Origin: Candidatus Omnitrophota bacterium
GTDB lineage: Bacteria > Omnitrophota > Omnitrophia > Omnitrophales > Aquincolibacteriaceae
NCBI GenBank assembly: GCA_043803685.1
Contig: JAZDJU010000108.1
Location: 1-30,952, forward strand
Direction: 5' to 3'
DNA length: 30,952 nt
Shown: piece by piece, positions 1 through 30,952 of the stretch
Position numbering within the stretch: position 1 is the stretch's first letter
How the letters are laid out: each line of letters begins with the position of its first letter
The notes under the pieces: model-generated
Told to the model about the DNA's origin: nothing
The model's input: the letters and a program-made list of their open reading frames with translations, nothing else
Database searches by the model: none
Made by a program: the position numbers and the translations under genes

Positions 1-696
1 ATTACAGGAGGCACCAGCCGGCTTGGACAGGCGTTCGTTCGGAAAGCGGCCGGGCAAGGGGCCCGTGTTTTTTTTACTTACTTTAGATCTCTCGAAACCG
101 CCCAAGAACTCGAAAAGGGCGGCGCGAAAGGGTTTCTCCTCGATCTAGCCAACTCCCGGGACATCGATGCGTTCGCGGAAGCCTTCAAAGGAGAAAACGA
201 GCAACTGGACGTCCTTATTCATAATGCCGCCGCGACCGCGGACGCGCTCATTGAAAAAATGTCCGAAAAAGAATGGGACGATGTTTTGCGTGTCAATCTC
301 AAGGCGCCATTTTATCTGACCCAGAAACTCCTGCCCCTTCTCCTTATGAAGAAGCCAAGCAAGGTTTTCACTCTGGTCAGCCGCGCGGGTTTGAGCGGTC
401 TTGCCGGAGCCGCGAACTACGCCGCGTCCAAGGGAGGCCTGATCGCCATGACCAAGACTTTAGCCAGAGAGCTCGGTCGCAAAAAGATCCTCGTGAATGC
501 CATCAATCCCGGATTTATGCGATCCGCTATGACCGCCGACGTTCCCCAGGATGTTCTTCAGAGAAGTCTGGAAGACAGCCCTCTCAAGACCTTTTCGGAC
601 CCCGAAGAGGTCGCGGATTTTCTCCTCTTTCTCTCCTCAGACCAGGTGCGCCAGGTGACGGGACAAGTGGTTCATTTTGAATCCCGGCCGTTCTAG
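1..696 (+). CDS. fabG: SDR-family 3-oxoacyl-ACP reductase (FabG-like), 5'-truncated by the window edge
   Basis: Frame 1 is open from base 1 (ITGGTSRLG dinucleotide-binding motif, HNAA, YAASKGG catalytic YxxxK, VNAINPGF, VTGQ). It sits next to fabF and ends in TAG at 694-696. Confidence 0.8.
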   Translation: MTGGTSRLGQAFVRKAAGQGARVFFTYFRSLETAQELEKGGAKGFLLDLANSRDIDAFAEAFKGENEQLDVLIHNAAATADALIEKMSEKEWDDVLRVNLKAPFYLTQKLLPLLLMKKPSKVFTLVSRAGLSGLAGAANYAASKGGLIAMTKTLARELGRKKILVNAINPGFMRSAMTADVPQDVLQRSLEDSPLKTFSDPEEVADFLLFLSSDQVRQVTGQVVHFESRPF

Positions 697-778
697 CCTT
701 GTCTTTGTTTCTGTTCTTAAATGGCGACAAGGCTTGCCCCAATTCAACTTCGTTGAAATTGACAGGAATTGGGACTAA
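693..778. repeat. Diverged two-hairpin relative of the 154-bp element, at the fabG stop codon
   Basis: CTAG-[CCTTGTC-22nt-GACAAGG]-CTTG-[CCCCAATT-22nt-AATTGGGA]-CTAA. The first loop matches the reverse-complemented unit-3 loop of the 154-bp element at 15/22 positions. Confidence 0.6.
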
Positions 779-786
779 GATAGAAT
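759..786 (+). promoter_or_regulatory. sigma70-type promoter for fabF-bioFAD
   Basis: TTGACA (759-764), 16-bp spacer, TAGAAT (781-786), 35 bp before the fabF ATG. It is overlapped by the inverted repeat ACAGGAA-N21-TTCCTGT (762-796). Confidence 0.6.
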
Positions 787-821
787 TTCTTCCTGTTTGA
801 TACCTGAAGGGACCCTCAGAG

Positions 822-2027
822 ATGAAGCGACGCGTGGTAGTGACGGGCATGGGCGTTCTTTCCCCGGTAGGGAATACGATCGCGGAATTCCGTGAAAATC
901 TTAAAAAAGGGATTTCCGGGAAGGAAAACACGTCCCATTCCACCGTGGAAGGGCACAAGTTCCCGCCGGTATTTCCTCTCAGGGGCTTCAATCCCCACTC
1001 TTACGGAACGCATCTTCTGGACCCTTTCATCCAATACGCCGTGGCTGCGGCAGAACAGGCCGTGGCGGACGCGCAGTTTGATATGAAGGCCGTGGACCCT
1101 TACGCCGTGGCGCTTTCTGTCAGCTCGAGTAAAGGAGGCGTTCACAGCCTCGGCCGCTTGAAGGAGCGGTTCCTCCGAAAACCGAGCGCGATCTTGGGCG
1201 CCAGAATGTTCACAAGCGCGATCCCGAACTTTGCGGACCAGTGGATCGCAAGACGTATGAAGATCCAGGGGCCGGCCAAGTGTTATGTGGCCGCGTGCGC
1301 GACTGGGACCGTGGCTATTGCTCAAGGGTTTCGCATGGTTTCCGAAGGCGACGCGGAATACTGTCTCGCTGGAGCCACGGACGCTTCGATCACCCCTCTC
1401 ATGTTAGGGGGTTATAAGAACATGAAGGCGCTTGCGGCCCAAGAGATCCGCCCGTTCGATAAAAGACGCGATGGATTTTTGGTGGGCGAAGGGGCCGGCG
1501 TGGTTTTCCTCGAAACGCTCGAGAGCGCAACAGCTCGCGGGGCAAGGATCTACGGCGAGATCCTTGAGGCTGCCCACGGGCAGGATAGCAAACAGCCGAT
1601 CCATTTTGACCTTAACGAACATGCTTTGTCGTACACGCTACAGGTTCTTTTTAAACGGGCCGGGATCACGCCTCGAGAGATCGACTACATGAATCTCCAC
1701 GGGACAGGCACCCGGCATGGCGACCTTTACGAAACGCTCGAGCTCAAAGGAGCTCTCGGCGAACAGGCTTATAAGATCCCCATGAGCTCGACCAAGGGCG
1801 CGACGGGACACATGCTAGGCGCGACCGGCGCCATTGAGATCATCGCCACGCTTCTCGGGATTCACGAAGGTTTCGTCCCGCCGACCGTGGGTCTTGAGGA
1901 AAAAGATCCCGCGTGCGATTTGGATTACACGCCGGGGAAAATGAGACAAAAGACAATAACAAGTGCAGTCAAGGTCTCCATGGGTTTTGGCGGTCAGGTC
2001 GCCGCTGTTCTTTTAAGAAAAGTCTGA
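822..2027 (+). CDS. fabF: beta-ketoacyl-ACP synthase II (FabF-like, divergent)
   Basis: RRVVVTGMG start; Cys-His-His triad in AACATG, LHGTGT and TGHMLGA; RPFDKRRDGF; C-terminal SMGFGG. Confidence 0.85.
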   Translation: MKRRVVVTGMGVLSPVGNTIAEFRENLKKGISGKENTSHSTVEGHKFPPVFPLRGFNPHSYGTHLLDPFIQYAVAAAEQAVADAQFDMKAVDPYAVALSVSSSKGGVHSLGRLKERFLRKPSAILGARMFTSAIPNFADQWIARRMKIQGPAKCYVAACATGTVAIAQGFRMVSEGDAEYCLAGATDASITPLMLGGYKNMKALAAQEIRPFDKRRDGFLVGEGAGVVFLETLESATARGARIYGEILEAAHGQDSKQPIHFDLNEHALSYTLQVLFKRAGITPREIDYMNLHGTGTRHGDLYETLELKGALGEQAYKIPMSSTKGATGHMLGATGAIEIIATLLGIHEGFVPPTVGLEEKDPACDLDYTPGKMRQKTITSAVKVSMGFGGQVAAVLLRKV

Positions 2028-2055
2028 CTTTTAGACGGAGAGGCGGAGCAAAACA

Positions 2056-3237
2056 GTGGCAAAGCGCAAATGCGAAAGAATGAAAAACTTTTATTCACAA
2101 GAACTCGAATCCTTAAAAGAGAAGAATCTTTATCGTCGTTTTCGCGTTCTGGAAGAACATGAAGGAACGCGCGCGATCTTCGAGGGACGGAAGATCCTGC
2201 TTTTTTGTAGCAATGATTATCTGGGGCTCAGCCGGCATCCCCGCGTCATTGGGGCCGCTCAAAGAGCGCTCAAAACGCACGGCACCGGCGCCGGAGCGGC
2301 GCGTCTTATCTCAGGGACAACAGAAGCGCACGTGGCCCTTGAAAAAAAACTGGCCCAAACCAAGGGAAAAGAAAGCGCGCTCGTCTTCGCGACCGGCTTT
2401 CTCGCGAATCTCGGCATTCTGACCGCCTTTGCCGGCGAGAAGGACGTGATCATTATGGATAAACTTTGTCACGCCTCCTTGATCGATGGCGCCCGGCTTT
2501 CAAAGGCGGAACTTCGCGTTTTTCCTCATAAGAATTATAAAAAGTGCGAAGAGATCCTTCGAAATTCCCGTAGCGCTCGCCGGAGGATCCTTGTAACGGA
2601 AACGGTTTTTAGCATGGACGGCGACCGGGCGGACTTGAAAGAACTTGTCCGTCTCAAAGAAAAACACAAGGCGCTCCTCGTGATCGACGACGCGCATGGC
2701 ACAGGCGTTTTAGGAGCGCACGGACGCGGCGCCGCGGCGGTGGAAGGCCTTTCAAAAAAGATCGATATTATTATGGGGACGCTGTCCAAAGCCATCGGGG
2801 GACTCGGGGGGTTTGTTGCCGCGGACAAACTCATGACGGATTATCTAGTGAATTTCGCGCGACCTTTTATTTTTGCGACAGCACTCCCGCCTGTTCTCTG
2901 CGAAGCCGCGCGCGAAGCTTTATGTGTTATCGAGGAAGAGCCGGCATTAAGAGAAAAGCTCCTGGAGAACATCTGCGGCGTTTACCAAGGGCTTACTTCC
3001 GCGGGGCTTTCGATCGGAAAGCCTGAATCCGCGATCCTTCCGGTGATGGTGGGCGACGAAGGCAAAGCCACGAGGGTTTTCGAGCGACTTCTTGCCCAGG
3101 GAATTTTTATTCCCGCGGTGCGTTTCCCGACCGTTCCTAAAGGGAAAGCGCGACTTCGAGTGACCGTTTCTGCGGCGCACACGTCTCAGGACATCGCCGC
3201 ATTGACGAAGGCTTTTGCAAAAGCGATGAAGGAGTGA
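2056..3237 (+). CDS. bioF: 8-amino-7-oxononanoate synthase
   Basis: FCSNDYLGL, HASLIDG, FSMDGD, DDAHG, GTLSKA (PLP lysine), PTVPKGKARLR. GTG start with GGAG RBS; alternative ATG at 2080. Confidence 0.93.
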   Translation: MAKRKCERMKNFYSQELESLKEKNLYRRFRVLEEHEGTRAIFEGRKILLFCSNDYLGLSRHPRVIGAAQRALKTHGTGAGAARLISGTTEAHVALEKKLAQTKGKESALVFATGFLANLGILTAFAGEKDVIIMDKLCHASLIDGARLSKAELRVFPHKNYKKCEEILRNSRSARRRILVTETVFSMDGDRADLKELVRLKEKHKALLVIDDAHGTGVLGAHGRGAAAVEGLSKKIDIIMGTLSKAIGGLGGFVAADKLMTDYLVNFARPFIFATALPPVLCEAAREALCVIEEEPALREKLLENICGVYQGLTSAGLSIGKPESAILPVMVGDEGKATRVFERLLAQGIFIPAVRFPTVPKGKARLRVTVSAAHTSQDIAALTKAFAKAMKE

Positions 3238-3244
3238 TCCTCAG

Positions 3245-4606
3245 ATGCGAAAAAAAGAAACGAGAACAGAGCGATGGATCGCCAAAGACCGGAAATATCT
3301 CTGGCACCCATTCACTCAAATGCGGGATTGGCAGACGGACGAATTTCTCGTGATCGAAAGAGGGGAAGGCTGTTACCTGATCGACACCGCGGGGCGCCGC
3401 TACCTGGACGGCGTGTCATCGCTTTGGTGCAACGTCCACGGGCACCGCGTGAAAGAGCTGGACCGGGCGATCGTAAAACAGATCCGAAAGATATCTCATA
3501 GTACCCTTCTGGGGCTGACGCATCCCACGGCGATCGAGCTGGCTGAAAAGCTCATTAAGATCGCGCCGAAAGGTCTCACGCGCGTTTTCTACTCGGATTC
3601 CGGGTCCGAGGCCGTGGAGGTCGCGCTCAAAATGGCCTTTCAATACTGGGCCCAAAAAGGGCATCCTCAAAAAAAGAAATTCGTAAAACTTGTAAACTCC
3701 TATCACGGCGATACGTTGGGCTCCGTGAGCGTCGGAGGGATCGACCTGTTCCATCAGATCTATAAGCCGCTTCTCTTTAAGACGCTCGCGATCCCGTCTC
3801 CGTATCGGTTTCGCTGGAAGACGGGAAGCGATCCGGAAGAGGTGAAAAGAGAAGCGCTTGGGGCTATGGAAAAAGTTCTGAAAGAACATCATGGAGAACT
3901 TGCGGCGCTCGTGATGGAACCTCTGATGCAAGGAGCCGCGGGGATGATCGACCAACCGGCGGGATACATTTCCCGTGCCAGGGAGCTGACACGAAAGTAT
4001 AATACGCTCCTGATCCTTGACGAGGTCGCGACAGGGTTCGGACGGACCGGAAAAATGTTCGCCGCGGACCACGAACGCGTGACCCCGGATATCATGGCCG
4101 TCGCCAAGGGCATTACAGGCGGCTATCTTCCTCTGGCGGCAACGCTCGCGACCGAGGAGGTTTATGGGGCGTTTTTGGGCCGATACGAGGAGTTCAAAAC
4201 TTTTTTTCACGGGCACACTTACACGGCGAACCCATTGGCTTGCGCCGTGGCGATCGCGAATCTCGAGATCTTCGAAAAGGAAAAAACGCTCAAGAAATTG
4301 CAGCCCAAGATCCGGCTCATGGAACGGCGGCTCAAGGGCTTTTACAAGCTTCGCCATGTTGGGGACATCCGTCAGCGAGGCATGATGATCGGGATCGAGC
4401 TTGTTCGCGACAAAAGAACGAAAGCGGCTTTTGAGCCGAAAGAAAAGATCGGCGTTCGCGTGATCGAACGGGCACGCGCGAAGGGAGCCATTCTCCGACC
4501 GCTAGGGCCCGTGATCGTGCTTATGCCGCCTTTGGCGATGACAGCCAAAGAGCTCGAGCGATTGTTGGACATTACTTATGAATCCATAAAGGAAGCGACG
4601 GAATGA
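3245..4606 (+). CDS. bioA: Adenosylmethionine-8-amino-7-oxononanoate aminotransferase
   Basis: WHPFTQM, DGVSSLW, DSGSEAVEVALK, YHGDTLG, DEVATGFGRTG, AKGITGGY, FFHGHTY. Confidence 0.95.
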   Translation: MRKKETRTERWIAKDRKYLWHPFTQMRDWQTDEFLVIERGEGCYLIDTAGRRYLDGVSSLWCNVHGHRVKELDRAIVKQIRKISHSTLLGLTHPTAIELAEKLIKIAPKGLTRVFYSDSGSEAVEVALKMAFQYWAQKGHPQKKKFVKLVNSYHGDTLGSVSVGGIDLFHQIYKPLLFKTLAIPSPYRFRWKTGSDPEEVKREALGAMEKVLKEHHGELAALVMEPLMQGAAGMIDQPAGYISRARELTRKYNTLLILDEVATGFGRTGKMFAADHERVTPDIMAVAKGITGGYLPLAATLATEEVYGAFLGRYEEFKTFFHGHTYTANPLACAVAIANLEIFEKEKTLKKLQPKIRLMERRLKGFYKLRHVGDIRQRGMMIGIELVRDKRTKAAFEPKEKIGVRVIERARAKGAILRPLGPVIVLMPPLAMTAKELERLLDITYESIKEATE

Positions 4607-4616
4607 ACATGAGCCG

Positions 4617-4690
4617 CGGGGAACGGGGAATGGGGAATGGGGAACGGAAAGATTTTTTGTCGTTACCCGTTATCCGTTTCCCGCTCTCCG
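4617..4690. repeat. Heptamer-repeat hairpin 1 (YGGGGAA x4 / TTnnCCG-like x4) between bioA and bioD
   Basis: cggggaa cggggaa tggggaa tggggaa cggaaag ... ttacccg ttatccg tttcccg ctctccg; the two arms are imperfectly complementary. Confidence 0.7.
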
Positions 4691-4709
4691 GCTTTTCGGA
4701 GAAAAGGCT

Positions 4710-5447
4710 ATGAACGCCGGGATTTTCATTACCGGAACGGACACGGATGTCGGGAAAACGGTGGTTTCTGCCGGCCTTGCGCTCGTTCTCCGGGATCGCG
4801 GGATGAAGGTCGGGATAATGAAACCTGTGGCGACCGGTTGTTATGGCGACGAGGGCCGGCTTATCTCCCAGGACGCAGCGTTTCTCATGGAAGCCGCGCA
4901 GAACGAATATCCGCCGCTCTCGAGCCCTTCGCGTTTCCGGAACGCTCTTTCGCCGAATGTCGCGGCCATGCTTGAAAAAAAGGAAGTCGATGTGCCCGGC
5001 ATCCTCAAAAGCTACCGTGAACTTCAAAAGCATTACGACTTTATGATAGTCGAAGGCATTGGCGGGCTTATGGTCCCTCTTAAAAAGGATTATTACGTCG
5101 CCAACCTTATTCGCGACATGGGTCTCCCGATCCTGATCGTGTCCTATGCCGGACTAGGCGCGATCAATCACACGTTGCTGACCGTGGACGCGGCGACGAT
5201 CCGGGGACTTACAGTACGAGGGATTATTTTCAACCGTGTTTCCGTGACCAACTACTCGCTAGCGGAACTTACCAATCCGAAAGTGATCCACGACCTGTCT
5301 GGAATTCCGATCCTTGGCAGCTTGCCCAATATCGACGGCCTCAACATGGATAATTGCCAATTTGGCAGACTCAAGGAGATCTTTCAGGAACGCATCCAAG
5401 TCGAAAAGATCCAGGGAGTTTGTACCGGCGCTACTTCCCCAAAATAA
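4710..5447 (+). CDS. bioD: Dethiobiotin synthetase
   Basis: FITGTDTDVGKT P-loop, MKPVATG, VEGIGG, LGAINHTLLT. Confidence 0.95.
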   Translation: MNAGIFITGTDTDVGKTVVSAGLALVLRDRGMKVGIMKPVATGCYGDEGRLISQDAAFLMEAAQNEYPPLSSPSRFRNALSPNVAAMLEKKEVDVPGILKSYRELQKHYDFMIVEGIGGLMVPLKKDYYVANLIRDMGLPILIVSYAGLGAINHTLLTVDAATIRGLTVRGIIFNRVSVTNYSLAELTNPKVIHDLSGIPILGSLPNIDGLNMDNCQFGRLKEIFQERIQVEKIQGVCTGATSPK

Positions 5448-5463
5448 CCGAAAGGAACCCTCC

Positions 5464-6846
5464 TTGTCTCAACGGTCCCAATACCCATCAAGCGAAGCCG
5501 AGCCGAGATTGGGGCCGTCCGAGTTGCCATCCGGAGAGAAAAGTAAAAGACTTGGACGGAAAGTCACCGGTATCCGGCTCGAAAGAAAAAAAGATGCGAG
5601 CCTTCTTAACTGGAACCTCAAGCGCCCTTACCCGCCCGAAAAGATCCGGATGCTCGTTCCCGCCGGGACCGAACCGTGCGTCCAAGTTGAGGAGAATGTT
5701 CAGGTCGGGCAAGAGATCGCAAAACCCCGCAGCGCGGAGCGTGTCAGCCTTCACGCGGGCATGACTGGTATCGTGGAGAAGATCGCTGCCTTTCCGGGGA
5801 CGACTGGCGCAGAAAAGCAGATGATCGAGATCCGCAGATATGGAGAGCCTAAAGCGCTTCCTCTAGTGGAGACGCGCAAGGGATGGGGAGAGATCCCGTC
5901 CGAAGAACTTTCTAACATCTTTCAGCGTTCCGGACTTGTGACGACGGATCCGGCGATGGAACCTGTCCACGTGAAGCTCGGCCGGCACGCCGGGGCGCGG
6001 ACGATCATCATTAATGGCTGCGAGCCGGAACCTTATATCACTTCCGAACAAACGCTGATCACGTCCCATCCCGTGGAGATCCTGAAGGGCGCGGGGCTGC
6101 TCAAAAAAGCCATGGGCGCCGAGAAGATCGTATTCGCCCTGGAAAGTTGCAACATCGAGATGATCGAGCTCATCAAGAGCAAGATCTACTTTTTGAAGTG
6201 GGAATACGCGGAAGTCCGGACGGTGCTAGCGCTCTATCCGCAAGGACTCGAAAGCACGCTGCTTCAAGCATGGTTTCCGGGAAAAGAAGACGAGGCTGTT
6301 GTTTTTCCGGCATCCACCGCCTTTGCGGTTTACGAAGCGGTTGTCCTGCAAAAGCCTTTTTATGAAAGAGTCGTGACCGTGGGCGGCGAATGCGTGGTCG
6401 AACCGAGGAGTCTCTGGTTACCGATCGGAATCTCCTTTCAAGATGCGATCCACGCCTGCAAAGGGGTCATGCGCGAACCCCAAAGGATTTTGATGGGCGG
6501 ACCCATGGCTGGAATGGCGCAACCGACCATGGAGGTTCCCGTCACGGTTGGGACGAACGCCATTCTTGCGCTTCCCAAGGAGAGCGCGAGCGAGGGAGCA
6601 GAAATGTGGGAAGTGGCGCCATGCATCCGGTGCAATCTTTGCGTGGATCACTGTCCCGTTCTGCTTTCGCCCGCCATGATCACGATGGCTGCGGAACAAA
6701 AAGAGTTTTCGATCGCAGAGGCGTGGCATGCCGAAGCGTGCATCGAATGCGGGACCTGCGGCTATGTGTGTCCCACCAAACGACCGATGCTGAAATTGAT
6801 CCGCTCGGTCTGTCCTCCCTCAGCGCCGGTGGTGCCCCATGATTGA
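5464..6846 (+). CDS. rnfC: RnfC/RsxC-like subunit with a degenerate FMN/NADH-binding loop and two [4Fe-4S] motifs
   Basis: RnfC domain order (N-terminal barrel, INGCEPEPY, YPQGLE, RVVTVGG SLBB, MGGPMAG, CIRCNLCVDHCP and CIECGTCGYVCP). Start reassigned to TTG 5464 (AAGGA RBS at 5452) because the ORF-track start at 5314 overlaps bioD. Confidence 0.8.
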   Translation: MSQRSQYPSSEAEPRLGPSELPSGEKSKRLGRKVTGIRLERKKDASLLNWNLKRPYPPEKIRMLVPAGTEPCVQVEENVQVGQEIAKPRSAERVSLHAGMTGIVEKIAAFPGTTGAEKQMIEIRRYGEPKALPLVETRKGWGEIPSEELSNIFQRSGLVTTDPAMEPVHVKLGRHAGARTIIINGCEPEPYITSEQTLITSHPVEILKGAGLLKKAMGAEKIVFALESCNIEMIELIKSKIYFLKWEYAEVRTVLALYPQGLESTLLQAWFPGKEDEAVVFPASTAFAVYEAVVLQKPFYERVVTVGGECVVEPRSLWLPIGISFQDAIHACKGVMREPQRILMGGPMAGMAQPTMEVPVTVGTNAILALPKESASEGAEMWEVAPCIRCNLCVDHCPVLLSPAMITMAAEQKEFSIAEAWHAEACIECGTCGYVCPTKRPMLKLIRSVCPPSAPVVPHD

Positions 6847-7696
6847 AGGGGCGCTTTTTGACCGGGTGGGATTACCACCCCACATCGACGCCAAAGACTC
6901 TTTGGCTAAACGGCACTGGGGGCAACTAGCAGCGCTTGCTCCCGTTTTTATGGCCGCTTGTTTTACCGGACACGCGGAGATCTTACGCGTTCTCTTAATT
7001 TGTCTGGTGAGCGCGCTCGCGTTCGATTTCCTGGCCGCAAAAATATTTCGAAAGAAAGAAAATCTACGAAGCGGCGAAACCGTGCTCGCGGCAGCCCTCT
7101 TTTCACTTCTCTTACCTTCAAAATGTCCTGCCGAGGTCGTGATTCTTGGAATTTTCATGGCGGTCTTTGTTGCCCGCGAGTTTTTCGGGGGGACAGGTGC
7201 GTATCCACTACACCCGCTTTTTCTGGCGCGAGCGTTCTTGCAAATTTGCTTTCCCCGAACCCTGTCGGAACCGATGCTTTTGGTCGGGGACGGCAATGTT
7301 TGGATGCTTGTGGGAATGGGGCTTGGCGGCATTCTGCTTCTCAAACAGAAACAAGGCTATTGGGAAACGCCGGTCCTTTTTATGGCCACTTGTTTTTCTT
7401 GCGAGGTCCTGTTCGGGGGAAAAGAAATGACGCTTGTTTTTTTCAGCAGCGTCCTCCTGACGGGCTTTTTTCTTTTAGCGGATCCCGTTACCCTTCCGCT
7501 GACGCGCAAGGGGACGCTTCTTTTTGTTTTGGGCGCGGCTTTTTTGGGTTCGTGGCTTGATCCGAACGGATTCTCGATCCGCTCCATGAGTTACGCGATC
7601 CTAGGAATGGGACTTCTGACACCGTGGCTGGACGTCTGGTTCAAGCCCGTCTCTTACAGAGCAAAACAACATCTCAAAGCGACCTATCCGGCATGA
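6839..7696 (+). CDS. rnfD: RnfD/NqrB-like membrane subunit, shortened and lacking the FMN-attachment loop
   Basis: PPHI N-terminus, REFFGGTG, FFLLADPVTLPLT, LLTPWLD; overlaps the rnfC stop; no [S/T]GAT motif. Confidence 0.75.
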   Translation: MIEGALFDRVGLPPHIDAKDSLAKRHWGQLAALAPVFMAACFTGHAEILRVLLICLVSALAFDFLAAKIFRKKENLRSGETVLAAALFSLLLPSKCPAEVVILGIFMAVFVAREFFGGTGAYPLHPLFLARAFLQICFPRTLSEPMLLVGDGNVWMLVGMGLGGILLLKQKQGYWETPVLFMATCFSCEVLFGGKEMTLVFFSSVLLTGFFLLADPVTLPLTRKGTLLFVLGAAFLGSWLDPNGFSIRSMSYAILGMGLLTPWLDVWFKPVSYRAKQHLKATYPA

Positions 7697-7800
7697 ACAT
7701 TAAAAAAACGGCCGCAACCCTAGCGAAATATTTATTCCTGTTTCTTTTCCTGGCTTTTTTGGCCGCGATCCTTTACGGGGCGCAGAAGCTGAGGGGATGA
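7693..7800 (+). CDS. 35-aa single-TM peptide at the rnfG position (mini-RnfG anchor); not in the ORF track
   Basis: MNIKKTAATLAKYLFLFLFLAFLAAILYGAQKLRG*; ATGA overlap with the rnfD stop; basic N-terminus followed by one hydrophobic helix. Confidence 0.65.
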   Translation: MNIKKTAATLAKYLFLFLFLAFLAAILYGAQKLRG

Positions 7801-7822
7801 AAAACATGAGACGTCAGAGATC

Positions 7823-8350
7823 ATGAAGCTGCCCGAACGTCTTTTTTCAAGGATGCTTTTGGCTTATCTCCCGTTCATGGTCTACCCTTACGGCTCTTTC
7901 AGGGCTTTGGTCGCGGCGCTTTGGATTACGGCCTTCCTTTGGTTCACAGTCGCTTTCTTCTGGCTCACACGGCGTTTTTTCCCGGACCGTTCCTTAAAAC
8001 ACGCCTTTGTTCTCTGGCTCATCGTGTGGGCGCAGGCCGCGTGGACGCTCACGCGATTGCCGCCCTACTGGATCGTGAGCGTCTTTTTCCTCACGCCGGT
8101 CTCTTTTCTCGAGGATACAGCCAAGCCCGCTCATGTGCGTGTGTTTTCCAGGAAAGTACCGAGGTACTTTTTTGAGCGGGTTCTTGTCGGGATCGGCTTC
8201 GCAGGCTTTGTAGCGTTGCTGACGTTTGTCCGGGAGGTCGCGGAGAAAGGATTGGGGATCCAGGCGTTCGAGCAACCGGCCGGCATGTTATTTGTGATCG
8301 CGGCCGTCGCGTTCCTTTGGAAGAACCAACCTTATCGCGGGAAGGAATAA
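7823..8350 (+). CDS. Divergent RnfE/NqrD-like membrane protein with no cysteines
   Basis: Operon position; C-terminal GIGFAGFVALLTFVRE...QPAGMLF resembles RnfE G.GF...L.G.IRE...PPGAF; LAYLP stands at the LGLCP position. Confidence 0.55.
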   Translation: MKLPERLFSRMLLAYLPFMVYPYGSFRALVAALWITAFLWFTVAFFWLTRRFFPDRSLKHAFVLWLIVWAQAAWTLTRLPPYWIVSVFFLTPVSFLEDTAKPAHVRVFSRKVPRYFFERVLVGIGFAGFVALLTFVREVAEKGLGIQAFEQPAGMLFVIAAVAFLWKNQPYRGKE

Positions 8351-8351
8351 A

Positions 8352-8858
8352 ATGTACTTTTGGATCATCGCTTTTGGTTTCGTTCTGGCCATGCGCGGCG
8401 CAAGGCCTGCGCTTTTGCAAAGGCCCCTCGAGGGCCTAAAACATATCGGTCGTGAAAACAACGACTTCTTTTTCACCCTGAGCCTCATCCTGGCGATCTG
8501 GAACTTTGCGGCCGGCTTTGAACGGATCGAGAACGCCGTCCGGGAATACGCAATTCTGGGTTTTGGGCTTATGGCCTACCTGCTTTCCCGATACCAGAAG
8601 AAAGGGGATGTCTTTTTCCTTTCTGTTCTTGCGGGAGCTTTCATGATTAGCTTAAAACGAAGCGATATTTCACAGGCGGTCCTGTGGGCAGGCGCCGTTA
8701 GCGCAGGGGTCGCCCTTTTCCAGGGCGTTTTTCTGGGATTAAGACACCGGTTGCTCTTTTCTCGAATTCCCGAACCTTCTAAAGGATGGCCGGCCCTTTG
8801 TCTTTTGGCCGGATTTATTTCCATGGCCTTGTGGGGTTTCGTGCGCTTGGTTTTCTAA
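8352..8858 (+). CDS. Divergent RnfA/NqrE-like membrane protein
   Basis: C-terminus FLGLRHRLLFSRIPEPSKGWPALCLLAGFISMALWGF matches the RnfA pattern FAGIRERL...VP.PF.G.PI.LITAGLMSLAFMGF; GARP stands at the GLCP position. Confidence 0.65.
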   Translation: MYFWIIAFGFVLAMRGARPALLQRPLEGLKHIGRENNDFFFTLSLILAIWNFAAGFERIENAVREYAILGFGLMAYLLSRYQKKGDVFFLSVLAGAFMISLKRSDISQAVLWAGAVSAGVALFQGVFLGLRHRLLFSRIPEPSKGWPALCLLAGFISMALWGFVRLVF

Positions 8859-8934
8859 GGTTTTTGTCCGGGAAGTCGACAATAGCAGGAAGAAACAGTT
8901 CACTGCGGCGAATTTATTTCGGAGGAGTGTTCTC

Positions 8935-10026
8935 ATGGCTATTGAGCAGATCCTGTTAGCGGCGGTCGAAAAAGAAGCTTCGGACATTCATCTCACCGTA
9001 GGTCGCCCCGTGACCTTTCGCCTGGTCGGGGATCTTGTCTCAGTCGGTGAAAAATCACTGACCCAACAGGATACCGAAGCTTTTGCCAAGGAGATCACGA
9101 CCGAAGTTCAGCGCAAAAAGGTCGAGGAGGTCGGAGGGATTGATTTCGGATTCTCCTTCATGGATAAAGCGCGCTTCCGCGTCTCCTGCTTCAAGCAACA
9201 GGGGCACTATTCTTTGGTGCTGCGCCTTCTCCCTTCGAAGTTCTACGGGTTTGAAGACATTGGTCTGCCGCATCAACTGATCGATACCCTGAGCGTTCCG
9301 CGCGGTCTAGTCCTTGTGACGGGGCCTACCGGTAGCGGGAAAACGACTACGCTCGCAACCATGCTCAATTATATCAACGAGAATTATCCGAAGCACATCA
9401 TTACCGCTGAAGATCCGGTCGAATTCGTGCATCACCATAAAAAGTGCGTGATTACGCAACGGGAAGTTGGGGAGGACGTTCCAAGCTTTGCTGAGGCGAT
9501 CGTGAAGTCCCTGCGCCAGGACCCGGACGTGATCCTGATCGGGGAGATGCGCGATCTGTCGACCATGGAAACCGCCATTCGTGCTGCCGAAACAGGCCAT
9601 TTGGTGTTCTCCACGTTACATACCACAGGCGCTGCTCGAACCGTGGACCGCATTATCGACGTTTTTCCGGCCTATCAGCAACCGCTGGTTCGCGTGCAGC
9701 TTGCCGCCACGATTGTTGCCGTGATCTCGCAAGTGCTTGTGCCGCGGCTGGATGGGGCAGGACGCGTGGCGGCTTTCGAGATCATGTTCGCCACGCCGGC
9801 TATCCGCAATCTGATCCGTGAGGGAAAGACCTACCAGATCCTTTCCGAGATCCAGACCGGCTCGCGTTACGGTATGATCATGTTGGACGATTATCTCAAG
9901 CAGCTTTATCTCCAGGGGATCATTAGTTACGACGCCGCCCTCGAGGTGGCCGTCGATTCTCGCGAGCTCGGCATCCAGCTTTCCAAGAATGTGCCAGGGA
10001 GCGGCGGAAAGGAAAAAGCCAGATAA
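8935..10026 (+). CDS. pilT: Type IV pilus retraction ATPase PilT
   Basis: ASDIHL, GPTGSGKTT, EDPVE, LRQDPDVILIGEMRD, HLVFSTLH, AIRNLIRE; GGAGGAG RBS. Confidence 0.92.
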   Translation: MAIEQILLAAVEKEASDIHLTVGRPVTFRLVGDLVSVGEKSLTQQDTEAFAKEITTEVQRKKVEEVGGIDFGFSFMDKARFRVSCFKQQGHYSLVLRLLPSKFYGFEDIGLPHQLIDTLSVPRGLVLVTGPTGSGKTTTLATMLNYINENYPKHIITAEDPVEFVHHHKKCVITQREVGEDVPSFAEAIVKSLRQDPDVILIGEMRDLSTMETAIRAAETGHLVFSTLHTTGAARTVDRIIDVFPAYQQPLVRVQLAATIVAVISQVLVPRLDGAGRVAAFEIMFATPAIRNLIREGKTYQILSEIQTGSRYGMIMLDDYLKQLYLQGIISYDAALEVAVDSRELGIQLSKNVPGSGGKEKAR

Positions 10027-10045
10027 ATAGCCAGAGAAATATAAC

Positions 10046-10074
10046 TTGACCCAGCCAGGGGGCGTGAGTATCCT
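10046..10074 (+). promoter_or_regulatory. sigma70-type promoter upstream of the putative ncRNA and polA
   Basis: TTGACC (10046-10051), 17-bp spacer, TATCCT (10069-10074). Confidence 0.55.
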
Positions 10075-10099
10075 ATGCCCGCCCTTGAGCAGGGAGGGT

Positions 10100-10282
10100 G
10101 GGTCCTGGGGATGTTCGGAACAGATAGGGACTCGGAGAAATTCCACGCAAAAGAGATCCAGTTCAAAAATAATCCCTAGGTTTTTTCGCCACACTCAGCT
10201 CTTTCCGCGTATTTTTCTGGAGAACATGTTTCGGGAATTCGGCCCTCATGTCAAATAATCGCAATACGGCGACCCCGGGCTC
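10100..10282 (+). ncRNA. Putative 6S-RNA-like long-hairpin ncRNA
   Basis: ~183 nt. The 5' GGUCCUGGGGAUGUUCG can pair with the 3' CGGCGACCCCGGGC, resembling 6S closing stems; inner pairings ACGC/GCGU and AAAGAG/CUCUUU; promoter just upstream. Judged by eye only. Confidence 0.35.
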
Positions 10283-10375
10283 TTTTAGCCGCGGCGGCGA
10301 AGAGAGCAAAACGATCTTTGTTGCCCCTATAGAAATGGTAAAGAAGGACAAAGTCAGCCTCCGTTGAACCCCAAA

Positions 10376-13090
10376 ATGGCAAAGCAGATCCCGAATAAGG
10401 ATTCTCAGAGGGAAAAACTGTTCCTGGTGGACGGACATTCCTTTTGCTACCGGGCTTTTTATGCGATCCCGAGCCTGACAAATTCCAAGGGGGAGCCGAC
10501 CAACGCGATCTATGGGTTTGTGGCCATGATGCGACGGCTTATGGAAGAGCAGAGGCCGGAGCGGATGGCCGTATGTTTTGACCGGAAGGAACCCACGTTC
10601 CGGCACGAGCAATATGCGGGATACAAGGCACACCGCAAGCCCATGCCCGAAGAGCTCGTGAAGCAGATCGAGCCTATCAAGCAGTTCTGCCGGCTCTCAA
10701 ACATGACGATCTTTGAAAAAGCAGGTTACGAGGCCGATGACGTGATCGGGACCCTGGCAAGAAAAGGGGAAAAGGAAGGCTATCAAGTCTTCATTATCAC
10801 GGGGGACAAGGACGCCTTTCAGTTGGTCAACGATCAGATCAAGATCCTCCAGCCGCATAAGGAGAATTTGATCTATGACGCCGAAAAAGTCCGGGAACGC
10901 TTCAGCGGGCTCGGACCGGACAGGGTCGTGGACATTCTCGCGCTTATGGGAGACGCTTCGGACAATATCCCGGGCGTACCGGGGATCGGTGAGAAGACAG
11001 CCATCAAGCTTATCCAGACATTTGGGTCTCTCGACCAGCTGATCGAGCGATTCGAAGAGCTTCCCTCGGAGAAACAGAGGCAAAAGATACGGGAGAACAT
11101 GGAAGATCTTAAAATGTCCCAAAGGCTTGCGACGATTGACACAGACACGCCGGTCGAGATCGATTGGCAGGCCTTGCGGGTGGTCGAAGCGGATGCAGAG
11201 GCTCTGACGGAATTCTTTAAGCGTTATGAATTCCGGGGCTTTTTAAAGAACGTTGCGCCCGTCGTGGAAAAGGAAGCAAAGGAGCGGCGCTATCAAGCGG
11301 TCACGACCGCCCAAGGGCTTAAAAGTCTTGTGGAAATGCTCAAAAAAGAAAAGGCATTCAGTTTCGACACCGAAACAACTTCGACCGACCCCATGAAGGC
11401 GGCATTGGTCGGCATGAGCTTTTGTTCGGAGCCTTTTACGGCTTATTACATTCCCGTGGCGTCTGAGAAACATCAGGGTCCAGGACTGACTCTCGAGGAG
11501 GTTCTGGAAACGGTGAAGCCGGTCCTTGAAGACGGCGAGATCGCCAAATATGGACAAAACATAAAATATGATGAGATCGTCATGGCGCGGCACGGCGTGC
11601 GGCTGTCCGGCGTGACCTTTGACACCATGATCGCTAGCTATCTGATCGATCCTGTCAAACGGAACCATAATCTCGACGATATCTCGCTCGAATATTTGAA
11701 TGTACAGAAGATCACGACGGAAAGCCTGATCGGAAAAGGCAAAAAAAGCATCACGATGGACGGCGTTCCTTTGGAGCAGATCACAAATTACGCCTGCGAA
11801 GATGCCGATTGCGTGACGCGGCTCGCGCCGATCCTGAAAAACCGAATGAAAGAGCTCGGACTTACGGAGCTCTACGAGAAAGTAGAGCTCCCTTTGTCCG
11901 GAGTTCTGGCGCGGATCGAAAGGAACGGCGTGGCGCTTGACTTGGAGTTCCTCAAGGAGCTTTCGGAAAAGGCGACACTGGAGATCGAGGCTCTTATCAA
12001 AGATATCTATGCTGATGCCGGGAACGAATTTAATTTGGATTCGCCCAAGCAGCTTGCGGACGTGTTATTCGTTCAGAAAAAATTACCGGCCCTGAAAAAG
12101 ATCAAGACGGGGTATTCGACGGACGCGAGCGTGCTCGAGAAACTTGCTCTTTCACATGAACTGCCGCGCAAGATCCTGGAATACCGGGAACGCGCGAAGC
12201 TGCGGTCAACCTATCTTGATGCTTTACCCGAGATGGTGAACAACGAAACGCATTGCGTGCACACGTCTTTCAACCAAACGACCACGGATACAGGGCGGCT
12301 TTCGAGTTCGGAACCGAATCTTCAGAACATCCCGGTCAAGACCGAGATGGGACGGCTGATCCGGAAGGCTTTTGTAGCGCGGCCGCGGAAAAAGGGAGCC
12401 GGGAAGATCCTTTCGGCGGATTATTCCCAGATCGAGCTGCGGATCCTCGCGCATTTTTCCGGAGATCCAAACCTGACCCGTGCGTTTGCCGAGGACCGGG
12501 ACATTCACACCTTTACGGCGACGCTTCTTTACGGCGTTGATGAAAAAAACGTGACGCGGGAGATGCGGAGCGCTGCGAAGACCATCAATTTCAGCATTAT
12601 TTATGGCAAGACGAGCTACGGGCTTTCCCAGGATCTGAATATGTCGATCCCGGAGGCGGATCACTTTATCAAACATTACTTTGAGCGCTACGCCAAGGTG
12701 AAAGAGTTCCTGGACGGGCAAAAGGAAAAGGCTAAAAAGGACGGGTTTCTGACCACGCTTTTGGGCCGCCGTTCTTATTTCCCGAACATTAACGCTTCCA
12801 ATATGCAGCTGCGTCAGTACGCTGAGCGCTCGGCGATCAATGCGCCGATCCAGGGGTCGGCGGCGGACTTGATCAAGATCGCGATGATCGCGATCCAAAG
12901 GCGGCTTGACCAAGACCGAAGCGAAAGCTTCATGATCATGCAAGTGCACGACGAGCTGGTGTTCGATGCGCCTTTGGGCGAGATCCCTGCGCTCACGAAA
13001 CTTGTGAAAGAAGAAATGGAAGGCGCCTACACACTCAAGGTGCCGCTCAAGGTCGACGTGACCGTAGGAGAGACATGGTACAAAAATTGA
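10376..13090 (+). CDS. polA: DNA polymerase I (5'-3' exonuclease, 3'-5' exonuclease, polymerase)
   Basis: LVDGHSFCYRAFYA, EADDVIGT, GDASDNIPGVPGIGEKTA, FDTET, TGRLSSSEPNLQNIP, DYSQIELR, QVHDEL. ATG at 10376; alternative TTG at 10364. Confidence 0.97.
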   Translation: MAKQIPNKDSQREKLFLVDGHSFCYRAFYAIPSLTNSKGEPTNAIYGFVAMMRRLMEEQRPERMAVCFDRKEPTFRHEQYAGYKAHRKPMPEELVKQIEPIKQFCRLSNMTIFEKAGYEADDVIGTLARKGEKEGYQVFIITGDKDAFQLVNDQIKILQPHKENLIYDAEKVRERFSGLGPDRVVDILALMGDASDNIPGVPGIGEKTAIKLIQTFGSLDQLIERFEELPSEKQRQKIRENMEDLKMSQRLATIDTDTPVEIDWQALRVVEADAEALTEFFKRYEFRGFLKNVAPVVEKEAKERRYQAVTTAQGLKSLVEMLKKEKAFSFDTETTSTDPMKAALVGMSFCSEPFTAYYIPVASEKHQGPGLTLEEVLETVKPVLEDGEIAKYGQNIKYDEIVMARHGVRLSGVTFDTMIASYLIDPVKRNHNLDDISLEYLNVQKITTESLIGKGKKSITMDGVPLEQITNYACEDADCVTRLAPILKNRMKELGLTELYEKVELPLSGVLARIERNGVALDLEFLKELSEKATLEIEALIKDIYADAGNEFNLDSPKQLADVLFVQKKLPALKKIKTGYSTDASVLEKLALSHELPRKILEYRERAKLRSTYLDALPEMVNNETHCVHTSFNQTTTDTGRLSSSEPNLQNIPVKTEMGRLIRKAFVARPRKKGAGKILSADYSQIELRILAHFSGDPNLTRAFAEDRDIHTFTATLLYGVDEKNVTREMRSAAKTINFSIIYGKTSYGLSQDLNMSIPEADHFIKHYFERYAKVKEFLDGQKEKAKKDGFLTTLLGRRSYFPNINASNMQLRQYAERSAINAPIQGSAADLIKIAMIAIQRRLDQDRSESFMIMQVHDELVFDAPLGEIPALTKLVKEEMEGAYTLKVPLKVDVTVGETWYKN

Positions 13091-13689
13091 TCGTGGGACT
13101 TACCGGAGGGTTCGGGGTCGGGAAGAGCTCGGTCGCGCAGTTTTTCAAGAACCTGGGCGCTGAGGTGATCGATGCCGACGAGATCGCGCATGACAGCATG
13201 AAAAAAGGTAGCCCGATCTTTGACCCGATCATTGAGCTCTTTGAAGACGCCCTGCATCCGGGGGGCAAAAAAATGGATCGCGCGATGATGGCGGAGATCG
13301 TTTTTGCCGACACGAAGAGGCGCAAAGAGCTTGAGGCGGTCGTGCATCCGTATGTTCTTGAAAAGATCAAAGAGAAGATCGAAGCGTCCGAGCGGCGCGT
13401 GATCCTCGTAGAAGTGCCGCTTCTTTTTGAGGCCGGGTTCGAGGTTCTCTGCCACAAGGTCGTGGTCGTCACTTGCAATTCGACCGTTAAAATGAAGCGC
13501 CTAAAAGCGAAAAAGTTCACGGAGCAAGAGATCCGGGCGCGCGAACGGGCCCAAATGGCCGAGGCCCTCAAAGCCCAAAGGGGAAATTTTATCATCGATA
13601 ATTCGAAGTCCATTTACCAAACAAAAAGAGAGGTCGAACGGCTTTGGTACAAATTCGTCTCTCTCTCCAAAGGAGCCAACCAACAATGA
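13075..13689 (+). CDS. coaE: Dephospho-CoA kinase
   Basis: [34 protein letters not shown]; overlaps the polA end. Confidence 0.93.
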
Positions 13690-15119
13690 CAAGAGAAACA
13701 AGAGATGTTCGGGAGCCCAAGGAAAGAACGCACGCGCACCATCGTCGCGTTGAGGACGGATCCTCGAAACCGCGTCCGCCGCGCATGATGCAGGAAGATG
13801 CCGCGGCCAACGGCGAAGCGCTCGAAAGGGCGCTGCAGCAGCAGAAGTCGGGCGAAAAGCCGCTGGATGTCGTCAGCCTGAAAAAAATGAAGATCAGCGA
13901 ACTTCAGAAAATGGCGCACAAGTTCAACGTCGAGAACGTTGCCGGCCTGAAGCGCCAGGATCTCATCTTCAAGGTTCTCCAGGGACAAGCCCAGCAGTCC
14001 GGACTCATGTTCGGGGAAGGCGTGCTTGAGATCCTGGAAGACGGATTCGGTTTCCTGCGTTCTCCCAACTACAATTACCTGCCTTCGCCGGATGACATTT
14101 ACGTCAGTCCGAGCCAGATCCGCCGGTTCAATCTTCGGACCGGGGACGTGGTCGGAGGGCTCATCCGTCCGCCGAAAGAGGGGGAACGGTACTTTGCCCT
14201 GCTCAAGGTCGAGTTGATCAACTTTGAGGAGCCCGATCACGCGAAAGACAAGATCGCGTTCGATAACCTCACGCCGCTCTATCCGAACCAGCGGATCAAA
14301 CTCGAGACGACGCAGGAAGAAGTTTCCATGCGCGTGATGGATCTTTTGACGCCGATCGGGTTTGGACAGCGCGGCATGATCGTCGCGCAGCCCTATAGCG
14401 GAAAGACGATCCTTCTTCAAAAACTCGCCAACAGCATCACCACGAACCATCCGGACGCGTATCTGATCGTGCTTCTGATCGACGAGCGTCCTGAAGAGGT
14501 GACGGACATGCAGCGTTCCGTCAAAGGTGAAGTCATCGCCTCGACCTTCGATGAGCCGGCGGACCGGCACGTCCAGGTCGCGGAGATCGTGCTCGAGAAG
14601 GCCAAGCGCCTCGTCGAGCACAAACGCGACGTGGTCATTCTCCTCGATAGCATCACCCGTTTGGCCCGGGCTTACAACGCCGTGGCCCCGCATTCCGGGA
14701 AGATCCTCTCAGGCGGCGTGGATTCGAACGCGCTCCACAAACCGAAGCGCTTTTTCGGTTCGGCCCGCAATGTGGAAGAGGGCGGGAGCATCACGATCAT
14801 CGCCACCGCGCTCGTGGACACGGGCTCGCGCATGGACGAGGTCATTTTCGAAGAGTTCAAAGGCACGGGCAACATGGAGCTGCAGCTGGACCGCAATCTT
14901 TTCCAACGCAGGATCTATCCGGCCATTGATGTCAAGAAATCCAACACGCGTAAGGAAGACCTTTTGATCCCCGCCGAAGAGCTCAACCGGGTGTGGATCC
15001 TCCGCAAGGTTCTGAACGAACTGAATCCGTCGGAAGCAATGGAGCTTCTGGTGGACCGTCTTAAAAAAACCAAATCCAACGCTGATTTTCTTCTCAGCAT
15101 GAATAAAGTAAAGGAGTAA
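13686..15119 (+). CDS. rho: Transcription termination factor Rho
   Basis: [55 protein letters not shown] at 13686 overlaps the coaE stop and has an AAGGAG RBS. Confidence 0.96.
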
Positions 15120-15124
15120 CAAAC

Positions 15125-15448
15125 ATGAAAAAAGACATCCATCCCAAGTACGACGTTTCCACCATCCAGTGCGCGTGCGGTAACGTGATCGAAACGCGCA
15201 GCGTGATGCCCCGGATCCAGGTCGATATCTGCTCGAGCTGCCATCCGTTCTTTACCGGCAAACAGAAGATCCTCGATACCGCCGGCCGCATCGACCGTTT
15301 CAAGAAGAAATTCCAGGATCGCGTGGCCGTGAACAAAAAGGCGACCAAAGTGGTTCCCAAGATGCCGGTGAAGCTCAAGTTCTCCGAGGATACCCGGAAA
15401 GAAAAACTCCAGGCGCTGAAGGCGAAAGTCCAGGCGGAAGGAAAATAA
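15125..15448 (+). CDS. rpmE: 50S ribosomal protein L31 (Zn-binding type) with Lys-rich C-terminal extension
   Basis: [34 protein letters not shown]. Confidence 0.95.
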
Positions 15449-15457
15449 AAAAGGATC

Positions 15458-15535
15458 CGGATGGCGGATGACGGATGACGGATGGTGGAAAAGGTTCAAC
15501 GCCATCCTCTATCCTCCATCCTCCATCCTGTTTTT
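15458..15535. repeat. Heptamer-repeat hairpin 2 (CGGATGR x4 / CYATCCT x4) followed by a T-tract
   Basis: cggatgg cggatga cggatga cggatgg ... ccatcct ctatcct ccatcct ccatcct gttttt, ending 2 bp before the prfA ATG. Confidence 0.7.
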
Positions 15536-15537
15536 AG

Positions 15538-16608
15538 ATGAGAATTCGCGAACGATTAGAAAAAACGGAAGCAAGGTTTCACGAGATCCAGGCCTTGCTC
15601 GAAAATCCCGATACAGCCCGGAGCAGGTTCCAGGCCCTGAGCAAGGAGATGTCGCTCCTTAGGCCGATCATCGAGCTTTTTGAAAAGTACAAAAAGAGCG
15701 AGCAAGAGATCGGGGGACTGAAGCACGGCCTTGAAGGCAGTCACGGGGACGAGGCTATGAAGGATCTTATCACCGAAGAGCTCGGCGCGCTCGAGGCGGG
15801 GCAGAAGGAAGCGGAAAGCAAGCTCGAAGAGCTTTTTCTCCGGGATATGCAGCCCGATGCGGCGCGGGACGTGATCGTGGAGATCCGCGCAGGGACCGGA
15901 GGCGAGGAGGCAGCTCTTTTTGCGGGGGATCTTTTCCGCATGTACAGTATGTATGCCGGGAATCATGGCTTGCGCATCGAGGTGATGGACGCGAATCCCA
16001 CGGGGATCGGCGGGTTCAAGGAGATCATTTTCGGCGTGACTGGGGACCATGTTTTCAGCTTTTTCAAGTATGAGAGCGGGATCCATCGCGTCCAACGCGT
16101 GCCGAAGACCGAAGCAAGCGGGCGCATTCACACCTCGGCGGTCACAGTAGCGGTATTGCCTGACGTTGAGGAAGAAGAGATCGAGATTCTTTCGACCGAT
16201 CTCCGGATCGATGTCTATCGCGCTTCGGGAGCCGGGGGACAGCACGTAAACAAAACCGAATCGGCGGTGCGTATTACGCACATGCCGACCGGATTTGTAG
16301 TCGCGTGTCAGGATGAAAGGTCCCAGCAAAAAAATAAAGCGAAAGCCATGCGCATTTTACGCGCGAAGATCTTTGATTTTCGCCGGGCCCTGCAGGAAGC
16401 CGAAGTCGCGAAGAACCGCAAAGCGCAGATCGGCTCCGGGGATCGCTCGGGCAAGGTAAGAACTTATAATTATCCGGATAACCGGATCACGGACCACAGG
16501 ATCGGTCTTACGCTTCACAGTTTGAACCAGGTTCTGGACGGGAAACTCGACCCCGTGATTCAAGGGCTTGCCGAGGACGAAAAAACCCGACTTCTGACGA
16601 CTTTATGA
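15538..16608 (+). CDS. prfA: Peptide chain release factor 1
   Basis: EIRAGTGGEEAALF, HRVQRVPKTE (PxT motif of RF1), GAGGQHVN, RTYNY. Confidence 0.96.
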   Translation: MRIRERLEKTEARFHEIQALLENPDTARSRFQALSKEMSLLRPIIELFEKYKKSEQEIGGLKHGLEGSHGDEAMKDLITEELGALEAGQKEAESKLEELFLRDMQPDAARDVIVEIRAGTGGEEAALFAGDLFRMYSMYAGNHGLRIEVMDANPTGIGGFKEIIFGVTGDHVFSFFKYESGIHRVQRVPKTEASGRIHTSAVTVAVLPDVEEEEIEILSTDLRIDVYRASGAGGQHVNKTESAVRITHMPTGFVVACQDERSQQKNKAKAMRILRAKIFDFRRALQEAEVAKNRKAQIGSGDRSGKVRTYNYPDNRITDHRIGLTLHSLNQVLDGKLDPVIQGLAEDEKTRLLTTL

Positions 16609-17486
16609 GCTGTGCGGAAAAACGGAAAGAAAGCGGGCTTCTTGAGCTGATCGCCTGGGGGCGAAAAGAGCTTTTAGGTGCCGGGATCGACGAAGCTCAG
16701 GAAGAATGTGAGCGGATCCTGATGAAGCTCCTTGGGTGTAAGCGTTCCGGGCTCTATTTAGGAGAGCACGAGATGGCCGCGTCAGGGGTTCGTGGTCAGT
16801 TTTTGACGATCCTCGAAAAGAGAATCTCAAGAAAACCGCTAGCCTATCTTTTGAACGAGGCTGATTTTTGGCAAGAAACTTTGTATGTAGACGAGCGATG
16901 CCTCATCCCGCGGCCTGAGACTGAGATCCTGGTCGAGCAGGTTTTGAAAGCGGCCGGAGAGAGAGCTGAAAAAGAGTTTTCATTTTTAGATATCGGAACG
17001 GGCTCTGGAGCGATCGCGATCGCGATCTTGCGAGAGCTTAGGAACTCCAGAGCGACACTGCTCGATATTTCCAAAGAGGCGCTCGAAGTGGCAAGAAAGA
17101 ACCTAGAGCGTTATGTTCTCGGAGATCGTGTTAGTCTGATCCAGGGTAATCTGTTTGAGCCGTTCTCAAACGGCGAGAAATGGGATCTGATCATCTCGAA
17201 CCCGCCTTATCTATCGAAAGAGGATTGGAAGGGAGTCCAGGAAGAGCTCAGCTTTGAGCCCCGAATGGCCCTGGATGGCGGGGAGGACGGTCTGGATTTT
17301 TACCGGAAGATCGTTCAGGGCGCAAAGGGGCATTTATCGCCCGGCGGGCTTCTTGCCCTAGAGGTGGGACAAGGACAGGCGGATATGGTTTCAAAGTGGC
17401 TTCAAGAAGCGGGTTATGATAATATTCAGCGTTTTAATGACCATTTACGGGTCCAGAGGGTCGTAACGGCCCAGAGGCATTCATAG
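16605..17486 (+). CDS. prmC: Release factor glutamine methyltransferase
   Basis: LIPRPETE, DIGTGSGAIA, SNPPY, ALDGGEDGLDFY; ATGA overlap with prfA. Confidence 0.95.
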   Translation: MSCAEKRKESGLLELIAWGRKELLGAGIDEAQEECERILMKLLGCKRSGLYLGEHEMAASGVRGQFLTILEKRISRKPLAYLLNEADFWQETLYVDERCLIPRPETEILVEQVLKAAGERAEKEFSFLDIGTGSGAIAIAILRELRNSRATLLDISKEALEVARKNLERYVLGDRVSLIQGNLFEPFSNGEKWDLIISNPPYLSKEDWKGVQEELSFEPRMALDGGEDGLDFYRKIVQGAKGHLSPGGLLALEVGQGQADMVSKWLQEAGYDNIQRFNDHLRVQRVVTAQRHS

Positions 17487-17492
17487 CTTTAT

Positions 17493-18758
17493 ATGGATAA
17501 GATCATCATTGAGGGCGGTTTTCGACTTAAGGGCGAGGTCGATGTTTCGGGGTCGAAAAACGCTGTGCTGCCTATTATGGCGGCAGCGCTTCTGACCGAG
17601 GAGGAATCTGTTATTACGAATGTCCCGTCGCTTTGGGACGTTCACACGATGGTGAAACTTCTCCGGTCATTGGGCGCGAAGGCGATCCTTGAGAATGGTT
17701 GTTTAAAGGTCAAGCCGGGCAAGAATCTGAAACCGCTCGCGCCTTACAAGCTTGTAAAGACCATGCGCGCGTCGGTGTGCGTGCTAGGGCCGCTTTTGGC
17801 GCGACTTGGAGAAGCGGAGGTCTCACTTCCCGGGGGTTGCGCCATCGGGCCGAGACCGATCGATCTTCACTTGAAGGGCCTCGAGGCCTTGAATGCTGAG
17901 ATTGTTATCGAGCATGGGTATGTGAAGGTCAAAGCCAAAACGAAATTGCGTGGAGCGGAGATCTACCTCGGTGGCGGCTATGGCTCCTCGGTGCTGGCGA
18001 CAGACAATGTGATGATGGCGGCGACCTTGGCGCATGGAAGAACCGTGATCGAGAACGCGGCCTGCGAACCGGAAGTCGTGGACCTGGCGCGGTTCCTGAA
18101 AAAAATGGGAGCAAAGATCACGGGCGAAGGTTCGCCAAGACTCGAGATCGAGGGCGTCAGAAAACTCCATGGCGCTGAGCACCAGGTGATCCCGGACAGG
18201 ATCGAGGCGGGCACGTTCCTTTATGCTGCGGCGATCACGGGCGGAGACATCCTGGTCCGGAAAATGGAACCGAGCCATCTGAACGCGGTGATCGACAAGC
18301 TTCATCAAGCGGGTGTGCGCGTTGAAAAATTCAAGAACTCCGCGCGTGTAAGAAAAAATGGAAAGTTGAAACCTGTCGATATCACGACACTGCCGTATCC
18401 GGCGTTCCCGACGGACCTGCAGGCTCAGGCGATGGCGCTTGCGACGGTGACGCCCGGGATCAGCGTGATCACGGAAAAGATCTATCCGAACCGTTTTATG
18501 CACGTGCCCGAACTTGGCCGTATGGGCGCGAAGGTTTTTTTAGAGGGGCCGAGCGCCATTGTGCATGGCGTTAAAAAATTGAGCGGAGCGCCGGTGATGG
18601 CCTCCGACCTCAGAGCCAGCGCAGCGCTTGTGCTGGCGGGTCTGGTGGCAGAAGGCGCGACGGAAGTTCAGCGCGTGTATCATCTGGACCGGGGTTATGA
18701 GAACCTCGAACAGAAACTTACGGCCCTCGGAGCTTCGATCCGTAGGGAGAAGGAATAG
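17493..18758 (+). CDS. murA: UDP-N-acetylglucosamine 1-carboxyvinyltransferase
   Basis: [50 protein letters not shown]. Confidence 0.97.
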
Positions 18759-18764
18759 TTTTAA

Positions 18765-18836
18765 TCAGCATTCAGCGTTAAGCGGTAAGAAAAAAATCCT
18801 GTTTCTTTAACGCTTACAGCTTAACGCTTATCGCTA
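18765..18836. repeat. Heptamer-repeat hairpin 3 (TMAGCnn-like x4 / TTAnnGC x4) between murA and rpsP
   Basis: tcagcat tcagcgt taagcgg taagaaa ... ttaacgc ttacagc ttaacgc ttatcgc. Confidence 0.65.
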
Positions 18837-18852
18837 TCAACAAGGAGGCAAC

Positions 18853-19116
18853 GTGGCAGTCAAAATCAGAATGAAACGTTTCGGCAGCAAGAATCGTCCT
18901 CAGTGGCGTGTCGTGGTCAGCGATGCGAAGATGCCGCGGGATGGGCGCTTTATCGAGGAGATCGGCTATTATGACGCGCTTCCCAAGGAAGATATTTTCG
19001 TCGTAAAACAGGATCGTCTCGAGTATTGGGTTAAGCAGGGAGCGCAGATGAGCGCGGCCTTGAAGAGCCTTGTGCGGCGCGAGAAGAAAAAAACAAAAGC
19101 GAAAAAGAGCGCCTAG
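18853..19116 (+). CDS. rpsP: 30S ribosomal protein S16
   Basis: [45 protein letters not shown] stop. Confidence 0.96.
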
Positions 19117-19270
19117 CACTGTTCTCCATTTGATTTTAAGAGTTAACAGTACTGCCCAAGTCTTTATTTCTTTTTATTAAGGGTGACTTGGACTGCACTG
19201 ATTTTCGATCATTTTTTAATGAAAATCAGGTGCTGTACCGCATACCCTTAATTTCAAATGTGATGCGGTA
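19117..19270 (-). mobile_element. 154-bp four-hairpin MITE-like element, copy 1 (inverted relative to copies 2 and 3)
   Basis: Its reverse complement differs from copy 3 at 7 of 154 positions with no indels. Flanked by CTAG (19113-19116, containing the rpsP stop) and CTAG (19271-19274). Confidence 0.85.
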
Positions 19271-19299
19271 CTAGGACCTTTCGGTCAGAAAGGCGTTCC

Positions 19300-19968
19300 A
19301 TGCTCACGATCGAGATTGTGACGCTTTTCCCGGGCTTTTTTAGCGGCCCGCTTGAGGAATCGCTTTTGGAAAAAGCCCAGGCGAAAGGTCTTTTAAAGGT
19401 CCAGACGCACGATCTTCGCGATTGGACGCACGACCGCCATAAAACCGCGGACGATAAACCGTTCGGCGGCGGGGCGGGAATGGTCATGAAGCCCGAACCG
19501 ATCTTCGAGTGCGTCGAAGCTGTTGGCGAAGACGCCTGGGTGGTGTTGATGGATCCCCAGGGCGAGCCTTTGAGTCAGGCGCTGGCTGAAAAGCTCGCGA
19601 AGAAAAAACATCTTGTCCTGATCGCAGGGCATTATGAGGGCGTGGATCAGCGCGTGAAAGACCACCTGATCGATCAAGAGATCTCGGTGGGTGATTTCAT
19701 CACGATGGGCGGCGAGGCGCCGGCCCTTTGTTTGATTGAGGCGGTTGTGAGACTTGTGCCGGGTGTTCTGGGGAACGCGGAATCGATCAAGCATGAAAGT
19801 TTTCAGACGGGCATGCTGGAGCATCCCCACTATACGCGTCCTCGCGAATACCGGGGGTGGAAAGTCCCTGACGTGCTTGTCTCGGGGGATCATAAAGAGG
19901 TGGCGGCCTGGAGGGGCAAGACGGCCGAGCAAGTCACGAGACGAAGAAGACCCGATCTTTTAAAATAA
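19300..19968 (+). CDS. trmD: tRNA (guanine37-N1)-methyltransferase
   Basis: VTLFP, DDKPFGGGAGMVM, GHYEGVDQRV, SVGDFITMGGE, PGVLG, YTRP. Confidence 0.96.
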   Translation: MLTIEIVTLFPGFFSGPLEESLLEKAQAKGLLKVQTHDLRDWTHDRHKTADDKPFGGGAGMVMKPEPIFECVEAVGEDAWVVLMDPQGEPLSQALAEKLAKKKHLVLIAGHYEGVDQRVKDHLIDQEISVGDFITMGGEAPALCLIEAVVRLVPGVLGNAESIKHESFQTGMLEHPHYTRPREYRGWKVPDVLVSGDHKEVAAWRGKTAEQVTRRRRPDLLK

Positions 19969-19992
19969 TTTACACAAACGGAGAACAGCCAA

Positions 19993-20301
19993 ATGAACAA
20001 AATGGACATAGTTGAAAAAGAAGCTGCAGCGAAAAAGACGCCGGAGTTTCGCGTCGGGGACACTCTCAAGGTGCACGTTCGAGTCAAGGAAGGCGACAAG
20101 ACCCGCACCCAGCTTTTCGAGGGCGTCTGTATCAGTAAAAAGGGAAAGGGCGTTCGCGCGAGTTTCACCGTCCTCAAAGAAAGTTACGGGGACAAGGTCG
20201 AGAAGATCTTCCCGCTTCATTCGCCCAACGTTGAAAAGGTTACCGTCAGCGTGAAAGGCAAAGTTCGCCGCGCGAAACTGTATTACCTGAAAAACAAGTA
20301 A
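19993..20301 (+). CDS. rplS: 50S ribosomal protein L19
   Basis: [38 protein letters not shown]. Confidence 0.96.
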
Positions 20302-20323
20302 TCTTCCTCCGGCCCTAAGGACG

Positions 20324-21028
20324 ATGGAAGGAGCTGAAAAAAAATCCCGCCGGGAGATCCTCCTGGAGAAGCTCTTGGATTTTGACCGGCAAGCAACCCC
20401 CGCGCAAGTCGGGGGATGGCTCGCCGGCGTGGATGAGGCCGGGCGCGGCCCTTTGGCCGGTCCCGTGGTCGCGGCAGCCGTGATCCTTGTAAGGCCCGAA
20501 ATCCTTGCCGGCATCAACGACTCCAAAAAGGTGAGCGCCAAGCAGCGCGATGAACTTTACGTCAAGATCGCTCGCTCCGGCATCGTGGGCATCGGCTTCG
20601 CGGACGAAAAACAGATCGACGAACTGAATATCTACGAAGCCACGCGCCTGGCCATGAAAAAGGCCGTGCTGAATCTTTCCCACACTCCCACAGGCCTGCT
20701 GATCGACGGTCCTATGCGCCTGGACCTTGAGATCGAACAAAAGGGCGTTATTCACGGCGATGGGAAATCGGCGAGCATTGCCGCCGCCTCGATCGTAGCC
20801 AAGGTTTTTCGGGACCACTGGATGCAAAAACTTCATGAGCTTTATCCCGCCTACGGATTTCATAACCACAAGGGCTACGGAACGGCCGAGCACATGCAAG
20901 TTCTCAAGGAAAAAGGTCCAGCCCCCATTCACCGGCATAGCTTTGCGCCGGTTCGTGAGGCGGCAGAGGCTTTCCGCGTCCCCAACACGAAGAAAGCGCG
21001 GAACTTTGTTAGCGGAGCGATTTCGTGA
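20324..21028 (+). CDS. rnhB: Ribonuclease HII
   Basis: GVDEAGRGPLAGPVVAAAV, DSKK, IAAASIVAKV, HKGYGT, HRHSF. Confidence 0.95.
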   Translation: MEGAEKKSRREILLEKLLDFDRQATPAQVGGWLAGVDEAGRGPLAGPVVAAAVILVRPEILAGINDSKKVSAKQRDELYVKIARSGIVGIGFADEKQIDELNIYEATRLAMKKAVLNLSHTPTGLLIDGPMRLDLEIEQKGVIHGDGKSASIAAASIVAKVFRDHWMQKLHELYPAYGFHNHKGYGTAEHMQVLKEKGPAPIHRHSFAPVREAAEAFRVPNTKKARNFVSGAIS

Positions 21029-21423
21029 GGCTTAAACCCCACCCCGCGCCTTTTCGGATCTCTTTGGGAGATCGGGGAGAAACGGCAGCCTGCAATTTTT
21101 TGAAAGAAAAAGGCTATGAGATCCTAGAGAAAAATTACCGGTGCAAACTTGGCGAGATCGATGTGATCGCCCGTCGCGCCGGAAGACTCGCGTTCATTGA
21201 GATCAAAACACGGACCAGCGACCGGTTCGGGATGCCGCAAGAGGCGGTGGGCCTCCGCAAGCAGGAGAAGATCTTCAAGATTGCCGCTTGGTATCTCAAG
21301 GAGAAAAGGCTCGAGAGGACTCCGGTCGCTTTTGATGTCGTTGCGGTTCTTTGGAAGGAAGGTCAAGGGCCGGAAATGCGTTTGTTCCCGGACGCTTTTG
21401 AAAAAGAAGACAAACCCAGTTGA
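21025..21423 (+). CDS. yraN: YraN/UPF0102 family putative endonuclease
   Basis: GDRGE, GYEILEKNYRCKLGEIDVIA, FIEIKTR, FDVV; usual neighbour of rnhB. Confidence 0.88.
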   Translation: MRLKPHPAPFRISLGDRGETAACNFLKEKGYEILEKNYRCKLGEIDVIARRAGRLAFIEIKTRTSDRFGMPQEAVGLRKQEKIFKIAAWYLKEKRLERTPVAFDVVAVLWKEGQGPEMRLFPDAFEKEDKPS

Positions 21424-21504
21424 TTCTCCGCCGCAAAGAGTGCAAAATAGGGGCCGTTTCTTTTTTGAACCGTGGAAGATTTTAAAGGGCTAACGTTTTT
21501 AATC

Positions 21505-22830
21505 ATGATCGCGAAAAGCCGGAAAATATTTAGTTTCTTTTGTCTTGGACTCGTCGTATGCGCTTGTGTGGGATATGGTGAAGAGAAAAAAGCCGATCTT
21601 TACGCACCGGTTTACACCCAGCCTCTTGCTCCGGAACCTCTCAAAGACGTTTTTTCAAGGATCCTCGAATTCCCCTTTAAGCTGCTCAAGTGGCCCATGG
21701 ATCAAGGGATCCTTTTCAATGAAAAGCACCGGTTTGATAAAAAAACTAAGTGGATTTACGAACAGTCCATCAAACAAGGCGTTAAACCCTTGTTCGGTTT
21801 TGCGGACATAAGCGGGATCCCTTTTTATGGCGCGGAACTGAACCTTTTGACGCTCTCCCGGCAAAAGGAAAAGTTCCCGGACCTGTTCGCCACCACGACG
21901 CTTCTTCACTGTCCCGGCGTTTTCTTTGCGGTAGGTTCCGAGGTCGGGGCGCAAAAGATCCGTGGGACCGGGTTCCATGCGAAGGGGATCTTCAATTACG
22001 ACCGCCAGGAAAAAGAACCTTTTTACGGTATCGGCCCGCATACGAGTTTGGGAGATAGCACCTCCTACCGGATGGAAACCACCCGAGTCGGTATTGCCAC
22101 CGGCTATGAATTCTCGCCCACGATCGATCTGACCGGAGGCTTTGATTACAGAAAAGTGAACATTTTGAACCGGGCCCATGACGGGAAAGGCGATATCAGA
22201 ACGATCTTTGCCGGACAAAATATTCCCGGCATGGACGGGGACGATCTTTTGGAATATGCGCTGGCGCTCGGGAGGGATACCCGTGACAGCAAGGATGACG
22301 CCTCGAAAGGGAGTTATCAGAAACTCCTCTTTCAATTTACGGAAGGCGTTAATGGTTCTTCGGCCCGCTTCTTCAAATACCAGATCGATATGGCAAAATA
22401 TTTTCAACTGGCATCCCCGAGGCGCATCTTTGCCGCGCGTCTGTTTGCTGAGCACAACGAAAAGATCAGCGGAGGGAACGTTCCTTTTTACAATATGGCG
22501 AAACTGGGGGGTTCCGGCACCAATGTTCGGGATAGCCAAACCGAACGGGCTTTTGTTTATAACCGTTTTTACGGTGAGAGCGCCCTGCTTTTGAACCTCG
22601 AATACCGTTACACGGTGATGGAGTACAAGGAATTCAAGCTCAAAGCCGCTATCTTTTCAGATACCGGTGAAGTTTTCGGAAAGATCCACCAATTTCGTCT
22701 GAAGGACCTCCGGGAGTCGTACGGTGTGGGTCTTTATCTTAGCTATTCCAGAAATACGCTCTTGAATTTTTCCGTAGCCCATGGCAATGAAGGCACTCAA
22801 TTCTACGTTAAGAATAAACTCGCGTTCTAG
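21505..22830 (+). CDS. Omp85/BamA-TamA-family beta-barrel outer membrane protein without evident POTRA domains
   Basis: N-terminal signal peptide, FYGIG, RDTRD, ERAFVYNRF (RGF-like loop-6 motif), EYRY, FSDTGEVF, terminal Phe. Start is ATG 21505 or GTG 21472. Confidence 0.75.
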   Translation: MIAKSRKIFSFFCLGLVVCACVGYGEEKKADLYAPVYTQPLAPEPLKDVFSRILEFPFKLLKWPMDQGILFNEKHRFDKKTKWIYEQSIKQGVKPLFGFADISGIPFYGAELNLLTLSRQKEKFPDLFATTTLLHCPGVFFAVGSEVGAQKIRGTGFHAKGIFNYDRQEKEPFYGIGPHTSLGDSTSYRMETTRVGIATGYEFSPTIDLTGGFDYRKVNILNRAHDGKGDIRTIFAGQNIPGMDGDDLLEYALALGRDTRDSKDDASKGSYQKLLFQFTEGVNGSSARFFKYQIDMAKYFQLASPRRIFAARLFAEHNEKISGGNVPFYNMAKLGGSGTNVRDSQTERAFVYNRFYGESALLLNLEYRYTVMEYKEFKLKAAIFSDTGEVFGKIHQFRLKDLRESYGVGLYLSYSRNTLLNFSVAHGNEGTQFYVKNKLAF

Positions 22831-22984
22831 TATCGCATGGCAATTAAAATTAGGGGTATGCGGTACAGCACCTGATTTGCATTAAAAGATGATCGGAGAT
22901 CAGTGCAGTCCAAGTCGCCAGTCATGAAACGAAATAGAGACTTGGGCAGCACTGTTAACCCCTAAAATCAAATAGAGAACAGTA
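22831..22984 (+). mobile_element. 154-bp four-hairpin MITE-like element, copy 2
   Basis: 17 substitutions versus copy 3 with no indels. Flanked by CTAG (22827-22830, Omp85 stop) and CTAG (22985-22988). Confidence 0.85.
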
Positions 22985-22997
22985 CTAGGATGACGAA

Positions 22998-24650
22998 ATG
23001 AAGAATCGGCAAAAAAACATAGCGCAGCTTGGCAATGGATGGATCCTCATGGCCTTGGGTCTCGGGGTCCTTGGTTTTCCGGGGAATGTCTCGGCTGGGG
23101 AGGTTATCAAGTTCAAGGAGAGCGAGTCTTCCTTTTACAGCGACCTTTTCGACCAAAGCGTTTATAGCGAAGGCATCAACCAACTGGATATGGGGCGCTG
23201 GGGGAGGAAGCTTTTTGGAAAAGCGCTTCCTTCCAAGAATGTGAATATTTTTGACGAAGTCCCGGATTCCGGATTTTTCACGAACCGGCAGGGGCGCAAG
23301 AAGCTCTCACTCGAAGCTCTCGAAATGGGATATCAGGAAACTCCGGGGCCTGATCTCAAGGAGCCCTTGCAGGTCACAGCGGCCGAGCAGCGGGGGATCT
23401 ACCCCAGGTTCTGGGTTCGGGATGCGCTTGGAGATGAATACCTTCTAGAATTCGATCCTCAGGGAAATATGGAGCTTGTAACCGGAGCGGAGGCCGTCGC
23501 CAGCCGGGCCTACTATGCTTTGGGATATAACGTGCCCCAGCTTACGATCCTTTCGGTCAAGCCTGAGCAGTTCCGGGTCGCTCCCGGCGCCACCACGTGG
23601 GAAGACACGGGCTTCAAAAAGGAGCTCAGCCAAAAACGTTTTGAAGAATATCTGATGGTGTTGCCGCAGAACGCGGAAGGTCTTTACCGGGCCTCGGCAT
23701 GCAAGCTCATGAAGGGGCGCTATCGCGGGATCTTCAGCTTTGAATCCCGGAGAAAAGACGACCCAGCGGATCTGGTGAACCATCGTGACCGGCGTGAGAT
23801 ACGGGTGCTCGGGGTCTTCGCTTCCTGGCTCAATCACTTCGACCTTCGTGAAAGTGACACCCTGGATGTGTCCATGGAGGAAAACGGGCAATCCATCATA
23901 AAGCATTACCTGACTGATTTTAGCGGGGCTTTAGGCTCGACGCAGGCGGGCCCCAAGGCGCCGATGCTGGGGTATGAACACCAGATCGATTACGGCGAAA
24001 CCTTCAAGTCAATCCTGGCGCTCGGTTTTCGCGAAAAGCCCTGGCAAAAAAAGTGGCGCTTGGAAGGCAAAAAGATCAACGGGTCCCCCGCCGTGGGTTA
24101 TTTTACGAATGAGGTTTTTGACCCAGGACGGTACAAGACCCAATTTCCTTATGAGGCGTTCCGGCTCGTGACCCGCGCTGACGGACTGTGGGCCGCAAAG
24201 CTTCTGAAGAGTTTTTCTGATGAAGATATCCGGGCCATGGTAAAAGCGGGTCAATACAGCGATCCGAAAAATGAAGAGGTTCTTGTCAAAATTCTGAGCG
24301 AAAGGCGGGACAAGATCGTCCTCTTTTGGCTTTCCCGCGCCAATCCTTTGGACGCGTTCTCCTTTTCTGGAGGAAAATTGACTTTTAAGGACCTAGCCGT
24401 TGAAAGTGGCGCTGCCTCCCAAGAGGGGACGGTGTATGACGTTGAAGTGATGGCTAGTGGCGGGAAAGAAAAGATCGCTCGAAACGAAACGAAAGAGCCC
24501 GTGATCGATGTTCCGCTAGCGTGGGTGCCCGAGAATGGCGAAGCCAAGATCCTTCTTCGCGTTGAACGTAATACTTCAAAAAATCAAAGCCCCGCCGTCA
24601 CGATCTCTTTGAATGCGTCCGGCATTCAAGGGATCCAGCACGAAGATTAG
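22998..24650 (+). CDS. Secreted hypothetical protein with an atypical (HipA/PI3K-like) kinase-fold signature and degenerate catalytic residues
   Basis: Signal peptide ending VSA; RGIYPRFWVRD..G.EYLLEFD, TGAE.VASR..YALGYNVP, WLNHFDLRESDTL, YLTDFSGALG. The ORF is solid; the fold is inferred. Confidence 0.55.
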   Translation: MKNRQKNIAQLGNGWILMALGLGVLGFPGNVSAGEVIKFKESESSFYSDLFDQSVYSEGINQLDMGRWGRKLFGKALPSKNVNIFDEVPDSGFFTNRQGRKKLSLEALEMGYQETPGPDLKEPLQVTAAEQRGIYPRFWVRDALGDEYLLEFDPQGNMELVTGAEAVASRAYYALGYNVPQLTILSVKPEQFRVAPGATTWEDTGFKKELSQKRFEEYLMVLPQNAEGLYRASACKLMKGRYRGIFSFESRRKDDPADLVNHRDRREIRVLGVFASWLNHFDLRESDTLDVSMEENGQSIIKHYLTDFSGALGSTQAGPKAPMLGYEHQIDYGETFKSILALGFREKPWQKKWRLEGKKINGSPAVGYFTNEVFDPGRYKTQFPYEAFRLVTRADGLWAAKLLKSFSDEDIRAMVKAGQYSDPKNEEVLVKILSERRDKIVLFWLSRANPLDAFSFSGGKLTFKDLAVESGAASQEGTVYDVEVMASGGKEKIARNETKEPVIDVPLAWVPENGEAKILLRVERNTSKNQSPAVTISLNASGIQGIQHED

Positions 24651-24804
24651 TACCGCATGACATTCGAAATTAGGGGTATGCGGTACAGCACCTGATTTTC
24701 ATTAAAAAATGATCGGAAATCAGTGCAGTCCAAGTCACCCTTAATAAAAAGAAATAAAGACTTGGGCAGTACTGTTAACCCCTAAAATCAAATGGAGAAC
24801 AGTA
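24651..24804 (+). mobile_element. 154-bp four-hairpin MITE-like element, copy 3
   Basis: About 38% GC. Flanked by TTAG (24647-24650, gene stop) and TTAG (24805-24808). Confidence 0.85.
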
Positions 24805-24854
24805 TTAGTATTACGCCGCTATTCTTGTCGCCGGCTCATCCTGAATAGCCCCCC

Positions 24855-24881
24855 GGGCCGGTTTCCTCGGCCTGTTTTTTT
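24855..24881 (+). terminator. Probable intrinsic terminator
   Basis: GGGCCG-gtttcct-CGGCCT followed by G and T7, between convergent genes. Confidence 0.55.
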
Positions 24882-24915
24882 CGTTGAGGAAACTCTTTGA
24901 TCAGAGATTGGGTGG

Positions 24916-27216
24916 TCAAACAGGCTTGGGTTGCCGTAGTGGTAGCGTGAAGGAAAAGACGCTTCCTTTCTTGTATTCCGACTCCATCTCGATCTTGCCG
25001 TGATGTTTCTCGATGATCTTCTTGCAGATAGCAAGCCCCAACCCCGTGCCGCCGGGGGCCGTGAGTTTCCCGGACTCCAGCTGCCCGAATTTCCTGAAAA
25101 GCTTCGGCGCATCTTTTTGTTGAATGCCGATTCCCGTGTCTCTGATGGAAACTTTTACGCCTTGGGGATCCGTTCCCGTCGCGATGGTAATTTCCCCCTG
25201 AAGGGTGAATTTAATGGCGTTCTGCAAGAAATTCGTAAGAACTTGAACGATCTTGTCACGATCCAGATCGATCTCCGGAAGGTCTTTGGCAAGCGTGAGC
25301 TTTAGAACAAGGTTCTTGTTCTCCACTAGGGGGCGCATGGATGTTCCTACCTCCTGGATGATCTGAGTCAGGTTCTCTTTTTGCATGCGAAACTCGACCA
25401 CGCCGGCTTCGAGTTTATGGAATGCGAGCACGTCATTGACAAGACGCACGAGGCGGTCAATGCAACGCTTGGAAATGCTCAGGACCTCTCTTTGTTCGGG
25501 CGTGAGCGCGCCCGTAAGTCCTTCGAGCACGATGCTCAAGCCCTCTTTTACTGAGTGGATAGGCGTTCGGAGCTCGTGGGAGACCATTTGGATCAGCTCG
25601 GCCTTGATCTCGAGGGCTTCCTGGTATTTGTGCTCCGTCACGTCCTTGGCGAAGCAGTAGAAGCCGTCAAAGTTCTGGTTTTTGTCCAAATTTTTAACAA
25701 GGACGAGGTATTGGTGAAAGATGGAGCCGTTTTTCCGGATCACCTTGACCTCAGTTTCGGCCTTACCGGTTTCCTGCATTTCGTCAAAAGCTCGTTGGGC
25801 TTTGTCCGTGTCCTCAGGACAAATGGTGGAGAGCCGATCCAAACCCGTCATTTCCTCTTGGGCGTACCCCATCATGGCGGCATAAGCCTTGTTGACGCGC
25901 AGGAATTTTTTGTGGGTATCAAGGCGGGCGATACCGTCGAGAGCGTTTTCCATGGCCATGGAAATTTCCCGCATTCGCTGCTCACTTTGAATTTTTTCCG
26001 TGATGTCCTCGGAAATACCGAGAAGATAAACGGGTTTTCCCTCGTGATTCAAAATGGGGATCTTTTTAGTGTGAAGGATGCGGAGGCCCTTTTTCTGGGT
26101 GTGGATGGGTTCTTCGGGGATCTCCAAAAGCGTTCCCCCGCGCAGAGCCTCCTTGTCTTTCTCGAAAAAGAAATCGGCCTCGGATGACGGAAAGAATGAG
26201 TAATCGTTCTTGCCAAAAAGCTCTTCGCGCTTTAGCCCTAGCAGATTTTCTCCCGCGCGGTTAAAGCGCACAAAGCGAAGCTCTTCCGCGTCCTTGATGA
26301 ACACCATGTCCGGGATGTTTTCAATGACGGAATCCAAAAAAGTGTTTGTTTGGCGCAGTTTTTTTTCGGTCCGGATGCGTTCGTCGATCTGCTCACGCAG
26401 CTCCTCGTTGGTGAGCCCTAGCTGGCGGGTTTTCTGTTCGAGTTCGGCAGTTCTTTCGGAGACTTTGAGCTCCAAAGCTTCGTTGATATTCTTCAGTCGG
26501 CGCAAGTAGGTCCCGAGGTCTTTAAGCGTTGGCAAAAATACCAACGCGCCGATCACGGCCAGGCAAAAGAAATTCAGGACAAAAAGACCGCCCCCGATTT
26601 TTTTAAGGAGCGTAAGTTCGGCGGCGCTATTTTTTTGAAAAGCGTTGACCGTGGCACGCAACGAGAGCGAGACCTTCGTGCTCTTGGACTGGAATGCAAG
26701 AAGGTGGGGATTATCCGGGCGGACCCGGATTGGAGAACCCAGGAGAAACTTTTTTAGCCCGGAAAAGTAGTCTCCGACATCCTCGTTCAGTGAAGAAGAG
26801 GCATGCGGTTGCCGGAGATAGAGATGGCGGATTTTCCGGACAAGCACCACGGGGAGTCCTGATTTTTCGGATGCGATATCGTTGGAAGTCGTGCTGAAGA
26901 CAAGGAGGTTTTTAAGACCCTGATGAATGTCTTCGCGGAGCATTTGTCGCTCCGGATAATCGATTGACTGGGCGTACGTGAGGGCCAGGAAAGTTGTTTT
27001 TTGGACAAGGCCGTATTGCCCCTCGAGAAAACCCAAAAGGACCGTGTTCTGTTCAGCGCGGCGGATCTCATAGTGCATGATCCCAAAATTGCCGACGGCA
27101 AAAAAGAGCAGGAAAATGAAAGACAGCAAGAACTTCAGGTTGGTGAGGAAAAGAACCCGGTCTCTTTTTGGTTTTTTGGGCGGCGGAGGGGCTTCCACTC
27201 CTTCAGCGAAATTCAT
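24916..27216 (-). CDS. Membrane-bound PAS-domain sensor histidine kinase
   Basis: Two TM segments, coiled coil, two PAS/PAC domains (EDITE, KDVTE), VSHELRTP H-box, NAIKF, DTGIGI, GTGLGL. Confidence 0.92.
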   Translation of the reverse strand: MNFAEGVEAPPPPKKPKRDRVLFLTNLKFLLSFIFLLFFAVGNFGIMHYEIRRAEQNTVLLGFLEGQYGLVQKTTFLALTYAQSIDYPERQMLREDIHQGLKNLLVFSTTSNDIASEKSGLPVVLVRKIRHLYLRQPHASSSLNEDVGDYFSGLKKFLLGSPIRVRPDNPHLLAFQSKSTKVSLSLRATVNAFQKNSAAELTLLKKIGGGLFVLNFFCLAVIGALVFLPTLKDLGTYLRRLKNINEALELKVSERTAELEQKTRQLGLTNEELREQIDERIRTEKKLRQTNTFLDSVIENIPDMVFIKDAEELRFVRFNRAGENLLGLKREELFGKNDYSFFPSSEADFFFEKDKEALRGGTLLEIPEEPIHTQKKGLRILHTKKIPILNHEGKPVYLLGISEDITEKIQSEQRMREISMAMENALDGIARLDTHKKFLRVNKAYAAMMGYAQEEMTGLDRLSTICPEDTDKAQRAFDEMQETGKAETEVKVIRKNGSIFHQYLVLVKNLDKNQNFDGFYCFAKDVTEHKYQEALEIKAELIQMVSHELRTPIHSVKEGLSIVLEGLTGALTPEQREVLSISKRCIDRLVRLVNDVLAFHKLEAGVVEFRMQKENLTQIIQEVGTSMRPLVENKNLVLKLTLAKDLPEIDLDRDKIVQVLTNFLQNAIKFTLQGEITIATGTDPQGVKVSIRDTGIGIQQKDAPKLFRKFGQLESGKLTAPGGTGLGLAICKKIIEKHHGKIEMESEYKKGSVFSFTLPLRQPKPV

Positions 27217-28910
27217 TCCGGTCTTCCCAAGAAATAGCCCTGGCCGTATTTGACACCCAGCTCTTTGAGACGCTCAAAATCCTCTTTGGTTTCAATGCCT
27301 TCCGCGATCACCTCGGCACCAAGGTCTTCGGCGATCTTTAAAACGCGGCAAAGGGACCGTTCGATGTGAAGGTCCTGGGCGATCCCACGGACATATTTTT
27401 TATCCAGCTTGATCACGTCCGGTTCGAGAAGGATGAGGCTTTCGAGGCATGTATTGCCGAATCCCACGTCATCGATGGCCACGGAAACGCCACAACGCTT
27501 AAACTCCTCCACCGGGACGATCAGATGGGAGGTATCCCCGAGGATCTGCTGCTCGCTGATCTCCAAACAGTAACTTTGGGCGGGACAGTTTTCCGACAAT
27601 TTTTCGATGAACTCTTCCGCCGCAACATCAATCATCGTCGCGGGGAAAAGATTGATATGGCGGCGCATCTGGGGTGAAAGATCGGTGGCTGCGGAGACGC
27701 AAGAACGGAAGCAGTGACGATCCACCAGAGGCAGGATATTGTTTTCCATGGCGACACGGAAGAACTCGTCCGGCATGTGGACGCCGTCATTCTTAAACCG
27801 GGAAAGGAACTCGTAGCCGATAAGCGATTGGTCCGCGAGGCGCAAAATGGGTTGTTTGAGTGAGAAAAAATCATGGCCCAGACGCATCAATTCTGTCATG
27901 TGTCCCGAAGCCGGGCTTTGGGTGTATTCTTCCGCTTCTAGGGGAGGTGGGTAAGAGATCCTGTTCTTTCCTTCATTTTTGCTTTGTCTCAGAAGGGGGT
28001 CTGAAATCGCAAGAAGGTCATCGACCGAAGCGGTGTAGGCCGGGACCTTTGTGAGCCCAAAGCTCGCGGTGATCCGGATAGATTCCCTTTCGGAGACAAC
28101 GAGCGTGGTATTTGAAATGGCGACCCGGAGTCTCTCGGCAAGGTTAAGACCTTCCTTGAAGGGAGTTTTGGGAAGCAATAAGATAAATTCGTCTCCGCCG
28201 ATTCTTGCCACATGATCCGAGACGCGTACGGACTCCTGGATCTTTTTGGCGATCTCTTTGAGAAGGACATCTCCTACCGGGTGTCCCAGGGAATCGTTGA
28301 TCTTTTTGAAGTCGTCGATGTCGAGAAAAAGCACCATGAGCTTCCCGCCTTCGCGGGAAAGGATCTGGAGTTCCCGGCGGAGGGCTTGCTGGAGGCCGCG
28401 GCGGTTAAAAAGCTCCGTGAGAGGATCCAGAAGGGCCATGGTTTCAAGACGCAGGTTCGATTCCCGCAGGCGCTCGGTGACGGACGCCAGTTTTTCCTTG
28501 ATGTGGTGACGATCCATAGCGTGATGGATCACGCGAAGGAGCAGTCTGGAATTGATCTCGCCCTTAACCAAATAATCCTCGGCGCCCTTACGCACAGCAT
28601 CAATCGCGAGGTCATCACTGTCCAGGCCGCTCATGATCACGATCGGTGTGTGGCGGGCCTGGGAGTGAACCGCGGTAAAAGTTTGAATGCCCGAGGAATC
28701 CGGGAGCATGAGATCCAAAAGGATCAGGTCCCAATCCTTATCCGATAGGGCTGCCAGGGCTTCTTTCAGGGTGAGGAAGTGCACGATCTCTAAGGTCGGG
28801 TTTTTCTCATTTTCGAGGCGGATCTTCAAGAGCTCCGCAAAATCCGGGTCATCCTCAACGAGAAGGATCTTTAAGCCGGGCTGTGTAAGTTTCTCCTGAT
28901 CCATCGTCAC
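27213..28910 (-). CDS. Response regulator REC-GGDEF-EAL (diguanylate cyclase/phosphodiesterase)
   Basis: LLVEDD...LLDLMLP receiver; DPLTELFNRR, DIDDFK, RVSD I-site, GGDEF; EAL variant EFL, IDDVGFG, AEGIET, QGY. Confidence 0.92.
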   Translation of the reverse strand: MTMDQEKLTQPGLKILLVEDDPDFAELLKIRLENEKNPTLEIVHFLTLKEALAALSDKDWDLILLDLMLPDSSGIQTFTAVHSQARHTPIVIMSGLDSDDLAIDAVRKGAEDYLVKGEINSRLLLRVIHHAMDRHHIKEKLASVTERLRESNLRLETMALLDPLTELFNRRGLQQALRRELQILSREGGKLMVLFLDIDDFKKINDSLGHPVGDVLLKEIAKKIQESVRVSDHVARIGGDEFILLLPKTPFKEGLNLAERLRVAISNTTLVVSERESIRITASFGLTKVPAYTASVDDLLAISDPLLRQSKNEGKNRISYPPPLEAEEYTQSPASGHMTELMRLGHDFFSLKQPILRLADQSLIGYEFLSRFKNDGVHMPDEFFRVAMENNILPLVDRHCFRSCVSAATDLSPQMRRHINLFPATMIDVAAEEFIEKLSENCPAQSYCLEISEQQILGDTSHLIVPVEEFKRCGVSVAIDDVGFGNTCLESLILLEPDVIKLDKKYVRGIAQDLHIERSLCRVLKIAEDLGAEVIAEGIETKEDFERLKELGVKYGQGYFLGRPE

Positions 28911-28960
28911 AACCTCTCTTTCGAGTCGGGACCCTTTCCCCGGGCTCTTGTTTTCGAGGC

Positions 28961-29386
28961 TTAAGAATCCGGAAGGATTTTTTTGATCACTTCGTAAAGA
29001 TCGCTGAATTCATAAGGCTTTGTTAAATAAGCGTCGGCACCGATCACCTTGCCAAGGATCTTGTCGACCATGGAATCTTTTCCGGTCAGCATGATGATGG
29101 GGATCTTTATCAGCCTCTCGTCAAAACTTTCACGAAGCGCCTTGCAAACCTCTTCGCCGGGAAGCTGGGGGAGCATAAGATCGAGAATAATGAGATCGGG
29201 GATCGTTTCCGTCGCTTCTTTAAGGCCGGTCATCCCATCGGATGCTACAGAAACCGTAAACCCAAGATTTTGAAGACGCATACTCAGGAACTTGCTGGCG
29301 CTGTATTCGTCTTCGACGACAAGAACTCGTTTATTGTTGGTGGGAACCTTTTTCATAGGAGCGCTTGTTTCAGCAGGAGCCTTCAT
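28961..29386 (-). CDS. Single-domain response regulator (REC)
   Basis: VLVVEDE, PDLIILDLMLP, PIIMLT, GADAYLTKP; GGAGG RBS. Confidence 0.9.
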   Translation of the reverse strand: MKAPAETSAPMKKVPTNNKRVLVVEDEYSASKFLSMRLQNLGFTVSVASDGMTGLKEATETIPDLIILDLMLPQLPGEEVCKALRESFDERLIKIPIIMLTGKDSMVDKILGKVIGADAYLTKPYEFSDLYEVIKKILPDS

Positions 29387-29740
29387 TTTAAGACCTCCGT
29401 TCTCACGCGTAAACCCTTATCACGGAAAAGGGCCGCCGGAGCTTGGGTCGTTTTTCAAAAGAGCGCGACAGAAAAAAACTTCGACTTTCTTTACTTCTAA
29501 AAGAAGTATATCTTCTCAATACAGGAAAGCCAAGAGGGATGTTTTAAAAGGGTGTTTTTGCTATCAAGAGATTTAATAAGAGCGATTTTACGTCTATCCG
29601 AGTTTGCTGGATCCATTCTTGCGAGGGGAAGGCGGGGCCCTTCGAGCCGCGGGCAAAGAGAAAAACTATCTCAGAAATCCCTCAACATCAGCGCGCCCCG
29701 ATGTCACTGCCTGAAAATTCTACTTGTAGGATGTGGACCA

Positions 29741-29749
29741 TGTTACGAT
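29741..29749 (+). promoter_or_regulatory. Possible extended -10 element for the radical SAM gene
   Basis: TG-T-TACGAT, 46 bp upstream of ATG 29796. Confidence 0.3.
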
Positions 29750-29795
29750 ATTCGTGAGCTTGTATGAAGAAAAGAGCCCAGAGACTTTTTTAAAA

Positions 29796-30952
29796 ATGCA
29801 ACCGAGCTTATTGCTGATATTCGAATCTCCCCGGAAAAGAAAATTTTATGCGAACACCCTTCCTCCCATCGGCATCCTGGGCATAGCCGCGTATCTTCGA
29901 AAGAGAAATATCCCCGTTGATGTGATCGACCGCAACGTTGATCCTGACAAAAAAGCAAACCTCGACTCTTATGACGTGATCGGTTTCAGCATCAATATGG
30001 CCAACGTTGCGTCTTCTTTAGAATCTATCCGATCCGTAAAAAGACAAAATCCGAAAATAAAGATCATTGTTGGCGGCCCGAGCTGCATTTCAAACCCACA
30101 GTACTTTACGCGCCAGGAAGATATTGATGCGGTTTGTGAGGGGGAGGGCGAAGAAGCTCTTTTGGAGTATGTTGAAAGCCAAGGTTGCCTGGGCGGTAAA
30201 TTAATAGCGGGATTATACACCCGGACGAAAGAGGGGAGCTGTGTTTACGGCGGCATACGGAAACACATAAGCGATCTAGACGAACTTCCTTTTCCCGCGT
30301 TCGACGCAGTCTCTCTTAGAAAATACAATGTTCCGATCGGGAAAGGCTTTCCCGTGTCAGGGATTGTGACTTCAAGAGGATGCCCCTTCCAGTGCATATT
30401 TTGCTTTCATTCGATGGGCCATGAATGGCGGGCAAGATCTTCCGAGAATGTTGTGAACGAGATCGAGTGGCAGGTCAAGACATTCGGGGTTAAAGAAATA
30501 TGCATTTTAGATGACAATTTTTCCCTGGACCCTGTGAGGGCAGAACGGATCTTCGACATGATCCTTAAGCGCCAGATCAAGGTTCGATTTCAATTTACGC
30601 ATGGCCTGAGGATCGATGCCCTGACCCCAGCCTTATTAAAAAAAATGTCTCAGGCCGGAGTTTGGTTGTTAGGGATCGCCCCTGAAACAGGGAGTTCGAG
30701 AATCAACGAGGAGATTAAAAAGAACGCAGACCTTGGGAAGTTTAAACAGGTTGTGCGGTGGTGCCAAGAGGTCGGCATCAACACTTTTGCCTTTTTCATG
30801 ATAGGTTTTCCCTTTGAATCTATGGAAGACATTCAAAAAACAGCCGCTTTTATCGAAGCCTTGGATGCGGACTTTATTCAGCTCTCGCGAGTTACGGCAT
30901 TTCCGGGAACGCCCCTCTATGATTTAGTGGGCGCTGATGATGAGGCCGTGTT
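29796..30952 (+). CDS. Cobalamin-binding radical SAM protein, 3'-truncated by the window edge; not in the ORF track
   Basis: MQPSLLLI...PPIGILGIAAYL...DVIGFS...IIVGGP...CEGEGE...TSRGCPFQCIFC (CxxxCxxC)...DDNF; frame appears open to the window end. Confidence 0.88.
   Translation, partial: MQPSLLLIFESPRKRKFYANTLPPIGILGIAAYLRKRNIPVDVIDRNVDPDKKANLDSYDVIGFSINMANVASSLESIRSVKRQNPKIKIIVGGPSCISNPQYFTRQEDIDAVCEGEGEEALLEYVESQGCLGGKLIAGLYTRTKEGSCVYGGIRKHISDLDELPFPAFDAVSLRKYNVPIGKGFPVSGIVTSRGCPFQCIFCFHSMGHEWRARSSENVVNEIEWQVKTFGVKEICILDDNFSLDPVRAERIFDMILKRQIKVRFQFTHGLRIDALTPALLKKMSQAGVWLLGIAPETGSSRINEEIKKNADLGKFKQVVRWCQEVGINTFAFFMIGFPFESMEDIQKTAAFIEALDADFIQLSRVTAFPGTPLYDLVGADDEAV

Follow-up and report, generated by a model that had tools for sequence, protein, structure and literature searches.

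A cofactor-stripped Rnf operon

Judging by gene order and homology, 5 consecutive genes in the window (the whole 30,952-nucleotide stretch of DNA analyzed, from a Candidatus Omnitrophota bacterium) derive from the rnfCDGEAB operon of the Rnf complex, and the encoded complex very likely moves no electrons across the membrane and, having lost its FMN, NADH, and membrane [2Fe-2S] sites, very likely pumps no ions. The open reading frames (positions 5464-8858, all on the + strand, with 0 internal stops) are orthologs of RnfC, RnfD, RnfG, RnfE, and RnfA; the Rnf-type order C-D-G-E-A is retained and each of the 5 subunits is homologous, so that the layout with intact frames given in the initial annotation stands (Table 1). 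There are no genes, hence no NqrF, between the RnfA gene and pilT, and the examined loci contained nothing resembling NqrF. A promoter and terminator scan of the locus gave background-level counts (2 vs 2.4 and 11 vs 9.6 in shuffled sequences).

Table 1. Coordinates of the Rnf-derived genes and of the residues discussed in the text
Feature	Position	Strand	Remarks
rnfC-derived gene	5464..6846	+	460 aa; TTG start (inferred), AAGGA 7 nt upstream
GLVTTDPAMEP replacing Gly-rich FMN/NADH loop	5932..5964	+	alignment to solved RnfC
RnfC helix E234-K244 (numbering from 5467)	6166..6198	+	conserved across stripped copies
First [4Fe-4S] motif, CxxCxxCxxxCP	6622..6657	+	75/75 stripped copies
Second [4Fe-4S] motif, CxxCxxCxxxCP	6739..6774	+	75/75 stripped copies
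rnfD-derived gene	6839..7696	+	membrane protein, 285 aa
His125, aligned with riboflavin ligand Asn123 of A. woodii RnfD	7211..7213	+	alignment
19-residue leftover of the five-helix linker, lacking FMN threonine and occlusion loop	7250..7306	+	
Asp215, corresponding to riboflavin ligand Asp248/249, retained	7481..7483	+	57/66 stripped copies
rnfG remnant	7693..7800	+	membrane anchor, 35 aa
RnfE ortholog	7823..8350	+	zero cysteines
RnfA ortholog	8352..8858	+	lacks [2Fe-2S] cysteines; best preserved in the C-terminal third

RnfC and RnfD: the cytoplasm-side end of the chain

RnfC comprises barrel-sandwich, NuoF-like, SLBB, and 2x[4Fe-4S] domains (Pfam), and its predicted model (pLDDT 94) is nearer to RnfC (TM 0.91 to 9eri_C) than to NqrA (TM 0.70-0.73). 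Alignment to solved RnfC bears out the earlier observation that GLVTTDPAMEP occupies the position of the Gly-rich loop; the standard form, G[LM]GGxxFP, is found in 91/91 standard RnfC copies versus 2/75 stripped ones, and by alignment the NADH/FMN pocket is dismantled. Both [4Fe-4S] motifs, likewise reported as kept, occur in every stripped copy, and the 8 cluster cysteines are invariant at a mean identity of 40%; we infer that stripped RnfC binds [4Fe-4S] clusters. Newly fixed positions number 28 in RnfC versus 2 in RnfD, with C185 and W317 each found in 52/60 copies and R336 and E372 in 58/60, and E234, S238, and K239 are found already in genomes G029 and G150. Stripped RnfC passes the TIGR01945 cut-off (271.7 vs 245.95 bits), and annotation pipelines can therefore be expected to report Rnf in genomes very likely unable to run one.

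RnfD matches PF03116 (E 7e-43), with the alignment to 7zc6_D and 9eri_D interrupted at the linker that carries the FMN threonine, which has a median length of 19 residues in stripped copies versus 57 in standard ones; the strict FMN motif [ST][AGP]T[PV]L occurs in 0/66 stripped copies. The initial annotation was right about the loss of the FMN-threonine loop, the replacement of NPA by HPL, and the retention of DPVT, and wrong only in naming the motif, since TGAT is the RnfG form and RnfD has T-x-A-T-P-L. The riboflavin pocket of RnfD is in part retained and may still hold the cofactor, as judged from its ligand positions: the equivalent of Asn123 is H in 44, N in 10, Q in 6, and another residue in 6 of 66 copies, the riboflavin Asp is missing from 9/66, and the 2 positions together hold Asp plus Asn or His in 49/66. 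The DxSAxxTG stretch is gone; the N-terminal Pro and GGxG are still conserved. The N-terminus begins at the same point as that of RnfD, the NqrB-type N-terminal helices being absent, and scores against NqrB models (49-52 bits) compare with cut-offs of 350-414. In A. woodii, Rnf is killed by RnfD N123A or D249A, and the terminal loops of RnfD dock on RnfC. With clusters in 75/75 RnfC copies and the riboflavin positions in 49/66 RnfD copies, the description of the redox chain as removed was overstated: selection keeps the cytoplasm-side end (2 [4Fe-4S] clusters and probably riboflavin), so the chain appears cut, not removed.

RnfG, RnfE, RnfA, and the missing subunits

The 35-aa RnfG anchor is the short end of a size series that leads from RnfG homologs of 228-235 aa at the same position, in line with its earlier description as RnfG cut to a transmembrane anchor; it is conserved in the genus (dN/dS 0.25). 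The TGAT threonine is missing from the aligned long relatives, and the soluble domain is absent in the window. Similarity of positions 7823-8858 to RnfE and RnfA was found by profile comparison for both proteins (hhalign 97.2% over 162 columns for RnfE, whose profile matches 7zc6_E at E 4.5e-10; 97.9% over 71 columns for RnfA) and by fold for RnfA (model pLDDT 90; Z 13.3, rmsd 2.7, and 158 aligned residues against 8ahx_A). Foldseek alone gave no match for RnfA at E<=0.001, yet RnfA/NqrE ranked first to sixth, and the RnfA profile did not match RnfE. Standard copies of RnfA and RnfE show little or no variation at the [2Fe-2S] ligand cysteines; here, GxCP is replaced by AYLP and VNC is lost in RnfE, and the one Cys of RnfA lies off the ligand positions, which agrees with the claimed absence of Cys from the E-like protein and of membrane [2Fe-2S] cysteines from the A-like protein.

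The absence of rnfB holds at the locus and in the 91%-complete source genome, where RnfB, RnfG, RnfE, and RnfA of G029 as tblastn queries returned nothing at E<1e-4 and a search for a canonical rnf operon elsewhere in the assembly found none. ApbE was found neither in this genome nor in 16/16 genomes of the genus searched. The second PF03116 match (C85) was rejected as a further rnf operon, being a stand-alone gene.

Distribution, descent, and selection

Stripped RnfC is present in 70/75 other genomes of the order, and the stripped genes are thus conserved in most of it; RnfC is missing from 5/76 order genomes, 3 of those tested also being without RnfD. Genome G029 carries a standard rnfCDGEAB operon at the same locus in the same order, which shows that the stripped operon arose by descent in place; both the RnfC tree and the gene neighborhood shared with G029 suggest that it originated within this class. 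Since the same neighbors (biotin genes and pilT) flank the standard operon of G029, position alone says little about a link to them, and a functional link to the biotin genes or pilT was rejected.

The genes evolve with dN/dS of 0.12-0.25, that is, under purifying selection, at up to about four times the values of bioA, bioD, pilT, and polA. Coordinated loss with intact frames, as proposed initially, thus finds support, with no dN/dS near 1, and these values together with the invariant cysteines led us to reject a pseudogene. RnfC and RnfD form the core: 7 loci without E and A still carry C and D, and G035 has a natural C-D fusion; in G007, A is split across two frames. Among other Omnitrophota lacking RnfA/E, RnfD exceeds the cut-off in 0/25, indicating that unused operons get deleted. 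The suggestion of a repurposed membrane machine therefore survives as regards coordinated loss, intact frames, and purifying selection, and is weakened as regards an ion conduit through E/A by the 7 loci in which C and D persist after the loss of these genes. In 18 loci of the source genome's family, a DsbA-like gene with CxxC motifs lies between C and D; none is present at the locus in the window.

Menaquinone and complex I context

Strong UbiA-family matches were found in 64/66 and strong NuoH matches in 63/66 order genomes; both are absent from G029 and from two sister-order genomes with standard Rnf, and strong NuoH occurs in 0/61 genomes with standard RnfA/E. By these matches, stripped Rnf goes together with menaquinone synthesis and complex I, although the quinone association reflects no more than one or two events in evolution. 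The source genome encodes futalosine menaquinone genes, PFOR, a small ferredoxin, ribH, and an 11-subunit complex I (operon nuoABCDIHJKLMN) without the NuoEFG input module; cytochrome bd was not found in it, and the stripped operon shows no gene linkage to nuo. RnfD was present in none of 18 sampled complex-I genomes outside the order, so quinone respiration is independent of the stripped module. That RnfC is kept for want of a soluble ferredoxin was rejected, as the genome encodes one.

Proposed function and alternatives

Tentatively, and with clearly less than even confidence, we read the stripped system as a non-pumping RnfC-RnfD wire from ferredoxin to menaquinone. Ferredoxin, a guessed donor, would reduce the 2 [4Fe-4S] clusters of RnfC, which would pass electrons to the putative riboflavin of RnfD and on to menaquinone, both acceptor and direction being guesses; C and D would still pair, and G, E, and A would be structural relics. 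The preserved parts form one continuous segment of the known Rnf electron chain, in which 11.7 A separate the RnfD riboflavin from one of the clusters of RnfC (PMC9588780), and in Nqr the same riboflavin passes electrons to quinone (PMC12174285). Against such a wire, by analogy, the NqrB quinone pocket is formed by N-terminal helices absent from RnfD; the riboflavin site appears to be eroding, with Asn in so few copies and Asp lost in some; and a non-pumping ferredoxin-to-quinone step would spend energy that complex I could conserve. The natural cofactor deletions bear on mechanism as well: with C and D as a minimal pair, the capabilities of riboflavin and the RnfC clusters by themselves could be examined.

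The invariance of the clusters while all flavin sites erode would also suit a scaffold, or an Fe-S sensor of redox state or oxygen anchored in the membrane, with clusters that signal the condition of the cell, no turnover, and a new RnfC surface binding a partner, for which the newly or strongly fixed E234, S238, K239, C309, R336, P338, and E372 and the precedent of NqrA, an RnfC that has no catalytic role left and persists as a structural part, can be cited. We consider this unlikely, if worth pursuing, since the examined loci hold zero regulator or signalling domains, the neighbors match those of the standard operon, and NqrA, unlike stripped RnfC, lost its clusters. Were RnfC instead a membrane-tethered 2x[4Fe-4S] carrier feeding another enzyme, e.g., the NuoEFG-less complex I, with riboflavin incidental and D an anchor, the missing input module, the strong NuoH in most order genomes, and the variable riboflavin ligands beside constant clusters would be accounted for; but the soluble ferredoxin, complex I outside the order without any RnfD, the stripped operon of G053 without strong NuoH, and the lack of linkage to nuo make it improbable. 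We give little credence to an ion or solute conduit, perhaps Fe-S-gated, in which RnfD, of ammonium/urea-transporter fold, is opened by deletion of the FMN linker and occlusion loop: the fold kinship and the loop have been described (PMC12174285, PMC9588780) and the linker is indeed shortened, yet gate phenylalanine F211 is nearly invariant, RnfD is dry and conducts no Na+ in A. woodii simulations, its newly fixed positions are few beside those of RnfC, and the E/A route is deleted at 7 loci. Conduction by an RnfD without the FMN loop would bear on the debate over the sodium-moving site of Rnf/Nqr.

A slowly decaying vestige under weak constraint (folding, membrane insertion, and a place in a housekeeping gene run) merits, if anything, slightly less credence than the conduit. 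It would explain dN/dS above that of the housekeeping genes, the shrinking G, the missing E/A, the genomes without C, and the split A of G007, but dN/dS far below 1, invariant cysteines at 40% identity, newly fixed residues, and the deletion of unused operons elsewhere (RnfD not above the cut-off in 25/25 other RnfA/E-less Omnitrophota) speak against it. It is very improbable that the complex oxidizes or reduces a periplasmic DsbA-type protein in place of DsbB or VKOR, as the DsbA-like gene might suggest: D, E, and A of those 18 loci share zero cysteines, on which ground a thiol relay to DsbA was rejected; the outer flavins for crossing the membrane are gone; VKOR occurs in 17/76 genomes without clear pattern, including several of these; and a DsbA-like gene is missing from the locus in the window. 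A working ferredoxin:NAD+ pump with non-covalent flavins, an idea raised for the non-canonical Rnf of Treponema in PMC4436053, would fit the predicted folds, all intact where tested, but is scarcely credible and, from sequence, close to refuted: the RnfG soluble domain, [2Fe-2S] cysteines, RnfB, and ApbE are all missing, and in A. woodii removal of such cofactors abolishes activity.

Comparison with known systems and evolution

Compared with Rnf (RnfABCDGE, encoded by rnfCDGEAB; PDB 7ZC6, 9ERI, 8AHX), the stripped system has the same gene order, 5 orthologous subunits, predicted C and A folds, both RnfC [4Fe-4S] motifs, and the riboflavin Asp; absent are RnfB, the RnfG flavin domain, the RnfD FMN threonine, the RnfA/E [2Fe-2S] cysteines, the RnfC NADH/FMN loop, and ApbE. 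By analogy, precedents for stripping are NqrA and the non-canonical Rnf of Treponema. Na+-NQR (NqrABCDEF) likewise comes from rnfCDGEA after rnfB loss, its RnfC homolog NqrA having lost FMN and NADH binding, and the stripped operon offers a living parallel to that proposed origin (PMC4014512); a riboflavin facing quinone may be shared too, which for the stripped system is proposed from genomic co-occurrence. In Na+-NQR, however, the NqrA clusters were lost, the membrane chain is whole, NqrF was added, and NqrB has quinone-binding N-terminal helices absent from stripped RnfD, whereas the stripped system keeps the clusters and its membrane chain is gone. According to PMC4436053, Treponema pallidum tp0153-tp0147, likened here by description, also has recognizable RnfC and RnfD, barely recognizable other subunits, and no flavinylation motif, but belongs to another phylum, keeps the flavin transferase, and is a proposed working pump. 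The "NQR/RNF-like" partial systems (Meheust et al., bioRxiv 10.1101/2021.01.07.425746) similarly hold half of the Rnf/Nqr path; what they retain is the outward arm, flavinylated and joined to an NqrF-like domain, with ApbE alongside, whereas stripped Rnf retains the Fe-S end on the inner side and is not flavinylated. No published description of stripped Rnf in Omnitrophota was found in our search, which covered chiefly open-access papers and part of the supplement of PMC10066038.

It is conceivable, although we regard it as doubtful, that Rnf reached quinone chemistry in this order along a second path, the mirror image of the first, in which the Rnf of an ancestor gaining menaquinone and complex I lost its entire transmembrane loop and NADH site and became a ferredoxin:menaquinone oxidoreductase built on the RnfC clusters, the RnfD riboflavin, and a new RnfC partner surface. 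The order provides a graded series of Rnf dismantling at a single locus, accompanied by a change to quinone respiration, and living genomes show its stages: the standard operon, a flavin-less full-length RnfG, the anchor only, C-D only, and the C-D fusion.

Identity, conservation and descent of the operon

The initial annotation had described a frame-intact Rnf-like operon in C-D-G-E-A order that was stripped of its cofactors, and the stripped system is real: five plus-strand ORFs, flanked by bioD and pilT, follow one another in that order.

Rnf-derived ORFs of the window
Gene	Coordinates	Strand	Frame
C (RnfC-derived)	5464-6846	+	no internal stops
D (RnfD-derived)	6839-7696	+	no internal stops
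G (RnfG-derived)	7693-7800	+	no internal stops
E (RnfE-derived)	7823-8350	+	no internal stops
A (RnfA-derived)	8352-8858	+	no internal stops

Pfam recognizes RnfC_N, Complex1_51K, SLBB and Fer4 in C, PF03116 in D (7e-43), PF02508 weakly in E (8.6e-4) and nothing in A. The proposed similarity of 7823-8858 to RnfE/RnfA was borne out by profiles and models: the E profile (51 rows) aligned with standard RnfE over 162 columns (97.2%) and matched the solved structure 7zc6_E at 4.5e-10, the final 71 columns of the A profile (48 rows) aligned with RnfA (97.9%), and the A model (pLDDT 90) had RnfA 8ahx_A as best match (158 residues, Z 13.3, rmsd 2.7), followed by NqrE and RnfE. The C model (pLDDT 94) reaches TM 0.90-0.91 to solved RnfC.

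The top named relatives are Omnitrophota records. D is present in 19/19 genus relatives and 36 of the 41 genomes searched, RnfC profile matches occur in 71/76 genomes of the window's order, and the run bioA-bioD-(mnmA-larE)-C-D-(G)-E-A-(trxA)-pilT-polA, in which larE and mnmA are labeled from our own reading of the sequence and Pfam, is repeated across that order. G029, alone among the 76 order genomes in having strong RnfA/E matches, carries a standard rnfCDGEAB operon at the same place; in the sister-order genome G150, trxA and pilT adjoin the standard operon. A quick RnfC tree (79 rows) placed the 52 stripped copies on one side of a branch with SH-aLRT 99, G029 and G150 lying outside. The pilT tree placed G029 near the base; G034, a genome with the stripped form, branched weakly outside G029 (support 88). 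From these placements, one origin of the stripped form is likely and two are possible.

The locus varies in layout. At seven loci D is directly followed by pilT or trxA, without E and A. In G035, C and D form a 680-aa fusion (L055:4741-6783) immediately upstream of pilT; because a single genome shows it, this may be an assembly error. The rnfC and rnfD genes are 7.6 kb apart in L185, and in L163, L167 and L177 rnfC lies away from rnfD, with D outside the stretch fetched. In two named Omnitrophota records (L074, L075), rnfB comes right after an rnfC-D pair with standard motifs, and G, E and A do not adjoin these genes. At 18 loci within the window's family (e.g., L052:6528-7274 and L067:6635-8974), rnfC and rnfD are separated by a DsbA-like gene with one to three domains and CxxC motifs; the DsbA-like gene of the own genome (G000:C72, L225:448-1637) lies outside the rnf locus and is paired with a small membrane protein, presumably DoxX/MauE-like. 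The own genome also encodes a stand-alone RnfD/NqrB-family protein (G000:C85, L070:6464-7333; PF03116, 1.8e-18) without rnf neighbors, in which NPA is retained and the riboflavin Asp is replaced by E; G017 (L068) has a similar gene.

Motifs lost and kept

Motifs were counted in 77 loci (76 genomes, 43 genera, 7 families), using only copies spanning each motif; the comparison set was standard operons, both of Omnitrophota and of further phyla. The reported loss of the RnfC Gly-rich loop with retention of both [4Fe-4S] motifs extends across the set: G[LM]GGxxFP is found in 2/75 stripped versus 91/91 standard copies, ECEP in 1/75 versus 91/91 and the NV.T asparagine in 18/75 versus 90/91, whereas both cluster motifs are present in 75/75 and 93/93. 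The two loop-keeping copies (L061 and L062, from G030 and G036) belong to one family, in which NADH binding may therefore survive; the other four genes, D to A, have the stripped form there.

For RnfD, the annotated loss of the FMN threonine holds throughout (strict motif in 0/66 stripped copies; median linker 19 versus 57 residues), and that of NPA in most copies (kept in 6/66 versus 87/87). A looser threonine pattern gave 3-5 chance-looking stripped matches versus 75-83/87 standard ones. Asn123 and Asp249 bind riboflavin in A. woodii Rnf, and mutating either kills the complex (bioRxiv 10.1101/2024.06.21.599731); among 66 stripped copies, Asp248/249 is kept in 57, and the Asn position holds His (44), Asn (10), Gln (6) or another residue (6). 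RnfG varies in length: the longest forms have 228-235 aa and no TGAT, others have ~110 aa, others are anchors of 34-58 aa, and some loci lack it altogether. ApbE occurs in 11/76 order genomes, G029 among them, and in 0/16 genus genomes. The system differs from Rnf, whose RnfB, three flavin sites and membrane cluster are all missing, and it is not Nqr.

Selection

Nei-Gojobori dN/dS across up to 18 genus genomes (G013 was excluded as too distant) had medians of 0.14 for C, 0.17 for D, 0.25 for G, 0.12 for E and 0.25 for A, far from the value near 1 that would signal pseudogenization; the neighbors bioA, bioD, pilT and polA gave 0.10, 0.075, 0.06 and 0.08. Median dS was high (1.1-1.4), with similar dN/dS in pairs with dS <1. 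Despite a mean identity of 40%, stripped RnfC copies show fixed residues at positions that are variable in standard RnfC: C185 and W317 (52/60 each), R336 and E372 (58/60 each) and E234/S238/K239 (57-59/60), of which G029 and G150 already have the last three. Part of this is due to common ancestry. Against intact, selected genes count the A of G007, split over two frames, and apparent stops inside the match in several RnfC rows of the order-wide profile search. A vestige is decidedly improbable.

Metabolic setting and possible function

Among 151 genomes sampled across the phylum, strong UbiA-family and NuoH matches occur in 64/66 and 63/66 order genomes; neither was found in G029 or in either sister-order genome. 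G034, G035 and G079 have both. Strong NuoH was found in 0/61 genomes with standard RnfA/E, and RnfD above the cut-off in 0/25 outside-order genomes without RnfA/E, 18 of which have complex I. The gene set of the own genome includes futalosine menaquinone enzymes, PFOR, a small ferredoxin, ribH, two NADH-dependent [FeFe] hydrogenases and an eleven-subunit complex I operon, nuoABCDIHJKLMN, without nuoEFG (G000:C10, L222:849-11457); cytochrome bd was not found in this genome. Many order genomes have two NuoH types, and in G030 a NuoF adjoins a second NuoH. Omnitrophia have been described as respiratory, with Rnf assigned to acetogenic classes (PMC10066038).

In standard Rnf, electrons pass from ferredoxin through RnfB, the RnfA/E [2Fe-2S] cluster, RnfG FMN, RnfD FMN, riboflavin, the RnfC clusters and RnfC FMN to NAD+ (PMC9588780, PMC12174285). 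The stripped system lacks every step upstream of riboflavin and downstream of the RnfC clusters; judged against that path, ion pumping would therefore be very unlikely, and a working pump is scarcely credible. What would remain is a chain of two predicted RnfC clusters and a probable RnfD riboflavin. Because these are neighbors in the path and the corresponding Nqr riboflavin reduces quinone (PMC12174285), we tentatively favor C-D as a wire on the cytoplasmic side that would join ferredoxin and menaquinone through the putative clusters and riboflavin. The case for this wire is weakened by erosion of the riboflavin site, by the absence of the quinone helices of NqrB, by a quinone correlation that amounts to one or two events and by other quinone users that manage without the module. 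A sensor or scaffold is possible though unlikely, a tethered carrier serving complex I or another enzyme rather improbable, a channel quite improbable and a partnership with DsbA very improbable.

Precedents for a stripped system are NqrA (PMC4014512) and, in Treponema pallidum, a non-canonical Rnf (PMC4436053). The literature searched contains no description of the stripped form from Omnitrophota, a point on which supplements not viewed may bear; in the available text of PMC8542988, Rnf is listed for other members of the phylum, and its motifs are not analyzed.

Elsewhere in the window, a 550-aa ORF (22998-24650) downstream of an Omp85-family gene had no match in Pfam or NCBIfam. Within 1-5447, fabG-like and fabF-like genes lie immediately 5' of bioF-bioA-bioD, which suggests a dedicated biotin-precursor route.

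What the first reader, a model, noticed from the sequence alone, without database searches (positions are those of the whole stretch)
22827..22988. The element is an array of four CAG-linked hairpins with covariation and loop-loop complementarity
Architecture: YTAG-U1(35)-CAG-U2(37)-CAG-U3(38)-CAG-U4(35)-YTAG. Each unit is a 7-9-bp stem of different sequence (TACCGCAT/ATGCGGTA, CTGATTT/AAATCAG, CCAAGTC/GACTTGG, TACTGTT/AACAGTA) around a roughly 15-22-nt AT-rich loop. Differences between copies fall mostly in loops, and stem changes are mostly G-T wobbles on one strand, pointing to a folded single strand. Loop 1 (TTAGGGGT) is complementary to loop 4 (ACCCCTAA); copy 1 has a compensatory change (TTAAGGGT/ACTCTTAA). 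U1 and U4 are inverted homologues with similar loops but different stems, unlike ordinary MITE terminal repeats. Inference: a structured RNA/ssDNA element, or an array grown by repeated insertion of a ~38-nt hairpin monomer.
Basis: partly seen in the sequence, partly recalled or inferred. Interest (0 to 1): 0.8.

Follow-up and report, generated by a model that had tools for sequence, protein, structure and literature searches.

The report
Nested two-hairpin mobile DNA elements
The four hairpins are real, but they are two tiny gene-less repeat elements of two hairpins each, one sitting in the middle of the other at a gene's stop codon; across copies the three bases between an element's hairpins are complementary to the site it sits in, so these elements likely jump as folded single-stranded DNA and likely pick their landing site by base pairing, using an enzyme not yet identified.

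Summary
The architecture is confirmed (CTAG-35-CAG-37-CAG-38-CAG-35-CTAG). The unit is not a four-hairpin RNA or a repeatedly inserted monomer. It is a 73-nt two-hairpin element (U1+U4) with an ~80-nt two-hairpin element (U2+U3) in its central CAG. Both also occur alone, and a third pair gives six-hairpin arrays. Relatives show an empty site with a single YTAG. A covariance model hits 51 of 96 genomes of the order. The scan reported this nesting before on other DNA of this genome (e1-9836844, e1-9803011). What I add: the 3-nt linker is complementary to the duplicated 3-4-nt insertion site (76/84 and 73/84 loci, about 43 expected; 53/57 in a second family). The excised circle is predicted to fold as a closed dumbbell in which site and linker pair. 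This suggests IS608-like choice of target by DNA-DNA pairing. Stem covariation holds; loop-loop pairing and a one-strand G-T bias in U1/U4 do not. No cognate enzyme was found: Y1 transposases were not found in five element-rich assemblies. Verdict: an unusual new variant of gene-less bacterial mobile repeats.

The parts
22827..22830 (+). Left copy of the 4-nt site CTAG; contains the TAG stop of the Omp85-family gene
   Evidence: single copy of the site in relatives L080 and L083; Omp85 domain
22831..22865 (+). Hairpin A (U1), left half of the outer two-hairpin element
   Evidence: occurs joined directly to D in 14 places in the genome
22866..22868 (+). CAG: linker of the outer element and left copy of the inner element's 3-nt site
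22869..22905 (+). Hairpin B (U2), left half of the inner element, with one bulged base
22906..22908 (+). CAG linker of the inner element; the site into which E-F is inserted in six-hairpin copies
22909..22946 (+). Hairpin C (U3), right half of the inner element
   Evidence: B-C found outside A-D in 4 of 13 distinct copies
22947..22949 (+). CAG: right copy of the inner element's 3-nt site
   Evidence: CAG/CAG/CAG in 11 of 13
22950..22984 (+). Hairpin D (U4), right half of the outer element; inverted homologue of A
22985..22988 (+). Right copy of the 4-nt site CTAG
24647..24808 (+). Second A-B-C-D copy, flanked TTAG/TTAG, on the stop codon of the 550-aa ORF
19113..19274 (-). Third A-B-C-D copy, flanked CTAG/CTAG, on the stop codon of rpsP and in opposite orientation to the gene
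693..777 (-). Related E-type two-hairpin element with TAG / CAA / TAG (site / linker / site)
5473..5559 (+). Related E-type two-hairpin element with CGG / CCG / CGG; net 84 nt, inside a long open frame
21472..22830 (+). Upstream host gene (Omp85 family); not part of the element
22998..24650 (+). Downstream host gene (550 aa, no Pfam or NCBIfam hit); present without these elements in relatives

Best explanation
The feature is one gene-less two-hairpin element (B-CAG-C, about 78 nt) sitting in the central CAG of another (A-CAG-D, 73 nt), which sits on a CTAG stop-codon site that is single in relatives; such elements likely move as single-stranded DNA circles predicted to fold into a closed dumbbell, and likely choose their site by pairing it with their own 3-nt linker. 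SHOWN: pairs occur alone and nested. An insertion adds one extra copy of a 2-4-nt site. The first and last linker bases are complementary to the last and first bases of that site across families (CTAG/CAG, TTAG/CAA, CTAA/TAG, CGG/CCG, TGG/CCA, TCG/CGA, CGAG/CTCG). Stems keep their pairing while their sequence changes. INFERRED: excision from single-stranded DNA as a circle; site-linker pairing in the circle and in target capture; re-use of linkers, stems and loops of resident elements as targets, which builds four- and six-hairpin arrays that then move as units; catalysis in trans by a single-strand cleavage-rejoining enzyme, most plausibly HUH/Y1-like (about 0.3), otherwise unidentified.
For: Architectures in the genome: A-D 14, A-B-C-D 5, A-B-E-F-C-D 4, plus free B-C and E-F. 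55 of 77 arrays are even-numbered. Empty site: ttTTAG|GATGG (L080) and ttCTAG|GATGG (L083) against ttCTAG[154 nt]CTAG GATGA here; 11 of 11 relatives printed lack this element there; three different inserts sit on the rpsP stop. Linker vs flank in 84 A-D loci: 76 (42.4 expected) and 73 (43.4 expected); 39 exact 4-nt and 11 exact 3-nt duplications. On 69 distinct aligned rows these two pairs show 26 and 21 compensatory changes, and slid controls collapse. In 57 E-type loci: 37 identical 3-nt flanks (10 expected), third linker base complementary in 53 and 52 (28.7 expected). In 22 further loci picked by the covariance model or by BLAST, mostly outside the genus: 21 and 18 (low variety, about half from one genome). 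Linker state is heritable on the element tree (13 changes vs null mean 25; 18 vs 25). Circles fold as dumbbells in 47/50 (top) and 49/50 (bottom) (partly by construction). Tandem re-insertion at the regenerated site: L353, L190, L187 and L517. Insertions into linkers, stems and loops of other copies. Identical copies at unlinked loci in G055. Base-pair-chosen cleavage sites are established for IS608 (PMC3201880) and a group 3 TnpA-REP (PMC8266576). Several genus Y1 genes are flanked by palindromes with a 3-nt centre.
Against: No cognate enzyme: none of 30 Y1 loci is bracketed by A-F units. Y1 was not found in G015, G019, G006 or G055, G037, all element-rich but only 67-95% complete. Some copies carry the same off-linker base in both flanks (L151, L205, C98, window copy 24647), as a true target duplication would give and peel-and-paste would not. 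The inner-vs-outer test of where the strand exchange falls is not significant (21 vs 11, p = 0.11). Among 17 E-type copies chosen for a non-C first linker base, only 1 has the complementary left flank base, so a changed linker usually did not redirect; these may be decayed copies. Near-identical bodies share the linker in only 9 of 13 and 37 of 61 pairs, faster change than a stable guide suggests. There is no strict strand or orientation bias (A 17/24, E 20/44 on the G-rich strand). Loci are not independent (orthologues and shared composites), and most A-D loci were fetched with patterns restricted to YRR linkers. No circle or excision was observed.
Confidence: 0.6

Rival explanations
1. Ordinary nested MITEs moved by a DDE transposase. 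A and D are imperfect terminal inverted repeats with a shared subterminal motif (ATTTRAWWTTAGGGGT), YTAR/YNR is a true target duplication, and the linker-flank match arises afterwards by hairpin-templated correction.
For: A and D are inverted homologues. 39 of 84 loci have exact 4-nt duplications. Concordant off-linker flanks exist. One IS4-type element in G012 has ends starting CAATACCGTT, the same 10 nt as linker plus D stem in one lineage.
Against: The duplication length varies from 2 to 4 nt within one superfamily. E-x and B-C have no terminal inverted repeat beyond 3-4 nt. Decayed copies keep linker-flank mismatches, so correction is not efficient. Linker and site are heritable together. 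IS701 and IS630 models found nothing in the genomes searched. The IS4 element has a close match in only 1 of 20 genus genomes.
Confidence: 0.17
2. Conservative site-specific recombination. A recombinase exchanges one strand between the folded circle's core and an identical 2-4-nt core in the chromosome. The core is inherited, and the linker merely co-evolves to keep the dumbbell paired, as in integron attC-type substrates.
For: The dumbbell presents two inverted half-sites around a central bulge or mismatch. The flank stays G when the first linker base has changed to T. Flanks are discordant in several copies, with the right-hand copy off more often at positions 3-4 (13 vs 3).
Against: Targets share no half-site sequence beyond the core. 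Eight of the nine tyrosine-recombinase loci read as XerC/XerD-like or phage-integrase-like proteins by inspection; the ninth (C1) was not translated on its coding strand. No attC consensus was seen (consensus recalled, not from a call).
Confidence: 0.13
3. A structured four-hairpin RNA with a loop1-loop4 kissing interaction, acting on transcripts.
For: Strong folding. RNA minimum-energy folds of the top strand pair loop 1 with loop 4 in all three window copies. U2/U3 and E carry inherited T.G pairs on one strand. Copies sit at gene ends (14 of 24).
Against: No Rfam family. Both orientations relative to genes occur. G.T equals A.C in U1/U4. Loop-loop covariation is weak. The site is empty in relatives. 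No terminator-like or promoter-like match lies inside the element. The pairs occur separately.
Confidence: 0.05
4. The array grew by repeated insertion of a single ~38-nt hairpin monomer.
For: Two single hairpins flanked CTAG/CTAG exist (G000 C72:83949; L515), and halves are exchanged between families.
Against: Even-numbered arrays dominate. The fixed orders A-D, A-BC-D and A-B-EF-C-D recur. The monomers can arise by deletion between the short GTAC repeats at the two ends of D (inference).
Confidence: 0.05

Closest known systems
IS200/IS605 elements (IS608) and their gene-less PATE derivatives
   Same: Two palindromes at the ends. A short internal sequence is complementary to the insertion site, as IS608 guide sequences are to cleavage sites (PMC3201880, part 1 of 5 read). 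Gene-less and short (PATE definition, PMC3119063, passages read).
   Different: Hairpins are terminal, not 10-19 nt subterminal. One shared 3-nt linker matches both ends. The site is present on both sides, whereas PATEs cause no duplication. No strict strand bias, and no TnpA with matching ends was found.
REPINs / BIMEs with RAYT (TnpA-REP), and TIRtrons with TIRYT (Y1 subclass 2.1)
   Same: Intergenic hairpin doublets are the replicative unit, and clusters form by insertion into or next to other copies (PMC3116915, passages read). Y1 genes in this genus are flanked by palindromes with 3-nt centres that resemble the junctions.
   Different: No constant GTAG/GTGG foot and no GGGGWSAS tag (PMC6006769 sections 12 and first part of 15; PMC3733652 passages). 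The doublet is two side-by-side hairpins of different sequence, not one hairpin of two inverted REPs. No associated transposase gene.
MITEs and pneumococcal BOX elements (boxA-boxBn-boxC)
   Same: Modular, AT-rich, gene-less, flanked by short duplications, inserting into one another (PMC3049150, passages read).
   Different: The inner modules are themselves independent two-hairpin elements, not tandem copies of one module. Duplication length varies from 2 to 4 nt. The linker is complementary to the site. No IS with matching ends.

Membership tests
IS200/IS605 / PATE | Palindromes near both ends | tested here: met
   Hairpins at both ends with compensatory changes, but terminal rather than subterminal
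IS200/IS605 / PATE | No target duplication | tested here: not met
   One extra YTAG against the empty site; 50 of 84 and 37 of 57 exact duplications. A carried tail equal to the target could mimic this; unresolved
IS200/IS605 / PATE | Cleavage/target site complementary to an internal guide 5' of the hairpin | tested here: inconclusive
   Complementarity shown; guide function not testable; counter-set
IS200/IS605 / PATE | Ends shared with a TnpA-encoding element | tested here: not met
   30 Y1 loci scanned with unit HMMs, none bracketed; no Y1 found in five element-rich assemblies
IS200/IS605 / PATE | Strand-specific transposition (orientation bias to replication) | tested here: inconclusive
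   A 17/24, D 20/27, E 20/44 on the G-rich strand; GC skew tracks gene strand (r = 0.92) in a 133-contig assembly
REP/REPIN with RAYT | Conserved GT[AG]G tetranucleotide at the hairpin foot | tested here: not met
   Flanks are CTAG, TTAG, CTAA, CTGA, CAG, CGG, TAG, TGG and others
REP/REPIN with RAYT | Cognate RAYT gene flanked by the repeat | tested here: not met
REP/REPIN with RAYT | Doublet is the mobile unit; many intergenic copies | tested here: met
TIRtron/TIRYT repeats | GGGGWSAS-tagged inverted repeats around a Y1 gene | tested here: not met
   Such repeats flank genus Y1 genes but differ in sequence from units A-F
MITE (DDE-mobilised) | Terminal inverted repeats matching a resident IS | tested here: not met
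   Ten DDE_Tnp_1 loci examined; one 10-nt match to an IS4-type end in G012 only; IS701 and IS630 not found
MITE (DDE-mobilised) | Target duplication of fixed length | tested here: not met
   2, 3 and 4 nt occur, 3 and 4 within the A-D family
Known structured RNA | Match to an Rfam model | tested here: not met
   0 hits at gathering threshold in the window
Known structured RNA | Expression and processing as a discrete RNA | not testable with these tools
   No sequencing run was listed

The most novel reading that the evidence does not exclude
A distinct class of self-targeting miniature mobile DNA: a 75-85-nt single-stranded dumbbell whose 3-nt linker reads the insertion site by base pairing, whose halves are exchangeable, which nests into itself to build arrays, and which is moved by a single-strand recombinase outside the known Y1, DDE and IS110 families.
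Probability: 0.25. Interest if true: 0.8.

Novelty: new variant of a known kind. Interest (0 to 1): 0.55.

Why it matters
How REP-like repeats spread is a long-standing open question; REP insertion itself has been hard to trace. This family shows, in natural sequences, a one-to-one link between an internal triplet and the site occupied, many naturally retargeted variants, and recent bursts of near-identical copies. That makes target choice by DNA-DNA pairing directly testable once the enzyme is found. It would also be a minimal programmable insertion substrate of about 80 nt. It explains why stop codons, leaders and other repeats in these bacteria are repeatedly split by hairpin arrays that can be mistaken for RNAs.

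Tried and rejected
Rfam scan: nothing. Search for an autonomous parent: the A...D pair at G000 C37 encloses only a periplasmic-binding-type gene (label by inspection); genes next to 115 merged element loci showed no recurring nuclease by eye (not scanned against Pfam); orphan half-sites were nested insertions or decay. Y1 genes have their own different repeats; the conserved Y1-like gene at C106 has lost the first HUH histidine and the catalytic tyrosine. GIY-YIG genes sit with tRNA duplicates and other hairpins. IS701: none in G000. IS630: none in 5 genomes. IS110: none in G000, G015, G017, G037; one lies about 660 nt from a tandem pair in G055 but is not bracketed by the elements. IS4: G012 only. 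Permuted D-A elements: none among the genus hits fetched. The collection-wide junction scan returned chance hits only. No match in viral contigs, plasmids or phages. Reads: no run was listed, so excision and expression were not examined. I first took L338/L380 as insertions into a known B unit, which would have shown a carried tail; the context check did not bear this out. The independent-pairs tree test lacked supported branches. The pairwise MAFFT of filled vs empty site was uninformative. Literature: searches found no description of this family. One Omnitrophota genome preprint has no occurrence of hairpin, palindrom or MITE in its main text; its supplements were not seen, and subscription papers are not searched.

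Full report
OBSERVATION. The sequence at 22827-22988 reads CTAG, U1 (35 nt), CAG, U2 (37), CAG, U3 (38), CAG, U4 (35), CTAG, as described. Two further copies lie in the window, 24647-24808 (+) and 19113-19274 (-), 86-89% identical to this one. All three sit on a stop codon: of an Omp85-family gene, of a 550-aa ORF and of rpsP. The region folds far better than shuffles (z = -4.78). This particular copy is the most decayed. It has T.G pairs in U1 and U2 and a C.A mismatch in U4, and neither its RNA nor its DNA minimum-energy fold is four hairpins, while the other two copies give four hairpins with DNA parameters. There is no Rfam match.

THE UNIT IS A PAIR OF HAIRPINS. I call U1-U4 A, B, C and D. 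HMM searches of the genome gave A-D 14 times, A-B-C-D 5 times and A-B-E-F-C-D 4 times, plus B-C, E-F, E-C and many E-x pairs on their own. Walking outward from every unit gave 77 arrays: 43 of two, 9 of four, 3 of six and 22 of odd length. By eye, 20 of the 22 odd ones have a decayed, split or missed partner or a spurious extra unit; two stay unresolved. Two clean single hairpins flanked by CTAG exist. B-C lies outside A-D in 4 of 13 distinct copies and is flanked by CAG on both sides in 11 of 13. So the finding is B-C inserted in the linker of A-D, and six-hairpin copies have E-F in the linker of B-C. I had catalogued the architectures before looking at earlier notes. The nesting reading came from notes e1-9836844 and e1-9803011, and I then tested it as above. 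Other nestings occur: into the stem of D, the loop of D, the loop of E and other linkers, and end to end at the regenerated site.

MOBILITY. At the Omp85 stop, all 11 relatives printed lack this element. Two read ttTTAG|GATGG and ttCTAG|GATGG, against ttCTAG-[154 nt]-CTAG-GATGA here, so insertion adds one copy of the 4-nt site. Three different inserts occupy the rpsP stop in three genomes. BLAST finds the element in 18 of 19 other genus genomes. A covariance model of A-D (rough E-values) hits 51 of 96 genomes of the order and none in G013. G055 has identical copies at three unlinked loci. Named records with the motif are mostly Omnitrophota, from which I infer the host group. 14 of 24 A...D copies overlap a called stop codon, against 680 of 15,434 YTAR sites; this is probably selection against coding insertions (inference).

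THE LINKER MATCHES THE SITE. In 84 distinct A-D loci from this genome, relatives and metagenomes, the first linker base is complementary to the last base of the left flank in 76 (42.4 expected by permutation). The third linker base is complementary to the first base of the right flank in 73 (43.4 expected). 39 loci have an exact 4-nt and 11 an exact 3-nt duplication. The outer copies of those flank positions follow too (66 and 75 of 84), so the chromosomal site itself is predicted by the linker: CTAG/CAG, TTAG/CAA, CTAA/TAG, CTGA/TGG, CAA/TAG, TCG/CGA. Most of these loci were fetched with patterns limited to YRR linkers. Copies with other linkers mostly obey the rule (TGG/CCA/TGG, CGAG/CTCG/CGAG, CAG/CCG/CAG), with exceptions. 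On 69 distinct aligned rows the two flank-linker pairs show 26 and 21 compensatory changes, more than any stem pair. In 57 E-type loci, 37 have identical 3-nt flanks (10 expected), and the third linker base matches in 53 and 52 (28.7 expected). The middle base is complementary when G/C and often identical when A/T. In 22 further loci, mostly outside the genus, the counts are 21 and 18; two of these were mis-parsed and about half come from one genome. Loci include orthologues and shared composites, so these counts overstate independence. On the element tree the linker is heritable (13 and 18 changes vs null means of 25) but labile: bodies within 2 differences share it in 9 of 13 pairs. Against a simple guide: among 17 E-type copies selected for a non-C first linker base, only 1 has the complementary left flank base, while the third-base rule holds in 16. 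At roughly this frequency these could be post-insertion mutations (inference).

STRUCTURE. If a copy leaves as a single-stranded circle (site + A + linker + D), the predicted fold is a closed dumbbell. The two stems stack end to end and the site pairs with the linker around one bulge or mismatch: 47 of 50 top strands and 49 of 50 bottom strands (the input was selected for hairpins). Stems deviate less than loops (7.3% vs 15.7%). Stem sequence is freely exchanged with pairing kept, most clearly in the x hairpins and in other genera. The loop motif ATTTRAWWTTAGGGGT is kept in sequence, in inverted orientation in A and D; this accounts for the loop 1/loop 4 complementarity. Its covariation is weak (48 vs 37 at one position without correcting for relatedness). 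A and D show no G.T excess (33 vs 28 A.C). B, C and E carry inherited T.G pairs on one strand. Orientation is mixed relative to genes and to GC skew. This fits DNA better than a functional RNA.

DUPLICATION OR CARRIED TAIL. This is unresolved. Several copies have the same off-linker base in both flanks (L151, L205, C98, window copy 24647), which suggests a true duplication. Others are discordant: six G015 loci have TGAG on the right with TT on the left, and TGG/CCA/TAG occurs. Right-only deviations at positions 3-4 outnumber left-only 13 to 3, but the overall inner/outer test gives p = 0.11. One case I first took as decisive failed its context check.

ENZYME. G000 has three Y1-family genes, one lacking catalytic residues. 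Several Y1 genes of the genus are flanked by palindromes with a 3-nt centre (CAG/CTG, CGG/CCG). In L038 these are spaced to form 8-bp stems with ~19-nt loops, the same grammar as the arrays. But none of 30 Y1 loci is bracketed by units A-F, and Y1 was not found in G015, G019, G006, G055 or G037 (incomplete assemblies). IS701, IS630, IS110, IS4, other DDE genes, GIY-YIG genes and tyrosine recombinases gave no consistent partner. The mover is therefore unknown. An HUH-type single-strand enzyme remains the best guess from mechanism alone.

COMPARISON. It works most like IS608: guide bases pair with the cleavage and target site, and the intermediate is a single-stranded circle (PMC3201880, first of five parts read; PMC5934647, abstract and outline; PMC8266576, passages). 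It fails membership of IS200/IS605-PATE (site on both sides, terminal hairpins, no matching TnpA; PMC3119063, passages), of REP/REPIN (no GTAG foot, no RAYT; PMC3116915 and PMC3733652, passages; PMC6006769, abstract, section 12 and first part of section 15) and of classical MITE/BOX elements (no matching IS, variable duplication; PMC3049150, passages). Eight literature searches found no description of the family. An Omnitrophota genome preprint does not mention hairpins, palindromes or MITEs in its main text (supplements not seen). IS4 duplication lengths and the attC consensus are recalled, not from calls.

VERDICT. A real feature and a new variant of gene-less bacterial mobile repeats. Nested two-hairpin mobile DNA is near-certain (about 0.9). 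The single-stranded dumbbell with base-pair-chosen site is likely (0.6). The family was already noted by this scan on other pieces of the genome; the three notes I saw in summary did not mention the linker-site rule, but I saw only a few lines of each. Interest 0.55.

Noticed in passing
window 5473-5559: An E-type two-hairpin element (CGG/CCG/CGG) adds 84 nt in frame inside the long ORF 5314-6846 (RnfC-like by inspection); it may be translated or may lie upstream of the true start.
   Followed up: partly
window 693-777: An E-type element (TAG/CAA/TAG, minus strand) sits on the stop codon of the ORF ending at 696.
   Followed up: partly
L022 1399-2064 (G000 C106); L030-L032: A conserved Y1-transposase-like gene lacking the first HUH histidine and the catalytic tyrosine, fused in relatives to a C-terminal domain (423 aa) and split in G000. 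It has an AAAGTGC-CAG-GCACTTT palindrome upstream and looks domesticated.
   Followed up: partly
L038 1160-1215 and 1940-2000; L028, L034, L036, L037, L044, L048: Y1 (TIRYT-like) genes are flanked by palindromes with a 3-nt centre; in L038 they are spaced to form hairpin-CGG-hairpin arrays with the gene in one loop.
   Followed up: partly
L387 1-1495: An IS4-subgroup element whose ends begin CAATACCGTT, identical to linker plus D stem in the G015 lineage; a close match was found in only one genus genome.
   Followed up: partly
L517 14-170 and 829-1935: A tandem pair of elements lies about 660 nt from a divergent IS110-family gene in G055; a 58-nt tandem repeat lies upstream of that gene.
   Followed up: partly
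G000 C93 3404-3484: An A-D copy with TTAG/CAA/TTAG interrupts a small HEPN-like ORF (label by inspection); the net 77 nt shifts the frame.
   Followed up: no
G000 C40 49625-50250; C104; C129; L373: Small GIY-YIG genes sit between duplicated tRNA gene copies that are split by short CCGCC...GGCGG double hairpins, a separate repeat family that also enters D and E loops (L005, L355, L187).
   Followed up: no
window 21472-24650: An Omp85-family barrel gene followed by a 550-aa exported protein without Pfam or NCBIfam hit; the latter is found in 18 of 19 other genus genomes.
   Followed up: no
L488, L490, L497, L498 (G055): The same left hairpin is joined to unrelated right hairpins through a 4-nt CAAG linker, showing exchange of halves.
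   Followed up: partly
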